DNA from: Methanobacteriota archaeon
Lineage (GTDB): Archaea > Thermoplasmatota > Poseidoniia > Poseidoniales > Thalassarchaeaceae
Assembly: GCA_018654845.1 (NCBI GenBank)
Contig: JABIKU010000002.1
Location: forward strand, 81,602-145,601
Direction of reading: 5' to 3'
DNA: 64,000 nt
Made by a program: the position numbers and the translations under genes
Notes under the pieces: model-generated
Told to the model about the DNA's origin: nothing
Databases searched by the model: none
The model's input: the letters and a program-made list of their open reading frames with translations, nothing else
Part shown: in pieces, positions 1 to 64,000 of the stretch
Layout of the letters: the number at the start of each line of letters is the position of its first letter
Numbering within the stretch: the first letter of the stretch is position 1

Positions 1-414
1 ATAAACCACTCCCAATTGATTCGCGGCTGCGACTAATCTTCCAACCAAGCCAGTCCAGCCGCCATATGGAATTACAAATTCACGAGGGGGTTTGAGTTTT
101 GAATAAGGGCGCATTTCGGTTAATGCTGAAAGCCCACTATCTCTTGTTTGACCGATTGTAAAAAAATCATCACTCCTCCATTTAGGCCCTAAAACTCGCG
201 GCGCACGCAATTTGCGAAGAAATTGATAGAATGCGCCACGTCGATGCAATAGATGTAAACCAGGGTCGAGAACCCACTCTCTAGATTCTCGTATTCGAAC
301 GCAGCCTCCCAAACTTTTCCGTGATTCAACAAGTAGTACCTCATCACCATCAGCGGCTAGTTGAATAGCGGCACTAAGACCAGCCAATCCGCCGCCGATA
401 ACCACGGTTCGCAT
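1..414 (-). CDS. FAD/NAD(P)-binding oxidoreductase, N-terminal part (3' end runs off the window)
   Basis: Absent from the ORF track because it has no stop in the window. Reverse complement from ATG at 412-414 reads MRTVVIGGGLAGLSAAIQLAADGDEVLLVESRKSLGG. This is a canonical GxGxxG beta-alpha-beta with an acidic end of strand 2, phytoene desaturase/amine oxidase-like. Confidence 0.7.
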   Translation of the reverse strand, partial: MRTVVIGGGLAGLSAAIQLAADGDEVLLVESRKSLGGCVRIRESREWVLDPGLHLLHRRGAFYQFLRKLRAPRVLGPKWRSDDFFTIGQTRDSGLSALTEMRPYSKLKPPREFVIPYGGWTGLVGRLVAAANQLGVVY

Positions 415-484
415 CGTTTTGGCACATGAGGTGGGGCAAATGACATTTCGTGTGGTTGAAGTGTGAAGTTCGGCACGCCCAAGT

Positions 485-1423
485 GTGGCTCGATTGCCTC
501 ATGACAGGTCCGACCTGCTATTTTCGCAAGGTTCTGTGACGGAGTTATTTCAAGTTTCAATCGATCGTTGGGTGGATGCAATGATGGCTGACGAGCGCGG
601 TGGCGGAGAAGCCGTTTCCACTGTCGTAATCGCTAGAATAATCACAAAACAAGATGGGGTTCTTTGTGGAATTCCTGTCATTGAGAGATTGTTAGAGCGT
701 CATTGTCAAGCAGTAATAGCTGATTGGAATTTTTCTGAAGGAGAATCGATATCTATTGGAAACTCGATCGTAGAATTGCATGGAGATTCAGCAGAAATTC
801 TGAGAATCGAGCGTACGGCGCTGAATGTTCTCGGCAGAATGTCAGGAATCGCTTCATTTACTGCAAATTGGGTCTCAAAAGTCGATGGTATCGCCATCGC
901 CTGCACGAGAAAAACCGAATGGGGGCTCCTCGACAAATGGGCTGTACATATTGGTGGGGGATTGACGCATAGATTGGATCGTTCCGATGCGATAATGCTG
1001 AAAGAAAACGACTTCGCTGCTCAACAAGAACGAGATGGTATTGATATGACAAAATCAACTAACATGATTGAAAATATTGACTTAGATTTGAATGCTCATT
1101 TTACAGTCGTCGAAGTCGATGATGAAAAGATGGCTATTGAAGTCGCTACGATTTGGAAGCATAGACAAATAGATCGTAATGGTTCTGAAAGAGTTGTACT
1201 ATTACTCGACAATATGGGGCCGGAACTTGCAAAAAAATGTGTACAATCTCTCGAACGATTATCTCTTGATGATTGGTGCATCCTTGAAGGATCGGGAGGA
1301 GTTAATTACGAATCCTTGCAAAATTGGTCTACGAGTGGTGTCGATTTGGTCTCAACAAGTGCCATCAATAGAGGCGTAGCTCCACTCGATTTATCGATGC
1401 TAATAATAACGGAGGACATGTGA
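485..1423 (+). CDS. nadC: nicotinate-nucleotide pyrophosphorylase (quinolinate phosphoribosyltransferase)
   Basis: LRIERTALNVLGRMSGIASFT, ACTRKT..GLLDKWAVHIGGG..HRLDRSDAIMLKEND and LEGSGGV are typical NadC/ModD-family motifs. The GTG start at 485 is uncertain. Confidence 0.8.
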   Translation: MARLPHDRSDLLFSQGSVTELFQVSIDRWVDAMMADERGGGEAVSTVVIARIITKQDGVLCGIPVIERLLERHCQAVIADWNFSEGESISIGNSIVELHGDSAEILRIERTALNVLGRMSGIASFTANWVSKVDGIAIACTRKTEWGLLDKWAVHIGGGLTHRLDRSDAIMLKENDFAAQQERDGIDMTKSTNMIENIDLDLNAHFTVVEVDDEKMAIEVATIWKHRQIDRNGSERVVLLLDNMGPELAKKCVQSLERLSLDDWCILEGSGGVNYESLQNWSTSGVDLVSTSAINRGVAPLDLSMLIITEDM

Positions 1424-2208
1424 TGGCTGATATTCCCACTAGCCATCCTCGCAGAGCTTCTTTACTCAGCCGACAAAGGTTAGTAGATGCAGCAAAATTA
1501 GGCCTTCTCGCAGATTCAGCATTGATTGCTCATGGGCGAGGTGAGGCTTTTGACTATCTCCTCAATGAAAGGACTTGTGATTCCGCTCGCACTGCCATTC
1601 GTGAAGTTGCTGCTCGACTTCAAGCAGCCGAACACCCAGTAATATCAATAAACGGAAACACGGCCGTGCTCGCTGGAAAATCATTGATTAGAGTAGCTGC
1701 AATTCTCGGTTGTCCCATCGAAGTCAACATATATTATCGAACTCCTGAACGAATTGAAAATTTACTTGTATTATTAAAAAATCAAAGACAAGAAATCTCT
1801 GAAGAAATAGCGCCCAAAAAATTCTCTGGGAATTGGAAATCTAAAGTTGAAGCTGTAAAAATTCTCGGTGCGATTTCTGATGGGCGCATCCTCGGCCTTG
1901 AAGGCCCACGTTCATTGTGTTCTGCAGATGGAATCGGATCTGCAGATGTTATTCTCGTACCTCTAGAAGATGGAGATCGTTGTGAAGCGTTGATCGCGTT
2001 AGGTAAACAAGTTCTCGTCATCGACCTAAATCCCTTGTCGAGAACGGCCCGACAAGCTACGGTTACAATTGTCGATGAAGTAAGCCGAGCCTCTAGCTTA
2101 TTATTTTCGTATATCGTTGAAGAAAAATCAAATCCCACTGATTGGGACAATGACGTGGTTTTGAAAGATGCACTAGAAGTGATGGCACAATCGGTAAAAC
2201 GAATCTAA
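1423..2208 (+). CDS. archaeal phosphopantothenate synthetase (4-phosphopantoate--beta-alanine ligase, COG1701-like)
   Basis: SHPRRASLLSRQRLVDAAKLGL..ALIAHGRGEAFDYLLNE resembles the conserved N-terminus of archaeal PPS. The ATG at 1423 overlaps the nadC stop (TGATG), suggesting coupling. Confidence 0.65.
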   Translation: MADIPTSHPRRASLLSRQRLVDAAKLGLLADSALIAHGRGEAFDYLLNERTCDSARTAIREVAARLQAAEHPVISINGNTAVLAGKSLIRVAAILGCPIEVNIYYRTPERIENLLVLLKNQRQEISEEIAPKKFSGNWKSKVEAVKILGAISDGRILGLEGPRSLCSADGIGSADVILVPLEDGDRCEALIALGKQVLVIDLNPLSRTARQATVTIVDEVSRASSLLFSYIVEEKSNPTDWDNDVVLKDALEVMAQSVKRI

Positions 2209-2216
2209 AATTATAT

Positions 2217-3398
2217 TCAAAATTCAGCGCGAAGTAATTTTTCACATCGTTCTGCAATCGCATCGCCGACCTCGGAAGTTGAAGCATTTCCACCGAGATC
2301 GTAAGTCACACTACCACCTTCTTTGAAATGTTCTTCAATTGCCTGCATCAATATATCTGCGCACCTGTCCATATCTGAATCATGATGCCTATATCCAAGT
2401 GCTTCAAACATCAGCTGAACAGAGGAAAGAGTCGCAATCGGATTGACCACATTTTTGCCTGCATACTTTGGTGAAGAACCGTGAACCGGCTCAAATAACA
2501 TATGATTTGGTCCTAGATTTGCACTACCTGCCATGCCCATACCTCCCTGTAAAACAGAAGCTAGATCAGTTGCGATATCACCAAACATATTTGGTAATAC
2601 AACGACATCCAACTGCTCAGGATTACGGACTAACCACATCGTGAATGCATCGATATATGCTTCATCAATTTCAATTTCAGGATTTTCAGCTGCGATTTCA
2701 TGGAAAATTTCTCTGAACAGCCTGCAACCTCTAGTGACATTGGATTTGTCAACACAAGTAATTTTCTGGGATTTACCTAATTTTCGTTGGCGGTGTTGAG
2801 CCAAATTAAACGCGAACTTGATTACTCTCTCACTACCCTTTCGCGAAATCGGACGAGCGTCCCACTTGACTTCTCCCTCTAAACCAGGGAAACTCTCAAT
2901 CACCATCTGTTTGTCTGTCTCACCGATAGCACGCTGAGACATTCTTCGCAAAAGAGCGTGATAAAGCCCTTCTGTATTTTCACGAACCATGACCATGTCA
3001 ACTTGCTCCGAATCCCAAACCTGTTTGTGGACTCCGTGAATTTTGTGTTTAACACCCGGGAATAATTTGACTGGCCTGACATTTGCGAATAAATTCAGCC
3101 CTGAACGAAGACCGAGAATGACTTGTCCACCAGCGAGATCACCATTGGGTAGGCGAGCACCGGGCCAGCCAATTGCACCGAGAAGTATTGCATCAGAATT
3201 GTCTCGACAGTGTTCAAATGACCCATCAGGCCATTCTTTTCCTGTTTCAAGATAATATTCTCCACCACACGGAATGGTAGTAATATTGAAGGATGCTGGA
3301 CTAAATTTTTCGAAAACTGCGATAATTTTAGCAGCCTCGGCAATGACTTCTTTTCCAGTCCCGTCGCCGGGTAACACAGTCAGCCGATATTCGCCCAT
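2217..3398 (-). CDS. isopropylmalate/isocitrate/tartrate dehydrogenase family (beta-decarboxylating dehydrogenase)
   Basis: LPGDGTGKEV, VRENTEGLY, NMFGDIATDLASVLQGGMGMAGSANLG and FEPVHGSSPKYAGKNVVNP are family signatures. Substrate cannot be assigned from sequence alone. Confidence 0.85.
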   Translation of the reverse strand: MGEYRLTVLPGDGTGKEVIAEAAKIIAVFEKFSPASFNITTIPCGGEYYLETGKEWPDGSFEHCRDNSDAILLGAIGWPGARLPNGDLAGGQVILGLRSGLNLFANVRPVKLFPGVKHKIHGVHKQVWDSEQVDMVMVRENTEGLYHALLRRMSQRAIGETDKQMVIESFPGLEGEVKWDARPISRKGSERVIKFAFNLAQHRQRKLGKSQKITCVDKSNVTRGCRLFREIFHEIAAENPEIEIDEAYIDAFTMWLVRNPEQLDVVVLPNMFGDIATDLASVLQGGMGMAGSANLGPNHMLFEPVHGSSPKYAGKNVVNPIATLSSVQLMFEALGYRHHDSDMDRCADILMQAIEEHFKEGGSVTYDLGGNASTSEVGDAIAERCEKLLRAEF

Positions 3399-3500
3399 GT
3401 TTCATCGACAACTGCTATTCCTCTTTCAATCCCACTATTGCCCCCCTTCGACAATTCTCAAAGCGATACTTGATAGACATCCACCACGAATAAGTACAGC

Positions 3501-4121
3501 ATGGACCACCCTGTGGAGGATGGAGGTGAAAGCCCAAGAATAGATGTTCGAGCATTGCCGGAGTCTGTAGCACAACTCTGGGAGACGATGCTTCGGCTCG
3601 ATCCTACTTGGAATATTGCAGCTTGGCTCGACGAGCGCGCGACCGAAGAATTGCAGCTAGTAGAAGGACAGCTTGGCAGAGAAAGACTTCGATTAGAACA
3701 GCGATTACACCGTATCGAGACCCTCGCTAAACGATTGAAACGACAACGAGAGGTTTCCGATATCTCAAATTGGGGAGATCCACATCAAAAGAATCTGTTC
3801 GATGTTTACGAACCTGAAACTATGGAAATTGTAAATTCGGCGAAAGAATGTGAATCACAAGATATAGATTCACCTGCTGTAGATTTCAATGCCTTCGGCG
3901 TCGGCGACGACCCCCTCCTCGCTATTGTCGCCGAGCACATCATGAGTATGATTGAAACAGCTTACTCCGAAGGCCCAGAACCAATCCATTTCGACACACT
4001 GATGGACGAACTTGACCAAATTGGAATTCGCGCAGATGAGGTAGAAGAGGCAGTTCAATGGCTATTACAAAGAGAGATGATTATTGAAATTGGGCAGGAT
4101 TACTTCGGATTAGACATCTAG
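3501..4121 (+). CDS. hypothetical acidic protein, possible C-terminal winged-helix-like segment
   Basis: 206-aa ORF with a coiled-coil-like middle (LGRERLRLEQRLHRIETLAKRLKRQRE) and an acidic C-terminus. It ends 15 nt before the methyltransferase-like ORF. I recognise no family. Confidence 0.45.
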   Translation: MDHPVEDGGESPRIDVRALPESVAQLWETMLRLDPTWNIAAWLDERATEELQLVEGQLGRERLRLEQRLHRIETLAKRLKRQREVSDISNWGDPHQKNLFDVYEPETMEIVNSAKECESQDIDSPAVDFNAFGVGDDPLLAIVAEHIMSMIETAYSEGPEPIHFDTLMDELDQIGIRADEVEEAVQWLLQREMIIEIGQDYFGLDI

Positions 4122-4195
4122 AATTCTAAGACAATTTGAGATTTTCAGTAGCCGACTCATTGAAAGAGGATGCCCCTGTCGCGGGGGCGTATTCC

Positions 4196-6163
4196 ATGGT
4201 TAGTGACGCATCTGGATGGTACGCCCGGCTTGACCGCGAGTGTTCCGATAGGATTGAACAGTTAGAGACTTGGATTTCATCATGGGAAGAAGCAACCCGA
4301 CACGGCATTCCAATCGCAGCGACTTTGCCTAATTTTTGGCCAACTCTTCCAGCGGGATTACTTTCTGATCCGGGTGCAGTTCTCGACCATCTACTTGCGC
4401 GATATGAAGCAGAAAGTGATGGTCGTTCCCCGCGGGGCGCTTATGCAACTCCCGCTAAATTTGCTGAATCTATCCTCGCTGATGAATTGAAAAATTCTCG
4501 TGCAAATACAAAGAAAGCACCTCTACCTACCCTTACACTCTCTGCACTTCCTCCAGGCTTCCATGCCTATGCACAACAATTTAACCAAAATGTTTCAGAT
4601 GAGTTAGACGAAGATTGCGATGATAACTGTGATGGCTTACAAACTCGAACTGGAATTCCTATTCCTTTCGCCGACCCATCCGTAGGCGCTGGAGTTTTTC
4701 CAGCTCGCTTATTCAGAATTCATACAGAGCGGAGTGATAAATTCACAGATGAGGAAAGAAAGCAAGATACGCTTGACTTATTGAATGGATTGCAATTACT
4801 CGACGGTTCAGAAGTTGCAGTAAAATGTGCAAGACATCGGCTTCTTATCGCCCTCTGCCGATGTGGCCTAGTAGATCTCGATGGTGATGGTGATGAAAGT
4901 AAAATTGGTCGAAAAGATGCGGAAATTATTCTAAAAAACGCAGTACAAACTGGCGATGCACTACGAGGAGAGTGGCCGTGGACTGAAAAACCGGGCTTGC
5001 TAGTTTGTCGGCCACCTTGGTTACGAATCAAAGACCGGTTCAGAGGCCACCCCGATGGAAGTAATTTACGAAAAGAATTGTCACGACAACTTAGAAACAC
5101 TGCTGAAAAAGATGGGACTCGGCGCTTTTCAACACTTCGCGGCAATGTAAATCTCTACAGATTATTCCTTGAAAGAGGTATGCAATTGGTTCGAGATGAA
5201 GGTCGTGTGAGAATGATAGTTCCCGATTCCTTACTACGTGAAAAAAGCTCTATTCCACTCAGAAAGCTAATGATTGAAAGTAATCAATGGACCACTTCGT
5301 GGTCATTCCCTGAAAATCAAAGAGTATTTCCTGGTGTAACTCAAGGTGTTTTGGTTCTCAGTATTACTACCGGCGGATCTACTCAGACGATGAAAAGCTT
5401 CGGGCCCCTTGAAGCTACTGAAATTTCAACTCAATCTGGGCTCAAAACAAAGGCGCCCTTTATGGAATTGACACGCCCCTCATGGACTGTATGGACCCGT
5501 GGTACATGGGCTGTTCCTCGAATGCCAAGAGATCCCTATGAACGCCGACGAGTCATTCGCGCAATCGAAGATTTGGCGAATAAACCAAGATTGTCCGAAG
5601 ATAGTAATTGGCTTAATCCATCGGGCAAGCCAATTCGTGTTCGCGTCGGTGAAATCGATCAGACAAATTGGTCTGACGACATCAGCGAATGGGCTCTCGG
5701 CGCCCGTGGTGTGCCATTCATTCGTGGAACACATTTCCGAACAAAAGGAAGTGAAATCAGCATCAATCATCCAGCGTACAATTCAAAAATTAACTCCGAA
5801 TCTCCAGAACGTGCTCACGCCCGTTGGACCGGCCCGATTAAACCGCGAGGTCAACCGAGGCTCGCATGCCAAGCGATTGTTAATGCTCAACTTGAGCGAA
5901 GACTGAGGTGGGCCGTTGTTCCGCAAGATTGTGTCCTCGGTAATTCCGTTAACTTCCTTGAATTACCGGTCGAAGTATTAGACAAACTCGCTGAAAAACA
6001 CGGTTCTGTTGGCAAAGGATTGCTTTGGTTAGCTGCACACCTAAATTCAGAAATGCTCGATCTTTGGTCAAGAGCATGGGCTGCGAACAACAACGTGAAT
6101 AATTACGAAATCGAAAGTTTGCCGTTTCCCCAGCCTCGAGAAATTCGTTCGATTTCAACTTAA
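4196..6163 (+). CDS. gamma-class N6-adenine DNA methyltransferase-like protein with atypical motif IV (RPPW)
   Basis: GAYATPAKFAESIL (motif X-like), FADPSVGAGVF (motif I), LLVCRPPWLRI (motif IV position), NLYRLFLERGMQLVRDEGRVRMIVPDSLL, FPENQRVFPGV and a C-terminal NNYEIESLPFP. The order matches Eco57I/Alw26I-type enzymes. Start taken at ATG 4196; the track uses TTG at 4136. Confidence 0.6.
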   Translation: MVSDASGWYARLDRECSDRIEQLETWISSWEEATRHGIPIAATLPNFWPTLPAGLLSDPGAVLDHLLARYEAESDGRSPRGAYATPAKFAESILADELKNSRANTKKAPLPTLTLSALPPGFHAYAQQFNQNVSDELDEDCDDNCDGLQTRTGIPIPFADPSVGAGVFPARLFRIHTERSDKFTDEERKQDTLDLLNGLQLLDGSEVAVKCARHRLLIALCRCGLVDLDGDGDESKIGRKDAEIILKNAVQTGDALRGEWPWTEKPGLLVCRPPWLRIKDRFRGHPDGSNLRKELSRQLRNTAEKDGTRRFSTLRGNVNLYRLFLERGMQLVRDEGRVRMIVPDSLLREKSSIPLRKLMIESNQWTTSWSFPENQRVFPGVTQGVLVLSITTGGSTQTMKSFGPLEATEISTQSGLKTKAPFMELTRPSWTVWTRGTWAVPRMPRDPYERRRVIRAIEDLANKPRLSEDSNWLNPSGKPIRVRVGEIDQTNWSDDISEWALGARGVPFIRGTHFRTKGSEISINHPAYNSKINSESPERAHARWTGPIKPRGQPRLACQAIVNAQLERRLRWAVVPQDCVLGNSVNFLELPVEVLDKLAEKHGSVGKGLLWLAAHLNSEMLDLWSRAWAANNNVNNYEIESLPFPQPREIRSIST

Positions 6164-6200
6164 TTCCGAATTCCGGAAAATATTTTGTATAGTTCCGGAA
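6164..6200. promoter_or_regulatory. TTCCGGAA-type palindromic motif cluster (TTCCGAATTCCGGAAAATATTTT...AGTTCCGGAA)
   Basis: TTCCGGAA at 6171-6178 and 6193-6200, with CGGAAAATATTTT resembling BRE plus TATA. It lies between the methyltransferase-like gene and the THEP1 gene. Confidence 0.3.
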
Positions 6201-6313
6201 TTTGTTTTCCAGTATATGATTATTTGAATTCTTAATTACCAAAGTCATTAATACTCAATCTTATCATCGAGTAATCGTCTTACGCTCCGGCGTTGGGCAT
6301 TGTAGGGTTAAAA

Positions 6314-6874
6314 ATGGGAATAGAGCCAAAAATCGGCATTACCGGCCTTCCAAGGTCAGGGAAATCTGCGGTGCTTGAGAAAGTCATCAAAATGGTTACC
6401 GAGGAGCGAAAGCATAACCTTGGCCGTGGATATACCGATGTTATTGGGGGCGTATTGACAGAGGCGATTATAGAAGATGGTGAACGTGTTGGTTATGCAT
6501 GTGTAAATATTAGAACTGGCGAGAAAGGAACTATTGCACATCGGGAATTCGATACCCGAATTCGAATTCTTGGTTATGGAATAAACCCATCTGAACTCGA
6601 TCGTGTCGCTGTTCCAGCGATTTTAGACGCGCTCGAAGAATGCGAAATTTTAGTTATTGACGAAGTTGGTAAATTTACTGTCGAAAGTGAAGGCTTCGTC
6701 GCAGCAGTTCGTGAAGCTCTGAAATATGACAAGCCGACCCTTCTTACTTTACACAAGAAAAGTCGTCATCCTTTACTTCAAGATATTCGTCGACGTGATG
6801 ATGGTCGTGTTCTCGAAGTCACGCCAGTTAATCGTGCATTATTACCCTATAAAATTCATAAATTGCTCACTTGA
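6314..6874 (+). CDS. nucleoside-triphosphatase THEP1 family (COG1618)
   Basis: P-loop KIGITGLPRSGKS, Walker B ILVIDEVGKF, ~190 aa, and overall pattern (GYACVNIRTGEKG ... TLHKKSRHPLLQDIRRR) as in archaeal THEP1/MJ1559-like NTPases. Confidence 0.8.
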   Translation: MGIEPKIGITGLPRSGKSAVLEKVIKMVTEERKHNLGRGYTDVIGGVLTEAIIEDGERVGYACVNIRTGEKGTIAHREFDTRIRILGYGINPSELDRVAVPAILDALEECEILVIDEVGKFTVESEGFVAAVREALKYDKPTLLTLHKKSRHPLLQDIRRRDDGRVLEVTPVNRALLPYKIHKLLT

Positions 6875-6928
6875 TTCCAATCGCTCGCTCGGGCAACTTG
6901 ATGCATTCCCCTCTTCTGCGACTTACTA

Positions 6929-7312
6929 ATGGATTCCCCAGCGAGCCGTGCTCAACGTGTTTTAATCGGCATTGCCCTCCCTCTCTATCTCCTAACTGCA
7001 TTAGCTATCGTAGAAGGACGCGTCATCATTTTTGGTTGTGATTTAGTAGTTTGTCCGAATGCAGACAATGGTGCATTATTTATCCCTACCTTGGCCTTTC
7101 TAACTACAATTGCATATCTTTACATGCATTTCACTCGCAATAAAGAACTGGAATTCGCTCGTCTCGATAAATGGATCAGCCGCGAATCAGAAGAAGATAT
7201 GCGCATACGACTCAGAGCGGAGCAAGCAGAGGCGAGTGGAGAAAGTCTAGGAACTGGCTGGGCGACTATGGAACAAAAACACCTCGAAACACGTCTTGAA
7301 GAAGAGGAATGA
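6929..7312 (+). CDS. hypothetical membrane protein with charged C-terminal tail
   Basis: Two hydrophobic helices (VLIGIALPLYLLTALAIV, LFIPTLAFLTTIAYLYMHF) followed by a charged E/R-rich tail. Confidence 0.45.
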   Translation: MDSPASRAQRVLIGIALPLYLLTALAIVEGRVIIFGCDLVVCPNADNGALFIPTLAFLTTIAYLYMHFTRNKELEFARLDKWISRESEEDMRIRLRAEQAEASGESLGTGWATMEQKHLETRLEEEE

Positions 7313-7350
7313 AGACAGAAAACTTGACTCTCTGATGTCGATTCGTATGG

Positions 7351-7746
7351 TTGGATATTAGTATGAGTGAAGTTCCAGATGGATTGATTTACACAAAAGA
7401 CCATGAGTGGATTCGAGTTATTGATGATGAAATTATTATTGGAATTACTGATTATGCACAACATGCATTGACCGATGTTGTATGGGTTGAATTGCCCGAA
7501 ATAGGTGTTGATGTAGAAATGATGGAATCCTTTGCAAGCGTTGAATCGGTCAAGTCAGTCAGCGAAATTTATGCACCAGTTTCAGGTCAAGTTATAACTG
7601 CAAATGAAGGTTTAGAAGATGCTCCTGAAACGATTAACACCGATCCTTATGGAGATGGATGGATTTGTCGAATGTCAATTACAAATGTTGAAGAATTATC
7701 TACTCATTTAGATGCAGCTGGATATACGGCTCTCATCGGTGAATAA
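7351..7746 (+). CDS. gcvH: glycine cleavage system H protein
   Basis: YTKDHEWIRV, GITDYAQHALTDVVWVELPE, lipoyl-lysine context VESVKSVSEIYAPVSG, and DPYGDGW. Confidence 0.93.
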   Translation: MDISMSEVPDGLIYTKDHEWIRVIDDEIIIGITDYAQHALTDVVWVELPEIGVDVEMMESFASVESVKSVSEIYAPVSGQVITANEGLEDAPETINTDPYGDGWICRMSITNVEELSTHLDAAGYTALIGE

Positions 7747-7748
7747 GA

Positions 7749-8288
7749 ATGAGTAATATGCGAGAAATTTCGATTTATATCGATGGTTCTTGCGAGGAAA
7801 ATCGCAATGTTACAGCGAATACACTAGCCGGTTGGGGGTTTTGTGTAGTCATCGGCGATACTGGCCTTGGAAAGGGCCAGGGTGAAATTACAACAGAACG
7901 TAATGGGGTCGTCGTCACCGATTCTTCCATCGAGGGATTTATCGGCGCGGAAGTTGGGTCGAATAATACAGCAGAATTGTCAGCAATGTTCCATGGATTA
8001 CGTTGGTTATTGGCCCAAGGCGGAGAAGAATCGGCTGTCATTCGTGGAGATTCAACCTATGCTCTGAACGTCGGTTCGAGAATCTGGAAGGCTAAAGCTA
8101 ACCGTCAATTGGCGTTGACAGTACAGAAATTATGGGATGAAGTTTCACAGTTGCGACAACTTTCACAGGAGCATGTTCGGGCTCATCGCGGTCATCGTTG
8201 GAATGAGCGAGCAGATCATCTCGCATTTCGGGCCATGAGTGGAGAGGATGCTCTTCCACTACAGTTTTGGAAGCCAGGTATGAGATGA
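7749..8288 (+). CDS. rnhA: ribonuclease HI (type 1 RNase H)
   Basis: DEDD catalytic pattern: IYIDGSC, NNTAELSAM, IRGDSTY, and HRGHRWNERADHLA. Confidence 0.85.
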   Translation: MSNMREISIYIDGSCEENRNVTANTLAGWGFCVVIGDTGLGKGQGEITTERNGVVVTDSSIEGFIGAEVGSNNTAELSAMFHGLRWLLAQGGEESAVIRGDSTYALNVGSRIWKAKANRQLALTVQKLWDEVSQLRQLSQEHVRAHRGHRWNERADHLAFRAMSGEDALPLQFWKPGMR

Positions 8289-8717
8289 TTAATCATCGGC
8301 TAAAATGCCGATGCTCAAAATTACATAAATCGAATGGATTAGCATAAGCAGGCCAATCAAGAGTAAAATCAGTGCAGTTGGATTGGGCAAAGGAAAGTTG
8401 TATTGACCAATAAAATAAGCCATGATAATCACAAAAAGGCTCACTGTAAATTCTTTTTTTGATGATTTCGCAGGGTTATCCCATTGATCGAGCCAAGGGA
8501 CGAGACCTTTTCTATCAAAGGTGAAGCGATACCATGCAACATATAGAAGAAATAAGCCTGCCATGCCCAAAACGCCTAACGTGAATGTTTCTGAACCCCA
8601 AGGTTGAGAGAAACTGATTTTTGTGATTAAGGTATTCAACAAAAGAACGAATCCTAACACTGCGTGAAAGCGCCACTCAACTTGACTGGAGACACTCACG
8701 GCTAGACCAGAAGGCAC
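8289..8717 (-). CDS. hypothetical integral membrane protein (about 4 TM)
   Basis: 142-aa ORF made almost entirely of hydrophobic helices. No recognisable family. Confidence 0.5.
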   Translation of the reverse strand: MPSGLAVSVSSQVEWRFHAVLGFVLLLNTLITKISFSQPWGSETFTLGVLGMAGLFLLYVAWYRFTFDRKGLVPWLDQWDNPAKSSKKEFTVSLFVIIMAYFIGQYNFPLPNPTALILLLIGLLMLIHSIYVILSIGILADD

Positions 8718-8879
8718 TCACGCTTGAAATCGCCGACAAAGAATAGTTCATCATGAGTTTACTACACGCAATCATGTGAAGCTTTACTTGGCTTGGGCTA
8801 TCTCTTCCGAAAACGACCCTGTCTGTCTTCATCGTAGATATGATGTCTTAGCCTCACTAAGCCATAAGGAGGGATTGAC

Positions 8880-9827
8880 ATGTATGGAGTGAATTTTGGC
8901 AATGTTTTAGCGGCTGCAACCCGTATTGAGGGAATCGTTGCCCACACACCAGTCCTCACTTCCCCTATACTCGATTCTCTTGCGGGGCGACGGCTTTTCT
9001 TCAAGTGTGAAAACCTACAACATGTAAGTGCGTTCAAATTTAGAGGAGCGAGTAACGCTGTTGCACTTCTCGGTTCTAATGCACAAAACGGAGTATGTAC
9101 TCACAGCAGTGGCAACCATGCTCAAGCCCTAGCTCTCGCTGCAAAACAAAATGGCATTCCAGCTTACATAGTCATGCCTGAAAACGCCCCTAAAGTCAAG
9201 ATTGCTGGGGTTCGAAATCACGGTGCAGAAATTACCTTCTGTGAACCTACTCTTGCAGCTCGTGAAAATACGGCTGCAGCCGTAATAGAACGTACCGGCG
9301 CTTCCTTCATTCACCCCTATGACAATCAGCACGTTATTGCTGGCCAAGGTACAGCAGCCCTCGAATTAATTGCTGAAAGTGGCCCATTCGACGCCCTAAT
9401 CACTCCCGTCGGAGGAGGCGGTCTACTTTCTGGAACTTGTATCACAACCCGAGCCTTACTGCCAGAAACTCGAATCTTTGGCGCTGAACCCACTGGTGCA
9501 GATGATGCGGCACAATCTCTCGCCGCCGGTGAGCTGATTCCCCAGACCTGCCCCAATACAATCTGTGATGGCCTGTTGACGAGTCTTTGTGATCTAACAT
9601 TCAAGATTCTCAATGATCATGTCGAACAAATCATCACCGTAACCGATGATGATGTTCTAGCAGCCATGAAACTTATTCAACAACACCTAGACATGGTTGT
9701 TGAACCAAGTAGCGCAACGGTTCTCGCAGCAATTCTTAATGAGAATTTCCGCGCACTGCGCGGCATTGACTCTATCGGGTTAATACTCTCGGGCGGTAAT
9801 CTTGACACCTCAACGCTGCCACCCTGA
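8880..9827 (+). CDS. PLP-dependent serine/threonine dehydratase (serine racemase-like)
   Basis: FFKCENLQHVSAFKFRGASNAV (PLP lysine), HSSGNHAQALALAA, and the glycine loop PVGGGGLLSG. An AGGAGG-like site precedes the ATG. Confidence 0.88.
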   Translation: MYGVNFGNVLAAATRIEGIVAHTPVLTSPILDSLAGRRLFFKCENLQHVSAFKFRGASNAVALLGSNAQNGVCTHSSGNHAQALALAAKQNGIPAYIVMPENAPKVKIAGVRNHGAEITFCEPTLAARENTAAAVIERTGASFIHPYDNQHVIAGQGTAALELIAESGPFDALITPVGGGGLLSGTCITTRALLPETRIFGAEPTGADDAAQSLAAGELIPQTCPNTICDGLLTSLCDLTFKILNDHVEQIITVTDDDVLAAMKLIQQHLDMVVEPSSATVLAAILNENFRALRGIDSIGLILSGGNLDTSTLPP

Positions 9828-9838
9828 AAAAAAGAAAT

Positions 9839-9912
9839 TGGAGCACAGGCCGGGATTTGCACCCAGGTACATGGATTTGCAGTCCACTGCATAACTACTC
9901 TGCCACCCGTGC
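9839..9912 (-). tRNA. tRNA-Cys (anticodon GCA), CCA encoded
   Basis: Minus strand reads GCACGGGTGGCAGAGTAGTTATGCAGTGGACTGCAAATCCATGTACCTGGGTGCAAATCCCGGCCTGTGCTCCA. Acceptor 7 bp with one G-U, anticodon stem GTGGA/TCCAT, loop CTGCAAA, T stem CTGGG/CCCGG. The T-loop reads TGCAAAT, so G sits at the usual U55 position. Confidence 0.88.
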
Positions 9913-9997
9913 GGGTAAGGTGAGCGACCGAAGTCCTCTCTTTGAATATTCTCAACCGAATTAGAAACTTTTCAGAATAGGATGTCCGGATATATTG

Positions 9998-11155
9998 ATG
10001 GTGGTTAAGCGCCCCCTATACTCCATGCCTAAGATTTCCACACGCTATGATGGCCTCGGCGTTGGGTTCGCCCCATACCTGCAGCCACCCGGGCCCGAAG
10101 TTGTTCGATGGACAGTTGGCGAACCTGGGTTCGATACCCCAAAGGAAATTGTCGAAACTGCGATTGCTGAATTAGAAGCAGGGAATACAAAATACAATCG
10201 ATGCCAGGGCTCCGTTGCCCTCTGTCAAGCAGTTACAGAATATTTATCGAAACATCATGATATAGAAACAACTCCTGAAAATGTCGTCGTAACGCCGGGC
10301 GCAAAACAAGCCTTACTCTATTCATTCATGATTACTACGATGCCCGGTGACGAAGCTATTCTCCTCGCACCGTGTTGGGCATCATACGAATCAATGCTCG
10401 AAATCATCGGTGCCATTCCAGTAAATGTACCTGTTCGCAAAGATAATTTTCATCCAGATTTTGATGCTATTCGTGCTGCAATTACCAACAAAACAAAAAT
10501 GATTTTGCTCAATTCCCCGTGTAATCCAACCGGTGCGGTTTTCACTCCAGAAGAAATTGCAGAAATTGTCGAAATTGCTGTTGAGCATGATCTTTGGATT
10601 GTCTCTGACGAAATTTACGCCCGCCTGAACTGGACTGATTACCCCCATGTTTCTCCAGCAAGCATCCCAGGAGGGGCTGAACGTACTCTAATTGTCAACG
10701 GATGGTCGAAGTCATGGGCAATGACTGGAATGCGAATTGGATTCCTTACCGGTCCGACCGCTGCTATGAAAGCAGCCATCAAAACTCAATCGAATTCAGC
10801 ATCACATATTCCTACATTCATGATGGAAGCAGCTCGTGTTGCGCTTTCGTGCGATGATTCAGTAGAGATGTTTAATGTTGAATATCAAAAACGTGGAAAA
10901 ATACTGAAAGATGGTTTGGCCGAAATACCAGGATTACGCGTAGGAGATTTCGAAGGAGCGTTCTATGCCTTCGTCGATGTAACTGGAACAGGTATGACCG
11001 ATACAGAATTTGCAGACGGCGCTATGGAGGCTGGTGTGCAATTGATTCCGGCTTCATTAATTTCAGAAGGAGAGGGGTTCGTTCGAATTTCTTATGCAGC
11101 TGATGAAGAAGTAATTTACGAAGGATTACGGCGTCTGAAGTCTTGGTTACTCTGA
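9998..11155 (+). CDS. class I/II pyridoxal-phosphate aminotransferase (aspartate aminotransferase-like)
   Basis: LNSPCNPTGAVF, SDEIYARL, and NGWSKSWAMTGMRIGF (PLP lysine motif SxSK). Confidence 0.9.
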   Translation: MVVKRPLYSMPKISTRYDGLGVGFAPYLQPPGPEVVRWTVGEPGFDTPKEIVETAIAELEAGNTKYNRCQGSVALCQAVTEYLSKHHDIETTPENVVVTPGAKQALLYSFMITTMPGDEAILLAPCWASYESMLEIIGAIPVNVPVRKDNFHPDFDAIRAAITNKTKMILLNSPCNPTGAVFTPEEIAEIVEIAVEHDLWIVSDEIYARLNWTDYPHVSPASIPGGAERTLIVNGWSKSWAMTGMRIGFLTGPTAAMKAAIKTQSNSASHIPTFMMEAARVALSCDDSVEMFNVEYQKRGKILKDGLAEIPGLRVGDFEGAFYAFVDVTGTGMTDTEFADGAMEAGVQLIPASLISEGEGFVRISYAADEEVIYEGLRRLKSWLL

Positions 11156-11207
11156 GAACATTTGAAATCAGATTTCATCAGGCAGGCTCTGTTAGGACGG
11201 TTTTCAA

Positions 11208-11597
11208 ATGACCAGTGCGCACGGCAAACATGTCTACATTGACTATATTGGTTACTACCGTAACGAAATTCATACCGGTGAATGGATGCTGTCTATAATG
11301 GAAAAAGCGGTCGAACTCGCAGGAGTTCGCCATGTCCATTCGCACGTCGTCGAATTTGACGGCAGCCTCAGCCCAACCGGTTTCGCAGCCGTAATTCTCC
11401 TCGACGAAAGTCATGTAAGTGCTCATTGTTATTATGAACAAGGATGGTTGGCATTGGATGCTTTCACTTGTGGTGGAGGAGATCCGAATGTAATAGCCGA
11501 TTATATCGACGAAGCTTTACAATCAGAAATGCCCAAAATCACTCAGATGAGGAGAGATTGTGTCAAACGATTTCTTCACGATGATATTAAAAAATAA
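11208..11597 (+). CDS. speH: S-adenosylmethionine decarboxylase proenzyme (pyruvoyl, SpeH/archaeal type)
   Basis: ~129 aa. The self-cleavage context ILLDESHVSAHCYYE matches the ES-H motif, and LDAFTCGG is present. Confidence 0.85.
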   Translation: MTSAHGKHVYIDYIGYYRNEIHTGEWMLSIMEKAVELAGVRHVHSHVVEFDGSLSPTGFAAVILLDESHVSAHCYYEQGWLALDAFTCGGGDPNVIADYIDEALQSEMPKITQMRRDCVKRFLHDDIKK

Positions 11598-11608
11598 GAG
11601 GTGAAAAA

Positions 11609-12565
11609 ATGAATGTTCGTGAATTTATCAAAGAACATTACAAACACTTCAATGCCGGTGTATTGGCAGATTGTTCAGAATCTCTGAGAGATTTTTTGGA
11701 AAATAATGGTCGATTGATGGTAACCCTCGCGGGTGCGATGTCGACCGCTGAAATAGGCAGATCTTTAGCCCCTGCAATTAAATCTCAAAAGGTCCATGCG
11801 ATCTGTTGTACTGGGGCAAATTTAGAAGAAGATTTGTTTAATTTAGTCGCTCAATCATCATATAAAAAAATTCGTGATTGGCGAAGTTGGACTGCTGAAC
11901 AAGACAAGGAATTGCAAGAACAAGGATTCAATCGGATTACAGATATTGCAATTCCTGAAGAGGAAGCGATTCGGGTAATCGAGAAGCCGCTTCTCGAATT
12001 ATGGCAAGATGCTGAAGCTGCAGGCGATCGGAGATTTCCTCATGAATACCTCTACGATTTATTGCTCCATGGAAATTTGGAATTTGATGCGGATCCAAAC
12101 AATTCTTGGCTTTTGGCAGCGGCTGATGCGAACTTGCCAATTTTTGTTCCTGGCTGGGAGGATTCAACTCTAGGAAATATTTTTGCTAGCAAAGTTATCG
12201 ATTTGACCCTTGCTTCTTCCGATATTGTCAAGGGAGGATTGCAAGCGATGTTAGCCCTCTCAGACTGGTATAGAGAAGATGACTCGCCTACTGGTCTTTT
12301 GCAAGTTGGCGGAGGAATTGCAGGAGATTTTGCAATATGTGTAGTTCCTATGCTCCGCCAAGATGTAATGCTAGACGTTCCTCTTTGGTCATGGTTCGCT
12401 CAAATATCTGAGTCTAGACCTTCATACGGCGGGTATTCAGGTGCCCCACCGAATGAAAAAATAAGTTGGGAAAAATTAGCAGTGGATACACCCAAATTTG
12501 TGATTGAATCCGATGCTACAATAGTCCTCCCCCTCTTACTCGCAAGTTTAGAAAATGAAACATGA
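11609..12565 (+). CDS. dys: deoxyhypusine synthase
   Basis: TLAGAMSTAE, ICCTGANLEEDL, VGGGIAGDF, and a conserved catalytic-lysine context PNEKISWEKL (compare eukaryotic DEAVSWGKI). Confidence 0.85.
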   Translation: MNVREFIKEHYKHFNAGVLADCSESLRDFLENNGRLMVTLAGAMSTAEIGRSLAPAIKSQKVHAICCTGANLEEDLFNLVAQSSYKKIRDWRSWTAEQDKELQEQGFNRITDIAIPEEEAIRVIEKPLLELWQDAEAAGDRRFPHEYLYDLLLHGNLEFDADPNNSWLLAAADANLPIFVPGWEDSTLGNIFASKVIDLTLASSDIVKGGLQAMLALSDWYREDDSPTGLLQVGGGIAGDFAICVVPMLRQDVMLDVPLWSWFAQISESRPSYGGYSGAPPNEKISWEKLAVDTPKFVIESDATIVLPLLLASLENET

Positions 12566-12597
12566 TGTGTCGACATGTCAAATATATTTGATGAATA

Positions 12598-13893
12598 ATG
12601 GAGTGGCAGAACACTTTCCCGACGTGCTCCCTTCCGTCATCCGTGGAAGAGCGGGATGCCCTGCCAGTTTACGGCACGTCGGCGCACAAAATTACGTCGA
12701 TAATAGTCGGTGCATGCGTTATCCTAGCTGGGCTCACCGGAGTGTTCCTCTACTCCGTAGTGAAAGAAGCCATAGATTCCAACGAAGAAGATGTCAAAGA
12801 GGACTTTGAGAATAGTAGGCCCGTAAATTGGCCAAATTCTACCTATGTTGTCGACGATATAGAAACTCTTTCTGACTTTGGATATAGAAAAATCGACACA
12901 GTCGCTCACGCTAATGCTGGGGACTTTATTGAGTTCAGATTTAATGATCTGGGATATGAGGTGGAAGTTCAAGAATTCGTCACCGAACTTTGTGATGATT
13001 GTCGGAATTATATCGCAACTATAGAGGGGCAAGATCCAGACTCCTGGATAGTAGTCGGAGGACACTATGATGCTATTTGTTACAGTCAACAAATTGTCAT
13101 TGGCATAGAGTATCCTGGTTGCACTTCTGAAGGAGCCTATGACGACGCTACCGGCACAGCCTCAGTACTCGAACTCGCACGTTTGATGATGGAGTGGCAG
13201 TCTGAATTATCTGAATGGCAGTCAATTCAGGGAACTCCGCAAATAGACATCAGACCAAAACACAGCTGGAAGTTCGCAGTTTGGGACTACGAGGAGTGGC
13301 AGGGTAGCGGATCACCAGAGGGTGCAGGGTATGGGAGTGAGACCTTTGTCACTACTCTTCCTGAGGGAGTAGAAATAGCGACTTACATCAATCTCGACAT
13401 GTACGGCCTGAACTGGCCTGTCGAAACTCAGTTGATCAGCCAACTCAGCGGCTGTGACGAGGACTACTTCCATCTCTATCTGTTCACCTCGCCGGTCGAC
13501 GACTGGTCGTATTATGAGGATCGAGGATTGAATGTGACCGATGAGATGAGGGAGCAGGCAGTAGCGCTACAGGACAGGCTGGGAATGGTGTTGTATGAGC
13601 AACTGGAGTACCCGACGGAATGGGTCGTGGTTCTCGACGACACCAAAGGCAATTCAGACCACTACAACTTCATCTCGCGAGGCTGGCCAGCAACATGGTT
13701 CCGCGGCATGCACGAGTTCCTTCAGGAAGAGGACGACACTTGCGAGCAATCTCCTAAACACGCCCCAACAGACAGGGTAGATATTCTGTACAGTCTTGCC
13801 GGCGGCCGCGAAGGCCTTGAGGCAGGAATGCACACAGGGCTCGATGCTCTGGCCTTGCTGATGTGGTTCGACATCACTGGAAAATCCAACTAA
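12598..13893 (+). CDS. membrane-anchored M28 family metallopeptidase
   Basis: N-terminal TM (IIVGACVILAGLTGVFLY). M28 zinc-ligand contexts VVGGHYDA, GAYDDATGTASVLELARLM, FAVWDYEEWQG and INLDMYG. Confidence 0.75.
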   Translation: MEWQNTFPTCSLPSSVEERDALPVYGTSAHKITSIIVGACVILAGLTGVFLYSVVKEAIDSNEEDVKEDFENSRPVNWPNSTYVVDDIETLSDFGYRKIDTVAHANAGDFIEFRFNDLGYEVEVQEFVTELCDDCRNYIATIEGQDPDSWIVVGGHYDAICYSQQIVIGIEYPGCTSEGAYDDATGTASVLELARLMMEWQSELSEWQSIQGTPQIDIRPKHSWKFAVWDYEEWQGSGSPEGAGYGSETFVTTLPEGVEIATYINLDMYGLNWPVETQLISQLSGCDEDYFHLYLFTSPVDDWSYYEDRGLNVTDEMREQAVALQDRLGMVLYEQLEYPTEWVVVLDDTKGNSDHYNFISRGWPATWFRGMHEFLQEEDDTCEQSPKHAPTDRVDILYSLAGGREGLEAGMHTGLDALALLMWFDITGKSN

Positions 13894-15182
13894 AATAAGT
13901 TTGAATAATCGCTACACTGCTCTGATATTCTCAATAATTGATTGTATTTTGCAGTACGATCAGACCGGGCTGGTGCACCGGTTTTGATTTGCCCCGCATT
14001 AGTTCCAACTGCAACATCTGAAATTGTCGTATCACTCGTTTCACCTGAACGATGAGAAATGATTGTTCCAAATTCGGCTTGCTTCGCCATTTCAATTACT
14101 CGCAACGTTTCACTAACTGTTCCTATTTGATTGAGTTTGATTAGAATTGAATTAGACGCTCCCTCTTCGATTCCTCTTTTGAATCGTTGTGGATTTGTCA
14201 CATATAGATCATCACCTACGACTTGGCATCGATGGCCTTCGCGACTGGTAAATTCAATCCATGATTCCCAATCGTCCTCACCAAATGGATCCTCCATAGA
14301 TATGATTGGATAATGATCAAGCCAACTTGAATATAATCTACCTAGTTCTGAACCTGAAATCACTTTTCCATCAATATGGTAACCATCATCTTCACAGAAC
14401 TCTTGTGCTGCTACATCGAGTGCGATTGAGATTTGAGTGCCCGGGGCATACCCTGCATTGTTAATCGCATCAACTAAGTATCGCAATCCCTCTTCATTTC
14501 GAGGGAGATTTGGTGCGAAACCACCTTCATCACCTACCCCTCCAAGCAACCCTTCATCCTTCAGAACGCCCTTCAAAGCATGATAAATTTCTGTTCCCGC
14601 ACGGAATGCATCAGAGAAGGAATTGAAACCATGTGGCACGACCATGAATTCTTGAACATCGACATTCGACACCGCATGCGCACCGCCATTGAGAATATTC
14701 ATCATCGGTACGGGTAATGTCGTTTTTTCACCATTGGCTATGTGAGCCCATAACGGTTCACCTGCAACCTCTGCCGCTGCACGCAAGCAAGCCACTGATG
14801 CTCCTAGCATAGCATTAGCTCCGAGATTACCCTTGTTTTTCGTCCCATCTAGGGCGACCATCGCTGTATCGAGGGCTTCTTGATCGTTAACATTTAATCC
14901 TACCAATAAATTGCGGATGGCGCCGTTGGTATTAGCGACGGCTGTATCAACCCCTTTTCCTGCCCAAATAGGTCCACCATCACGTAACTCAACGGCCTCA
15001 TGACTTCCCGTGCTAGCACCGGAAGGAACGCCAGCACGACCGCGCAGTACCCCATCAACATAGCAATCGACCTCGATCGTGGGGTTGCCTCTCGAATCAA
15101 GAATCATGCGGCCAATAATGTCGGTGATGACACCACTCATTGATGAGGCCAAGGCGAGCCCCTTTCTGATGGTTGCGCTCAT
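13890..15182 (-). CDS. eno: enolase (phosphopyruvate hydratase)
   Basis: ILDSRGNPTIEV, SGASTGSHEAVELRD, LNGGAHA, IKLNQIGTVSETL and SHRSGETSDTTISDVAV. Confidence 0.97.
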   Translation of the reverse strand: MSATIRKGLALASSMSGVITDIIGRMILDSRGNPTIEVDCYVDGVLRGRAGVPSGASTGSHEAVELRDGGPIWAGKGVDTAVANTNGAIRNLLVGLNVNDQEALDTAMVALDGTKNKGNLGANAMLGASVACLRAAAEVAGEPLWAHIANGEKTTLPVPMMNILNGGAHAVSNVDVQEFMVVPHGFNSFSDAFRAGTEIYHALKGVLKDEGLLGGVGDEGGFAPNLPRNEEGLRYLVDAINNAGYAPGTQISIALDVAAQEFCEDDGYHIDGKVISGSELGRLYSSWLDHYPIISMEDPFGEDDWESWIEFTSREGHRCQVVGDDLYVTNPQRFKRGIEEGASNSILIKLNQIGTVSETLRVIEMAKQAEFGTIISHRSGETSDTTISDVAVGTNAGQIKTGAPARSDRTAKYNQLLRISEQCSDYSNLF

Positions 15183-15191
15183 TGTGCTTGC

Positions 15192-15707
15192 TCACGCATT
15201 CAGCCAACTCAACCATCGAGATACTCGATGTTGAATTTCTGGTATCTCCATTTCAGACCTACAACACTTTTCCCAACAGAGTTGTTCTTCAGATGGAGAA
15301 ATTGAAAATAACTCGGCTCTGAAAATTATTCCATCATCTTGCGGGCCATCATTGCGCTTATCATCAATGAAACAATGTAACAAATGCTTAGGATAATGAT
15401 GCATCTTTCCAGCTGTGGGACAACATAGCATTACACTCTTTTCGAGGAAAAGAAGTGAGGAACCATCATCAGCATCAACCTCATGGCCGAGTATTTTGCA
15501 ACTCGATAACAACGAAGCCACATCAATATTGTACCACTGTGCATAAGAACGTGATAGCCCTAAGTTTGATACATCATCAAGATATTCTTGAATTCGCAGA
15601 TGAGCTACCGCCTCTTCCCCCGTCATAGTCACTGAAATGTCGGCGACCCATATGAATGCGACTTTTACAAATAATTCCACAATACTACGGATTCCGGAAA
15701 AATGCAT
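15192..15707 (-). CDS. hypothetical Cys/His-rich protein upstream of eno
   Basis: ORF ends 9 nt before the eno start. It contains CCPTAGKMHHYPKHLLHC and CWEKCC. The real start may be the internal MTGEEAV. Confidence 0.4.
   Translation of the reverse strand: MHFSGIRSIVELFVKVAFIWVADISVTMTGEEAVAHLRIQEYLDDVSNLGLSRSYAQWYNIDVASLLSSCKILGHEVDADDGSSLLFLEKSVMLCCPTAGKMHHYPKHLLHCFIDDKRNDGPQDDGIIFRAELFSISPSEEQLCWEKCCRSEMEIPEIQHRVSRWLSWLNA
15692..15699. promoter_or_regulatory. TTCCGGAA motif in the divergent region upstream of the Lrp/AsnC gene
   Basis: GATTCCGGAAAAATGCATGACTATTTTTCC contains the inverted arms GGAAAAAT/ATTTTTCC. A related TTTCGGAA lies at 15755-15762. Confidence 0.3.
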
Positions 15708-15768
15708 GACTATTTTTCCTCACAAGGCATGAGTAAGATACAAAAGGAGAATGGTTTCGGAATAATTC

Positions 15769-16191
15769 ATGATAGAAGTGGATTCCCTTGATAGGAGTAT
15801 TTTGAGCGTTTTGAGAAACTCATCTAGATTACCATTTGTAGAGATTGCAAAACAAGTTGGAGTAACTGAAAGAACGGTTCGCACCCGTATGCGACGGCTC
15901 GAAGAAGAAGGAATTATTCGCGGTTATACAATACGTGAAGCAGGTATTGGCCTAACAGCCTTAGTGCGCCTAAAGGTGGGGCCTGGAACAGAAATTGGAA
16001 CACTCGCAGGAGAATATGCGACCTGGAATGGTGTAGAATGTATTTACGAAATTAGTGGAGACGCAGATTTGGTTGCTGTCATTCACATCGATGATACAAT
16101 TGCCCTCAGAACATTACTCGATAAGATGTGGCTTGCAGCCCCTGGTGAAATTACTTCAACTCAAACTGAGTTGGTTCTCGAACAATATTGA
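15769..16191 (+). CDS. Lrp/AsnC family transcriptional regulator
   Basis: LDRSILSVLRNSSRLPFVEIAKQVGVTERTVRTRMRRLEEEGIIRGY (HTH_AsnC) followed by a RAM/ACT-like C-terminal domain. 140 aa. Confidence 0.9.
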   Translation: MIEVDSLDRSILSVLRNSSRLPFVEIAKQVGVTERTVRTRMRRLEEEGIIRGYTIREAGIGLTALVRLKVGPGTEIGTLAGEYATWNGVECIYEISGDADLVAVIHIDDTIALRTLLDKMWLAAPGEITSTQTELVLEQY

Positions 16192-16209
16192 TTGTTTTTC
16201 TAATGGGTA

Positions 16210-16761
16210 TTATTTCCATTTAACCGAACAGCCAATACTTTCTGTTCTCTGATTAGTTATTGCCTCTCCTTTGGCCAAAGAACTGATTGCATCAGAAAGC
16301 TCTGCGGTGGTTGCATGAGATGGATCACGAGGCGAGTCATCCATTCTGCCACGATAAACTACTCTTCCTTCGGCGTTTATCAAATAAAATTCAGGGGTTC
16401 TTTCAGCGCCGTAAGCAGTAGCGATTTCTTGGGTTTTATCATGTAAATATGGGTATGACATTCCTTTCATGGCTCGTTTAACCATATTATCCCAAGAATC
16501 AGATTCATAATTCACCGGGTCATTTGAGTTTATTCCAACAAATCCAATGCCATTTGCTCTCGCCTTAACTGCCATCCCCTCAATTCTAGCTTCTGATCCA
16601 ACCACATATGGACAATGGTTGCAAGTGAATGTTACAATGGCACCTTTCTCACCCATGGCCTCTGCTAACGTCATCAATTCTTTTCCAGAATTTGGATTGG
16701 CATTCGACAAAGAAAAGTTTGCAGCAAAATCTCCGGGTTCAAGGCTGATAGGGGGTGACAT
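16210..16761 (-). CDS. thioredoxin-fold thiol-disulfide oxidoreductase (redoxin/AhpC-TSA-like)
   Basis: GDFAANFSL, active-site-like FTCNHCPYV, NSNDP and the TPEFYLI pattern. Start taken at MSPPISL (16761) to avoid overlap with the upstream gene. Confidence 0.78.
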   Translation of the reverse strand: MSPPISLEPGDFAANFSLSNANPNSGKELMTLAEAMGEKGAIVTFTCNHCPYVVGSEARIEGMAVKARANGIGFVGINSNDPVNYESDSWDNMVKRAMKGMSYPYLHDKTQEIATAYGAERTPEFYLINAEGRVVYRGRMDDSPRDPSHATTAELSDAISSLAKGEAITNQRTESIGCSVKWK

Positions 16762-16787
16762 TGCCTCGTGCTGTGTAAATAGGTGAT

Positions 16788-19082
16788 TCAATCCTTTGGC
16801 AGGAAAGTTACACCTGTTTTGGCTTCATTGGAGCATTCCTGAAGCCTTCGGCGTGCCAATCGGTGTTCAGGGTCGACATCGAGAACTTTTCTCCAAGCAG
16901 AGACTGCCTCAGCATCCCCTTCTTCATGCAAAATTGCTGCACTTCTCAATCTAGCATCAAGATGTCGTGGATCATATTTTGCTGCTGCATCAAAATCAGC
17001 ACGAGCTGCATCGATGCGCCCAAATTCAAGGTATAGAAGGCCGCGTTGATACCAAGCATCAGAATGTTGGGGGTCGATTCTGATAGCTTCGTTTAGGGGT
17101 TTTTCTGCTTGTTCGGCTCGATTCATTGCGATCAGACAGGTTCCCTGATGGATGAGTGCCATAGTATGATTCGGGTCTTTTTCAATCAGTCGGCGTAATT
17201 CAGATTCAGCTGCAATCCAATCGCCTAGATTCATCAGTATTTCTGCTCGACGCTGACGAGCGATATTCAGGTCTGGTGCTCGCTCGACAAGATCGTTAGC
17301 ATCATCTAGCGCAGAGGCGAGGTCGTTGTGCAGAAGAGCTGCAGAACAACGATTTAATCGAGCACGGATGTGGCTTGGATCCATCGAGAGAACTTTCGAA
17401 AAGGAGGTCTGCGCTTCAACAACCCTGCCTTGTCGAGCAGCAATCAGACCGCGAATATATGGAATGGATGTGTGATGTTGTAGGTTTGTTGCAGCTTCTG
17501 CAACGAGTGAAGTTGCTTGAGCAAGGTCACCTATATCAATGCATAATAGTGCTTCTTCAAGAGGGATAGAAGGATGTTTAGGGATTAATCTTCTAGCACG
17601 AACGAGAGCAATTTCGGCCTCTTTAGTTGAGCCTTGGTAACGAAGAGCTCGGGATCTCCCCAACCATGCAAGGCCAGATTCCCTATCCCGCTCGATTGCA
17701 GCATCGAAGGAAACCATCGCATCGAGTAGGATCATATGGTCATGTTTTCCGGTTTTATCTCGATACTCATCTGCTGCCAATAGATGTAATCTACCTTCCA
17801 TGACGTGAAGAGCAGCACAGTCCCAAGATTCCGCTGGCGCTGCTTCTAGAACTTGTCTTGACCAATCAACTGCTCCTGCTCTAAATAGGACAAGGCTAAG
17901 ACGACCTCGTGCCTCAGAATCCAGCGGATTATCATCAACCCACTCTTCTAAAACAGCACGAGCCGCATCGAGTTTACCTTCATTTTCAAGTATTTCAGAT
18001 TCGAGCAAAACACCATATTCACCGAGCGCAACAGCACGCCGTACAGCTTGTAGGGCTTCTTTTGTTCTGCCTTCTCCGGCAGCCAATAATTTTGCCTTGA
18101 GCAACCAAGCATCGGCATTGAGTGCGTCTTGTTCAATCGCGGCCTCAATGGTCTCCAGGGCTACACTAATCTCTCCAAGTAGCATCAATTTAGCTGATTT
18201 CTCGACCAGCCCCTCAGTGGTTGTTGGGTTGTCTAATCGGGGGTCGGTCGCTTTTCTTGCCTGATGTGCGCGCTCAGCAATATCTGTTACTTCAGACAAA
18301 TTTCCTTCAATTTCAAATTCTTCGCCCAATCCTTCTAGTCGGCGAAGATTACGAGTTTGACGATCATCACCCAAACCAAGTAAGAGAACTGCTTGTTCCT
18401 TGAGAACCTCGACATTGTCCGGTTCGATTGCTAACAATCTCTCAAGCGTGCGATCAAGAGTATCAACATCACCCTGCTCTCGTTGAATTGTTGCCAATGA
18501 ATGTAGAGGAGATGGGTCTTCGGCAGCAATCGAATGGGCTCTACGATAGAAATCAGTTGCTCGGGTCTTTTTTCCAGATTCATGTAACAGTTCACCGATT
18601 CTACGGAGTTCATCTCCGTTCAATTCCAAATCTTCAGCAAGCATTTCTGCTTCATTCAATATCGCATCAAATCGCAAAACTAAAGGAATGATTCCTGGCA
18701 GCATTACCTTTTCACCTTCCTCATCGGCCTCGCCGAGATAATTATTGAGGATTGATTTGGCCGCATGTGTGGCTATCGCACAGGATTCGCTGGAACTAAC
18801 CGTGACCCCTTGCTCGAATAACAGAGTTTCGGCTGATTCTAGAGAACGATGAACCTGAAGTAATTCTTGAACTTCTGGTGTTTCGCCTAATACTGTATCA
18901 ACACCTCTTGAAAGAAGATCAAGACGTCGAGATGTGTCGGTCAAATTCCCTTCTAAATTGCCAAGTTTAGTCGCCATTTTTCCTCTTTGATGTAGAACCG
19001 ATTGGTGGCGAAGCCAAAGGGTGAGCAAAGCGATGCCTAGTAATCCATACAAAGACAGAATGCCAATGGTCGCCTGCTCCAT
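16788..19082 (-). CDS. membrane-anchored tetratricopeptide (TPR) repeat protein
   Basis: N-terminal TM (ILSLYGLLGIALLTLWL) followed by many 34-aa TPR-like units, e.g. AWYQRGLLYLEFGRIDAARADFDAAAKYDPRH. Confidence 0.85.
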   Translation of the reverse strand: MEQATIGILSLYGLLGIALLTLWLRHQSVLHQRGKMATKLGNLEGNLTDTSRRLDLLSRGVDTVLGETPEVQELLQVHRSLESAETLLFEQGVTVSSSESCAIATHAAKSILNNYLGEADEEGEKVMLPGIIPLVLRFDAILNEAEMLAEDLELNGDELRRIGELLHESGKKTRATDFYRRAHSIAAEDPSPLHSLATIQREQGDVDTLDRTLERLLAIEPDNVEVLKEQAVLLLGLGDDRQTRNLRRLEGLGEEFEIEGNLSEVTDIAERAHQARKATDPRLDNPTTTEGLVEKSAKLMLLGEISVALETIEAAIEQDALNADAWLLKAKLLAAGEGRTKEALQAVRRAVALGEYGVLLESEILENEGKLDAARAVLEEWVDDNPLDSEARGRLSLVLFRAGAVDWSRQVLEAAPAESWDCAALHVMEGRLHLLAADEYRDKTGKHDHMILLDAMVSFDAAIERDRESGLAWLGRSRALRYQGSTKEAEIALVRARRLIPKHPSIPLEEALLCIDIGDLAQATSLVAEAATNLQHHTSIPYIRGLIAARQGRVVEAQTSFSKVLSMDPSHIRARLNRCSAALLHNDLASALDDANDLVERAPDLNIARQRRAEILMNLGDWIAAESELRRLIEKDPNHTMALIHQGTCLIAMNRAEQAEKPLNEAIRIDPQHSDAWYQRGLLYLEFGRIDAARADFDAAAKYDPRHLDARLRSAAILHEEGDAEAVSAWRKVLDVDPEHRLARRRLQECSNEAKTGVTFLPKD

Positions 19083-19151
19083 TCATCTTGAGCGGAACTG
19101 AGGGACTTTTGATGGCTTCTACTGTTGAACTGGCTAACGCTGCTGTTTAGA

Positions 19152-19170
19152 GGCGGGACATAGTCCCGCC
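19152..19170 (-). terminator. perfect 8-bp GC-rich stem-loop downstream of dnaG
   Basis: GGCGGGAC-ATA-GTCCCGCC, 20 nt after the dnaG stop codon. No clear oligo-T tract follows, so terminator function is uncertain. Confidence 0.3.
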
Positions 19171-19190
19171 GAAACAATTGGGTTTTCATA

Positions 19191-20357
19191 TCAGAAATCT
19201 GTTACTGAATAAGCTTGAACACCAGATTTTCTAGTGATTTTTCCCACTGAGGAGCCGATTACATTTTCGATACCCGCTCCAGAGGCAAGTGTGAAGATTC
19301 GATCAGTAACCTTTCCTGCGAAAACTAATCCGACAGCACCCTCGGATTCAGATAAACTACTCTCGAGTGCACTCGCACCAATTGGTTCAGACCCTGAGCC
19401 ATCTTCTGAAACGATTATCGCTTGATTGCGTTTTAATCCTTCAAGCATGGTTGCCCATTCTTTGACACCTTCGGGAGCTTCAAGTAATTCTTCACCACGC
19501 CCTACTGCCGCATCATCTTCCTTAGCTAATTCTGATTGAATTCGAGAAGTTACTTTTCCTGCAGTTTCTTTTTGATTCAAACACTTAGTGATGACTTTAC
19601 CTTCAAGGTGTTCGACCTCACGACTGACGGGGGCAAATGTAACATGCGTTAGTGATTTGCCAAGTTTTCCACTCAGTTCCATCAGTAAAAGTCGTCCGCC
19701 ACGATCACCATCAAGGAATGCAGTTACTACTGATTTCTTTGATGCAATATCAATGAGTTCAGGATTAATTCCTGAACCCATGGTAGCGATTGCATTTTTT
19801 ATTCCAAACTTCAATAGTTGGCGAACATCGTTTCGTCCTTCGACGATAATTATCGCGTCACTATCCTTGACGCTTGGGCCTGCGGTCATTCCTGAGATAT
19901 CTTTCTCTGAATCCAGTGTTAGGACGGCTCGAACCTCATCTAAGATATTCCTCGACTCATCTTGTCCAGAGTTTACCATTTCGAGCAACAATGTTTTTGC
20001 TCTATCGATGACGTTTACGCGCTTAGCAGATACTATGTTTTCGATTGATTTAATTTTGATTACGGCTTTGCATGGACCGATTCGATCAATCGTTTCAAGT
20101 GCTGCACCGATTACTGCGGTACTGACTTGATCGATCGAAGACGATAGTTGAATCTCTCCCTGAACCTTTCCTTTATTCTGATTCAGCGAGACATCTACGT
20201 GCCCGATACGTCCTGTTCGTTGCAATTTTCGTAATTGCAATTGATCGCCAAGCAAACCTTCGGTTTGACCGAATATTGCTCCGACGACATCCTTTCGTGC
20301 GACGGTTCCGTCGCAACGAATAGTTGCGTGAATTATGTATTTTCCTTCTTTTGACAT
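19191..20357 (-). CDS. dnaG: archaeal DnaG-type primase (Toprim domain)
   Basis: N-terminus KYIIHATIRCDGTVARKDVVGAIFGQTEGLLGDQLQLRKLQRTGRIGHVDV is the conserved archaeal DnaG signature. Toprim motifs IIVEGRNDV and LDGDRGG. AAGGAG lies 9 nt upstream of the ATG. Confidence 0.9.
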   Translation of the reverse strand: MSKEGKYIIHATIRCDGTVARKDVVGAIFGQTEGLLGDQLQLRKLQRTGRIGHVDVSLNQNKGKVQGEIQLSSSIDQVSTAVIGAALETIDRIGPCKAVIKIKSIENIVSAKRVNVIDRAKTLLLEMVNSGQDESRNILDEVRAVLTLDSEKDISGMTAGPSVKDSDAIIIVEGRNDVRQLLKFGIKNAIATMGSGINPELIDIASKKSVVTAFLDGDRGGRLLLMELSGKLGKSLTHVTFAPVSREVEHLEGKVITKCLNQKETAGKVTSRIQSELAKEDDAAVGRGEELLEAPEGVKEWATMLEGLKRNQAIIVSEDGSGSEPIGASALESSLSESEGAVGLVFAGKVTDRIFTLASGAGIENVIGSSVGKITRKSGVQAYSVTDF

Positions 20358-20380
20358 TATTATTTTCTCCTTCGGTTCTC

Positions 20381-20398
20381 GGCCCCACTTTCGGGGCC
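20381..20398. other. GC-rich stem-loop, one of several hairpins in the dnaG upstream region
   Basis: GGCCCC-ACTTTC-GGGGCC, 24 nt upstream of the dnaG ATG. Further hairpins at 20412-20424, 20437-20451 and a ~53-nt imperfect palindrome at 20469-20521. Confidence 0.3.
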
Positions 20399-20586
20399 TC
20401 GTACCCTTTTTCGCCTAATCGGCGCTGGGTTAGAATGGGCGCGAAACGCCCTCGAGTGTGGCAGATTACCATGATGAACGGGGATATGTCCCCTTCATGA
20501 AGGCTCCTATTTCATCATAGGTTCTAGAAATGATTGGCCAATACTCAGGGGATAGGCATTAAGATAGGGGGCTGAGAAGGCTGAAT

Positions 20587-21054
20587 ATGGTCGAGGCGTC
20601 CTCTGATCGATTGGCTATTTTTCGGGGTGTGGCAAGCCTAGCTCTACACGATGGAAATCTTTCAGGTGGTGAAAAGCGATTGTTGACAAAATTGGCTCAT
20701 TCTCTACGATTGAAGAAAGAAGAACCGGGTTTGGCATACGAATCGATCATCAATGATGGTGAATTGCCTAAAGGAGAAAAAATCAACCAGAATGAGAAGC
20801 GTTTGATCTATGAACAAATTCTCGAATCATTTCTAATTCATACCGACAGATCTGATGAGGCAATTCAAATGATTGCCTATCTTCGATTGGTTTTCGAAAT
20901 AGAAGAATCTGAACATCGGGCGATTATTCGAAGCCTCGACCGGCAATTGGAAGAAATCGTACATCGTACGGTTCTCGAAACTGTTCGTTATGAAATGAAA
21001 GATTCAATGGAACGGTTTTCGGAAATCGTCGATCAAATTCGTCTTCAAAAATGA
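20587..21054 (+). CDS. hypothetical protein, possible TerB-like helical domain
   Basis: IFRGVASLALHDGNLSGGEKRLLTKLAHSLRL resembles the TerB-type xADGxxxxxE helix pair. The assignment is weak. Confidence 0.4.
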   Translation: MVEASSDRLAIFRGVASLALHDGNLSGGEKRLLTKLAHSLRLKKEEPGLAYESIINDGELPKGEKINQNEKRLIYEQILESFLIHTDRSDEAIQMIAYLRLVFEIEESEHRAIIRSLDRQLEEIVHRTVLETVRYEMKDSMERFSEIVDQIRLQK

Positions 21055-21064
21055 GGATTATTGA

Positions 21065-21712
21065 ATGTCTGCTGAAAATCTAGATGATTTTCTAGCAAGC
21101 CAACCCTCCAGTGTTCACCGCTCAGCAAGAAAGCTTGCAAGAACTGCTCGCCAAGCATACCCCATTGGTGTTCCTGCATTAATTATGAAATCCAATACAG
21201 ACCGATTGACCACTTCTTCTGGTTATTCTTTCATCCTAGGAACGCCCGATGATTTGCTTAGGCGCTTAGCTTCATGGTTACTGACAAATGCAGTTGAATC
21301 ACAGGCGATTTTACTAATATTAATTAAAAAATTATGGAAGAGGCACGGACGAGAAGATATCGCTCTAGCTAGTATATTGCTAGCAAATATCGATCATTCG
21401 GTCCTTTCGATTGAACCCTGGGTAACCTTCGAAAATATAATTCATAAAAAAGAGCCGCTAGATGGTTTATTGCTCTGTATTGAAGAATTACTTCGTGCTG
21501 AACACCAACTTCCAAGCACCGACTTATACCTCGATTGGCTAGAATCTGATTCGATTAATAATTACCTAGCCATATTGATTTGTCATGCTGGAATGGTTCG
21601 TGGTGTTTTACCTGAAAAAGAGGTCATTAAACAAATTGAATTAGTTGAAATCCCAGGTGGTGATTCGATTTTAAGTCGAATAAAATCAAGATTGATAGAA
21701 AAAATAGCGTAG
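21065..21712 (+). CDS. hypothetical all-helical protein (possibly HEAT/DNA-alkylation-repair-like)
   Basis: 215-aa ORF, 10 nt after the previous gene, helical and leucine-rich. Family assignment is tentative only. Confidence 0.4.
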   Translation: MSAENLDDFLASQPSSVHRSARKLARTARQAYPIGVPALIMKSNTDRLTTSSGYSFILGTPDDLLRRLASWLLTNAVESQAILLILIKKLWKRHGREDIALASILLANIDHSVLSIEPWVTFENIIHKKEPLDGLLLCIEELLRAEHQLPSTDLYLDWLESDSINNYLAILICHAGMVRGVLPEKEVIKQIELVEIPGGDSILSRIKSRLIEKIA

Positions 21713-21743
21713 CACTCATGGATGATGAGGCCAGCGGCACAAT

Positions 21744-21953
21744 ATGGTCGAGCGACTCTTGCCGTCGGATGATCCGATTGCCGAAGAGGTGCTCGAGTGG
21801 ACCATCAAGCGAGATACCCAAGATATTACTCAATTGATGCGATGGATGGAGGGGGCTGAAATTCGCCGAGATCGGCAAGTATTGCTAAATCGAGCATTGG
21901 ACTTGATGGATGAAATTCAACATGCCCTCAATCGGCTTGGCGAACTGAGGTAA
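21744..21953 (+). CDS. small hypothetical protein
   Basis: 69-aa ORF ending 4 nt before the mobA-like gene. No recognisable motif. Confidence 0.3.
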   Translation: MVERLLPSDDPIAEEVLEWTIKRDTQDITQLMRWMEGAEIRRDRQVLLNRALDLMDEIQHALNRLGELR

Positions 21954-21957
21954 TCAA

Positions 21958-22524
21958 ATGCGTTCCCTACTTCTCGCCGGCGGCCGATCATCTCGCATGG
22001 GCAAGGACAAGGCCCTAATCAAAATCGATGGCATTGCGATGATTCAAAGGGTTGCGCAAGCCTTGGCCGAAGCTGGAAGAGAGCCGATTCGAATCGCTGT
22101 ATCAACGCCCGAGAAAATTGAAGAATATTCAAAAGAAATCGACTCATCATTAGAAGTTGAATGGGTTTTGGATGGTGAGCAATACGCTGGGCCTGTTGAT
22201 GCAATACTCGAATCATTAAACGATCCACTGTGCGCAAATATCGACTCCATCCAACTCGCAACCGTCGATGTCCCATGGATTGACCATGAGGTGTTTTGGG
22301 GTTTAGAAAAATCTCTCTCAGAAAATGATGTTTTGGCAATGCCAGCTGACCCAGAACGAGCACATCCACTACTTTCTTTAATTCGACCAACTGAGCTTTT
22401 GAAATTGCTTGAAGATTGGAAAGGAACGCCACTTCACCAGACGTTTGCAAATTACCCTCATACATTATTGATGATAGATTCCGCGACTTTACGAAATGTC
22501 AACCAACCAAGTGATCTCGATTAA
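21958..22524 (+). CDS. mobA: MobA-like nucleotidyltransferase (molybdenum cofactor guanylyltransferase family)
   Basis: LLLAGGRSSRMGKDKALIKIDGIAMIQRV is the NTP_transf_3/MobA N-terminal signature. 188 aa. Confidence 0.78.
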   Translation: MRSLLLAGGRSSRMGKDKALIKIDGIAMIQRVAQALAEAGREPIRIAVSTPEKIEEYSKEIDSSLEVEWVLDGEQYAGPVDAILESLNDPLCANIDSIQLATVDVPWIDHEVFWGLEKSLSENDVLAMPADPERAHPLLSLIRPTELLKLLEDWKGTPLHQTFANYPHTLLMIDSATLRNVNQPSDLD

Positions 22525-23156
22525 AATTGAATTTTTCCCGAACACAAATCATCGATAATTTGAGGATATAATTTGTGTTCGATAATTTTGATTCTATTTT
22601 GCAAATCACTAAGCGTATCAGTAGGAAGCACCTCTACCATCTCCGAAGCCAAAATTTGTCCTGAGTCGACGCCTTCATCGACAAGATGTACTGTACAACC
22701 ACTCACGGTAGCACCATCTGCAAGAGCATCTCTATGAGCGTGGGCCCCTGGATATTTTGGAAGTAGTGACGGGTGAATATTAACCAATCTGCCCTTCCAT
22801 TTTTTCACAAAATTTGGAGTTAATATTCTCATATAGCCGCTTAATACAATTAATTCTACATCGTATTCTACTAATTTTACTTCAATTTCCTCTTCATGAG
22901 ATAAGCGCCTGAGAGATTTGTCTGAAATATTGGGCAACCGGATCCCAACAAAAGTCACATCATTCTCTTCACAAAAAACTTGGCCGCCAGCATTTGGATC
23001 TTCAGAGATTACCAATACCGTGTTGTGAAGTCGGGGAGTTTCGGCCTGAAATTTGAGAAGGGCTGCCAATCCTGAACCCCCGCCAGAAATGAATACGGCG
23101 ATGCGCAATGGCTCATTTCCTGACCCAACTCTTGGAAGAGTGTACGGCAGAGGCAT
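22521..23156 (-). CDS. purN: phosphoribosylglycinamide formyltransferase
   Basis: RIAVFISGGGSGL, LSGYMRILTP, VNIHPSLLPKYPGAHAHRDAL, and GCTVHLVDEGVDSGQIL. Confidence 0.95.
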   Translation of the reverse strand: MPLPYTLPRVGSGNEPLRIAVFISGGGSGLAALLKFQAETPRLHNTVLVISEDPNAGGQVFCEENDVTFVGIRLPNISDKSLRRLSHEEEIEVKLVEYDVELIVLSGYMRILTPNFVKKWKGRLVNIHPSLLPKYPGAHAHRDALADGATVSGCTVHLVDEGVDSGQILASEMVEVLPTDTLSDLQNRIKIIEHKLYPQIIDDLCSGKIQF

Positions 23157-23167
23157 GTCCGTGCGTG

Positions 23168-23695
23168 ATGGATGAAGGGTTTGAGAATTGGGGGGGAGAA
23201 GTGGTCCGGCTTTCCACTCAATTTATGTTTGAAAGGCCACGCAACCGATTTGTGAAGACCTTGCGAACCATCGACGAAATAGTCGAGAAATATGCACGTC
23301 AAACCACACCATTACGTAGAAAATTGTACGTTGGAATTGGGATAATATTCGTTATTTGTGCCATCATTGGCATTTGGATTCCGGGGTGGCCGACAGTTTC
23401 TTGGATGGTTCCTGCAGCATATCTATTCAGTATTTCAGATGAGAAATTATTTCGTTGGTCACTGACAAACAAAATGTTCGGAGCAAAATTATCTGAATAT
23501 TATGCGAATGGTAAATCACTTCCAAAACATGCAAAACAAGGGATTATCGCACTTATCACATTAATGTCGGCATTATCGATCTACATCACTGATGTCAGCG
23601 GAGATCCAGGTTATGGGCAGGTAACAATTGCAGTCATATGGGCCATGGGAATTTGGTGGATTGCGAGAAAGGTTCCTACTCGTGACGAAGATTGA
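23168..23695 (+). CDS. DUF454/YbaN-like inner membrane protein
   Basis: GIGIIFVICAIIGIWIPGWPTVSWMVPAAYLFSISDEKLFRW resembles the YbaN family core. Start moved to ATG 23168 to avoid overlapping purN. Confidence 0.5.
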   Translation: MDEGFENWGGEVVRLSTQFMFERPRNRFVKTLRTIDEIVEKYARQTTPLRRKLYVGIGIIFVICAIIGIWIPGWPTVSWMVPAAYLFSISDEKLFRWSLTNKMFGAKLSEYYANGKSLPKHAKQGIIALITLMSALSIYITDVSGDPGYGQVTIAVIWAMGIWWIARKVPTRDED

Positions 23696-23762
23696 TGTTG
23701 TCTCTTACGAGTCTGACCATACTAAATACGACCGGTCGGCGCAGCGCGAATAAGGTGCCACG

Positions 23763-25256
23763 ATGGTTTCATTCTATGACTTAGGAATTGGTTCGTCTTT
23801 AGTGCGCGCTCTAAATCGCGAAGGTATTATCGAACCCTTTGAAGTTCAGTGCGAAACCATTCCTGATGCTTTGCTTGGAAGAGATGTTTGCTGTCGAGCA
23901 CCTACAGGATCTGGAAAAACACTGGCTTTCGGATTACCGATGCTAGCACGAACTCCACAAGCTGAATCAAAACGACCCACTGCGCTGATATTAACCCCTA
24001 CCCGAGAATTAGCAGAACAAATTCGTAAAGTATTGAATCCACTTGCTCAATCAATTGAACTTGAAACCCTCTCAGTCTATGGAGGAACATCATATGGTAA
24101 ACAATTCCGTGCTCTCGAAAATGGCGTAGACATTCTCGTCGCTTGCCCTGGGCGATTACTCGACTTGCTCGATAGAAACGCCCTAAGCCTCAACGATGTT
24201 GGAATCGTTGTTATCGATGAAGCTGATAGAATGGCAGACATGGGCTTCATGAAGCCTGTTAGTAAGATTCTCGATGCTTGCGGAAAAAATCGCCAAACCG
24301 TATTATTCAGCGCAACTCTTGATGACGAAGTTGCTGTATTAATCAAAAAATATCTCAACGAACCGGTTCATATTGGGGTTGGTGCAAAAGAAATTAGTAT
24401 CGACAGTATGCGACATGTTTTTTGGAAGACTGACAGTGGTGGAAAAACCACCCTCTCGGCTGAGATTGTCAAGCGTTATGGTCGAACTATACTCTTCTGT
24501 AGAACTCGTCGTGGTGTCGAGCGTGTCGGAAAGCAAATGAAAGCTGAACGACTCGATTGTTCGACGCTTCACGGAGGATTAAACCAACGGCAAAGAGATG
24601 CGGCGATGGCTCGTTTCAAGAAAGGACAATCTTCAGTTCTAATCGCAACAGATGTTGCCGCCAGAGGTATAGATATCGAGGGGATAACATGTGTTATCCA
24701 TTTCGACCCGCCTGAAAATGGCAAGGCATACAAACACCGAAGTGGAAGAACCGCTAGAGCAGGAAAGCGGGGTGTAGTTATCTCATTAGTACAAAAATCC
24801 CAACAAAGAGCGGTAAATCGTATACAGAAAGAAGTCGGAATAAAACGACGCTATACCGAACCGAATATCGATATTTTGGAAGAGCAAGAAAGTGATCGCA
24901 AAGATGAACCCGATATCGAAAATTCATCTCAAGAAAAGAGCGGACCACGCGCCCATAGTTTTGAATGGAAGAACCAGAGGAAAGGAAAAAACGCTAATAA
25001 AAAACGCCCTGATAATAAAGGCGGCAGAAATTCACGAAAGCGAAATGGAAAGCGGCCTGAGAAAGAAAAGCCTTGGGAAAAGAATAAGCGATATAACTCG
25101 AATAAAAAAGCCAGTGTTAAAGATTCTGAAAAAAGTGGAAAAAAGAAGAAAAAGCACTTTGGAAATAGGCCACAAAAAGAGGATAAGCCTAAGCACCAGA
25201 GAAGAAATAGAAAGGGAAGGCGCGCTCATGCCGGAAATAAACCACAGCGTCAATGA
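23763..25256 (+). CDS. DEAD-box ATP-dependent RNA helicase with a long Lys/Arg-rich C-terminal tail
   Basis: Q motif FEVQ, APTGSGKTLAF, PTRELA, VIDEADRM (DEAD), SAT, and HRSGRTARAG. The last ~125 aa are K/R/N-rich low complexity. Confidence 0.95.
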   Translation: MVSFYDLGIGSSLVRALNREGIIEPFEVQCETIPDALLGRDVCCRAPTGSGKTLAFGLPMLARTPQAESKRPTALILTPTRELAEQIRKVLNPLAQSIELETLSVYGGTSYGKQFRALENGVDILVACPGRLLDLLDRNALSLNDVGIVVIDEADRMADMGFMKPVSKILDACGKNRQTVLFSATLDDEVAVLIKKYLNEPVHIGVGAKEISIDSMRHVFWKTDSGGKTTLSAEIVKRYGRTILFCRTRRGVERVGKQMKAERLDCSTLHGGLNQRQRDAAMARFKKGQSSVLIATDVAARGIDIEGITCVIHFDPPENGKAYKHRSGRTARAGKRGVVISLVQKSQQRAVNRIQKEVGIKRRYTEPNIDILEEQESDRKDEPDIENSSQEKSGPRAHSFEWKNQRKGKNANKKRPDNKGGRNSRKRNGKRPEKEKPWEKNKRYNSNKKASVKDSEKSGKKKKKHFGNRPQKEDKPKHQRRNRKGRRAHAGNKPQRQ

Positions 25257-26893
25257 AGGAAAAGGCGCTGCCCAGTAAACAGCATCGACATCTTATGCTC
25301 GTCAGCAGCATCGATACATTCCTGATCTCTCATCGAACCGCCTGGTTGAACAACAGTAGTAACCCCGATTTCGTGTGCGGCATCAATGCCGTCGCGGAAT
25401 GGAAAAAATGCATCTGAAACCATCATTGAGCCAATTGCCCTCTTGCCTGCACGCCGAGCAGCGATCCTAACCGCTTCAACACGACTTGTTTGGCCAGGGC
25501 CAATACCTACTGTTGCAAAACCCGTTTCGGACTGAGCAACTAATACGATAGAGTTGGATTTGACCTCTGAGAGAACTGTTGAGCCAAAACTGGCTAAAGC
25601 AACAAGATTTGCGTCGGTTTTTAATTGAGTCACACATTTTACCGAATCCCAATCAATGCTTGGTGGCCCTTGAATTTGGGCCACCCAACCTCCATCAATT
25701 TGGCGTATTCTAACCTCGTCTTCTCGTGGTAAGAATTCTGGAATTGTTAACATCCTACGATTCTTTTTTGCCGAGAGAATTTTGAGCGCTTCATCATCAT
25801 AACCGGGAGCAATGATGCATTCGAGAAAATGGCTGCCAATTGCTTCAGCTGTGGCTTTTTCGACGATACTTGTGAACGCAATTACACATCCAAAAGCAGA
25901 TTCAGGATCACTCGCTAAAGCATTAGTCCAAGCTCCGACTTGGGTTGAATCGACTGCAGCACCGCATGGATTGGAGTGCTTGATTACTACGCAGGAATGG
26001 CTTCGTTCTTGATCTACATCGCGCAATAATCCACGAGCAATTCGTAAAGCTCCATCCAAGTCAAGATAATTATTGAAAGATAATTCCTTACCACCGTGTT
26101 GAATGGCAGAAGCTAGACCTTTGGGGCCACTTGAAGACGATGCGGGATAAAATGCGGCGGGTTGATGTGGATTTTCACCATATCGTAATTCGGTCCCGAG
26201 TTCACTCGCAACATGTATCCGGTTTGGAACTTCACCACCAATAAATCTCGATTCTAACTCATTGCTTACCGCCGCGTCATATGCGGCGGTGCATTGGTAG
26301 GCTGCAAGAGCGAGGGCTCGGCGTGAGTCGATATCTATAGCGGATGGTTTTCCATCTGCAGAAGAAAGGGTTTTCATGATCTTGTCGTATTGTTTAGAAT
26401 TAGTCAATACCAAACAGTCTTTGTGGTTTTTTGCTGCACTTCGTATCATCGTAGGACCACCGATATCTATCATTTCGATTAATTCGGCAAGTTTGGCGGG
26501 AGGATCTTTTGCAGCAACATCTTCGAAAGGATAGAGATTAACGCACACCAAATCAATGGTTCCGTAGCCTAATTGTGCTAGCGTTTCCATATCGTCAGCT
26601 CGCTCGCGACGCACCAAAATTCCTCCATGAATCGCCGGATGGAGGGTTTTAACCCGGCCATCAAAACATTCTGGGTGGCCGGTTGCATCGCTTACATCGA
26701 TGACTTCGATGCCTGATTCACGTAATTTTCGACTCGTTCCACCGGTGGAAAGAATCTCCCATCCCATGTTTGATAGTGATTTGGCGAGTTCGACAATTCC
26801 ATCTTTGTGGAAGACGCTAAGCAGGGCGCGGGGTGCTGCCATATCACGACGAAGCGGCATGCGGTTTGAAGAGTTCGTTATCGGCAGTTTCAA
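25250..26893 (-). CDS. purH: bifunctional AICAR transformylase / IMP cyclohydrolase
   Basis: RALLSVFHKDGIVELAK, STGGTSRKL, KTLHPAIHGGIL, and a C-terminal AICARFT domain ending FTGQRLFLH. The TTG start overlaps the thermosome stop (TTGA); ATG alternatives at 26860 and 26842. Confidence 0.94.
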   Translation of the reverse strand: MKLPITNSSNRMPLRRDMAAPRALLSVFHKDGIVELAKSLSNMGWEILSTGGTSRKLRESGIEVIDVSDATGHPECFDGRVKTLHPAIHGGILVRRERADDMETLAQLGYGTIDLVCVNLYPFEDVAAKDPPAKLAELIEMIDIGGPTMIRSAAKNHKDCLVLTNSKQYDKIMKTLSSADGKPSAIDIDSRRALALAAYQCTAAYDAAVSNELESRFIGGEVPNRIHVASELGTELRYGENPHQPAAFYPASSSSGPKGLASAIQHGGKELSFNNYLDLDGALRIARGLLRDVDQERSHSCVVIKHSNPCGAAVDSTQVGAWTNALASDPESAFGCVIAFTSIVEKATAEAIGSHFLECIIAPGYDDEALKILSAKKNRRMLTIPEFLPREDEVRIRQIDGGWVAQIQGPPSIDWDSVKCVTQLKTDANLVALASFGSTVLSEVKSNSIVLVAQSETGFATVGIGPGQTSRVEAVRIAARRAGKRAIGSMMVSDAFFPFRDGIDAAHEIGVTTVVQPGGSMRDQECIDAADEHKMSMLFTGQRLFLH

Positions 26894-28464
26894 TCGCCAC
26901 GAGCAGAAATAACTTGATCTATTCTCAACATACTAATCGCCGTCTCGGTTGCAGATTGCAAAGATTCCTCTATTACTGAAAAAGGATGCCAAACACCGAT
27001 TACTTCACCTACATCACCATCGATTGTAATTCCCTGAAACGCCGAATTACTATTTGTCGCCGATCTGAGTTCAAGAATACGATCAAGCGGCTCGCCGCCT
27101 GAGTTTTCGACTAGGGTGGCAGGAATTGTCTCAAGAGCGCGGGAAAAAGCATCCATTGCAAGGCGCCCTCGGCCAGGTTCACTTTCACTCGCATTACGTA
27201 TTGCCTGAGCAATTCGCGCATGAATTGCACCAGCTCCAGGCAAAACGGAGTTTTCTTCAATAGCTGCCGAAGTGGCTCGCAGCCCATCGTGTATCCCTCG
27301 AATTATTTCATCAGTACCTAAATCTCCCGAGCCACCCACCTCGATAGTTAGAACTCGTGGATTTGTGCAATTATCAATGCGAATAATGTCCTCAACCATG
27401 TCGCTGGCTTCGCGGCGTTCCCAAATCAAGGAACCACAAATACCCACATCTGATGGTTGAATATCCATCACCGAATCGAGTATATTTGCTCCAGTAGCAT
27501 CCGCTGAATTGTTGACTTCTGATGAATCCAGTTCACCGATTACAAGAATTTCTGAATCAGCCAATAGGTGAAGAATATCTCTATCGATTTCACCGCCACA
27601 AAGAATAATTTTTGCGCCACTAGCGATTAGCAGGTCTGCAATCTCTCTCTTTCTATCTCGCTCAGCATCAACAAAAGCATCGAGTTGAACTGCTGAGTTA
27701 ATCTGAATCTCAGCATCGCGGGACATTTTGCGAATTTTCAAATCGCCAGAAATTACAGCGACTTTTGCGTCAAATAATTTGTTTGGAAAATTTTCCATCA
27801 AAACTCGCCGACGAAAAGCAACACCCCTAATTAGACGAGAATCCCCCAGTCCTGCAGAATTAGATTTGAACATAGCAACATGTTCAGCACGAGGAATATT
27901 ACGGGATTTAGAAAGTATAGTTAAGGCCTCGGCAATCAATTCTGAAAATAGGTCGAGGGCCCCTTCGGCCGCCTTTCCCGTAAGAGAGGTTTGAGCAACT
28001 CCAAGTAAACGCTTGGAAGATGCTTTTTGCATATCATTTTCCATTTGATCACAAGCTATTTTGAAGGATTTTCGGTAACCTTCAACAAGAGTTAGGGGGT
28101 GTAGACCTTTTCGCAATAATGTGTTTGCCTCTTGAAGAAGTGAACCACAGAGCAACATTGTAGTCGTCACGCCATCACCACAATTTTCTTCTTGTGAATT
28201 CGCCATCGCTACCATCATTTTTGCAGCAGGATGTTTGACCAACAACTCCGCTACAATCTTCGCACCGTCGTTGGTGATTGCAGTATTTCCATCGGTTTTG
28301 TAAAGCATTTTATCTAAACCACGCGGACCAAATGTTGGCTTCAACAAGTCCGCGAAAACGCGAGCAGCGGTAATTAATTTCTCTTGCACATCCGTGCCGC
28401 TCGTAACTGAGGTTTGCTCTGGCACGATTACCACTTGAGGCCTGCCTGCATCCTCGCTCATCAA
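26890..28464 (-). CDS. ths: thermosome subunit (group II chaperonin)
   Basis: LKPTFGPRGLDKMLY, TNDGAKI, NCGDGVTTTMLLCGSLL and VLPGAGAIH. The length (524 aa) is typical of the Cpn60/TCP-1 family. Confidence 0.92.
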   Translation of the reverse strand: MMSEDAGRPQVVIVPEQTSVTSGTDVQEKLITAARVFADLLKPTFGPRGLDKMLYKTDGNTAITNDGAKIVAELLVKHPAAKMMVAMANSQEENCGDGVTTTMLLCGSLLQEANTLLRKGLHPLTLVEGYRKSFKIACDQMENDMQKASSKRLLGVAQTSLTGKAAEGALDLFSELIAEALTILSKSRNIPRAEHVAMFKSNSAGLGDSRLIRGVAFRRRVLMENFPNKLFDAKVAVISGDLKIRKMSRDAEIQINSAVQLDAFVDAERDRKREIADLLIASGAKIILCGGEIDRDILHLLADSEILVIGELDSSEVNNSADATGANILDSVMDIQPSDVGICGSLIWERREASDMVEDIIRIDNCTNPRVLTIEVGGSGDLGTDEIIRGIHDGLRATSAAIEENSVLPGAGAIHARIAQAIRNASESEPGRGRLAMDAFSRALETIPATLVENSGGEPLDRILELRSATNSNSAFQGITIDGDVGEVIGVWHPFSVIEESLQSATETAISMLRIDQVISARGD

Positions 28465-28569
28465 AGCGTTCGACCCAAAGGGCCGTCATGAATCCTTTGA
28501 GTCGTTAAATTAGCATTTATTCACACCCGATGGGCGAAATGCTATCCCGTAATCGCCGAGGCGAGAAGC

Positions 28570-29523
28570 ATGAAGGGGCATGTATTGACGGTTGCAATAT
28601 GCCTTTTCATGGTTAGTTTCAGCCCATTTTTTTTACAAACCTCTGCACAACCATCAATTCTTCCTAGTATCACTTTCAACTGTTTAGAAGATTCAGTCGA
28701 AATTGGAATTGACTCGCCCTTAGTGACTTGTGAAATTGAAAATCCAACTCAATATGTAGAAAAAATCGAACTTACTTCTGAATCTGACATTAATTTGGCT
28801 CATCCCGAAGAGATTACTGTGGGCCCTGGTGAATCGCAGCAATTCATGATTGCGATAGATAGTACTAGTGCGATAAATTATGGAGATTATGAAGCAAATA
28901 TTTCGGCAAAGGTTGTCGAAGCAAATGATATCGCAGTGAGTTTGATTACATCTACTGAAAGTGACTCTTTCATCATCACAATTCCAGAAATATTGGATTG
29001 TGAAGTTACCATGGGGCAGGGCGGGGGAACGATTGAAACGGGAGAAATTGTCATTTTCTCTGCAACATACCGGTGTGATGGAAACCGAGATGGAGTGGTG
29101 GTTAATGCACATCTCGAGCTTTTCGAACACGGAGGATCGTCACCAAATTGGCCTGCGGGTTTTATCGATAAATCGCCCCCTTGTGATTTAACTGTAAACA
29201 ATGGCGATGGAGTTGCTTCTTGCCAATTCACACTTGAGACCCCGGATGACATTTCTTCCGAATGGAAAGGTTGTATGATAATCCTTGACGATACCGTACG
29301 CACCACAGATTCTTGTAATCAAAACACCAAATTACAATTAACAGTGAAACCAAAATCGACAGGACTAGGAATTGAGCTGGGTGGCAATGATTCTATTATC
29401 GAACAATTGGGACTTACCAAAGAACAATTGCCAATTATTGGCGGCGCCATAGGATTGGTTTTATTGATCGGCATTGGGTTAGTGATTTTTCGACGAAAAA
29501 ACCGTGAAGAAGAATATGAATAG
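28570..29523 (+). CDS. secreted, C-terminally membrane-anchored surface protein (CARDB-like beta-sandwich segments)
   Basis: N-terminal signal-like helix (VAICLFMVSFSPFFL), GPGESQQFMIAIDS-type strand motifs, and a C-terminal TM IIGGAIGLVLLIGIGLVIF followed by RRKNRE. Confidence 0.5.
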   Translation: MKGHVLTVAICLFMVSFSPFFLQTSAQPSILPSITFNCLEDSVEIGIDSPLVTCEIENPTQYVEKIELTSESDINLAHPEEITVGPGESQQFMIAIDSTSAINYGDYEANISAKVVEANDIAVSLITSTESDSFIITIPEILDCEVTMGQGGGTIETGEIVIFSATYRCDGNRDGVVVNAHLELFEHGGSSPNWPAGFIDKSPPCDLTVNNGDGVASCQFTLETPDDISSEWKGCMIILDDTVRTTDSCNQNTKLQLTVKPKSTGLGIELGGNDSIIEQLGLTKEQLPIIGGAIGLVLLIGIGLVIFRRKNREEEYE

Positions 29524-29538
29524 TGACGTCTGGGCGCC

Positions 29539-29865
29539 TCATTCAAGTACGAGAATAAGCCAACGGATTAAGATTGTTGAGACCGCTGCAAGTCCAATAG
29601 ATTCGTTGCTTGGAAAGTTGAAAGAGGTCGTGAAAACATAGTACTGGGCGGCGGTTAATGCAAGGAAAACCGCGATGCTCTTGAGGGTTGATACATCCCA
29701 AGGAGATTGAGAAATAATATGGTGGCGATTATTGATAATTTTGCAAGTAAGGCAAACTAAGCCTAGGACGATTAGGTGACCTATCAACCAACCAAGGCTG
29801 CTTCCAAATGCACCGACAATCATATCTTGAAAACCACATAGAACAAATGATGCTATGTCAATCAT
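29539..29865 (-). CDS. hypothetical small membrane protein
   Basis: 108 aa with three hydrophobic helices. No known motif. Confidence 0.4.
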   Translation of the reverse strand: MIDIASFVLCGFQDMIVGAFGSSLGWLIGHLIVLGLVCLTCKIINNRHHIISQSPWDVSTLKSIAVFLALTAAQYYVFTTSFNFPSNESIGLAAVSTILIRWLILVLE

Positions 29866-29986
29866 GAATCCACGACTGGCTTCAAGTTCTTCAATACACT
29901 TAATTCAACCATTGCCTATAATATTGTAATTTGTATTTGAATAAATTCCTAATCAACAGGGAAATGAAGAACCGATATGCCTTAGC

Positions 29987-31252
29987 GTGTCATCTCTACG
30001 AAACCATGTGAGTGATTTGCGCCCCAAGCTACTCGTTGTCAAAGCGGCAATGAATGTAAATGGTGGGGCGGCTAGAGATTTGCTTAGAAATTTACCAGAG
30101 ATTGCGAAATTTTTCCACGTCAAATTTGCTTGCCTGAACATCCTTGATTCACAAAAAATATTTCTCCAGAATCATGGAATTACTGTAATTGTTCCCGAAG
30201 TGCAATGGATTGCGAAAGGCGGCCTATTCAATGAGATCACTGCGGGTCAAGAACGCAGTTCCGCTAAAGCATGGAGAGAAAATACCTCGGTTCACGATGC
30301 AATTGAATGGGCTGATATTATACATTTAACAGGAGGGAATGGTTCAATGGAATTTCCACAACTTGTGCCTTCAACTAAGCCAATGCATTTGCATTTTTTA
30401 GAATCTAAACCTGGACTTCATGATGATATCAGCCACCTAAAACCTGATGGAAAGGGACGATGGAAACCTACTCTAATGCATTTTCTGCAAATTTTACAAC
30501 GAAAGAGGATTGAGAAATCTTTTAATTTATTCAAAAATAATTCTCAATGGGCAGTTTCTGCAAATTCAAAGTTTTCTGCTGCTAATTTATTTAGGATTTA
30601 TCAAATCAGAGGAGATTTTCTCTACCCCTCAGTGGATCTTTCTGAATTTTCTAGGGATTACTCCGACCGTGAAATCCTTGCTTTTAACGAGTTAAATTTG
30701 CCACCGAGTGGCTCATATCTAGTCACGGTCGGTAGAATTTCTCGCTTCAAAGGAATTTATGAAGCCGTTGAGCATATCAGAAATTCTGGGCTCGCATTAG
30801 TTGTTATCGGCGGTGGAAATAGCAGAGAAAATGAATCGTTAATATCGTTTGGAAAAAAAATAGGAGTAAATATTAATGTTCTTTCAGATATTGATTCTGA
30901 AGCCATGCGCGCTGTTCTAAGGAATTCTATCGCTGTTATTGGACTGGCTCACGGAGAAGCATTTGGATTAACTCCCATCGAAGCAATGGCGATTGGTATA
31001 CCACCGATATTTGTCGATGAGGGGGGTTATCGAGAAACAATAATTGACGGGGAAAATGGTCGGCTAATTTCGCGTCACGATCTTAGTGAATGGAAGAAAG
31101 CATTTGAACAAGCACAAGATATAGAAATTCGAACTCGGTGGTCAAATTCAGGCCTACAAAGGATTGCTAAATTAGGACTAAGCCCCGAAAATCATGCTGA
31201 AAGATTACAATCCAAGTTAAATTCCATGCTTTCGATGGAGGAGTCCTCTTGA
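29987..31252 (+). CDS. GT-B fold glycosyltransferase (GT4-like)
   Basis: C-terminal domain signature GEAFGLTPIEAMAIGIPPIFVDEGGYRETIIDGENGRLI (EX7E-type). The exact start is uncertain (GTG). Confidence 0.85.
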   Translation: MSSLRNHVSDLRPKLLVVKAAMNVNGGAARDLLRNLPEIAKFFHVKFACLNILDSQKIFLQNHGITVIVPEVQWIAKGGLFNEITAGQERSSAKAWRENTSVHDAIEWADIIHLTGGNGSMEFPQLVPSTKPMHLHFLESKPGLHDDISHLKPDGKGRWKPTLMHFLQILQRKRIEKSFNLFKNNSQWAVSANSKFSAANLFRIYQIRGDFLYPSVDLSEFSRDYSDREILAFNELNLPPSGSYLVTVGRISRFKGIYEAVEHIRNSGLALVVIGGGNSRENESLISFGKKIGVNINVLSDIDSEAMRAVLRNSIAVIGLAHGEAFGLTPIEAMAIGIPPIFVDEGGYRETIIDGENGRLISRHDLSEWKKAFEQAQDIEIRTRWSNSGLQRIAKLGLSPENHAERLQSKLNSMLSMEESS

Positions 31253-32181
31253 TTAATGAAATAATAAATCTAGAAAAGGTTGGAGAACTTCTTGAATTAG
31301 CCGATTATTCTGCATTATCAAAAATTGAGGTTCTTTCCGGTGGCTGGGCAAATTCAAATTATCTAGTAACATGCGACGATGAAAGAAAAGTCGTACTGAA
31401 AATTTGGCGAGAAAGAAGCCCTGATGCGGTTCAAAAAATGAATTCAAGCATAGAATGGATTGCAAAACACGGGGTATCTACCCCCACCCCACTCAAATTG
31501 AAAAATAATGAATACATGATCGTAGTCGATGGTTTTGCTTGGATTCTGATTCCATTTATCAATGCCCCATGGATCTCACAAGATACTGCTTCATTAAAAT
31601 CACTCGGCATTGCCATTGCTGGCCTTCACGCCGTCCCTAATGCAGGACATTTTGGGACTTATTATACGATGGGAGTCGATATATGGCCGGAGCTTTTTGA
31701 ACGCGCGGAATCTGAAAATAAATGGTCACCTTTCCTAAGAATGTTAGAAGAAGAATTAATCAAAAAAGATAAGAATATTCCAATAAATTTACCCAAAGGT
31801 GTGATTCATGGTGATTTATTTCAAGACAATATCCTAGGGCACCCCGGTGAAGTTTTAGCAATTATTGATTTTGAGGATATTTGTTATAACATTCTAGCAA
31901 TCGATTTAGTTGTAGCATTCATCGGATGCTGCTGGATTGATGAAAAACCAGTAAAAGAGTTGTGGATTTCACTATTATCTGGCTATGAATCAGTACGCCC
32001 CCTCTCGTCAGAAGAAAGAGCTGCCTTGCCTGAATTATACCGGTACGCCAGCCTTTCAGTCGCTGCTTGGCGTTATCGAAAATTTATCTTAGATGAAGAA
32101 GATTCGGAACATGCTGACAGATATTTATTGATGATGAAAAGATTGGAAGAACCTGTTGGGTTTCTGACTGAATATCAATAA
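31249..32181 (+). CDS. phosphotransferase-family kinase (APH / choline / homoserine kinase type II-like)
   Basis: Brenner/catalytic motif VIHGDLFQDNIL and AIIDFED. TTG start overlaps the glycosyltransferase stop by 4 nt. Confidence 0.78.
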   Translation: MINEIINLEKVGELLELADYSALSKIEVLSGGWANSNYLVTCDDERKVVLKIWRERSPDAVQKMNSSIEWIAKHGVSTPTPLKLKNNEYMIVVDGFAWILIPFINAPWISQDTASLKSLGIAIAGLHAVPNAGHFGTYYTMGVDIWPELFERAESENKWSPFLRMLEEELIKKDKNIPINLPKGVIHGDLFQDNILGHPGEVLAIIDFEDICYNILAIDLVVAFIGCCWIDEKPVKELWISLLSGYESVRPLSSEERAALPELYRYASLSVAAWRYRKFILDEEDSEHADRYLLMMKRLEEPVGFLTEYQ

Positions 32182-32195
32182 TAAAGGAGAAAGGT

Positions 32196-32654
32196 ATGGC
32201 AGTAATACATTCAATCAATGCTAATCCAAATGGCGGGGTGCCCAAACCTCGAATTAATTTGGCTCAACTCTGCTATAGTGGAGTCGAGGGCGATAAGCAG
32301 AACGATTTGCGTTACCACGGCGGTCCACTACGTGCAGTATGCCTATATTCTCTTGAAAAAATCAAGATGCTGCAAGCTGAAGGGCATCCGATTGATGTCG
32401 GCACAACTGGAGAAAATCTGACGATTAAAGACATAGATTGGGATTCGTTAGAGGCAGGAATGGAATTCTCTATCGGTGATGCTCTAATCGAATTGACCAC
32501 CCGCGCTCCACCATGCAATATCATTAACGGTTCTTTCAGTGATCTAAATTCGAAGCGTATTTCTCATGAAGACAACCCTGGATGGTCACGTTGGTATGCA
32601 AAAGTTCTGACGGAAGGATTTGTAGAAGTTGGGGATTTGGTTATTCGAGGATGA
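32196..32654 (+). CDS. MOSC domain protein
   Basis: GVEGDKQNDLRYHGGPLRAVCLYS, GENLTI, and the conserved cysteine context RAPPCNII. Confidence 0.85.
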   Translation: MAVIHSINANPNGGVPKPRINLAQLCYSGVEGDKQNDLRYHGGPLRAVCLYSLEKIKMLQAEGHPIDVGTTGENLTIKDIDWDSLEAGMEFSIGDALIELTTRAPPCNIINGSFSDLNSKRISHEDNPGWSRWYAKVLTEGFVEVGDLVIRG

Positions 32655-32725
32655 AACATCGTTTCAAGAACGCGCTTAGTGGGTTCGCCATTCTGAAATA
32701 GGGATGGTCGCTCGCCCGGTTCAAA

Positions 32726-32810
32726 GCAGAGGTACCCGAGTGGTCAAAGGGGCTGGGATGAGGTCCCAGTGCGTAGTGCTTCGCAGGTTCAAATCCTGTC
32801 CTCTGCACCA
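32726..32810 (+). tRNA. tRNA-Leu (anticodon GAG), type II with long variable arm, CCA encoded
   Basis: GCAGAGG acceptor pairs with CCTCTGC. Anticodon stem CTGGG/CCCAG with loop ATGAGGT, long variable arm, T arm GCAGG-TTCAAAT-CCTGT, discriminator A, then CCA. Confidence 0.92.
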
Positions 32811-32869
32811 TCCTAACAACACCAGCGGTTACGGGACAATTTCAAAGAGCATTGCTTGGCTCTGGAGCC

Positions 32870-35053
32870 ATGCGAGCCAGTGCTGTTCCAGTGATTCTGG
32901 TTGTTTTGGTGATGATTAGCCAGTCACTCGCAGTCATCTCCTACGCCGAATTAGAGAAAGGGGCTACGCATCTTGAAACAGACTATGGTGGGCCTATCGC
33001 ATATACTGACGAACACACATATGCCACATTAGGAACTTCAGAAAGGAGCGCTACTTTGACTATGCCAGGAGGGCATGACTACGACAGGCCGCTGCCTCTC
33101 GTCGTGTCGCTGCACGGCTACAGCGGATGGGGGACACAAAACTCCGCCTACATGGGACTGTACGACAGTGTCCACGAAAATGAACACCTGTTACTATCTC
33201 CCGATGGTACAATGAACTGGTTCCTTCAGAGATGGTGGAACGCTACTGATAGCTGCTGCAACTTATACGATGATGAGGTAGATGATGTTGGGTACCTCCA
33301 GAACCTAATCGAGGAAGCAGTGCTGAACTACGGCGCTGACCCCGATGGAGTGGTTATCATGGGGCATTCCAATGGGGGCTTCATGTCACACCGGATGGCA
33401 TGTGACTCAGGCGGTTCTATCAGATCAATAGTATCCCTCAACGGTGCTACCTGGGATGACTTCTCTTCCGACTGCCCGGACACGGGAAGGCCAGACATAC
33501 TCCATGTCCACTCTACAGGAGACGGGGTAATCTACTACGACGGGGGTTCGATTTTAGGTAACGAATACCCCTCGGCTCTAGAGTCGGTTGACCATTGGGC
33601 AGACCGATCAGGATGCGACCTGTCCATGACGCTCCTTGGGAGCATCGACCTAATCAACTCAGATGGAATAAGCGAGACAGATTCATTCGAAAACCTCAAC
33701 TGCTCAGATGACAACAGAGTAGCTCATTGGAGAATAAACAACGGCTCTCATCTCCCCTCTCTGAATGAGCCCGTATGGGCAGACCTGACTCTTTCTTGGG
33801 CCCTTTCGGGTTTTGTCAGAGACTCTGATGGAGACGGTTATCGAGACGACGCGGATGCCTTCGTGTACGACTCTGACGAGTGGGCGGATAACGATGAGGA
33901 CGGAATTGGGGACAACGCAGACATAGATGATGATAATGATGGGTTGACCGACTCAGAAGAGGCAAATATCGGCACAAACCCACTCAATTGGGATACGGAT
34001 GGTGATGACGTTTCTGACTTGACTGACTGCGACCCAATAAACGGAGAACTGTACACTGACACCGATTTAGACGGGGTATGTGATGAGGTGGATGAAGATG
34101 CAGATGGAGACAATTGGAACAACGACCAGGAATTCGATTGTCTTACTGATTGGTTGGATGTTAGCTCAGTACCATCTGATTTAGACAGCGATGGTGTTTG
34201 TGACGTGATGGATACTGATGATGATGGTGATGGGTACTTCGATGATTACGATTTGTTTCCCCTCGATGCTAGCGAATGGTCGGACAATGATGGGGATGGA
34301 TTAGGAGACAATGCGGACACCGATGATGATAATGATGGTTGGTCTGACGATGATGAGTTATCATGCGGAACCAATCCCTGGGGACTCCCGGATCCAGAAG
34401 ACATGGACGGAGATGGTGTGTGCGACTTCCTTGACCCTGATATCGATGGTGATGGGCATCCTAACGATGATGACCACTATCCCTTAGATTCCAGTGAATG
34501 GGCAGACACTGACGGTGATGGAGTAGGTGATAACGCGGACGCGTTTCCAAGTAACCCAAATGAGTGGTCTGACACAGACGAAGACGGAGTCGGCGACAAC
34601 TCAGATGCTTTTCCAAACGATTCTAATGAAACATTGGACACTGACGAGGATGGAGTGGGAGACAACGCTGACGCATTTCCTAGCGACCAAAACGAGTGGT
34701 CCGATACTGATGGCGACGGAATCGGCGACAACTCAGACGCGTTTCCAAACGAGGCAAACGAATGGAGTGACTTGGACGGGGATGGAGTGGGGGACAATAC
34801 CGACACCTTCCCAACAAACCCCCTAGAGTGGATAGACACCGACGGGGATGGCTTCGGAGACAACTCAGATGCTTTTCCGATGGACGGAGGGGAGTGGCTG
34901 GACACAGACGGAGACGGTGTAGGTAACAATGCAGACGCCTATCCTCTTGATTCTTCTAAGTGGGAGGAAGACCCTGATTACGCTATGATTGGGGTGGTAG
35001 TGGCGCTGGTTATGATTAGTGTCCTAGCGTACACAAGACAACGACATGATTGA
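32870..35053 (+). CDS. secreted alpha/beta-hydrolase (esterase/PHB depolymerase-like) fused to thrombospondin type 3 calcium-binding repeats, with a C-terminal TM anchor
   Basis: Signal helix VPVILVVLVMISQSLAV. LVVSLHGYSGWG and the nucleophile elbow GHSNGG. About 375 aa of DxDxDGxGDxxD repeats. C-terminal TM IGVVVALVMISVLAY. Start set at ATG 32870. Confidence 0.8.
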   Translation: MRASAVPVILVVLVMISQSLAVISYAELEKGATHLETDYGGPIAYTDEHTYATLGTSERSATLTMPGGHDYDRPLPLVVSLHGYSGWGTQNSAYMGLYDSVHENEHLLLSPDGTMNWFLQRWWNATDSCCNLYDDEVDDVGYLQNLIEEAVLNYGADPDGVVIMGHSNGGFMSHRMACDSGGSIRSIVSLNGATWDDFSSDCPDTGRPDILHVHSTGDGVIYYDGGSILGNEYPSALESVDHWADRSGCDLSMTLLGSIDLINSDGISETDSFENLNCSDDNRVAHWRINNGSHLPSLNEPVWADLTLSWALSGFVRDSDGDGYRDDADAFVYDSDEWADNDEDGIGDNADIDDDNDGLTDSEEANIGTNPLNWDTDGDDVSDLTDCDPINGELYTDTDLDGVCDEVDEDADGDNWNNDQEFDCLTDWLDVSSVPSDLDSDGVCDVMDTDDDGDGYFDDYDLFPLDASEWSDNDGDGLGDNADTDDDNDGWSDDDELSCGTNPWGLPDPEDMDGDGVCDFLDPDIDGDGHPNDDDHYPLDSSEWADTDGDGVGDNADAFPSNPNEWSDTDEDGVGDNSDAFPNDSNETLDTDEDGVGDNADAFPSDQNEWSDTDGDGIGDNSDAFPNEANEWSDLDGDGVGDNTDTFPTNPLEWIDTDGDGFGDNSDAFPMDGGEWLDTDGDGVGNNADAYPLDSSKWEEDPDYAMIGVVVALVMISVLAYTRQRHD
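34493..34960 (+). repeat. in-frame tandem repeat, ~69-bp period (23-aa TSP3-like unit), about 7 copies
   Basis: Successive units: EWADTDGDGVGDNADAFPSNPN / EWSDTDEDGVGDNSDAFPNDSN / ETLDTDEDGVGDNADAFPSDQN / EWSDTDGDGIGDNSDAFPNEAN / EWSDLDGDGVGDNTDTFPTNPL / EWIDTDGDGFGDNSDAFPMDGG / EWLDTDGDGVGNNADAYPLDSS. Confidence 0.85.
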
Positions 35054-35077
35054 GTGCATAGAGTGCTTTCGATAAAC

Positions 35078-35434
35078 ATGAACTGGGTCAGTCTAGTAGG
35101 AAAGGGATTGTTTAGCGGAGCCGTAATAGTGACAGCCAGCGAGATCGCAAAGAAGTCGGCGACCTTCGGAGCTCTAGTTGTCTCACTGCCGCTGGCGAGC
35201 ATTATTGCCCTCACTTCCCTCTATCAAGAAACATCAGATGTTGAAAAAGTCGCAGATTTTGCTGAGGGAATTCTATGGCTGGTCTTGCCATCATTAATTT
35301 TATTTGTCACTTTGCCAATAATGTTGAGGAAAAATATTGAATTCGAAATTGCAATGGCAATTTCAATTATCTTAACAATTATCGCCTATGGTATCGGTAT
35401 TTGGGCTGCACAAACTATTGGAAACATTTCTTGA
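35078..35434 (+). CDS. small hypothetical membrane protein (DUF3147-like?)
   Basis: Four hydrophobic helices. Start taken at MNWVSLVGKG. Family assignment is tentative. Confidence 0.4.
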   Translation: MNWVSLVGKGLFSGAVIVTASEIAKKSATFGALVVSLPLASIIALTSLYQETSDVEKVADFAEGILWLVLPSLILFVTLPIMLRKNIEFEIAMAISIILTIIAYGIGIWAAQTIGNIS

Positions 35435-35857
35435 TTAATTATCATCAAATACTTCAATTTCGATATTACGTCGTATTAAATCAGTAAATTTTGACTTGTA
35501 TTGTGTAGCTTTTACACTGTGATTATCAATCCAGTGGTAATTTCCTCCCCGTGGCTTTCCAAACAAAAGGGAATGAAATTTGAATCCTTTTTCATTAAGC
35601 CAAGCTTCGGTTACTTCTCTGTGCTCTTCGGTTCTTGCTGTAAAAAAACATATTTGATGGCCTTCATCGTACCAGCGATTGGTTGTTTCTAATGCATCTG
35701 GGTAGGCTTCAGCGGTCACCATTCTCTCGGGTTCTTCATTAGGAATGTCTTCACCTATCGTTCCATCTATATCGATGAGATAATTTTTTGTTTCTACAGA
35801 AAAAACAGGGCTCGCCCGCAATCCATTCTCATCCAATGCCTCTAAGAGCTCTTCCAT
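35435..35857 (-). CDS. HAD-superfamily phosphatase
   Basis: Motif I YLIDIDGTI, motif II FFTAR, and lysine motif FGKPRGG. 140 aa. Confidence 0.68.
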   Translation of the reverse strand: MEELLEALDENGLRASPVFSVETKNYLIDIDGTIGEDIPNEEPERMVTAEAYPDALETTNRWYDEGHQICFFTARTEEHREVTEAWLNEKGFKFHSLLFGKPRGGNYHWIDNHSVKATQYKSKFTDLIRRNIEIEVFDDN

Positions 35858-35951
35858 AGATTATCGCGGACTGAGGCAATACATGAATAAGTAGGTTAGT
35901 ACATCTCTTTATCTGCTATTTCTGGATGCCAGGGCGTTTTCTAATATTCAT

Positions 35952-35978
35952 AGCGGAAAATAATTTCCGGATTCCGAA
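35952..35978. promoter_or_regulatory. TTCCGGA/TTCCGAA motif pair with BRE/TATA-like CGGAAAATAATTT upstream of the amidinotransferase-fold gene
   Basis: AGCGGAAAATAATTTCCGGATTCCGAATAG lies 32-58 nt upstream of ATG 36010. It resembles the elements at 6164-6200 and 15692-15699. Confidence 0.3.
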
Positions 35979-36009
35979 TAGTTATGAATGGGAGGGCGGA
36001 CGGCGATTC

Positions 36010-36807
36010 ATGCCTGGCACCTTCGATCGGAGTCGTCGGTCCGCAGTCACCCGACGCGTATCAAAAAATTTCGATCATGCGCTCTCTAAATATTTCGGTG
36101 TCAACACTCCCGATGCGAAAGCAGGACAAGGGGCTCATGATGCCTATGTGGCTGCACTTCGTGCGCACGGAACTGAGGTCACAGTCCTTCCAGGACTTGA
36201 TAATCACCCAGATTGTTGTTTCGTCGAAGATGTTGCCGTGATGGTTTGCGACAAGGCAATTATTCCCAAATTAGGGCATGAGTCTCGTGAAGGAGAACAG
36301 ATGGCAATAATCGAATACTTGAGAGGGGGTTCTGAAATTATCCACATGAATTCCAATTGCACTTTAGATGGTGGTGATGTTATTTTCTTAGATGATCGTT
36401 ATCTAATTGGCATCTCAACACGAACTAATCGAGCTGGAGCTGAATTCCTAGCGAAATACGTCAAAGAGGCTGGCTTTGAAGTTGAATTAATTGAAATCCC
36501 AGACTCAACCTTGCATCTAACAACCGTCTGTTCTTCTCCACGCCCAGGGACTCTTGTCGCCGCAGAAGGGCATCTTAGTATCAATCAAATAGGACACCTT
36601 GCTGAAGAAATAATTTGGGTGCCTAATTCTGAGACTTATGCTGCGAATACAATTGGATATCCTGAGGATAAGGTCATTATAGCGGCAGGATATTCAGCAA
36701 CTCGACAATTATTACTCGACGCTGGATTCAACGTCACAACAGTTGACATGGATGCGATTCGTGAAGCAGATGGGTCCCTAACTTGCTTATCACAGTTCAA
36801 TGCGTGA
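36010..36807 (+). CDS. dimethylarginine dimethylaminohydrolase / amidinotransferase-fold enzyme
   Basis: CCFVEDVAVM, LDGGDVIFL, IGISTRTNRAGAEFL, STLHLTT, and the C-terminal catalytic cysteine context ADGSLTCLSQF. Confidence 0.8.
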   Translation: MPGTFDRSRRSAVTRRVSKNFDHALSKYFGVNTPDAKAGQGAHDAYVAALRAHGTEVTVLPGLDNHPDCCFVEDVAVMVCDKAIIPKLGHESREGEQMAIIEYLRGGSEIIHMNSNCTLDGGDVIFLDDRYLIGISTRTNRAGAEFLAKYVKEAGFEVELIEIPDSTLHLTTVCSSPRPGTLVAAEGHLSINQIGHLAEEIIWVPNSETYAANTIGYPEDKVIIAAGYSATRQLLLDAGFNVTTVDMDAIREADGSLTCLSQFNA

Positions 36808-36846
36808 GCCCGTCGCATTCAACAGCAGTGAATATCTCGGCAATTC

Positions 36847-38568
36847 ATGGCTTCGCGGCGGATGTTAGCATCCAGCATGATAATTATCATGTTACTTGCA
36901 ACGATAAGCGGTTGTTTTGGCGAAGAAAACGACACACCTCAAAATGGTGATTTATCTGTCGATGTCGAAATGATGACTGGGGGTGTTTTTCAAGACGTAG
37001 AATTCAAAGCAAAGGTTTCAATGTCGGTTTTCATTCCATATTTATTGATTGATCCTGTGACGGGGTTTGTACAAAATTCAACGGTTATTGATTTAAAATC
37101 CGGGGAACAGGAGACAATTTCAATCTTAGCGCCCCCAAGAGCCGATACAATGATTTTCATGTTCGGTGAAATGGAACGGCAAAATTGGCCGATACGCCAT
37201 CAAGCGGAGTCTTGGGTGACATGGATGTCCAATGGAGGAGACAGTGGTGACTCAGATGATGCCGTTCAGAGAGTTGCTACCAATGAAAATTCAACTTATG
37301 ATACGATGAACTACAGCACTGAAACCGGTGGTAAAGTTCTGATTAAATCTGCTTCAATTGTACGAGAAATGGCTATAGGAATCGATGAAGGCGGAGCTCA
37401 CTCGACTGGAATAATGCATGGAAAAGTAGTCTATGATCGCCTCTTTGAAATCACCGATCCGGCGATTTCCCTATTCGATGTTGATGGCCGCGAAGGATAT
37501 TACGATCGCTGGGCTGGTCAAGGAAACCCATCATACGAAGATGGGGCTGCTTATCTTGCAAACGAGTTGAGTTCCTTTGGTTTGGAGGTAAAAACCCATA
37601 GGTATGAGTTTACAGATATTTTAGGTTCACAAAATCCAGAAGCGTACAATGTCTGTGCTTACAAATGGGGAAGTGAAATGATCAATGAATGGTTAGTTTT
37701 CGGTGCTCACTTCGATATTGCGCCACCTGCTAATGCCGTACTACTCGACCCTCACGTCACAGGAACACGGAGTTATGGAACACGGGTCGGTGCTTACGAC
37801 AATACGGCTGGAACATCAATGGTGCTCGAGACAGCACGAGTTTTGGCTGATTTTGAGTCGCGCCGAACAATGGTATTTTGCCTATGGTCTGGAGAAGAGG
37901 GAGGGAAGCGTGGTTCAGATTATTGGACCGAATATTATGTCGCAGAAGACCATCCTGAAGTCACCGTTACCAATTACATCAATCTCGACATGGCTGGTGT
38001 AAATTGGCCTGGAGGAGGAGGAGCGCCACACGGAGATCCTGATCCTCAAATTGACGAGGGGGGGTATCCAAAAGACGCCGAGGTTTGGCCTATGCGAGTT
38101 TACATTGGACCTTCCCTTGACCATGATGTCATCAATCAACCAGGCATGGTTGGCCTGTCAAATTGGATTGGCTCAGATGCTCTAGGTTTAGAAAATGAAA
38201 TTGGTACATTAATTGGTGTAAACTATTCATCGGACACTTGGAAAACCGATTCATGGATTGATTCGGACCGGCCTGAAATTATCATCTATGAAGATACTAC
38301 GGCAAGGAGTGATCACGCGAGTTTCCAAGATAACCTTGGGACTGTTACCGTCGGATTTGGTGGCTTAGTTGACGGATATTGGTGCTATCACCAGACTTGT
38401 GATACTCTCGAAGAAATGGAGGATTGGATGGATACCACTGGCAAGGATTACGGCGAAGAAAACACTGGTGTTGCAAACCTTGTCAACAGCCTAGACATGA
38501 TTACTTGGTGGGCTCTGATGACCTTCTTCCACTGTGATGAAAAACCTGTGTTAAATGAATATCTTTGA
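36847..38568 (+). CDS. secreted M28 family metallopeptidase (lipobox-like signal)
   Basis: Signal MIIIMLLATISGC. M28 contexts VFGAHFDIAP, GAYDNTAGTSMVLETARVL, LWSGEEGGKRGSDYW and INLDMAG. Confidence 0.8.
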   Translation: MASRRMLASSMIIIMLLATISGCFGEENDTPQNGDLSVDVEMMTGGVFQDVEFKAKVSMSVFIPYLLIDPVTGFVQNSTVIDLKSGEQETISILAPPRADTMIFMFGEMERQNWPIRHQAESWVTWMSNGGDSGDSDDAVQRVATNENSTYDTMNYSTETGGKVLIKSASIVREMAIGIDEGGAHSTGIMHGKVVYDRLFEITDPAISLFDVDGREGYYDRWAGQGNPSYEDGAAYLANELSSFGLEVKTHRYEFTDILGSQNPEAYNVCAYKWGSEMINEWLVFGAHFDIAPPANAVLLDPHVTGTRSYGTRVGAYDNTAGTSMVLETARVLADFESRRTMVFCLWSGEEGGKRGSDYWTEYYVAEDHPEVTVTNYINLDMAGVNWPGGGGAPHGDPDPQIDEGGYPKDAEVWPMRVYIGPSLDHDVINQPGMVGLSNWIGSDALGLENEIGTLIGVNYSSDTWKTDSWIDSDRPEIIIYEDTTARSDHASFQDNLGTVTVGFGGLVDGYWCYHQTCDTLEEMEDWMDTTGKDYGEENTGVANLVNSLDMITWWALMTFFHCDEKPVLNEYL

Positions 38569-38686
38569 CTCATGCCGGCTTAATATTAATAGACATGGTT
38601 TGCTTATTTCCCTCTGCATCGCGGAATTCCTGTCACCTCATCTCTTGCCAGAGTTTGCTTCAATTATTTTCGTTTCTGCGATGCAC

Positions 38687-39541
38687 CTAAATGCCCAGAA
38701 TTACGAATATATTTCCAGTTAATGTATGATACGCAATACTTAGAATCGTCACAAAAGAAACCCAGAAAATAGGATCGGACCAGGCTTTGATTTTCTTTCC
38801 GTCCAACGGTCCAAATGGTAGCATATTAAATGCCGCTAAAATAGCGTTTCCCATCAACCATATCCCCAAAAAATCATCAAGGAATGGGCTGATTCCGTTT
38901 AATAAAAGGATCATTCCAACTCCAACGGCCCAAAGAGCGACATTTGTCAGGGGGCCTGCGATTGCGATTTTTCCGAACTGAGCCTTGGTTGTTTGACCAG
39001 CAACCATCACCGCACCTGGCGCCATAAAAACAAAACCGAAAGCTGCAGCAATAATTACACCCCATTTCAAACCGGTTGGAGATGCTCTAAACTCTGCCCA
39101 ACAACCATATTTTCGTGCAACGATTTTGTGGGCGATTTCATGAAGTAAAAATGCTGGGCCAATTGCTGCTGCATAAAGAAAGCCGCCGATAAGAAATGCT
39201 AATGGATTTTGAATTGCTCCAAATAACCCACGAACCGACATAAAAGCAAGTGCTAACGAAAATGCAATCGTCGCTTGCGTCAAATGTTCGATTTCTATTT
39301 TCGAAAAATGCCAAATTGAACCGGTGTGTATCGTCGGCTGATGCCCATGCTGAGGTGCTCCAAATAATCTGAAAAAAGGTTGGCCTCCTTGATTAGAATG
39401 GATTACACGGACATGTGGTTTTCGCCAATTACCATCATCCCGGGCACGAGTGTGGGATTTCGATGTATTACCAAGTTGATCGAATGGATCTTCGTCCAGC
39501 CAGTGGGCACGAGGGTCGCGTTTCTCTGACATTTCAAACAC
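38687..39541 (-). CDS. M50 family (site-2 protease-like) membrane metalloprotease
   Basis: HExxH in a TM helix (FLLHEIAHKIVARKYG), multiple TM helices, and NMLPFGPLDG (the LDG motif). Confidence 0.85.
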   Translation of the reverse strand: MFEMSEKRDPRAHWLDEDPFDQLGNTSKSHTRARDDGNWRKPHVRVIHSNQGGQPFFRLFGAPQHGHQPTIHTGSIWHFSKIEIEHLTQATIAFSLALAFMSVRGLFGAIQNPLAFLIGGFLYAAAIGPAFLLHEIAHKIVARKYGCWAEFRASPTGLKWGVIIAAAFGFVFMAPGAVMVAGQTTKAQFGKIAIAGPLTNVALWAVGVGMILLLNGISPFLDDFLGIWLMGNAILAAFNMLPFGPLDGKKIKAWSDPIFWVSFVTILSIAYHTLTGNIFVILGI

Positions 39542-39575
39542 CTGCAGAAACCATATCGTTTGAAGTCTCGTAACC

Positions 39576-40088
39576 TCAATCGTTGTCGAGGAGGTCGCCT
39601 ACCTCTTCCAATAATTCTTCCCATGTAGGGATTTTTTGCTTTGGTTCACCAGCAATTTTTATGAGCAATTCTTCCCTTTCTTCAGCCCCTAATCTTTCTT
39701 CGCCCCATTTACGATTATTCGCAACATTTCGAATTAGGGATTTAGATTTCTTATTTTTCAAAGCCTCAAACTTAGCTTGGATTTCTTCCGTTGTTGTGGC
39801 AGGAGCAAGGCCGTGATGGGCATCGATTAGCATTTTATATTGAGTCATTACTCCTCCATGAAGTGGGTCATCAATATAATCAACTGGATTAGCAAGCATG
39901 GTAACAAATTCTCTAGAGAGCCGATCTGCTTTACTTTCAGCCGGGCCATCAGCAATCTTATCGCGAGTGCGAATATGTCCCGAAATACAAGATTTGCATC
40001 GAGGGGATCCCGCTACATCATCGGCATCGCAAGTGAGGCAACAAATGGCGAAACCCATCTGTTCCATCGCTCGCCTAGGAAGGGACAT
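39576..40088 (-). CDS. hypothetical protein with an N-terminal CxxC...CxxC zinc ribbon
   Basis: CCLTCDADDVAGSPRCKSC, followed by a helical, charged C-terminal region. Confidence 0.45.
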   Translation of the reverse strand: MSLPRRAMEQMGFAICCLTCDADDVAGSPRCKSCISGHIRTRDKIADGPAESKADRLSREFVTMLANPVDYIDDPLHGGVMTQYKMLIDAHHGLAPATTTEEIQAKFEALKNKKSKSLIRNVANNRKWGEERLGAEEREELLIKIAGEPKQKIPTWEELLEEVGDLLDND

Positions 40089-40246
40089 ATTTCAAGGCGT
40101 AACGAAGAAGGAGATGAAGGCTACGAATTGATGATTGAAGAAAAAAATGATTATGTTTTTCTAAATTGTTAGTATTAAGATTGAAACATAACTAAGAAAG
40201 GTCTATTTGGATTGGGGGCACTCAAGTGTCAAAGGAGGATCATGCT

Positions 40247-40615
40247 ATGGATGAAGAAATCGGAATCGCTGCCGATATTAAGAAAGAAAAGGGTATACTG
40301 GTAGTCGATGCAGAACTAACCAACAACGGCACCTTGCCATTGGAGGATATCAAAATGTGTGTAAGTTTTGACTCGTCAGAATTTGCCGCACGAGGAGGAA
40401 AATGCACAGACATGGGGTATTTATTTCCGGGTAATATGCAATCACACACATTTACCCTCGAGCCTCGTCATTTAGTAGAAGATTCACAATTGAAAGTACG
40501 TGTTCGAGGAAGGATCCTAGATTCTAGAATTTTTCAAGAAATAGATTTGGGCTATGTAAATATGAAAGTTGCAAAGAAAAGTTATCAACGCACACATATT
40601 GATTGGTTTGAATAA
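40247..40615 (+). CDS. hypothetical protein (beta-rich)
   Basis: In-frame ATG at 40247 preceded by AGGAGG at 40233-40238 (8-nt spacing). No recognisable family. Confidence 0.5.
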   Translation: MDEEIGIAADIKKEKGILVVDAELTNNGTLPLEDIKMCVSFDSSEFAARGGKCTDMGYLFPGNMQSHTFTLEPRHLVEDSQLKVRVRGRILDSRIFQEIDLGYVNMKVAKKSYQRTHIDWFE

Positions 40616-40662
40616 GATTATTAATACTCTATATTCTTATACAGCCCCTCTTTGGAACAAGT

Positions 40663-42189
40663 GTGGAAAGAGATGAATTAATCCATAGTCGTAGATGGAT
40701 TATTCTTGGAATAATGAGTCTTAGCCTCATCATAGTGATGCTCAATAATGTGACTCTAAACGTTGCACTGCCTGAGTTATCAAAGGATCTACAAGCAGAC
40801 AATACTGAACTTCAGTGGATGTTAGACGCCTATGCGCTAATTTTTGGTGGAACTCTCCTCGTGATGGGTGCTATTGGAGATAGATTCGGGAGAAAGGGGG
40901 CTTTACAACTTGGGCTGATTATGGTGGCAGGAGCATCTGCACTAACTGCGATGTATGCCTCAACGTCTAACGAAGTGATTGCTGCGAGAGCTGTTATGGG
41001 ACTAGGAGCTGCTTTGGTGATGCCCGCAACTCTCTCTGTAGTTGTAGTAGTATTTCCTCCTGAAGAACGCGGCAAAGCTGTTGGTATCTGGGCGGCAATG
41101 GCGGGAGTTGGAGCCCCTATTGGCTTACTAGTAGGGGGATGGGCGGTTGAGAACTATGATTGGCAAATGGTTTTCTTGATTAATGTGCCAATTATTGCTC
41201 TAGCACTGCTACTTGGCTTATTCCTAGTTCCAAAAACTAAGGATGACCAAGAAAGGCCTCTAGATCCGGTTGGAGCCTTACTTTCTGTTGCGGCTCTTGG
41301 TTCAATTCTCTACGCCATTATCGAAGGACCGAGCGTTGGATGGGGATCCTCTGAAATTCTAGGAATTGGGGCATTGGGCATTGTTTTTTCTGCTATCTTC
41401 ATCCGTTGGGAACGGCGAACAGAGTACCCTATGTTGCCCCTAGATTTCTTCAAAGATAGGGGGTTTACAATGGGTCTAGTGGCGATAATGCTCGCCTTTT
41501 ATGTGATGTTTTCATTCATGTTCACCCAAATGTTGCACTTCCAATTAGTCCGTGGGCTCACTCCCCTTGGGGCGGCGTTCAAATTCTTGTGGCTCCCTGT
41601 AGGTCTGATGCCGGCCGCAGCCAATTCGGATCGTCTTGTAGAAAAATTTGGCAGCAACAATGTCATAGCAACCGGCCTTACTTTAGTTACAATAGGAATG
41701 TTGATTTTTACAACTGTTACTATCGATACCGATTATAGCAAACTTGCATTGATATTCTTCCTAGTAGGGCTTGGGATGGGTCTTACAATGGCACCATCCA
41801 CTACATTGGTCATGGATTCAATACCTGCGGGTAAGGCAGGAGTTGGAAGTGCCACGAATGACACCAGTAGAGAAGTAGGAGGGGCCCTCGGTATTGCCAT
41901 TGGTGGTTCTGTTTTGAACGAATATTACCAAAGGAGCATGATTGTACCAGAGGGATTGGAGCATCTTGGGCAATTACCCTTTGATTCGTTTGCAGCAGCA
42001 ATTAGAATTGGCAGTGATATGTCAGCAGGAGGAAATATCTTAGGGGCACAATTGATAGAAAATGCTCAATTGGCATTTGTTGAGGGTATGGTTGCTTCAG
42101 CCTTCGTGGGTGCTGTGATAGCTTTCATTGGAGCCATTCTAGTAAAACTGTTTATGCCATCTAGAATTATTCATCATGCTGAAGAATAA
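40663..42189 (+). CDS. MFS transporter, DHA2 (EmrB/QacA-like, 14-TM) drug:H+ antiporter family
   Basis: LNVALPELSKDL, LDAYALIFGGTLLVMGAIGDRFGRKG (MFS motif A), about 14 hydrophobic segments, 508 aa. Confidence 0.9.
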   Translation: MERDELIHSRRWIILGIMSLSLIIVMLNNVTLNVALPELSKDLQADNTELQWMLDAYALIFGGTLLVMGAIGDRFGRKGALQLGLIMVAGASALTAMYASTSNEVIAARAVMGLGAALVMPATLSVVVVVFPPEERGKAVGIWAAMAGVGAPIGLLVGGWAVENYDWQMVFLINVPIIALALLLGLFLVPKTKDDQERPLDPVGALLSVAALGSILYAIIEGPSVGWGSSEILGIGALGIVFSAIFIRWERRTEYPMLPLDFFKDRGFTMGLVAIMLAFYVMFSFMFTQMLHFQLVRGLTPLGAAFKFLWLPVGLMPAAANSDRLVEKFGSNNVIATGLTLVTIGMLIFTTVTIDTDYSKLALIFFLVGLGMGLTMAPSTTLVMDSIPAGKAGVGSATNDTSREVGGALGIAIGGSVLNEYYQRSMIVPEGLEHLGQLPFDSFAAAIRIGSDMSAGGNILGAQLIENAQLAFVEGMVASAFVGAVIAFIGAILVKLFMPSRIIHHAEE

Positions 42190-42190
42190 T

Positions 42191-43087
42191 TTAACCTAAT
42201 CGTCGATTCAATTCAGAAAGTAATTGCTTAGGAATTGGACTTTCAACGGCTTGCCGCGCACCGTTAGGATGATCAAATTCAAGCGAGGAGGCGTGAAGGC
42301 AAAGCCGATTGACGCTGGCTTTTCCAAATCCATGCCTAGTATCACCGACAACTGGCGTAGTCAAAGCGGCCATGTGAAGTCGGATTTGGGCTCTTCGCCC
42401 AGTGTCAATTTTGATTCTAACCAAACTATGAACTGGCCCTTCTTTCTCCAAACTCCAATGGGTGATTGCTTCCTTTCCAGCCCTACGTCCTGGGGATACA
42501 AGTCGAACCCGCTTATCTTTTGTTTCTTGGATACGAGTGGTTTCTGTACCTGATTCATTAGCGGGTTTACCGTGGATAACTGCGTGATAGATTCGTTCTA
42601 TCGTTCGAAGTTTAAATTGGGATTGAAGAAAATCTCGAGTTTCAGCCGAGCGAGAAAATATCATACAACCAGATGTTTCCCTATCGAGTCGATGAACGAG
42701 GTAAGCGCGTGTTTTGCCGTTTTCCCACGCCCATTTCGCCATACGGTCAAACATTGTATCGAATTCGCCACGATCTGTAGCAACCGCGAGAAGGCCTGCG
42801 GGTTTGTCAGCAACAATAATTTCAATATCTGAGAAAAGTATTGACGGTTCTGGCATTTCGAGTTTTTGATTTCGCTTTGGCGTATCTCCATCCGCTGTCG
42901 AAAGAATAGTAACTTTGACCCCTGCAGAGATTTTTGCATTTGCTCGAGTTGCTCGTTCCTGACCTACTCTGACTCTTCCATGATCTACCATTCGGCGAAG
43001 AGAATTTCGTTTAGCTGTAGGATGAAGGGATGCCAGAACTTCAAGGAGAATTGTGTCCTCTGTGGTTTCGACTGAAGGGTCCGGCAT
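42191..43087 (-). CDS. RluA-family pseudouridine synthase with an S4-like N-terminal domain
   Basis: Catalytic motif HRLDRETSGCMIFS, KPAGLLAV, plus YHAVIHG and GRRAQIRLH. Confidence 0.9.
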   Translation of the reverse strand: MPDPSVETTEDTILLEVLASLHPTAKRNSLRRMVDHGRVRVGQERATRANAKISAGVKVTILSTADGDTPKRNQKLEMPEPSILFSDIEIIVADKPAGLLAVATDRGEFDTMFDRMAKWAWENGKTRAYLVHRLDRETSGCMIFSRSAETRDFLQSQFKLRTIERIYHAVIHGKPANESGTETTRIQETKDKRVRLVSPGRRAGKEAITHWSLEKEGPVHSLVRIKIDTGRRAQIRLHMAALTTPVVGDTRHGFGKASVNRLCLHASSLEFDHPNGARQAVESPIPKQLLSELNRRLG

Positions 43088-43123
43088 GTACTTGCCAACA
43101 GGTGATAGTCATCAAACTGACCG

Positions 43124-44158
43124 TTACTTCCACCATTCGAGGACTTCGCGATTAACGCCAAATCTCTCCTTCCAAACCATGCGAGCCGAGGTGCGCATAT
43201 TGAAGGGCATAGTTTTCATTAGATTATTGTAAATAGATTCGGCTCTTGCTCGAGACTCGCCCTTGTCATGGGGATCTATTATTGAAAGAATTAAGTCAAT
43301 AAGTTCGGTTAACTCATCCATAGTATTTGGCTCTTTTTTGTCTAAAATCGCCAATGCTAACTTGTCCGTCACACCCTCTGGGTCGAGGTTGTTGTTTGAT
43401 TCAAATTCCATCAAGGCTGCTTTTGTTTGAGAGCCAAAATTACCATCCACGGCCAAATTATGATTGGTCGTCGTGTTCAGTAATTCTTGCAACCTCGATA
43501 CATCGTTACCTTGGTCTCCCTCATGCAGAATCCTAGAACCTAGTTCTCCCACATATGGAGGAGGGGGGGAATTATGAGTTCCGCGGATTATGGTTTTCAG
43601 AACAAAATAAAGGGGTGCTAAAGCGATTGAGCCGACTACCGGAATCGCAAACCAACACCAGGTCCAGTACACCCATTGGGCGCCAAATTGATAATTGTCT
43701 GAAATACCCAATGACCCCTCAACCCAAGTATGGAGATCCCAGGCTATCCACGCTAACATTAACCAAAACAACGCGAATGGAAGAGCAAATGTGTAGCCTG
43801 CCATTTCATTTCTACGCCATTCAGGGGTAGGGAAAATACTCCACCAAATCATTAGCAATCCAAAAATTAATGGAAATGTGGCGAAGAAATTGAAAATGGG
43901 AGTCAAAAGGCCCCACCAGATCTGGCCGTCATTATCCATACAATATGCGCAGTTCCCTATCCATACTGTATTGAGAAAAGTGAGAAAGCCCATGGAGAGG
44001 TGGAAGATTAGCCAAGGCACTCCGATAAGAAATGACAGCGAAATTGGCCTAAGCAGAGATTTTTCTGGAATTGGATATGCCGCCTGTTGCTCCTTGGTGA
44101 GTTTGTGCCAAGGGAGCCCGTGCTTCATCTCCACCGACGTAGGGGTCGAATCAGCCAT
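43124..44158 (-). CDS. polytopic membrane protein with a peptidoglycan-binding (PG_binding_1-like) domain
   Basis: About 6 TM helices in the N-terminal 200 aa, then GDQGNDVSRLQELLN...LAVDGNFGSQTKAALMEFESNNNLDPEGV. This matches the G..G..V..LQ..L...DG.FG..T..A...FQ pattern. Confidence 0.6.
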   Translation of the reverse strand: MADSTPTSVEMKHGLPWHKLTKEQQAAYPIPEKSLLRPISLSFLIGVPWLIFHLSMGFLTFLNTVWIGNCAYCMDNDGQIWWGLLTPIFNFFATFPLIFGLLMIWWSIFPTPEWRRNEMAGYTFALPFALFWLMLAWIAWDLHTWVEGSLGISDNYQFGAQWVYWTWCWFAIPVVGSIALAPLYFVLKTIIRGTHNSPPPPYVGELGSRILHEGDQGNDVSRLQELLNTTTNHNLAVDGNFGSQTKAALMEFESNNNLDPEGVTDKLALAILDKKEPNTMDELTELIDLILSIIDPHDKGESRARAESIYNNLMKTMPFNMRTSARMVWKERFGVNREVLEWWK

Positions 44159-44196
44159 ATAATGTGAGAAGCAGACGTGAATATGTAGTTTATTGA

Positions 44197-45015
44197 TTAC
44201 AATAATGAGTTTTTTACGTAATTAACTGCGTTCCTGAATATCGTCATGCCTTCACCCTCTCCATGCTCGATTTCTTCGCGGGTCCAGGTAGCGCCCAGCC
44301 AAGTAGAATGATTGGCTTCAGGATGGGGCATAAGGCCGAAAACGAGGCCGGTTCGGTCGCAAACACCCGCAATGTTTCGCCAACTTTGGTTTGGTGATAT
44401 TGGATAGGGGAGGATCTTGTCACTTGCACTAGGGTAATCGGAATCGGGGTTCACATATCGTACAGCGAGCTGGCCGGATTCGGCCCACTCGTCCAATAAA
44501 GTTCTGTCATCGGTTACGAATTTTCCTTCTCCATGCCTTACTGGTACACGCATACGAGTCATGCCTTTAGTCCAGATGCATGGACTATTCGGGTCGAACT
44601 CTAGGGTTGCCCAACGATTTTCATAATGCCCAGAATCATTTAGGGCGAGGGAAGCGGTTTGTGTTAGGGATACTTCTTCATCTCCCGGTAGCAAACCCAT
44701 CTTTACTAAGACTTGGAAACCATTACAGATACCAATCACTGGTTTTCCTGCCTTTACAAAAGCCCTGACTTGCTCTCGAAGCCCAAAACGAAGCCTGTTA
44801 CCCATCAGGCGGCCGCTTCCTAAATGATCGCCGAAAGAAAATCCTCCAGGAACGGCCATAATTTGGTAATCATCAAGGCTCATTTCACCATTGACAAGAC
44901 GGTTGACGTGAACTCTGTCGGCCTTAGCTCCCGCCATTTCAAACACTGCAATCGTCTCGGTCTCACAATTAATTCCAAACCCAGAAAGGACTGCAACGCG
45001 CGGGGTGTCAACCAT
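44197..45015 (-). CDS. purQ: phosphoribosylformylglycinamidine synthase, glutaminase subunit
   Basis: PRVAVLSGFGINCE, nucleophile context GICNGFQVL, and MPHPE. ATG at 45013-45015 overlaps the purL stop (TAATG). Confidence 0.92.
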   Translation of the reverse strand: MVDTPRVAVLSGFGINCETETIAVFEMAGAKADRVHVNRLVNGEMSLDDYQIMAVPGGFSFGDHLGSGRLMGNRLRFGLREQVRAFVKAGKPVIGICNGFQVLVKMGLLPGDEEVSLTQTASLALNDSGHYENRWATLEFDPNSPCIWTKGMTRMRVPVRHGEGKFVTDDRTLLDEWAESGQLAVRYVNPDSDYPSASDKILPYPISPNQSWRNIAGVCDRTGLVFGLMPHPEANHSTWLGATWTREEIEHGEGEGMTIFRNAVNYVKNSLL

Positions 45016-48000
45016 TAGTTTGTACCCCCGTCTAGTGTACCTTTCCAAGCCACCCTTAGAGCGGACATTGATGCGGTCATAACTGAATCATTACCATTAT
45101 TGAAAGTGATATTGTCGCCAGACTCTACACGGCCTAATTTGTAGCAGGCGTGACCTTTCATTGATGCTTCAAATGCGACGCTGTCTGTGGGTTTTACACT
45201 AACTAAGATACGTCCCAGAGATTCACCAAATAGAGCCCCCCATGAGTCGATATGACTACAATCGGATGTAATGGGGGAAATGTCGATTATACTGCCCGAA
45301 TCACAGCCGAAGCAACATTCAGCAACTGTAGTAGCAAGTCCACCGTCACTACAATCGTGCGCGCTGGCTACAAGCCCTGCGCCCATTGCAGCCGTAAGTG
45401 AACGATACATCGAAAGGTTTCGCTTTGCATCAATTTCTGGTATTGTCCCTCCAATTCCACTTCGGCCATTAGATTCGTCTCTAAACATGAAGGCTAATTC
45501 ACTTGCTCCTAATTCTTGATGGGTTTCGCCAAGCAAATATATGTGGTCGCCCACATTCTTGAAATCGCTCGAAACTGCCTTACGAACATCAGAATGATTG
45601 CCTATCAAACTGAACAATAATGTTGGTGGAACGCTAATCTTCTTCCCATCCAATATTGCATCGTTTTTCATAGAATCTTTACCGCTTATGCAGGGCAAAT
45701 TGTATGCACGGCATATATCATCAAGAGCGCGATTAGCACGAACTAATTGTGCTAATTTATAGCGTCCATCCGGAGTTTTTGCAGACTCGACCGGATCTGG
45801 CCAACAGAAATTGTCTAAACCGGCAATGAGATCCAAATCAACTCCAACACAAACTGCATTTCGAAGAGCTTCGTCGATACTTGCTGCCGCCATGGCATAT
45901 GCGTCGATATCAGAATATCGTGGAGCGATTCCATTTGAAATAACAGCACCTTGTGTTTGTCCTTGTATTGGGGCGATGACTGCAGCGTCACCGGGAGCGT
46001 CATGGTTGACGCCGCCAAACGGCTTGATCACCGATTGGGCAATAACTTCGTGATCATAGGAGCGAACCCACCATTCTTTGCTGGCAACATTCGGTCGAGC
46101 CATCAGTCGGCAAAGGATTTCTCCAAACTCATTCGCATTGACTTGAGGGAATATTATTGGTTCATGAATAGGAGGAATCCATTCCGATTCGAGCTGTAAT
46201 TGTGGGCAGCCATCGTAAAGGAAAGAAATTGGTAAATCAGCAACTGTTTGTTCTCCAAATCGAACAATAAATGAGCCGGAGTCTGTAAAAGTTCCAACTG
46301 CGGTTGCTTCTACTTCATGAAGAACAGCAAGTTTCTCGAAAGCTTCGCAATCAGCCGTACTTACTCCAATAGTCATCCTCTCTTGCGACTCAGATACTAA
46401 TATCTCCCAGGCCGAAAGGCCTGCTTGTTTCAAAGGTACAACCGAAAGATCTAGGTCGGCTCCCCCTGTTAATTCGGCCATCTCACCAACACTACTTGAT
46501 AGCCCCCCAGCACCATTGTCAGTAATGACTTGAATTAAACCTAAATCCCTCGCTTCAAGCACCATGTCTATCATTTTCTTCTGAGTGATAGGGTCGCCTA
46601 TTTGCACAGCCGAAGATGGGCTTTCTTCGGTCAATTCAAGGCTGGAAAAGGTAGCGCCATGAATTCCATCAGAACCAACTCTACCACCAACCATGTAAAC
46701 GATATCCCCTGGTGTTGGCGTTTTGATATGTGATTCGCGGCCATCGGGCAAACGGCGTGGCATCATCCCTACGGTCCCACAATAAACCAAAGGTTTGCCC
46801 AAATATCTTTCATCGAAGATTATTGCTCCGTTCACGGTTGGAATACCAGACTCGTTTCCTCCAGCCCGGACACCAGCATGTACCCCTCGGAATACACGGG
46901 AAGGGTGGAATAAACCTTCAGGAATTGCCCCCGAATAATTTGGTGGACCAAAACAGAATACGTCAGTATTGGCAATTGGCCGCGCCCCAAGTCCGGTTCC
47001 CAATATATCTCGATTGACACCTACGATACCGGTCATCGCACCTCCAAATGGATCCAATGCGCTCGGTGAGTTGTGAGTCTCGGCTTTCATACAGAGACTC
47101 CAATCATCATTCCAAGCGATTACTCCGGAATTATCATGGAAAATCGAAAGAAGCCAATCAACTTTGGATTGAATGTCCAACGTTGGCGTCATAATGTGAG
47201 TTTTGAAAAGTGAATCTATTGAGCAATCTTCCCCAGTTTCGGTATCGATGTGGTGAATTTTTGCAGCGAATATTTTGTGTGAGCAATGTTCAGACCACGT
47301 CTGAGCCAAACACTCCAATTCAACGTCGGTTGGAGCATTTGGCACAAGTCCTCTCGCTTCTCTTGTGATTCTGACTTTTGCATTTCGATAGTGTGCTTGT
47401 ATCGCCTGCATTTCCTCGAGGTTTAATGCTAATAATCCGGTTTGGCTAATCTCGATTAATTTTTCATCGGACACTTCGAGATTAACGATTGACGGTTTTT
47501 GTTGTAGTAATGCTGGACGGTCGGGGAAATTTATTGTGGGCCAATTTTTTGCTTGGCAATCTATTGTATCTGCAATAATCGCTCGCTCAATCATACGGTT
47601 ATGCAATTTACTTGCTAGCCAATCTGGCGAGATTTCTTCAGGTACGCCCCAAAACAAGTAAGTTCTGCTCGTCGCAACCTCTGCTTGCTCGAAAAGAGCA
47701 GGGAAAATTGTTAGCAAACCGTCGAGGCCTGCTTGTGCGGCGTTGTCCGTAACGCCGGGTTTGAATCCTGTCGCAATAGCTATTTGTGGGGCTATTGGAA
47801 ACACCGTTTGGTCATTGAGTAATGTTTCGTTGACACTTCCTTCCTCAATTACTGGATCTGCGAACAAATCAAAAATTGCACTTCGAGCCTCTTCACTCGA
47901 CATTTGGGCACGAACCTGATATCTCAATATTACCCGTACCGCACCGACCTCAACGCCATAATTCGAAGCGAACATTGCCTTGATAGAATCTCCTCGTGCA

Positions 48001-48062
48001 TCAGGTAAACCTTCGACATCCTTGGTGGTTACTTCGTATGAAAAAACCGGAGTGTCTGCCAT
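45015..48062 (-). CDS. purL: phosphoribosylformylglycinamidine synthase, large-PurL-type synthetase (N-terminal PurS-like domain, linker and FGAM synthetase domain; no glutaminase domain)
   Basis: WSEHCSHKIF, ETHNSPSALDPFGGA, and repeated AIR-synthase-like halves. The N-terminal ~200 aa (VFSYEVTTKDVEGLPDARG...LHNRMIERA) is laid out as in large PurL. Start set at MADTPVF (48062), preceded by a GGAAGG SD-like site. Confidence 0.92.
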   Translation of the reverse strand: MADTPVFSYEVTTKDVEGLPDARGDSIKAMFASNYGVEVGAVRVILRYQVRAQMSSEEARSAIFDLFADPVIEEGSVNETLLNDQTVFPIAPQIAIATGFKPGVTDNAAQAGLDGLLTIFPALFEQAEVATSRTYLFWGVPEEISPDWLASKLHNRMIERAIIADTIDCQAKNWPTINFPDRPALLQQKPSIVNLEVSDEKLIEISQTGLLALNLEEMQAIQAHYRNAKVRITREARGLVPNAPTDVELECLAQTWSEHCSHKIFAAKIHHIDTETGEDCSIDSLFKTHIMTPTLDIQSKVDWLLSIFHDNSGVIAWNDDWSLCMKAETHNSPSALDPFGGAMTGIVGVNRDILGTGLGARPIANTDVFCFGPPNYSGAIPEGLFHPSRVFRGVHAGVRAGGNESGIPTVNGAIIFDERYLGKPLVYCGTVGMMPRRLPDGRESHIKTPTPGDIVYMVGGRVGSDGIHGATFSSLELTEESPSSAVQIGDPITQKKMIDMVLEARDLGLIQVITDNGAGGLSSSVGEMAELTGGADLDLSVVPLKQAGLSAWEILVSESQERMTIGVSTADCEAFEKLAVLHEVEATAVGTFTDSGSFIVRFGEQTVADLPISFLYDGCPQLQLESEWIPPIHEPIIFPQVNANEFGEILCRLMARPNVASKEWWVRSYDHEVIAQSVIKPFGGVNHDAPGDAAVIAPIQGQTQGAVISNGIAPRYSDIDAYAMAAASIDEALRNAVCVGVDLDLIAGLDNFCWPDPVESAKTPDGRYKLAQLVRANRALDDICRAYNLPCISGKDSMKNDAILDGKKISVPPTLLFSLIGNHSDVRKAVSSDFKNVGDHIYLLGETHQELGASELAFMFRDESNGRSGIGGTIPEIDAKRNLSMYRSLTAAMGAGLVASAHDCSDGGLATTVAECCFGCDSGSIIDISPITSDCSHIDSWGALFGESLGRILVSVKPTDSVAFEASMKGHACYKLGRVESGDNITFNNGNDSVMTASMSALRVAWKGTLDGGTN

Positions 48063-48184
48063 ATGCCTTCCTCGGTAATTCGCCGCCATCGCGGCTTGTC
48101 CATGAACAAACCGGTGCAGGCCATAGGCCTGAGTTCGTAAACGAAGGGAAAGGCTTGAGATACTTGCAGCAGCGGAGTAGCCCG

Positions 48185-48985
48185 ATGCAACCCGATGAGG
48201 TGTGGGGCACGCGCTGGAGAAGTTGTGCAAATCCTATCGCTCATCGCTTCATGGAAACCGCTTGCGAAAAACAATCATTAGTTTGTCTCGCTGCCGACCT
48301 GCGCACTATCGATGAATTGGTGAACTTAGTCAATGAAGTGGGCCCATATATCGCCGCCCTGAAGACTCATGTCGACATCGTCGAAGATTTTTCTACAGAA
48401 AATTGGCTGAAATTGGTCGAAGCTGCCGCTGAAAACAGTCTCCTTCTTTTTGAAGATCGAAAGTTCGCAGATATTGGTGGAATATCTCAAAAACAAATGG
48501 CCGGTGTTTACGATATTCGTTCATGGTCGGATATTGTTACTGCCCACAGGATTTCTGGACCCGACATTATCGATGGGATTGCTGCAGGGTGGGCAGATGT
48601 GCAACGAATTGGGGGTGTGCTTTTGCTCGCTCAAATGTCAAGTCAAGGCAACCTATTAACCAGCGAATACACTGAAGAAACTATTGCCACAGGTAAAGCC
48701 TCTCCGCATGTATTAGGATATATTGGAAATGGCAGTTCTCCGATCGAAGTGAGTGCTTTGCGAGAATTAGTTGGCGATGGGCAAATGATTTGGACTCCTG
48801 GAGTTAATATTGATTCTAATGCAGCAATAATGGGACAAAGGTATGGAAATCCGCATGATTCGATTATAGCAGGAGCAGATGTGATAATTGTCGGTTCTGG
48901 AATTTATCGAGTAAAAGATAGGAAATCTGCCGCTAAGGCATATGCTGATGCGTCGTGGAACGCTTTGCTCGAAAGAGAGAGATAA
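48185..48985 (+). CDS. pyrF: orotidine 5'-phosphate decarboxylase (eukaryote-like subtype)
   Basis: NPIAHRFMETACEKQSLVCLAADL, YIAALKTHVDIVEDF, LLFEDRKFADIGG, LLLAQMSSQGNL and IIVGSGIY. It aligns closely by eye with yeast URA3. The 5' part of track ORF 47996 is discarded. Confidence 0.9.
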   Translation: MQPDEVWGTRWRSCANPIAHRFMETACEKQSLVCLAADLRTIDELVNLVNEVGPYIAALKTHVDIVEDFSTENWLKLVEAAAENSLLLFEDRKFADIGGISQKQMAGVYDIRSWSDIVTAHRISGPDIIDGIAAGWADVQRIGGVLLLAQMSSQGNLLTSEYTEETIATGKASPHVLGYIGNGSSPIEVSALRELVGDGQMIWTPGVNIDSNAAIMGQRYGNPHDSIIAGADVIIVGSGIYRVKDRKSAAKAYADASWNALLERER

Positions 48986-49221
48986 AATTGGACTTTGCTG
49001 AATTATTAATTTGGTTTGCAGCGATTGGTACGATTGCAATTATTAGTTATATGATTGGAAAAAACATGTTGACGAGATGGCGCCTTGGATATCGTCTCGA
49101 TAACTTGGACGAGGATTTACGAGGCGATACTTCACTGAAAATCGAAGTGATTACCAGTGCACCGCAAGGCAGTGAAATTTCTACTTCGGTGCCAGCAATT
49201 CTATTAGATGAAAGCGAATAA
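48955..49221 (+). CDS. possible small membrane protein
   Basis: One TM (LLIWFAAIGTIAIISYMIG). Overlaps the pyrF 3' end unless it starts at TTG 48988. Weak call. Confidence 0.3.
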   Translation: MERFARKREIKLDFAELLIWFAAIGTIAIISYMIGKNMLTRWRLGYRLDNLDEDLRGDTSLKIEVITSAPQGSEISTSVPAILLDESE

Positions 49222-49887
49222 TTTATCGATTGCTGGTTGGATATCAATATATCCTAAATAATTTGCAACTCCGATCGACCCGCCTGCAATTATCAATAAT
49301 AATAATATTTTACGTGACTTTTTTCCTTTTGTTTTAACGGTTGACGGTTCGGTGGGGGCCAGTGGTAAAGTGGGAAGTGGAGGGAATTCGGGCATAATTA
49401 GGGCCGCTGGAACTAGGGGCGCATCTACCTCCATTTCGGGATATAGTGCATCAAGATCGGCAACCCCTGGTGCCTCAGGTATTTGCCCCATTATCGTATT
49501 CCAACTTTCATCAATTTGTGATTTTGTAAGAGGTGTGACTAATGTTGCTACTGCCCCTGCTGAATATGCTGCATCTTCTGCTTTTTCAAGGCGTGACTTA
49601 CTGGTAACAAATACTAATCTGGCAGTAGCATGAGATTCGCGAATCTCCAATGCTGCAACATGACCGTCCATAGAAGGAATATCGAGAGCGATGAATGTCA
49701 AATCAGGACGGATTTTGACATATTCATCTACGGCTTTGTCCCCATCATCACAAATTTCGATGTTCCAACCCTTTCGGGATAGGACGCTTTTGATCCTCCC
49801 CTCAATAATAGGATTATCGACAACAACGAGAGCCGTCTTCGTTTCATCGCCCGCCATGATAAACATCACACGAAAGGATTTCTTCAT
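49204..49887 (-). CDS. CheY-like receiver domain protein with a Pro-rich linker and C-terminal TM anchor
   Basis: ALVVVDNP...DLTFIALDIPSMDGHVAALEIRE (phospho-acceptor Asp context) and VFVTSKS, then PEFPPLPTLPLAPTEP and TM ILLLLIIAGGSIGVANYLGYI. Confidence 0.7.
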   Translation of the reverse strand: MKKSFRVMFIMAGDETKTALVVVDNPIIEGRIKSVLSRKGWNIEICDDGDKAVDEYVKIRPDLTFIALDIPSMDGHVAALEIRESHATARLVFVTSKSRLEKAEDAAYSAGAVATLVTPLTKSQIDESWNTIMGQIPEAPGVADLDALYPEMEVDAPLVPAALIMPEFPPLPTLPLAPTEPSTVKTKGKKSRKILLLLIIAGGSIGVANYLGYIDIQPAIDKLFAFI

Positions 49888-49907
49888 GAACGACTCGGTC
49901 GTTCCAT

Positions 49908-51194
49908 TTACTGAATTATCGAGTCAATAAACCACTCTGGATCGAAGTTTAACAAATCCTCGTAGCCCTGTCCAACACCAGCGAGAACGATTGGTCTGCC
50001 TGTAGCATGAGCTATCGATAATGCTGCGCCGCCTTTGGCATCTGTGTCCAATTTACAAAGCACTGCGCCATCAAATCTCAAAATTTTCTGAAATACTATC
50101 GCTTGAGTAACAGCGTCGTTTCCAGCCAGAGCATCTGCTACAAATAATACCAAATGAGGGCGGCTGACTCTGTGGACTTTTCGTAATTCTTCCATCAAAT
50201 TAGTCTTGTTTTGCATCCGGCCGGCGGTATCGATAATGACAATGTCGTCACCCTTTGCCTTCGCACTCTCGATTGCATCACGAGCAATCGCTGCTGAATC
50301 CCCCCCTCGTTGACTGCGAACACATCGAACACCAAGGCGCTCGCTGTGAGCGGCAAGTTGGTCTATTGCCCCGGCACGGAATGTATCGGCCGCTGCGAGC
50401 ACTACTGAATATCCCTCATTTGAAAGGCGATGCGCAATTTTTGCAGTAGTTGTGGTTTTTCCTGTACCATTTACTCCAACAATCATTATCGAAACCGGCC
50501 CGCCGGCAGCGACGAATGCTTGGATAGTTTTGTCAAAATCCCAATAGCCGGCTTCCAATAATCCGAGTAAGGATTTTCTTAGCGCTAAATCAACAACTTC
50601 TGTTAAAGATTGTTTCTTTGAAATTCGTGCCCCAATTAAATTTGCTCTCAGGGCGGCGACTACCTCTTGTGTTGCAGAATGCCCCATGTCGGCACTCAAC
50701 AATTCAAACTCCAGGTCTTCAAGAATCTCATCTAATACGGAACTATTCTTGATAATTTGTCCACCACTAGAGACTTCTGAATCGCTTAAATCTATATTGA
50801 AGTGGGCTGGCTCTACTGCTACTAATTTCCTACCTGTTGTTGATTGCATCCTATCACGATCTTTTAGTTTTGATTCTGTATTAGCTAAATTGCTGGGTTC
50901 AATCGATGCTGCTCTTTCTGCCCGTTTTCTCTGCTTTTTATCCCCAGGCTGAGCAAACGGATCTGGGGGCAATTGTTCTTTAAAATCGTCCCATTCATCT
51001 TCGACCTTTTCTTGAAAGTCTTCAAATCCGGGCGGTGGTGGTGGTGGCGCGGTCGTTTTCGCTTTCTCTATTGCCTCGAGTAATTTTCGTCGTTCGATAA
51101 GAGCTAGTTCTGCCTCAATAGAGTCTTCTTCTACGACGATTTCTTCTTTGACTACGTCTTTGGCTTGTTTTTTGAATCGATCGAATAATCCCAT
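49908..51194 (-). CDS. ftsY: signal recognition particle receptor
   Basis: SRP GTPase motifs VGVNGTGKTTT, DTFRAGAIDQL, IIDTAGR, CKLDTDAKGG and the NG-domain layout. Confidence 0.95.
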   Translation of the reverse strand: MGLFDRFKKQAKDVVKEEIVVEEDSIEAELALIERRKLLEAIEKAKTTAPPPPPPGFEDFQEKVEDEWDDFKEQLPPDPFAQPGDKKQRKRAERAASIEPSNLANTESKLKDRDRMQSTTGRKLVAVEPAHFNIDLSDSEVSSGGQIIKNSSVLDEILEDLEFELLSADMGHSATQEVVAALRANLIGARISKKQSLTEVVDLALRKSLLGLLEAGYWDFDKTIQAFVAAGGPVSIMIVGVNGTGKTTTTAKIAHRLSNEGYSVVLAAADTFRAGAIDQLAAHSERLGVRCVRSQRGGDSAAIARDAIESAKAKGDDIVIIDTAGRMQNKTNLMEELRKVHRVSRPHLVLFVADALAGNDAVTQAIVFQKILRFDGAVLCKLDTDAKGGAALSIAHATGRPIVLAGVGQGYEDLLNFDPEWFIDSIIQ

Positions 51195-51203
51195 TCACAC
51201 ACC

Positions 51204-51755
51204 TCAATCATCCAATGTAAACTCGGTGCCGCGCTTCCTCTTGCGCCGTTTTGTTTTCGATTCGGTTGGTATCGACACTGTCTCAGGAGAGGTGGGTGTT
51301 TCTTCGGCAACATTACCGAACAATTCAGGTTCTGTGCCTTGTAGTTCTGCGATTTGTTCATTGAATATATTTGCTAATACAAGAGTTTCTTGCTCCAAAT
51401 TATTGAATTCTTCCGTTAAATTTTCAATGAGGCGTGACAATTCCTCACCTCTTTTCGATATTGTTTCAAACACTTCTGAAAGAGTGTTTTCGGCCTGCAC
51501 GCGGCTACCAATATCAATCACAACTCCTGGGTTTGATGGGATGTCGGCAATAATTTGTACGCCAGAACCCAATGGTATCATCGCTCCTTTGGCTCCTTCT
51601 GGCGGAATTGCAGCCAATGTTTCGATAGTTTGTACTTGTTCGATGCGAATTTGCTCCAATCTACTAATTTGTTGTTCGAGGGCTTCCATCCGCTTACGGT
51701 TGATGTCAACGGTTTGGGCAATTCGCTGCAATTCGGCCCGATCGGATGCGCTCAT
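51204..51755 (-). CDS. pfdA: prefoldin alpha subunit with a C-terminal charged extension
   Basis: Coiled coil, beta-hairpin region (AMIPLGSGVQIIADIPSNPGVVIDIGSRVQAE), then coiled coil. It sits directly upstream of ftsY, as is common in Archaea. Confidence 0.85.
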   Translation of the reverse strand: MSASDRAELQRIAQTVDINRKRMEALEQQISRLEQIRIEQVQTIETLAAIPPEGAKGAMIPLGSGVQIIADIPSNPGVVIDIGSRVQAENTLSEVFETISKRGEELSRLIENLTEEFNNLEQETLVLANIFNEQIAELQGTEPELFGNVAEETPTSPETVSIPTESKTKRRKRKRGTEFTLDD

Positions 51756-51801
51756 CGAGTCGGGGGGGAGTCGGGGTGCAATGAAGCCGTCGCTTGGGTT
51801 A

Positions 51802-51831
51802 AGGTTAGTTTGGGGGTTAGGGAGTTGATGC
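51802..51831. repeat. copy A of a shared intergenic motif (AGGTTAGTTTGGG ... TTGATGC) upstream of pfdA
   Basis: 13-nt exact match plus a 7-nt match with the element at 60534-60560. Both copies lie just upstream of minus-strand genes at the two borders of the sulfation island. Confidence 0.6.
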
Positions 51832-51853
51832 TAAAAGAGTGTAGAGATGAAGA

Positions 51854-52741
51854 TTATTCGCCATCCCAGATTCCTTCTGCAATCATGAATTCCATGACTC
51901 GTTCCGACACGTTCGCCCTGTTTCCCCCACGAACGCCTGTTGCAGATATTGCGAATACCTCTGGAGGTATGTCGTCCGCCTCACGGAGTTCGTAACCGAC
52001 CTTGCGGCCGTAGGAAATTGCTTCGATATCGGGCATAACCCATGCCTCAACGTCTTCGTCAGCATACCTATGCTCAATCATTCTCTTTCGAACATCTGTT
52101 GAGAAGGGATCTGAATCCGATACTGGAGTATTTCTGATGCCAACAACAACCCTCTTTCCTTGATCTAACTCTCTTTGGATGAGCCATTCGTGACCCACGT
52201 GTAGAGGTTGCCAGCGACCTGGAAGAAGTACGGATTTTTGCTTCTCAAAGAGATGTGCTAGTTGCCCGACCATGTCGTCGACGGAGTTGCCTTCATTACC
52301 ACTAGAATCTAGTGTGATGTGTGCACACTTTGGTTCATCAAAGGGGTCGCTAATACCTGTAAAATTAGTTATTTCACCAATGCGGGCCTTTGCGTAGAGG
52401 CCTTTCACATCTCTTTCCTCACATACTTCAAGAGATGTAGATACGTGCACCATAACTGCATTATCTGGGAGTATTTCTAGAATCTTCTCTCGTACGTCTT
52501 CGTAAGGAGTGATGAATGAACAAAGAACATCGGTGTGTTTTGAAATCATTTTTGCCATCTTAGCAATGCCGAGAAGATGTCTTTCTCGTCCTTCGCGGCT
52601 AAAATCGTGGTTAGCAAAGAAGTCTCTAATTGTGTCTCCATCAAGCACTTCACAACCATACCTGTCTGCTGCTGCCATAGCGATAGTTGTCTTTCCTGCT
52701 CCTGAAAGACCTGTGAACCAAACTACTCTGTTGCTCATCAT
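51854..52741 (-). CDS. cysC: adenylylsulfate (APS) kinase fused to a C-terminal NMNAT/cytidylyltransferase-like nucleotidyltransferase domain
   Basis: N-terminal VVWFTGLSGAGKTTIA, LDGDTIR, FITPY, RDVKGLYAKARIGEITNFTGISDPFDEP (CysC). C-terminal ~130 aa with LLPGRWQPLHVGHEWLI (GxxQPxHxGH) and AISATGVRGG (ISxTxxR-like). Confidence 0.88.
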   Translation of the reverse strand: MMSNRVVWFTGLSGAGKTTIAMAAADRYGCEVLDGDTIRDFFANHDFSREGRERHLLGIAKMAKMISKHTDVLCSFITPYEDVREKILEILPDNAVMVHVSTSLEVCEERDVKGLYAKARIGEITNFTGISDPFDEPKCAHITLDSSGNEGNSVDDMVGQLAHLFEKQKSVLLPGRWQPLHVGHEWLIQRELDQGKRVVVGIRNTPVSDSDPFSTDVRKRMIEHRYADEDVEAWVMPDIEAISYGRKVGYELREADDIPPEVFAISATGVRGGNRANVSERVMEFMIAEGIWDGE

Positions 52742-52850
52742 TACACCTTCCGGGACTCGGCCGAAATATGACCCGTATTTTATTGCGACGGGTGGTTGAT
52801 GTAACTATTAATGTGTGAATTCCTATATCTGAAGTACCGGGGGGAGTTCC

Positions 52851-53744
52851 ATGGAGGCAGGGCAGCCAGTGGTTCCTGAGGTCGGCGCTTTTCTCCTAGG
52901 TTCACCCAAAGCTGGCACCACTTGGTTAGCAGATGCCCTTTCTCAACACCCAGATATTTGTGTCTCTGATCCTAAGGAGCCAAATATTGTAGCTACTCAC
53001 AAAGGAACTTTTTCCAGAGATGCTTCGCCTCCAAATTGGGAAGCATATGCTGACTGTTTCGTAGAAAAAGGGGTGCGAATAGATTGTTCGGTTCACGCAT
53101 TAGCCTGCCCGATAGCTCCTCAAAGAGTCAGAGAAAATTGGCCAGGTGCAAAATTGATTATTTCTCTTCGAGAGCCCGTCAGTCGCACGATTTCTCATTG
53201 GAATATGGCCATCAGCACAGAAGAAGATAAGGAAAATAATTTGGATTGGAGTGATTTTGAGGTGGCTTGGTCGGACTCACGTTTACAGTGTGACACACTT
53301 TATGGGTCGGCTATCTCAAGATGGCTGGAATTTTTTGATTTAGATTCTATTTTGATTATTGAAGCAAAGAGGATGAGGGAGGAGCCGGCGATCGTTCTGA
53401 AAAAAATTTGTGAGCACATTGGTGTCGATGATTATTCCTTTAGATTAGATCTGGTGCGCAACACAAATACTGCTTCAGATAGGCGGCCCCTTACTTTATT
53501 TGGCCGCCTATTTCGTAGCCTTGCAAATTTATTGCCTGATTTAGTAAAGAGGCCGGTTGTAAAGCGATTACAAAAAAAGGGTGTGAATATATACAAAATG
53601 CCAGTATTATCTGGTAAAGCACTTGAAAAACGGAAAATCACTGATGAGCAACGATCTATTCTGGCTGAAACAGTGAATGAAGACCTATTGCTTTTAGAAG
53701 AATTAACCGGTTTTTCAAATCCAGATTGGTGGATTCAGTCCTGA
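52851..53744 (+). CDS. PAPS-dependent sulfotransferase
   Basis: 5'-PSB loop FLLGSPKAGTTWLADAL and 3'-PB motif ISLREPVSRTISHW. 297 aa, no signal peptide. Confidence 0.88.
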   Translation: MEAGQPVVPEVGAFLLGSPKAGTTWLADALSQHPDICVSDPKEPNIVATHKGTFSRDASPPNWEAYADCFVEKGVRIDCSVHALACPIAPQRVRENWPGAKLIISLREPVSRTISHWNMAISTEEDKENNLDWSDFEVAWSDSRLQCDTLYGSAISRWLEFFDLDSILIIEAKRMREEPAIVLKKICEHIGVDDYSFRLDLVRNTNTASDRRPLTLFGRLFRSLANLLPDLVKRPVVKRLQKKGVNIYKMPVLSGKALEKRKITDEQRSILAETVNEDLLLLEELTGFSNPDWWIQS

Positions 53745-54547
53745 TGGGCTATCCATTGCTCGTTCCAACGATCATCTGCTGCTACCATGAAAAATGGGTT
53801 TAATATATTGTCAACTACATCGTAATCAAGAGTTTTTCCCGTAGGACCCAACACACAACCTCCGGCACCGACAACGACAGCGTGTGCTGCCGCTATATCC
53901 CAACAAGATGTTGGTCCGAATCTAGGATAGAGATCTGCATTACCTTCTGCGACAATACATGCCTTCAGAGAAGAGCCCATTCTAATTAGGTCATAATTCC
54001 CAAGCGTTTTGGCAAAAGATTCGTCTTTCTCACCCCTATGCGATCCGCTTGCGACCAGCCTTGTTGGTTTTGGGGGATTTGAGGGATTTACCATCATTAA
54101 ACCAGAACCATCTGAACCCCTTCTTTCTGATGGGTGGGATATGCCCCCTAACCAAGTGGTATTCGGCACCGGAGCATGAACAACGCCGAACAGTGGTGAC
54201 CAGCGGGCGCCCTTTTTCACCATCAATGCGATGTTAACAGTAAACATTCCATTCCGCTTGATGAATTCCTTTGTCCCATCAAGAGGGTCTACCAACCAAC
54301 AAGTGTTACTCGAGATTGGGTCTCCGACATTACCTTCCTCCGAAACAATTGGTATGTTATTCAACGACTGTAATCCCTCGACAATGAGGTTGTGCGCTGC
54401 AATATCAGCTTCTGTCAAAGGAGAATTGTCACTTTTGTTAGATATTTCAAATCCTTCTGCGCGGTTGTAGATTTCTAAAATCGCAAGCCCTGCATCTTCT
54501 GCAAGCTTGACAATGAATTCTGAATCCAAAAGGGCCACTCCGATCAA
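53735..54547 (-). CDS. cysQ: 3'(2'),5'-bisphosphate nucleotidase (CysQ / inositol monophosphatase family)
   Basis: VSEEG, WLVDPLDGTKEF, GSSLKACIVAEGNADLYPRFGPTSCWDIAAAHAVV. TTG start overlaps the stop of the upstream membrane gene (TTGA). Confidence 0.88.
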   Translation of the reverse strand: MIGVALLDSEFIVKLAEDAGLAILEIYNRAEGFEISNKSDNSPLTEADIAAHNLIVEGLQSLNNIPIVSEEGNVGDPISSNTCWLVDPLDGTKEFIKRNGMFTVNIALMVKKGARWSPLFGVVHAPVPNTTWLGGISHPSERRGSDGSGLMMVNPSNPPKPTRLVASGSHRGEKDESFAKTLGNYDLIRMGSSLKACIVAEGNADLYPRFGPTSCWDIAAAHAVVVGAGGCVLGPTGKTLDYDVVDNILNPFFMVAADDRWNEQWIAHQD

Positions 54548-55146
54548 AAATCTTGCATTTCTTCGGCTGCAGTTTCAAGCTTCGTTCGCGCCTCTTCACT
54601 CAGGTGGTAAAGAAAAGGGTCTTCTTCCCCGACAATTTCTTTCCAAGAAGACATGGTTCTAGCCCAAATTTCTTGTTCCGAATTCCATTCTAACCAACGG
54701 TCAACGAAATCACAGTGACGTTGTATTTCTTCATCATCATCAGACATTTTTCTCAAAATCGTATTCGTTTGTGCAAGCAGCATTCCAAATGGTGCATTTA
54801 CTTTGTATGTTGTAAATGGGTTTCGTTCTTGCACTATCGTAAGATGTTCACGCCAAAGGCCGAATGTAACATCGTAAACCCAGCCAATTATCAGAACTAT
54901 TGAAAGTACCCCTAAACCAATTCCAATTAAACCAAGATAAGTGGGTTGAATTCCAAAGACCGAATCCATCGCTTCGAATCTCCAACTCACTAATGGCCAC
55001 ACTAGAAGAGTGAGAGTTGTACACCAAAACCCCATCGAAATCAAGGTTTGGCTTTGTTGAATACGCCAATACTGGCGCATGAAAGATTTCTTCAGCACAG
55101 CATCGCCTCTCATGGTTCTGTTTTCACCGTTGCGCGTCCAGGTCAA
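54544..55146 (-). CDS. hypothetical two-TM membrane protein
   Basis: TM helices LISMGFWCTTLTLLVWPLV and YLGLIGIGLGVLSIVLIIGWV with an acidic C-terminal domain. It lies between the giant ORF and cysQ. Confidence 0.5.
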   Translation of the reverse strand: MTWTRNGENRTMRGDAVLKKSFMRQYWRIQQSQTLISMGFWCTTLTLLVWPLVSWRFEAMDSVFGIQPTYLGLIGIGLGVLSIVLIIGWVYDVTFGLWREHLTIVQERNPFTTYKVNAPFGMLLAQTNTILRKMSDDDEEIQRHCDFVDRWLEWNSEQEIWARTMSSWKEIVGEEDPFLYHLSEEARTKLETAAEEMQDF

Positions 55147-55193
55147 GTGAAAGTTTGGTTAGATTACTCCTTAATCATTTCCAAAATGATTGG

Positions 55194-58100
55194 TTATTCC
55201 TGAATAATCTCTTGTTGCATTGGATGCTCTACGATCTCTTGCTCAACCGGTTTCCTTAGTTTCAAGTATCCAATTGTACCAATAATTGTGAACACAACGA
55301 TTATCGCAACGATGAGTCCAGTCATTCCAATTGTAGAAGATGAGGTGCCTTCAGTTGATGGTTGAGAATTATTTTCCTCTTGTTGTTGTTGTGGTGAAAT
55401 GATTGTAAACGGTGTTGATGATTGATTCAATACTGAAACATCTCCAATGCGATTGGTAATGGAAAGAACCCAAGGTTGACTCCAAGTTCCTTCTTCAAAT
55501 CCTGTATTAATTAGGAGAGAGAGTTCAAGTTGGCCTTGTGAGGAAAGTTCTCCTACCACAGTAGTTTCTTGAATGAATGATGTTGCCCCCAACACAGTTA
55601 ATGAAACATTCATTGGAAAGGTTCCATCAGTATTGCTGATAATACAACTTACTAGGGTTGCAGTTGTATTCATTTGCAGTGATTGTGTCACTTCAGTACA
55701 CTGAACATCCACGTTATATTCAATTGCAGAAGAAGCATCTATCGTATTGGAATATTGTTCACATTCGGCACTATCAGTTGCGTCACAAACCAAAACCTGT
55801 ACTTCAATTGAGTTATCCAAAAATGAAGATAAAGAAACTTCAATCGCCCAATCTCCATCTTGAATAGAGTGATTATCAAGGAGGGTTGTACCTGCACTAG
55901 TAATCGTTACCAAACCTTCTCTAAAGCGGAATTGGTGTTGTCCGGAAACTGTTAGATTCAAATCATTTGAATCGAATTGCCATGAGCTAATATCTCCTGA
56001 AACAAGAGGGGCCAGTGGTATTATTTCAAACATTGAAGAAGTAATAACCGTTTGACTTGGGTTTCCATATCCATCGAAAAGGAATGCTGTAAGTTCATGA
56101 AATCCAATTTCCCAATCTGTTGTTTGCAATAGAACTGAAGACATTCCTGTATTGATTGGGGAAATGGTTTGATTAGAAACTTGGGTGCCATTGAAAGAAG
56201 CAATAACATAGCCATTGATCATCTCGTTTTGGTCACTTGACCATTCCAATTGTACAATCATATCATCGCCTATCAATACGATTTTATCATGATTAATTGC
56301 TGTTATTACAGGTCCAGTCAGATCCACTAAACTAAAGGAATAATCAACACCACTTTGGTATCCATCAACATCTTCAGCCATTTGTCCAGTTGTCTCTGAA
56401 ATATCAACCTCTAATAGCCATGTCTTCAAATCATCACGGCTTGGAGTCCAATATGCTGTATAGGCATTTTTGTTTTCATCCCAACCAAGCCAAAGAGCCT
56501 CTGAATTTCCTTGTGAAGGCGTTAAGATGACCGATGCCGATAAATCGCTTCTATTATGCTGAGATGTAACCGAAAAAATGAACCCTTCATCGTGCAATTC
56601 CCATGTGCTGGAATCTTCAAATACAGATATTGCATTATGTGTATTATTTGCTGCAGCCATCGTTATTGAAGTGACCGATGGAAAGGCAGGGCCGATTTCA
56701 AACGCATAGGCTTGCTCTACAAATAGCACATTGCCATGAGCATCAACCAGTTCTAATGCAATATAATTTTGAGTTGTAGCTGTAGGGTTAAATCCTGTTG
56801 GATTGAAAGAAGCACCATACCTTCCTATGGTGGAAAAATAGGATAACGAATTTGTTATTGCTGGTTTTGTACTATCACCTTGATGAATCCAAGCTGAACC
56901 TGTCAGTGTTGTTTCACCAATAACATCTTCAACAGTAATTGCAAATGAATCTCCTACACGAATAGATTTCCCAATATTTTCTCCAATTCTATGATATATT
57001 GAATAGAGTTGGGGGGCGATATCATCAATCCACTGTACAGACAGATCTTTGAGAGTCACCTCATAGTTTTGCAAGTTAAATGGAATTGTATCTCCCGAGA
57101 CTTGCAATGTGTATTGAGATAAACAAGATGATATGGCATTATACCAATCATTACAAGCTGCAAATGCATATTGTGTTAGGTTTGATTTCAAATCAACATC
57201 ATGTGTCCAAGACCAAGACATTTGAGGATGTTTAACATCCAATTGTACTGCCATAGTTGTTGAAATATTGAAAATAAGTTGATTCATTTCAACTCCATCT
57301 GTTCCAATCGTTCCACTACTCGGCCATGCATTGATTAATTGTTGAGTAGTGAACTCAATGTCAACTCCTCCTAATTCTGAATTCATAGCCCCAGTATAAA
57401 CTGTTGAACTACCCAACATCACCTCAATTGTATCTGTGGCAGAATTAATTGGCCAATCTATCCATATATTGAGAGATGATGTTGGAATTGCAAATGTTGG
57501 AATTGAAATGTTAACTGTGTGTGAATTAGAATTACTCACAATCGTAGCATTATCTGAATAACCAATTGATTGTGAAAGTGGGCCCAAAAGTGTGCTTCCA
57601 CCTGGCATAGTCATCTCAAGATTATTGAGAATATGTGCATCATCCCAGAATAACGTATAGTCGCTCAATTCTGGAGATTGTGTACCTGTACGATTGAATT
57701 GATAAGAAAATTGTACAGCAGTTAACCGCAGTAATATTTGATGCGATAAATTGCCTATATTCCAATCACTCCAATCAGTAGAAGTATCTGTTGTTAAGCC
57801 AGAAATTGTGTATCTATATTTGAATATTAAACTTGAATTTACTGGAATTGTTGAAGTGTGATTTATCCATCCATCAATAATTTCTCCACCATTTGGCGAC
57901 CATGCATCGGTAATGAAAGAACCGTCATTCTCATTGACTTCATTTGAAACTGTATAGCCTGCCCAAGTAGAGGAACTGTTGACACCAGTTGATCCTGAAG
58001 AACCCGGCACCCCAACTGCACCGGTTCCATATGGTTGGCCTCCACTACCACCACTACCAGCTGAAACAGAAATAGTTCCTTGATTGTAATAATTGGAGAC

Positions 58101-58928
58101 TTGAGTCATTATAGTAATACGGCCGCCATCTCCGCCATGGAAAAAACCGATGCAGGCACCTGAACAGAAACTAGGAGCACCATGCCCACCATCTCCGCCA
58201 ACCGCTTCAATAATGCCACCCGAGTCGACATTTACTGTATTTGCTTTAATGAAAATTGAACCTCCACTCCCACCTCCAGCACCTGAACCACCTGGTCCTG
58301 AGCCTCCTGAAATCGGGTGGCCATTGGCACCATTCTCTCCATTGGATTGAATTGTCCCATTAACATCAATTTGTTCTGCAAATATTCGTATATATCCGCC
58401 GCCGTTTCCGCCGCCTGCAGTTGGATGATTTGAACTACTGACTGAACCGCCTTGTGAGCCAGGTTCGGTAGAATTTCCATAGGATGACCCGCCATTACTG
58501 GGGCCACCACCACCACTGCCGCCACTGCCGCCATGGCCTGCGCCACCACCGCCATCACTGTAGCCATTACTTGATGCAACAATTGTACCTCCAGCACCAG
58601 TACCACCACTACTTATTGCGTTTGCAGAAATGGTTGTTCCAGCCGCAACAACCAGTATTCTAACGGTAATCGTTAGATTTCCAGTAGCAGTTATTGAGCC
58701 ACAAGTTTGGGCCCCACAACTTAAATTAAGAGTATCATAACTATGAGAACCTGACCATTGAACGGCATTTTGAATGGTAGTAGAGTTATTTCCTGACCCT
58801 GGCGGTCCTGCATTTGCATTGATTAGTTCAACGCCCGTTGTAGTTACAAATGTATTATTGAGTGTTCCGTTCGTTTGAGCATTTGCCATATTATAATACA
58901 TTGATTGAGTTGAAGAATGTGGTAACAC
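55194..58928 (-). CDS. giant (1244 aa) glycine-rich, probably beta-helical, C-terminally anchored surface protein
   Basis: Gly-rich block with alternating hydrophobic strands (GGGGAGHGGSGGSGGGGPSNGG, IRIFAEQIDVNGTIQSNGENG, IFIKANTVNVDSGGIIEAVGGDGG). Many N-x-S/T sequons. Q/S/T-rich stalk and TM GLIVAIIVVFTIIGTIGYL. The track start is a GTG with no signal peptide. Confidence 0.75.
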   Translation of the reverse strand: MLPHSSTQSMYYNMANAQTNGTLNNTFVTTTGVELINANAGPPGSGNNSTTIQNAVQWSGSHSYDTLNLSCGAQTCGSITATGNLTITVRILVVAAGTTISANAISSGGTGAGGTIVASSNGYSDGGGGAGHGGSGGSGGGGPSNGGSSYGNSTEPGSQGGSVSSSNHPTAGGGNGGGYIRIFAEQIDVNGTIQSNGENGANGHPISGGSGPGGSGAGGGSGGSIFIKANTVNVDSGGIIEAVGGDGGHGAPSFCSGACIGFFHGGDGGRITIMTQVSNYYNQGTISVSAGSGGSGGQPYGTGAVGVPGSSGSTGVNSSSTWAGYTVSNEVNENDGSFITDAWSPNGGEIIDGWINHTSTIPVNSSLIFKYRYTISGLTTDTSTDWSDWNIGNLSHQILLRLTAVQFSYQFNRTGTQSPELSDYTLFWDDAHILNNLEMTMPGGSTLLGPLSQSIGYSDNATIVSNSNSHTVNISIPTFAIPTSSLNIWIDWPINSATDTIEVMLGSSTVYTGAMNSELGGVDIEFTTQQLINAWPSSGTIGTDGVEMNQLIFNISTTMAVQLDVKHPQMSWSWTHDVDLKSNLTQYAFAACNDWYNAISSCLSQYTLQVSGDTIPFNLQNYEVTLKDLSVQWIDDIAPQLYSIYHRIGENIGKSIRVGDSFAITVEDVIGETTLTGSAWIHQGDSTKPAITNSLSYFSTIGRYGASFNPTGFNPTATTQNYIALELVDAHGNVLFVEQAYAFEIGPAFPSVTSITMAAANNTHNAISVFEDSSTWELHDEGFIFSVTSQHNRSDLSASVILTPSQGNSEALWLGWDENKNAYTAYWTPSRDDLKTWLLEVDISETTGQMAEDVDGYQSGVDYSFSLVDLTGPVITAINHDKIVLIGDDMIVQLEWSSDQNEMINGYVIASFNGTQVSNQTISPINTGMSSVLLQTTDWEIGFHELTAFLFDGYGNPSQTVITSSMFEIIPLAPLVSGDISSWQFDSNDLNLTVSGQHQFRFREGLVTITSAGTTLLDNHSIQDGDWAIEVSLSSFLDNSIEVQVLVCDATDSAECEQYSNTIDASSAIEYNVDVQCTEVTQSLQMNTTATLVSCIISNTDGTFPMNVSLTVLGATSFIQETTVVGELSSQGQLELSLLINTGFEEGTWSQPWVLSITNRIGDVSVLNQSSTPFTIISPQQQQEENNSQPSTEGTSSSTIGMTGLIVAIIVVFTIIGTIGYLKLRKPVEQEIVEHPMQQEIIQE

Positions 58929-59004
58929 TTCTACTCCAACACTTGCATTGAGTAAGCGATGCCCTCCTTGATGATGAAAAAAGCAGCACCTCCCATATCG
59001 GCCA

Positions 59005-59178
59005 TTATTGTAGTGGTTGGTGAACCGCTGGAGAAAGTGTTGACATCAACGATTTGACTAACTTTTGATGAATATCAAGTTCTAATAAATCTGATTCCAT
59101 AAACAATGGAGAAATCGATGAAATTATTAGAAGAATGCTCAAAAAAACAACTTCTCTTGTATAAGCATTATTTGCCAT
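59005..59178 (-). other. detached 57-codon ORF encoding a signal-peptide-like N-terminus, probably the displaced 5' end of the giant ORF
   Basis: Minus-strand ATG at 59176-59178 gives MANNAYTREVVFLSILLIISSISPLFMESD... and stops at 59005-59007. It is below the 60-aa track cut-off and in a different frame from 55194-58928. Confidence 0.5.
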
Positions 59179-59272
59179 AATGTGTGATAAAACATGGCTC
59201 TTAATAGGTTTTTTACGAAATCAGGTGTTTTTTCCTGAGGAAATCTCTTTTTCATCCTGGGCGATGAAAGGT

Positions 59273-60205
59273 TCATCGGGATTTGTCAATAATGAGTTTC
59301 GAATCGATATATTTCGAAAGATTTTTTTGAAATTCAAGTTCTTCAGAAAAAACCGTTTCGAGTTCTTTTCTAACGTCTTCAGATAGTTCTGGTCTTCGAT
59401 ATGGTTTGGGTTTGAAAGCCGGAGAACGAATTGGATCTAGAATGGCCTTGCGTAATTTTTGAGTAGGAATTAGTATTTTTATCAACGATGCTAGAATGGT
59501 TGGCGGCTTTCTAACAAATTGTGCCCACCTTGCAGAATTTATCATTCCACTTTCATTTTGCTTTGATAAATTTATATCGTCTGAAAATTTTTCAACCCCC
59601 AACCATTCTAGTATTTCGTTCAGAGTTTGGATCGGGGCTGCTTTGAGGGAATTTATTGGTATGATTCTAACTCTGTCGCCTAGTTTTTCTACCCATTCAA
59701 GAACGGGCTGTTTTAATTGGGGAAACCGCATAAAACTGTATGTTTGTGGGTTATTTTCATCGATTACAAATCCTGCCTCGCGGCAATAATCTATCATTTC
59801 ATCTTGTGTGAGTGTGTAATCAATCAATCTTTTTCGATGTTCTTGATGCATGCTTAACATGATATCTATTGGATCTCGGAGTGTAATTATCACCTTCGCT
59901 TCTGGCATTTGATCTTTAATTGAAGATAGTGCCCTTGTTGAATAGAGGTGGAATGCGGATTTGTCCATTACGTAATTTTCCTTGTTATAGTTAGAAAGAT
60001 CTGCATATGGAGCTAGGATTGCGGTTCCTTTCGGATGTATTGGAGAGGTTGGAAATTCTGCTGCGCCAGCGATTAAAAATTGGCTCTCATTTGGCCACGG
60101 ATGGAATATCTGTTCGTGCTCCCTGAGCCAGTGCATCAACGAGGTCGTGCCGGTTTTTGGGCCACCGACAAGAAGTAAATTTGGTGCCGGTTCAAATCGA
60201 TGCAT
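59273..60205 (-). CDS. PAPS-dependent sulfotransferase (carbohydrate sulfotransferase-like)
   Basis: 5'-PSB LLLVGGPKTGTTSLMHWL and 3'-PB IITLRDPIDIMLSMHQEH. 310 aa, no signal peptide. Confidence 0.88.
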   Translation of the reverse strand: MHRFEPAPNLLLVGGPKTGTTSLMHWLREHEQIFHPWPNESQFLIAGAAEFPTSPIHPKGTAILAPYADLSNYNKENYVMDKSAFHLYSTRALSSIKDQMPEAKVIITLRDPIDIMLSMHQEHRKRLIDYTLTQDEMIDYCREAGFVIDENNPQTYSFMRFPQLKQPVLEWVEKLGDRVRIIPINSLKAAPIQTLNEILEWLGVEKFSDDINLSKQNESGMINSARWAQFVRKPPTILASLIKILIPTQKLRKAILDPIRSPAFKPKPYRRPELSEDVRKELETVFSEELEFQKNLSKYIDSKLIIDKSR

Positions 60206-60258
60206 AACAAATCCTCGACCCTTGGACGGGCTATATTGACTTGAACGCCACGCTCTGA

Positions 60259-60486
60259 TTAATTGTCGCGGAAATGAGATACTACTATTGGCGCGTTCGA
60301 TTCTGAAGGATTGATTTCCTCAAGAGAAATGATATCAATATTCCTTCTTGGTGCCCCATGGCGACTACCAAAATTGGATAAAATACGATGTTCGGCGTCT
60401 CCTTCATCTTCTGCTACGATGTCTATTGTGAACTCTTGTTTGTTCCGTCCTTTGCGGAATGTTCCAATCGCACGGTAAGCCTTCAT
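60259..60486 (-). CDS. rplX: 50S ribosomal protein LX (L18Ae/eL20 family)
   Basis: MKAYRAIGTFRKGRNKQEFTIDIVAEDEGDAEHRILSNFGSRHGAPRRNIDIISLEEI fits the short archaeal LX protein. Start placed at ATG 60484-60486; the track extends to GTG 60522. Confidence 0.72.
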   Translation of the reverse strand: MKAYRAIGTFRKGRNKQEFTIDIVAEDEGDAEHRILSNFGSRHGAPRRNIDIISLEEINPSESNAPIVVSHFRDN

Positions 60487-60508
60487 GGCGCCGGCGACTT
60501 TCGGCCTT

Positions 60509-60516
60509 GATATAAA
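60509..60516 (-). promoter_or_regulatory. TATA box candidate for a leaderless rplX transcript
   Basis: Minus strand TTTATATC is centred ~26 nt upstream of the ATG at 60486. That is the spacing expected between an archaeal TATA box and the transcription start site. Confidence 0.4.
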
Positions 60517-60533
60517 CGCCACTAAGGTTGGCT

Positions 60534-60560
60534 AGGTTAGTTTGGGTAAGAATTTGATGC
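60534..60560. repeat. copy B of the shared intergenic motif (AGGTTAGTTTGGG ... TTGATGC) upstream of rplX
   Basis: See copy A at 51802-51831. On the coding (minus) strand it reads GCATCAA-N-CCCAAACTAACCT, immediately upstream of the TATA candidate. Confidence 0.6.
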
Positions 60561-60623
60561 CTTAATCATCGACTCTTACTCAAGGTTCAAGTGTGTCCTG
60601 TGTTGGATGCAAAGTGGTTGAAT

Positions 60624-61085
60624 ATGGCACCTAAGAACGCCGATGGGGTGGTTTCTGAAGAAAGGGGGGGTTCCCTTTCCGATCGGCTTTCGGTTTTTTC
60701 TAATAGGCAATTGATCGAAGAGGTGATTACAGTCTGGGATGAGTTAATTCGAGCAGAACAAGAGTTGGCCATCTCACGGCAACGCTCACGCGCCCTAGAA
60801 ATTGAGTTATCGGCACCAAATCAAGAAGTAAATGATCGGGCTCGAACTTCACGTATTGAAGAAGAGATTCGGGTTGCAAAAACAAGAATTTCTCAATTAG
60901 AGTTGTTATTAGAAAATGCAGAAGCGCGTATTTCGGAAAATAATAATCTCCATACATCTGAACGTTTTGAAGAATTACAAAAAGAAAATGCACGGTTATT
61001 GCAATCAGAAGAAGAATTGCTTCTCTTAATTTTGGATATGGAAGAACAATTGGATAAAATGATTGAAAAATTAGGAGAAGAGTAA
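60624..61085 (+). CDS. hypothetical coiled-coil protein
   Basis: Heptad-rich E/L/R sequence (ELIRAEQELAISRQRSRALEIELS..., RISQLELLLENAEARI). Start uncertain: GTG 60591 or ATG 60624. Confidence 0.5.
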   Translation: MAPKNADGVVSEERGGSLSDRLSVFSNRQLIEEVITVWDELIRAEQELAISRQRSRALEIELSAPNQEVNDRARTSRIEEEIRVAKTRISQLELLLENAEARISENNNLHTSERFEELQKENARLLQSEEELLLLILDMEEQLDKMIEKLGEE

Positions 61086-61087
61086 CG

Positions 61088-61897
61088 TTAAGAGTTCATC
61101 TCTTCAATAAATGTAGAGATTACTTGTTGTAGCTCGTCGGCGTCATTATATGATTCGGTTAAATTGCCAGTGATTATCCAATCTGCTCCTGCTCTAACTG
61201 CAGTTTTTGCGGCAGTTCCGTCTCGAATCCCGCCCCCTACAATTATTGTTAATTCACACGACTCTCTAGCCGTTTCAATTAATTGTGAAGACACCGGTTT
61301 TGTTGCACCACTCCCTGCCTCCAAATAAAGTATTTTGAATCCATAAAATTCCGCGGTCATTGCATAGGATGACACCCGGTCGGTATCGTCCGGCTTGATC
61401 AAATCAACTTGGCCGACCTGCCCCACTCGGCCACCGGGGGCACATACAAGATAGCCCATTGGTAATGGAGAGATTCCCGCCTTTTTGATGAAGGGTGCCC
61501 CAATTACTTGTTCCTCGATTAGATATTGGGGTGAGGTACTATTCATGAGCATCATGAAAGTTATCGCATCCGCGGCAGGAGACAATGCGGCGGCACCTTG
61601 TGGAAAAAGAACAACGGGGACTTTCCATTCCTTTTCATCTTGATCAGATGATTGAGTTGCTGCCCAATTAATCAGTTCCAGAGATTCTTGAATTGCAACA
61701 ATCGTATCATGAACATTGCTCATATCAGTATCCGTTGAACCGCCCACTAGAATCATACGACTACCGGCGGTAACAGCTGCTATTGCTCGCTTTGCCGCAA
61801 CATCAGGTGGTTGATCGGCAGGATCGATTAGAATAGCGTGGCGCGCTTGTGACTGTCTATTACAAACATAACTAACAGCTCGATTTGCACCACCCAT
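61088..61897 (-). CDS. geranylgeranylglyceryl phosphate synthase (PcrB/GGGPS family)
   Basis: ILIDPAD, MILVGGSTD, VPVVLFPQG, DAITFMMLMNS, ILYLEAGSGA, IIVGGGIRD and GADWIITGN follow the GGGPS TIM-barrel motif order. Confidence 0.88.
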   Translation of the reverse strand: MGGANRAVSYVCNRQSQARHAILIDPADQPPDVAAKRAIAAVTAGSRMILVGGSTDTDMSNVHDTIVAIQESLELINWAATQSSDQDEKEWKVPVVLFPQGAAALSPAADAITFMMLMNSTSPQYLIEEQVIGAPFIKKAGISPLPMGYLVCAPGGRVGQVGQVDLIKPDDTDRVSSYAMTAEFYGFKILYLEAGSGATKPVSSQLIETARESCELTIIVGGGIRDGTAAKTAVRAGADWIITGNLTESYNDADELQQVISTFIEEMNS

Positions 61898-61943
61898 GCT
61901 CTATCGAAGAGCGCTTACATTCTAAGGTTTCAGAATGAAATAT

Positions 61944-62573
61944 TCAATATTTTATCGTGTTTGCGGTTTTTATTCCATTTACAATCATATCTTCTAATGC
62001 ATAACGAGGATCTTTACAATACCAAGACATTCTTTGCAACCAACGCAGTTCATTTCTCTCTTCACCTTGCCACCATACCTCAATAGTACCATCAACCCGT
62101 GTACCAATAATTTCAAAATTGTCTTCTATAATGTTTGTAGAAATTCCTCCTTCCCATTTTTGAGTTTTGGGAACTTTTCTAAAGTCGAATATTTCATCAA
62201 ATGATTCGGTTAAATTGGAAATTGGGCCCCCTCCTTCGAAGGTAATTAAATCCCTTGAGATTTTTGTGACTCTGGTTCGAAGAAGTATGGTTGCGTTTCG
62301 GTTCGAAAGAGATGTCGCTATTGATTTTAAAAATAAAGAGTGGTGAATGGCAGAACATGATTGGTTTGGTGTTTCTTGAACGAAACCAGAGTGCCAATTC
62401 TCAGAAATGAGGGGCCATTTGAAAAACAGACCAGGGGGCACTTCACCAAATCCAGCTTCTGCAGATTCGTCAATAAGGGTAATTGTATTGTTATTATTAT
62501 TATCAAGTATTTGATGCGCACAAACATATGCATCAATGTTCGATCCAATAATTGCTATATTTCTCAAAACCAT
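61944..62573 (-). CDS. hypothetical protein with a degenerate Rossmann-like N-terminus
   Basis: MVLRNIAIIGSNIDAYVCAHQILD...ITLIDES looks like a beta-alpha-beta dinucleotide fold, but GxGxxG is degraded to GSNIDA. The ATG overlaps the ferredoxin stop (ATGA-type overlap). Confidence 0.45.
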   Translation of the reverse strand: MVLRNIAIIGSNIDAYVCAHQILDNNNNNTITLIDESAEAGFGEVPPGLFFKWPLISENWHSGFVQETPNQSCSAIHHSLFLKSIATSLSNRNATILLRTRVTKISRDLITFEGGGPISNLTESFDEIFDFRKVPKTQKWEGGISTNIIEDNFEIIGTRVDGTIEVWWQGEERNELRWLQRMSWYCKDPRYALEDMIVNGIKTANTIKY

Positions 62574-62761
62574 CACCGAATTTCTATTGCAAAAACTGGA
62601 CATATTGGTAAACAAAGCTCACAGTGGGTGCATTTGTTTTCTTCTATATCAATTAATATATTGTTCAAAGATAAAGCATCAAGTGGACAAATTGCGACAC
62701 AAGCAGCGCAACCAAAACAACGAGAATTGTTAATGAGAAGGGTGTGAGTTGAATTTTTCAA
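62573..62761 (-). CDS. 2x[4Fe-4S] ferredoxin
   Basis: Two CxxCxxCxxxCP clusters: CFGCAACVAICP and CTHCELCLPICP. 62 aa. Confidence 0.9.
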   Translation of the reverse strand: MKNSTHTLLINNSRCFGCAACVAICPLDALSLNNILIDIEENKCTHCELCLPICPVFAIEIR

Positions 62762-63026
62762 TAATTGATGTGGGTGGGGGAGTGCTTCTCAAATTACCCC
62801 AACCCCCCTATTTCTATTAGAAAAAAATATATCTCGAAATAAATCTAATAAAAATGGCTTCTATTTATTAATTTACAATATTCATTAGGCTTCTGACACT
62901 GACGAGTATTAATCATATCTGTGAATTAAAACAAATTAGAAAAAATCATAAAATCAAGATTACAGTGGAAGTGATGGGGATCCTCTCCGATTCCCTCATC
63001 ACCAATCACCCCCTCCGCAAAATGAA

Positions 63027-64000
63027 ATGGTTCTTTACACGCCGGGGCAAACAACCCAATATTCATCAAAAGACATCAAATCCGGTATTCAATTTCATTT
63101 TCTTGGTGGAGGTAATGAAGTTGGAAATGTTGGATGTGTTATTGAAGATTCAACTGGTACAAGATTGTTGATAGATTATGGATTAGCCCCAACCCGACCC
63201 CCCAAATATCCTGATGAATGTCCACCTGTTTCTGATGTGATTATTACCCATAGTCATATTGATCATATTGGAATGGCACCTTGGTTAACTCAACACCAAA
63301 ACATTCGAATTCATGGAACAAGTCTAACTGCAGATGTGTCTGAAATAATGTGGCGCGATACCTATAAAGTTTCAAGCATTGAAGGCTATCCATTAGCTTG
63401 GGATAAAAGAGATATGGAATATGCATTAGATTCTTGGTATCCACATGAGTATGGAGAATGGTTTGATGTTGGTGCATGGAAATGTCGTTTGCACAGAGCA
63501 GGACATTTACCAGGCGCAGCCATGGTTGAGATCAAAACACCAACTCAGACGATATTGTGGTCGGGGGATATTGATACCCGAGATAGCCCCAATTCATTTG
63601 GGGCCATACCAGTTGAATGTGATATTCTTTGTTTAGAGGGAACGTATGGGGGGAGAGAGCATCCTGATCGCCCCAAAGAAGAAGAAAAATTAGTCAAAAA
63701 AGTGATAGATATCGTCGAAAAAAGAGGGGTTGCCCTCATTCCTGCTTTCGCATCTGGTCGTGGCCAAGACATTCTTATGATATTACATCAACACGCACCC
63801 CATCTTAATGTCCATTTTGATGGAATGGGCACAAGAATTACTACACATTGGTTCAATAATCCTCAACACATTCGTGATCCAAATCGGTTACAAGAGATGT
63901 GGCGATGGGTTAAGCGTGTTTCTGGAAAATCAGATAGGAAAAAAGCACTTACTGCGGACGTGATAGTAACAACTAGTGGGATGCTTGATGGGGGGCCGGC
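63027..64000 (+). CDS. metallo-beta-lactamase fold, beta-CASP-type ribonuclease-like protein (3' end runs off the window)
   Basis: Absent from the track (no stop in window). Frame from ATG 63027 reads MVLYTPGQ...FHFLGGGNEVGNVGCVIED..LLIDYGL...VIITHSHIDHIGMAPW (HxHxDH)...HRAGHLPGAAM...LEGTYGGREHP...IPAFASGRGQDIL. Confidence 0.82.
   Translation, partial: MVLYTPGQTTQYSSKDIKSGIQFHFLGGGNEVGNVGCVIEDSTGTRLLIDYGLAPTRPPKYPDECPPVSDVIITHSHIDHIGMAPWLTQHQNIRIHGTSLTADVSEIMWRDTYKVSSIEGYPLAWDKRDMEYALDSWYPHEYGEWFDVGAWKCRLHRAGHLPGAAMVEIKTPTQTILWSGDIDTRDSPNSFGAIPVECDILCLEGTYGGREHPDRPKEEEKLVKKVIDIVEKRGVALIPAFASGRGQDILMILHQHAPHLNVHFDGMGTRITTHWFNNPQHIRDPNRLQEMWRWVKRVSGKSDRKKALTADVIVTTSGMLDGGP

Follow-up and report, generated by a model that had tools for sequence, protein, structure and literature searches.

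When an APS kinase is fused to a small nucleotidyltransferase (NT) domain, as in a protein of a Marine Group IIb archaeon (MGIIb, Thalassarchaeaceae), the question arises of what the second domain contributes. To our knowledge, sulfate activation is thought to rest on two enzyme types alone, Sat and CysDN. An earlier note on this DNA, made from the sequence alone, had claimed that the gene joins CysC to an HxGH domain, that the motifs of this domain are those of NMN adenylyltransferases (NMNATs) and cytidylyltransferases and not those of Sat, that neither sat nor cysDN lies in the window (the whole 64-kb stretch of DNA analysed), and that the domain could supply the kinase with APS. The first three claims were confirmed by Pfam, HHalign and tblastn searches, and comparative genomics suggests that the fourth is the best explanation available. 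The coordinates of the features are collected in Table 1.

Relatives of the fusion protein in MGIIb (e.g., Ca. Thalassarchaeum betae) share 85-89% identity with it, and the database label on them is 'adenylyl-sulfate kinase'. PF01583 (APS_kinase) matched aa 5-144 (E 6.3e-40, 137 bits, above the Pfam cut-off of 21.1), and with the NCBIfam equivalog-domain model TIGR00455 the score was 134.3 bits, just short of the 138.7 required. Aligned to E. coli CysC, this half shows the P-loop GLSGAGKT (aa 11-18), DGD (aa 34-36) within LDGDTIR, SFITP(Y), KGLYAKAR-G-I-NFTGI and KGLYAKARIGEITNFTGI; the lid motif DRxENxRR of APS kinases reads GRERHLLG in MGIIb. The AF2 model of the whole protein had a mean pLDDT of 92.9, and Foldseek with this full-length model returned matches to the kinase half alone. 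By Foldseek, this half superposes on human and bacterial APS kinases with an rmsd of 1.5-2.0 Å and 33-40% identity. It is a genuine, conventional APS kinase.

Table 1. Features of the fusion gene and of its surroundings, in positions of the window.
Feature	Position	Strand	Basis
APS kinase + NT fusion ORF, 295 aa	51854..52741	-	ORF list, Pfam
APS kinase (CysC) domain, aa 1-165	52247..52741	-	PF01583, Foldseek, E. coli CysC alignment
NT domain, aa 166-295, minimal HxGH nucleotidyltransferase, candidate ATP sulfurylase	51857..52246	-	PF01467, HHalign
Motif 1, GRWQPLHVGH, aa 175-184: ATP phosphate-binding Arg and HxGH	52190..52219	-	aligned to NMNAT GRFQPFHKGH
R203, family-specific Arg, C-terminal end of strand beta2	52133..52135	-	HHalign column mapping
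Motif 2, GRKVGY, aa 245-250, NT family signature	51992..52009	-	conservation; R246 at Asn of NMNAT 'YSGN'
Motif 3, ISATGVR, aa 265-271, the ISxTxxR ATP beta/gamma-phosphate motif	51929..51949	-	conservation
Sulfotransferase 1, divergent from the fusion gene, 109-bp spacer	52851..53744	+	PF00685 E 3e-11, PF13469 E 6e-10
CysQ, 3'(2'),5'-bisphosphate nucleotidase	53735..54547	-	TIGR01331, PF00459
Conserved 200-aa protein, two predicted membrane helices	54544..55146	-	no Pfam match; hydropathy
1244-aa Ser/Gly/Thr/Asn-rich protein, one C-terminal membrane anchor	55194..58928	-	composition; no Pfam match
Sulfotransferase 2	59273..60205	-	PF13469 E 1.8e-10, PF00685 E 2.8e-6
nadC	485-1423		within the window

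The NT domain, about 120-125 aa in size, was modelled on its own by AF2 with a pLDDT of 91.6. PF01467 (CTP_transf_like) matched aa 172-238 (E 4.5e-6, 27.3 bits, above the Pfam cut-off of 21), and all 37 sampled relatives of the domain were matched as well. The NT family profile aligned with the NMNAT of M. jannaschii (MJ0541) along its full length, 124 columns (HHalign probability 99.2%, E 3e-19), so that the resemblance in domain and motifs is not due to chance, and an NT profile search of the PDB found 1f9a (E 3.7e-16). The evolutionary source of NT is almost certainly an archaeal/NadM-type NMN adenylyltransferase. The earlier note had held that tight grouping with bona fide NMNAT, RibL or CoaD enzymes, together with a canonical sulfurylase elsewhere in the genome, would speak against its idea. 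NMNATs are indeed the nearest known relatives, but the grouping is not tight: NT scored 22.5 bits against TIGR01527, far under the equivalog cut-off of 181.2, and 32.5 against PRK01153 (cut-off 127), both matches covering the N-terminal ~60 residues only, and it lacks a segment of NMNAT. NT is a family of its own.

According to HHalign, NT lacks the 17-residue NMNAT segment FNSIWVSYVESLTPPFDI and a second stretch of 8 residues. We take the 17-residue segment to be the nicotinamide-binding helix, located after beta3, whose Asn and Trp contact nicotinamide in archaeal NMNAT. Furthermore, the NMNAT motifs GSAQ and YSGN, of which the GSAQ and SGN residues presumably contact NMN, are replaced in NT by IR(N/D)T (IRNT in the window protein) and YGR, both of which gain a near-invariant arginine. 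The predicted acceptor site is remodelled by the deletions and by two new arginines at the ends of beta2 and beta4. R203, which ends a strand of the model (aa 197-203) and stands at the Gly of GSAQ by HHalign columns, is kept in 299/304 family members and may bind the attacking oxyanion.

The motifs shared with NMNAT have been preserved. The segment LLPGRWQPLHVGHEWLI (aa 171-187) includes HVGH at aa 181-184, and AISATGVRGG occupies aa 264-273. Among the 304 members of the NT family, drawn from viruses and a wide range of phyla, ~300 relatives keep the three motifs without change or nearly so: R176 was found in 301/301, H181 in 299/302 and H184 in 302/302 (motif 1); G245 in 303/304, R246 in 302/304 and G249 in 304/304 (motif 2); and S266 in 299/304, T268 in 293 (with Ser in 10 more) and R271 in 303/303 (motif 3). 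The sole members with His in place of R246 are L065, which adjoins cysDN, and P0204, and motif 1 reads GRWQPFHYGH in both. Within MGIIb, 25 of 34 comparisons gave NT a dN no higher than that of the kinase domain, and in the five comparisons that allowed it to be measured, dN/dS was about 0.02-0.05. NT retains a complete predicted catalytic apparatus, which is under strong constraint.

Resemblance to Sat is more distant. The Sat motifs QxRNPxHxxH and GRDHAG are absent from the window protein, which reads GRWQPLHVGH and YGRKVGY. PF01747 (ATP-sulfurylase) had no Pfam match in it and gave weak, below-threshold matches in 11 of the 37 relatives; the one case seen (P0196) spans motif 3 and the next helix. 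A 6-sequence Sat profile aligned with NT over ~60 columns, from motif 1 to beta3 (HHalign probability 60%, E 8e-5), and with a single yeast Sat the probability was 12% and the ISGT motif alone was aligned. GRxVGY was considered as a counterpart of the GRD loop of Sat and set aside as a topological guess, neither HHalign comparison having aligned the loops. Foldseek with the NT-only model gave weak matches (best E 8.5e-4), which do not discriminate function, and placed Sat far below PPAT and NMNAT. NT is not a Sat homologue; its predicted chemistry is that of the superfamily to which Sat also belongs.

Genome collections were scanned with a 7-sequence NT alignment, and the family occurs in at least 547 species genomes and in 266 viral contigs. 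Archaeal members come from uncultured groups (MGIIb, MGIII and DPANN) and from haloarchaeal megaplasmids, and others from CPR bacteria, Omnitrophota, Planctomycetota, Bacteroidota, Acidobacteriota and many aquatic viruses. A word-indexed search with NT alone returned almost solely fragments of the same MGIIb protein. The profile of the representative search (A1) kept ~62 columns of the CysC tail and so favours fused forms; its totals (8841 and 949) are inflated by kinase-only matches, and only the architectures of the best 150 were used. Two relatives (P0300 and P0307) have N-terminal extensions that look like phage HNH-type endonucleases by eye, with no Pfam match, and these are probably irrelevant.

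Linkage to CysC was counted in 160 loci (80 cellular and 80 viral) chosen with NT-only queries. In 148 of them, NT either forms one protein with an APS kinase, placed before or after it, or has one within ~2 kb. Among the cellular loci, 69 were fused (48 CysC-NT and 21 NT-CysC), 7 had CysC in a neighbouring ORF and 4 had no CysC; the viral loci comprised 12 fusions, 51 with CysC within 300 bp, 9 within ~2.2 kb and 8 with no CysC. Overall, NT is a separate gene near cysC in ~67 of the 160 loci. The two fusion orders mirror those of the known PAPS synthases (Sat-APSK and APSK-Sat) and argue against an accidental joining of NT and CysC.

Other fusions and neighbours of NT and CysC belong to the same pathway (DHHA1, HAD, sulfotransferases and CysQ). 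For example, NT is fused to DHHA1 in P0278 (a weak sub-threshold Pfam match plus a DHH-type motif), viral CysC is fused to HAD (again a weak match), and genes for sulfotransferases and for PAP phosphatases often lie near NT. Glycosyltransferases, epimerases, UDP-glucose dehydrogenases and methyltransferases are also common nearby, and many viral loci have the NT and CysC pair with no glycan genes detected. Ten haloarchaeal records carry the CysC-NT fusion; the homologue of Halostagnicola larsenii XH-48 is WP_049954638.1. In all four examined, from cultured haloarchaea, a portable cassette of sulfotransferase, CysC-NT and YqcI/YcgG is located on a megaplasmid, in varied surroundings, and no sulfurylase was present in the ~18-kb annotated stretches around it.

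In the window, the fusion gene is accompanied by two sulfotransferases and CysQ, which together make up a sulfation island. CysQ scored 224.6 bits (E 1.5e-66) against TIGR01331, whose cut-off is 228.8, with PF00459 matched too. Of 35 MGIIb loci, 28 have a CysQ ORF no more than 3.5 kb away from the fusion gene. CysQ removes PAP, which sulfotransfer leaves as a by-product. The 200-aa membrane protein is co-conserved with the island, with a homologue in 27 related loci. The 1244-aa protein has 26 N-X-S/T sequons and no homologue in the other MGIIb loci; its sequence points to a probable surface glycoprotein, which may be a carrier of sulfated glycans. The earlier note had made no mention of the island. 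Sulfotransferase-like ORFs were detected in at least 15 of the 35 MGIIb loci and in no more than 10 of the 80 viral NT loci, the latter figure being a lower bound (counts from the first-round search only, the second round having drifted into GT2 domains).

Neither Pfam, applied to 51 of the 54 ORFs of at least 150 aa (the other three are nested in or overlap scanned genes on the opposite strand), nor six-frame tblastn at E<=1e-3 found Sat, CysD, CysN or CysH in the window. In 2.15 Mb flanking the NT loci, searched to about +-8-10 kb around each NT gene, Sat had 0 matches at E<=0.1. CysD/CysDN was located beside NT-CysC in 1 of the 160 loci, namely L065, the locus where R246 is His; that R246 is lost only in a lineage beside cysDN suggests that this residue matters where no other sulfurylase is at hand. 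Two matches to E. coli CysN were rejected, one (L074) being aIF2-gamma by Pfam and the other (L037) a solitary GTPase-type match, unannotated, at a distance of 9 kb and without CysD. Orellana et al. 2019 (PMC6864105) list all MGIIb populations with cysD (TIGR02039) and cysN (TIGR02034); these published MAG annotations place both genes in other parts of the genome and include no cysH. On this listing, the argument from a missing sulfurylase, on which the earlier note had leaned, is weak for the present organism; NT would be redundant there, and the kinase could take APS from CysDN. Viruses and plasmids, for their part, can use the APS of the host. Our literature searches found no described NMNAT-like or non-canonical ATP sulfurylase.

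We lean, by a little over an even chance, towards the fusion being a compact two-domain PAPS synthase in which the NT domain makes APS. That NT represents a third class of ATP sulfurylase with an evolutionary origin of its own, ~120 residues long, carved from an NMN adenylyltransferase and dependent on CysC, seems to us an evenly balanced proposition. In such an enzyme, NT would bind ATP as NMNAT does, via R176, H181/H184 and S266/T268/R271, and the NMN pocket would be replaced by a small basic site of R203 and R246 holding sulfate. Sulfate would attack the alpha-phosphate of ATP to give APS and PPi, and the fused kinase would at once convert the APS, possibly channelled between the domains, to PAPS. 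The PAPS would be consumed by the two adjoining sulfotransferases, probably acting on surface glycans or glycoproteins, and the neighbouring CysQ would destroy the resulting PAP. A kinase draining APS would pull a very unfavourable equilibrium, which would explain why NT and CysC are almost never apart. The APS-supply idea is strengthened by the occurrence of both fusion orders, the near-obligate linkage, the presence of sulfotransferases nearly always without a sulfurylase, and the conserved catalytic residues. Against it stand the cysDN listed for MGIIb, the cysDN beside NT-CysC in L065, the kinship of NT with NMNATs and not with sulfurylases, the low Foldseek rank of Sat, and the small number of viral loci in which sulfotransferase-like ORFs were detected.

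Intact catalytic motifs would equally be expected if NT were an adenylyl- or cytidylyltransferase for another small phosphorylated or anionic acceptor of the same glycan or natural-product clusters, such as a polyol or sugar phosphate (TagD/CDP-glycerol) or a nucleotide-linked donor that the CysC-like kinase 3'-phosphorylates, with APS made by CysDN or Sat elsewhere. The sugar- and methyl-transferring genes often found nearby, with the epimerases and dehydrogenases, fit this explanation, as does the basic site, since TagD-type enzymes hold the phosphate of glycerol-3-phosphate with basic residues where beta2 ends. The cysDN listed for MGIIb (PMC6864105) would provide the APS. However, an unspecified acceptor fails to explain why the linkage is specifically to APS kinase, in 148/160 loci and in both orders, or why NT is fused to a DHHA1-type phosphoesterase (the weak match above). 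The kinase half is conventional, 33-40% identical to solved APS kinases and 40% to human APSK, and many viral NT and CysC pairs have no glycan genes detected; we consider this alternative unlikely. An NMN adenylyltransferase serving the cell's own NAD synthesis, fused to CysC by an accident of gene order, would suit the ancestry of NT, as no solved or curated relatives come closer than archaeal NMNAT and NadM, and tblastn found no second NMNAT-like gene in the window, which also holds nadC. Nevertheless, the TIGR01527 score, the lost 17-residue segment and the spread of the family to bacteria and viruses, nearly always with CysC, make this explanation barely credible. NAD in bacteria is normally made with NadD.

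An inactive domain has precedents. Fungal ATP sulfurylase carries a dead kinase-like domain, and NT might likewise be a non-catalytic module that binds ATP, APS or PAPS and regulates or stabilises the kinase, which would account for its redundancy with CysDN in MGIIb. In Entamoeba, the sulfurylase-like domain of EhAPSK no longer binds substrate but still modulates the kinase (PMC13213808), and a 'cysC' on a Desulfolutivibrio plasmid (L170) has a degenerate Sat-like domain reading QEATPLHRMH and VHEGHDD. The motifs of these precedents are degenerate, whereas the ATP-binding and catalytic residues of NT are near-invariant across phyla and viruses. Moreover, a separate NT gene, as in ~67/160 loci, would be unusual for a purely allosteric domain, and the only lineage to have lost R246 flanks cysDN, suggesting that the residue matters otherwise. 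A purely non-catalytic role is improbable in our judgement.

Genome-based predictions of PAPS synthesis and sulfate assimilation depend on finding Sat or CysDN. If NT makes APS, metabolic reconstructions of abundant marine archaea, of CPR/DPANN organisms with tiny genomes and of 'cysC'-bearing aquatic viruses would miss a step, and many an apparently orphan viral or microbial 'cysC' would encode or adjoin a complete sulfate-to-PAPS pathway. Sulfation of surface glycans and metabolites would then occur more widely, and in more self-contained form, than now annotated, and a PAPS synthase with 295 aa in a single chain would be of interest for regenerating PAPS in biocatalysis. The domain would also be a clean case of a new small-anion substrate gained through the loss of a binding helix and the addition of two arginines. 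The proposal is directly testable, since haloarchaea and phages in culture carry members of the family.

Among known systems, the fusion is comparable in design to metazoan PAPSS1/2 (APSK-Sat) and to bacterial and fungal Sat-APSK enzymes such as that of Aquifex aeolicus (2GKS), in which an APS kinase is likewise combined with an adenylyltransferase of the HxxH/HxGH superfamily. Its kinase half superposes on the APSK of PAPSS1 at an rmsd of 1.8 Å with 40% identity, and its genomic role is alike, feeding sulfotransferases with a PAP phosphatase near. The second domain of those enzymes, however, is a Sat of ~390 aa, whereas NT has ~125 aa and no PUA-like domain; compared with bifunctional PAPS synthases, the protein has the APSK domain but, in place of the Sat domain, the NMNAT-derived NT. 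With NadM and archaeal NMNAT (MJ0541 1F9A, M. thermautotrophicus 1EJ2, 2QJO; TIGR01527), NT shares the motifs GR(F/W)QPxHxGH and ISxTxxR and the same Rossmann-like fold (Foldseek TM ~0.7, query-normalised), but in genomes it is found with APS kinase and sulfotransferases rather than with NAD genes. CysDN makes APS from ATP and sulfate, the outcome proposed for NT, and is likewise fused or adjacent to CysC (CysNC and the cysDNC operon; L081), but it consists of a PP-loop ATP pyrophosphatase and a GTPase, is unrelated to NT, and NT has no GTPase partner. EhAPSK (PMC13213808) and L170 also join an APS kinase to an extra domain of nucleotidyltransferase fold, which is Sat-derived with degenerate motifs there and NMNAT-derived with near-invariant motifs here. 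Finally, the phage 'kinase' family phrog_10255 (Xylella phage Sano gp35 and Stenotrophomonas phage DLP_6 AAY80_227) has an NT with the three motifs, 30-39% identical to that of the window, C-terminal to a P-loop kinase; its kinase half is shorter (~245-aa proteins), and its genes lie among phage DNA-metabolism genes.

The fusion ORF matched APS_kinase (PF01583) over aa 5-144 (E 6e-40) and, above the gathering score, CTP_transf_like (PF01467) over aa 172-238 (E 4.5e-6) in Pfam. Both strings quoted in an earlier note on this DNA were found in it, LLPGRWQPLHVGHEWLI at aa 171-187 and AISATGVRGG at aa 264-273, confirming the fusion of an APS kinase (CysC) to an HxGH nucleotidyltransferase domain (NT) that the note had described. 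The N-terminal half is a conventional APS kinase. It gave strong matches to adenylyl-sulfate kinase models in NCBIfam, carries the P-loop, DGD, SFITP and KGLYAKAR...NFTGI motifs, and, in a confident AlphaFold2 model of the whole protein (pLDDT 92.9), superposes on APS kinases from humans, plants, fungi, bacteria, and archaea (1.5-2.0 Å, 33-40% identity); only its lid motif is unusual, being divergent and reading GRERHLLG in place of DRxENxRR. In the NT domain, NCBIfam models for NMN adenylyltransferase and for phosphopantetheine adenylyltransferase matched weakly, and across the N-terminal ~60 residues only. In the defining tests, the fusion protein scored as an APS kinase by Pfam domain, motifs, and fold, and as a member of the HIGH nucleotidyltransferase superfamily, and neither as ATP sulfurylase (Sat) nor as equivalog NMNAT. 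Close relatives, at 83-89% identity, abound in marine metagenomes, and those with names belong to Marine Group IIb (MGIIb), namely to Candidatus Thalassarchaeum and further Thalassarchaeaceae. Publicly, the protein and its relatives are called 'adenylyl-sulfate kinase', 'cytidyltransferase-like protein' or 'kinase', and fragments 'nicotinamide mononucleotide adenylyltransferase'. The window also holds genes fitting an archaeon (prefoldin, FtsY, thermosome, and GGGP synthase) and an ORF whose product has a methylase domain of the Eco57I restriction-modification type.

Coordinates of the fusion gene, its neighbours in the window, and related loci
Feature	Sequence	Position	Strand	Remarks
APS kinase + NT fusion ORF	window	51854-52741	-	295 aa; NT stretch 51857-52246 is exactly residues 166-295
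Sulfotransferase	window	52851-53744	+	divergent from fusion gene
CysQ PAP phosphatase	window	53735-54547	-	
Conserved 200-aa membrane protein	window	54544-55146	-	two predicted membrane helices; no Pfam family
Ser/Gly/Thr-rich protein, 1244 aa	window	55194-58928	-	C-terminal membrane anchor; between both sulfotransferases
Second sulfotransferase	window	59273-60205	-	
Amidinotransferase/arginine-deiminase-like gene	window	35926-36807	+	PF02274/PF19420; 15 kb from fusion gene
Methylase-domain ORF	window	4136-6163	+	675 aa
Amidinotransferase-like gene beside NT-CysC	L044	4555-5442		
cysD-cysN divergent to NT-CysC	L065	5117-8259		Acidobacteriota MAG DATGWN010000087.1
Viral APS kinase + HAD-type domain	L149	6980-7945		IMG/VR contig
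Haloarchaeal cassette	L164	9181-12277		
Haloarchaeal cassette	L171	7017-10127		
Haloarchaeal cassette	L172	5989-9360		
Haloarchaeal cassette	L173	7024-10126		
Phage kinase + NT fusion, ~245 aa	L162	4584-5321		Xylella phage Sano gp35
Phage kinase + NT fusion, ~245 aa	L163	3590-4321		Stenotrophomonas phage DLP_6
Plasmid 'cysC', Sat-like domain + APS kinase	L170	1-666		Desulfolutivibrio sulfodismutans plasmid p1

The fusion gene sits within a sulfation island. The 200-aa membrane protein, encoded directly downstream of CysQ, has homologues in 27 related MGIIb loci. The 1244-aa protein is composed of 12.5% Ser, 11.5% Gly, and 10% Thr, with a single anchor at aa ~1194-1225 and 26 N-X-S/T N-glycosylation sequons; it matched no Pfam family, and a homologue was found in none of 34 other MGIIb loci. 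The protein resembles a hypervariable surface glycoprotein of S-layer type and may bear the sulfated glycans. The earlier note's statement that the window lacks sat and cysDN held: neither Sat, CysD, CysN, nor CysH was detected by Pfam in 51 of the 54 ORFs of ≥150 aa (the other three overlap scanned genes on the opposite strand), and six-frame tblastn of the window with E. coli CysD/N/H and yeast Sat as queries returned no homologue.

Profile and structure comparisons indicated that NT is a divergent, shortened offshoot of NadM-type NMNAT and no cryptic Sat, as the motif call of the earlier note (NMNAT/cytidylyltransferase type) had suggested. When 37 diverse NT relatives were combined into a profile, HHalign aligned it full-length with M. 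jannaschii NMNAT (MJ0541; probability 99.2%, E 3e-19). In the PDB, the top matches of the same profile were archaeal NMNAT and NadM (E 4e-16 to 1e-10), with PPAT and TagD ranking next and no Sat among the 60 best matches listed. The match to a Sat catalytic-domain profile, built from six sequences (yeast, verified against 1G8F, and plasmid-borne sat genes), was marginal, covering motif 1 to strand 3 only (probability 60%, E 8e-5). A model of NT alone (pLDDT 91.6) had no close structural neighbour in Foldseek (best E 8.5e-4); archaeal NMNAT gave a query-normalised TM of about 0.7, and a methanogen ATP sulfurylase first appeared at rank 41. Compared with MJ0541-type NMNAT, NT has kept the ATP-binding residues, namely the arginine and histidines of GRxQPxHxGH and the serine, threonine, and arginine of ISxTxxR. 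It has lost a 17-residue segment (FNSIWVSYVESLTPPFDI in MJ0541) and another 8 residues in the HHalign alignment, while GSAQ has become IR(N/D)T and YSGN has become YGR. The deleted helix is, we take it, the one holding the Asn and Trp that grip the nicotinamide ring in NMNAT-NAD structures.

Conservation was counted over 304 family members from cells and viruses. Motif 1 is nearly invariant (R176 in 301/301, H181 in 299/302, H184 in 302/302), as are R203 (299/304), the GRxVGY motif (G245 in 303/304, R246 in 302/304, G249 in 304/304), and ISxTxxR (S266 in 299/304; T268 in 293, with Ser in 10 more; R271 in 303/303). In the AlphaFold2 model, R203 lies at the end of strand β2 and the GR motif in the loop past strand β3, where the fold binds its acceptor substrate, suggesting a role there. 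Taken together, the intact ATP site, the loss of the bulky-ligand helix from the pocket, and the gain of two arginines suggest a small anion as the acceptor. Among MGIIb orthologues, dN of NT did not exceed that of the kinase domain in 25 of 34 comparisons, and dN/dS was 0.02-0.05 in the five with unsaturated synonymous sites, ruling out that NT is vestigial in MGIIb.

The NT-only query, at one genome per species, retrieved at least 547 genomes. The best 80 of these included 35 MGIIb species, other archaea (Woese-, Nano-, and Iainarchaeota, MGIII, and cultured Haloarcula and Haladaptatus), and bacteria (Omnitrophota, Planctomycetota including Scalindua, Saprospiraceae/Lewinellaceae, Acidobacteriota, CPR, and a gammaproteobacterium). 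NT was fused to APS kinase in 69 of these 80 loci, 48 as CysC-NT and 21 as NT-CysC, both orders being confirmed by Pfam; CysC was an adjacent ORF (0-130 bp) in seven and missing in four, including two cut short by the end of the contig. Scanning IMG/VR yielded 266 viral contigs, and in the best 80, NT was fused in 12, with CysC within 300 bp in 51, within about 2.2 kb in nine, and absent in eight. Other architectures were also observed. P0278 (432 aa) joins NT to a DHH/DHHA1 phosphoesterase with a DHH-type motif and a weak, sub-threshold DHHA1 match, and one viral APS kinase carries a C-terminal HAD-type hydrolase domain (weak Pfam match). The DHH family includes pAp phosphatases and pyrophosphatases, and both fusions point to membership of the same pathway. 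In P0300 and P0307, ~240 aa rich in CxC/CxxC motifs and without a Pfam match precede NT; by eye they resemble an HNH-type homing endonuclease and probably reflect either the insertion of an endonuclease or a gene call that ran two genes together.

Within ±8-10 kb of each NT gene, recurrent neighbours were a GT2-sulfotransferase fusion (12 loci), Sulfotransfer_3 proteins (11 and 5 loci), methyltransferases, B12-radical SAM enzymes, and amidinotransferase-like proteins, and, in viruses, epimerases, UDP-glucose dehydrogenases, GT2 enzymes, and sulfotransferases. For the co-occurrence with sulfotransferases raised in the earlier note, a conservative lower bound is that sulfotransferase-like ORFs occur in 15 of 35 MGIIb loci, 18 of 45 other cellular loci, and 10 of 80 viral loci. 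A PF02274/PF19420 gene adjoins NT-CysC in 10 loci, mostly from Omnitrophota and Planctomycetota plus Haloarcula; its presence in the window as well is possibly coincidence. In 2.15 Mb of flanking sequence, no Sat homologue was detected (blastp E≤0.1, tblastn E≤1e-4) and CysD occurred once, in L065, the sole locus of 160 with cysD-cysN beside NT-CysC. There, the otherwise invariant R246 is His (YGHDVGY in place of GRxVGY). The only other R246H sequence, P0204, is probably of the same lineage because it shares the architecture and motif 1 (GRWQPFHYGH).

The CysC-NT fusion was also present on ten megaplasmids of cultured haloarchaea. All four records examined contain a three-gene cassette of a sulfotransferase (407 aa), a 'cysC' that is CysC-NT, and a YqcI/YcgG protein, with surroundings unrelated between records and no sulfurylase in about 18 kb around the cassettes; the cassette resembles a mobile module for sulfating small molecules. 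Cultured Xylella, Xanthomonas, and Stenotrophomonas phages have a shorter kinase+NT fusion, annotated 'kinase' (phrog_10255), next to DNA-metabolism genes (MazG-like pyrophosphatase, topoisomerase, and cysteine dioxygenase), and it may serve another function than the marine family does.

We lean, with modest confidence, towards NT making APS, the substrate of its partner kinase. This is the simplest account because the adenylyltransferase is catalytically intact and almost never occurs without APS kinase; it also fits fusion in both orders, as for Sat, clusters of sulfotransferase and PAP phosphatase without any known sulfurylase, and two arginines in place of the nicotinamide pocket. In this superfamily, to which Sat belongs, an oxyanion attacks the α-phosphate of ATP and PPi leaves. 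In NT, sulfate would be the attacking oxyanion, giving APS and PPi, and APS kinase would pull the very unfavourable sulfate-adenylylation equilibrium, which would explain the obligate coupling. The earlier note had proposed APS formation, and the linkage, fusion orders, cluster content, and intact motifs all fit; the proposal is weakened by cysD (TIGR02039) and cysN (TIGR02034), reported in all North Sea MGIIb populations, which had no cysH and mostly had cysQ (Orellana et al. 2019, PMC6864105). APS may therefore come from CysDN there, leaving NT redundant or in another role. The 'cysNC (TIGR02034, TIGR00455)' row of that study may partly be the CysC-NT fusion itself. Furthermore, L065 shows that cysDN and NT-CysC can share a locus; the flanks covered were ±8-10 kb per gene, and viruses and plasmids can use host APS.

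That NT instead transfers adenylyl or cytidylyl groups to another small acceptor of the same clusters seems unlikely, since it leaves the specific, bidirectional fusion to APS kinase unexplained. We give equally little weight to a non-catalytic, regulatory nucleotide-binding domain. Precedents exist in the dead sulfurylase-like domain of Entamoeba APS kinase (PMC13213808) and in its bacterial analogue, the Desulfolutivibrio plasmid 'cysC', whose Sat-like domain has degenerate motifs (QEATPLHRMH, VHEGHDD, SHADLT); however, catalytic motifs have decayed in both and are invariant in NT. A housekeeping NMNAT is very improbable, being contradicted by the deletion, sub-threshold scores, bacterial and viral distribution, and gene partners.

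No published account of an enzyme of this kind turned up in full-text literature searches. The principal survey of sulfur genes in viruses reports abundant aquatic viral cysC, and the words adenylyltransferase and sulfotransferase are absent from it, so no partner gene of viral cysC is described there. Large and prominent ecologically, the NT family also lends itself to experiments, and its function is what we infer here. The protein would be a PAPS-synthase-like fusion carrying a different, candidate sulfurylase module: alike in proposed function, with a second domain that is by descent an NMNAT derivative.
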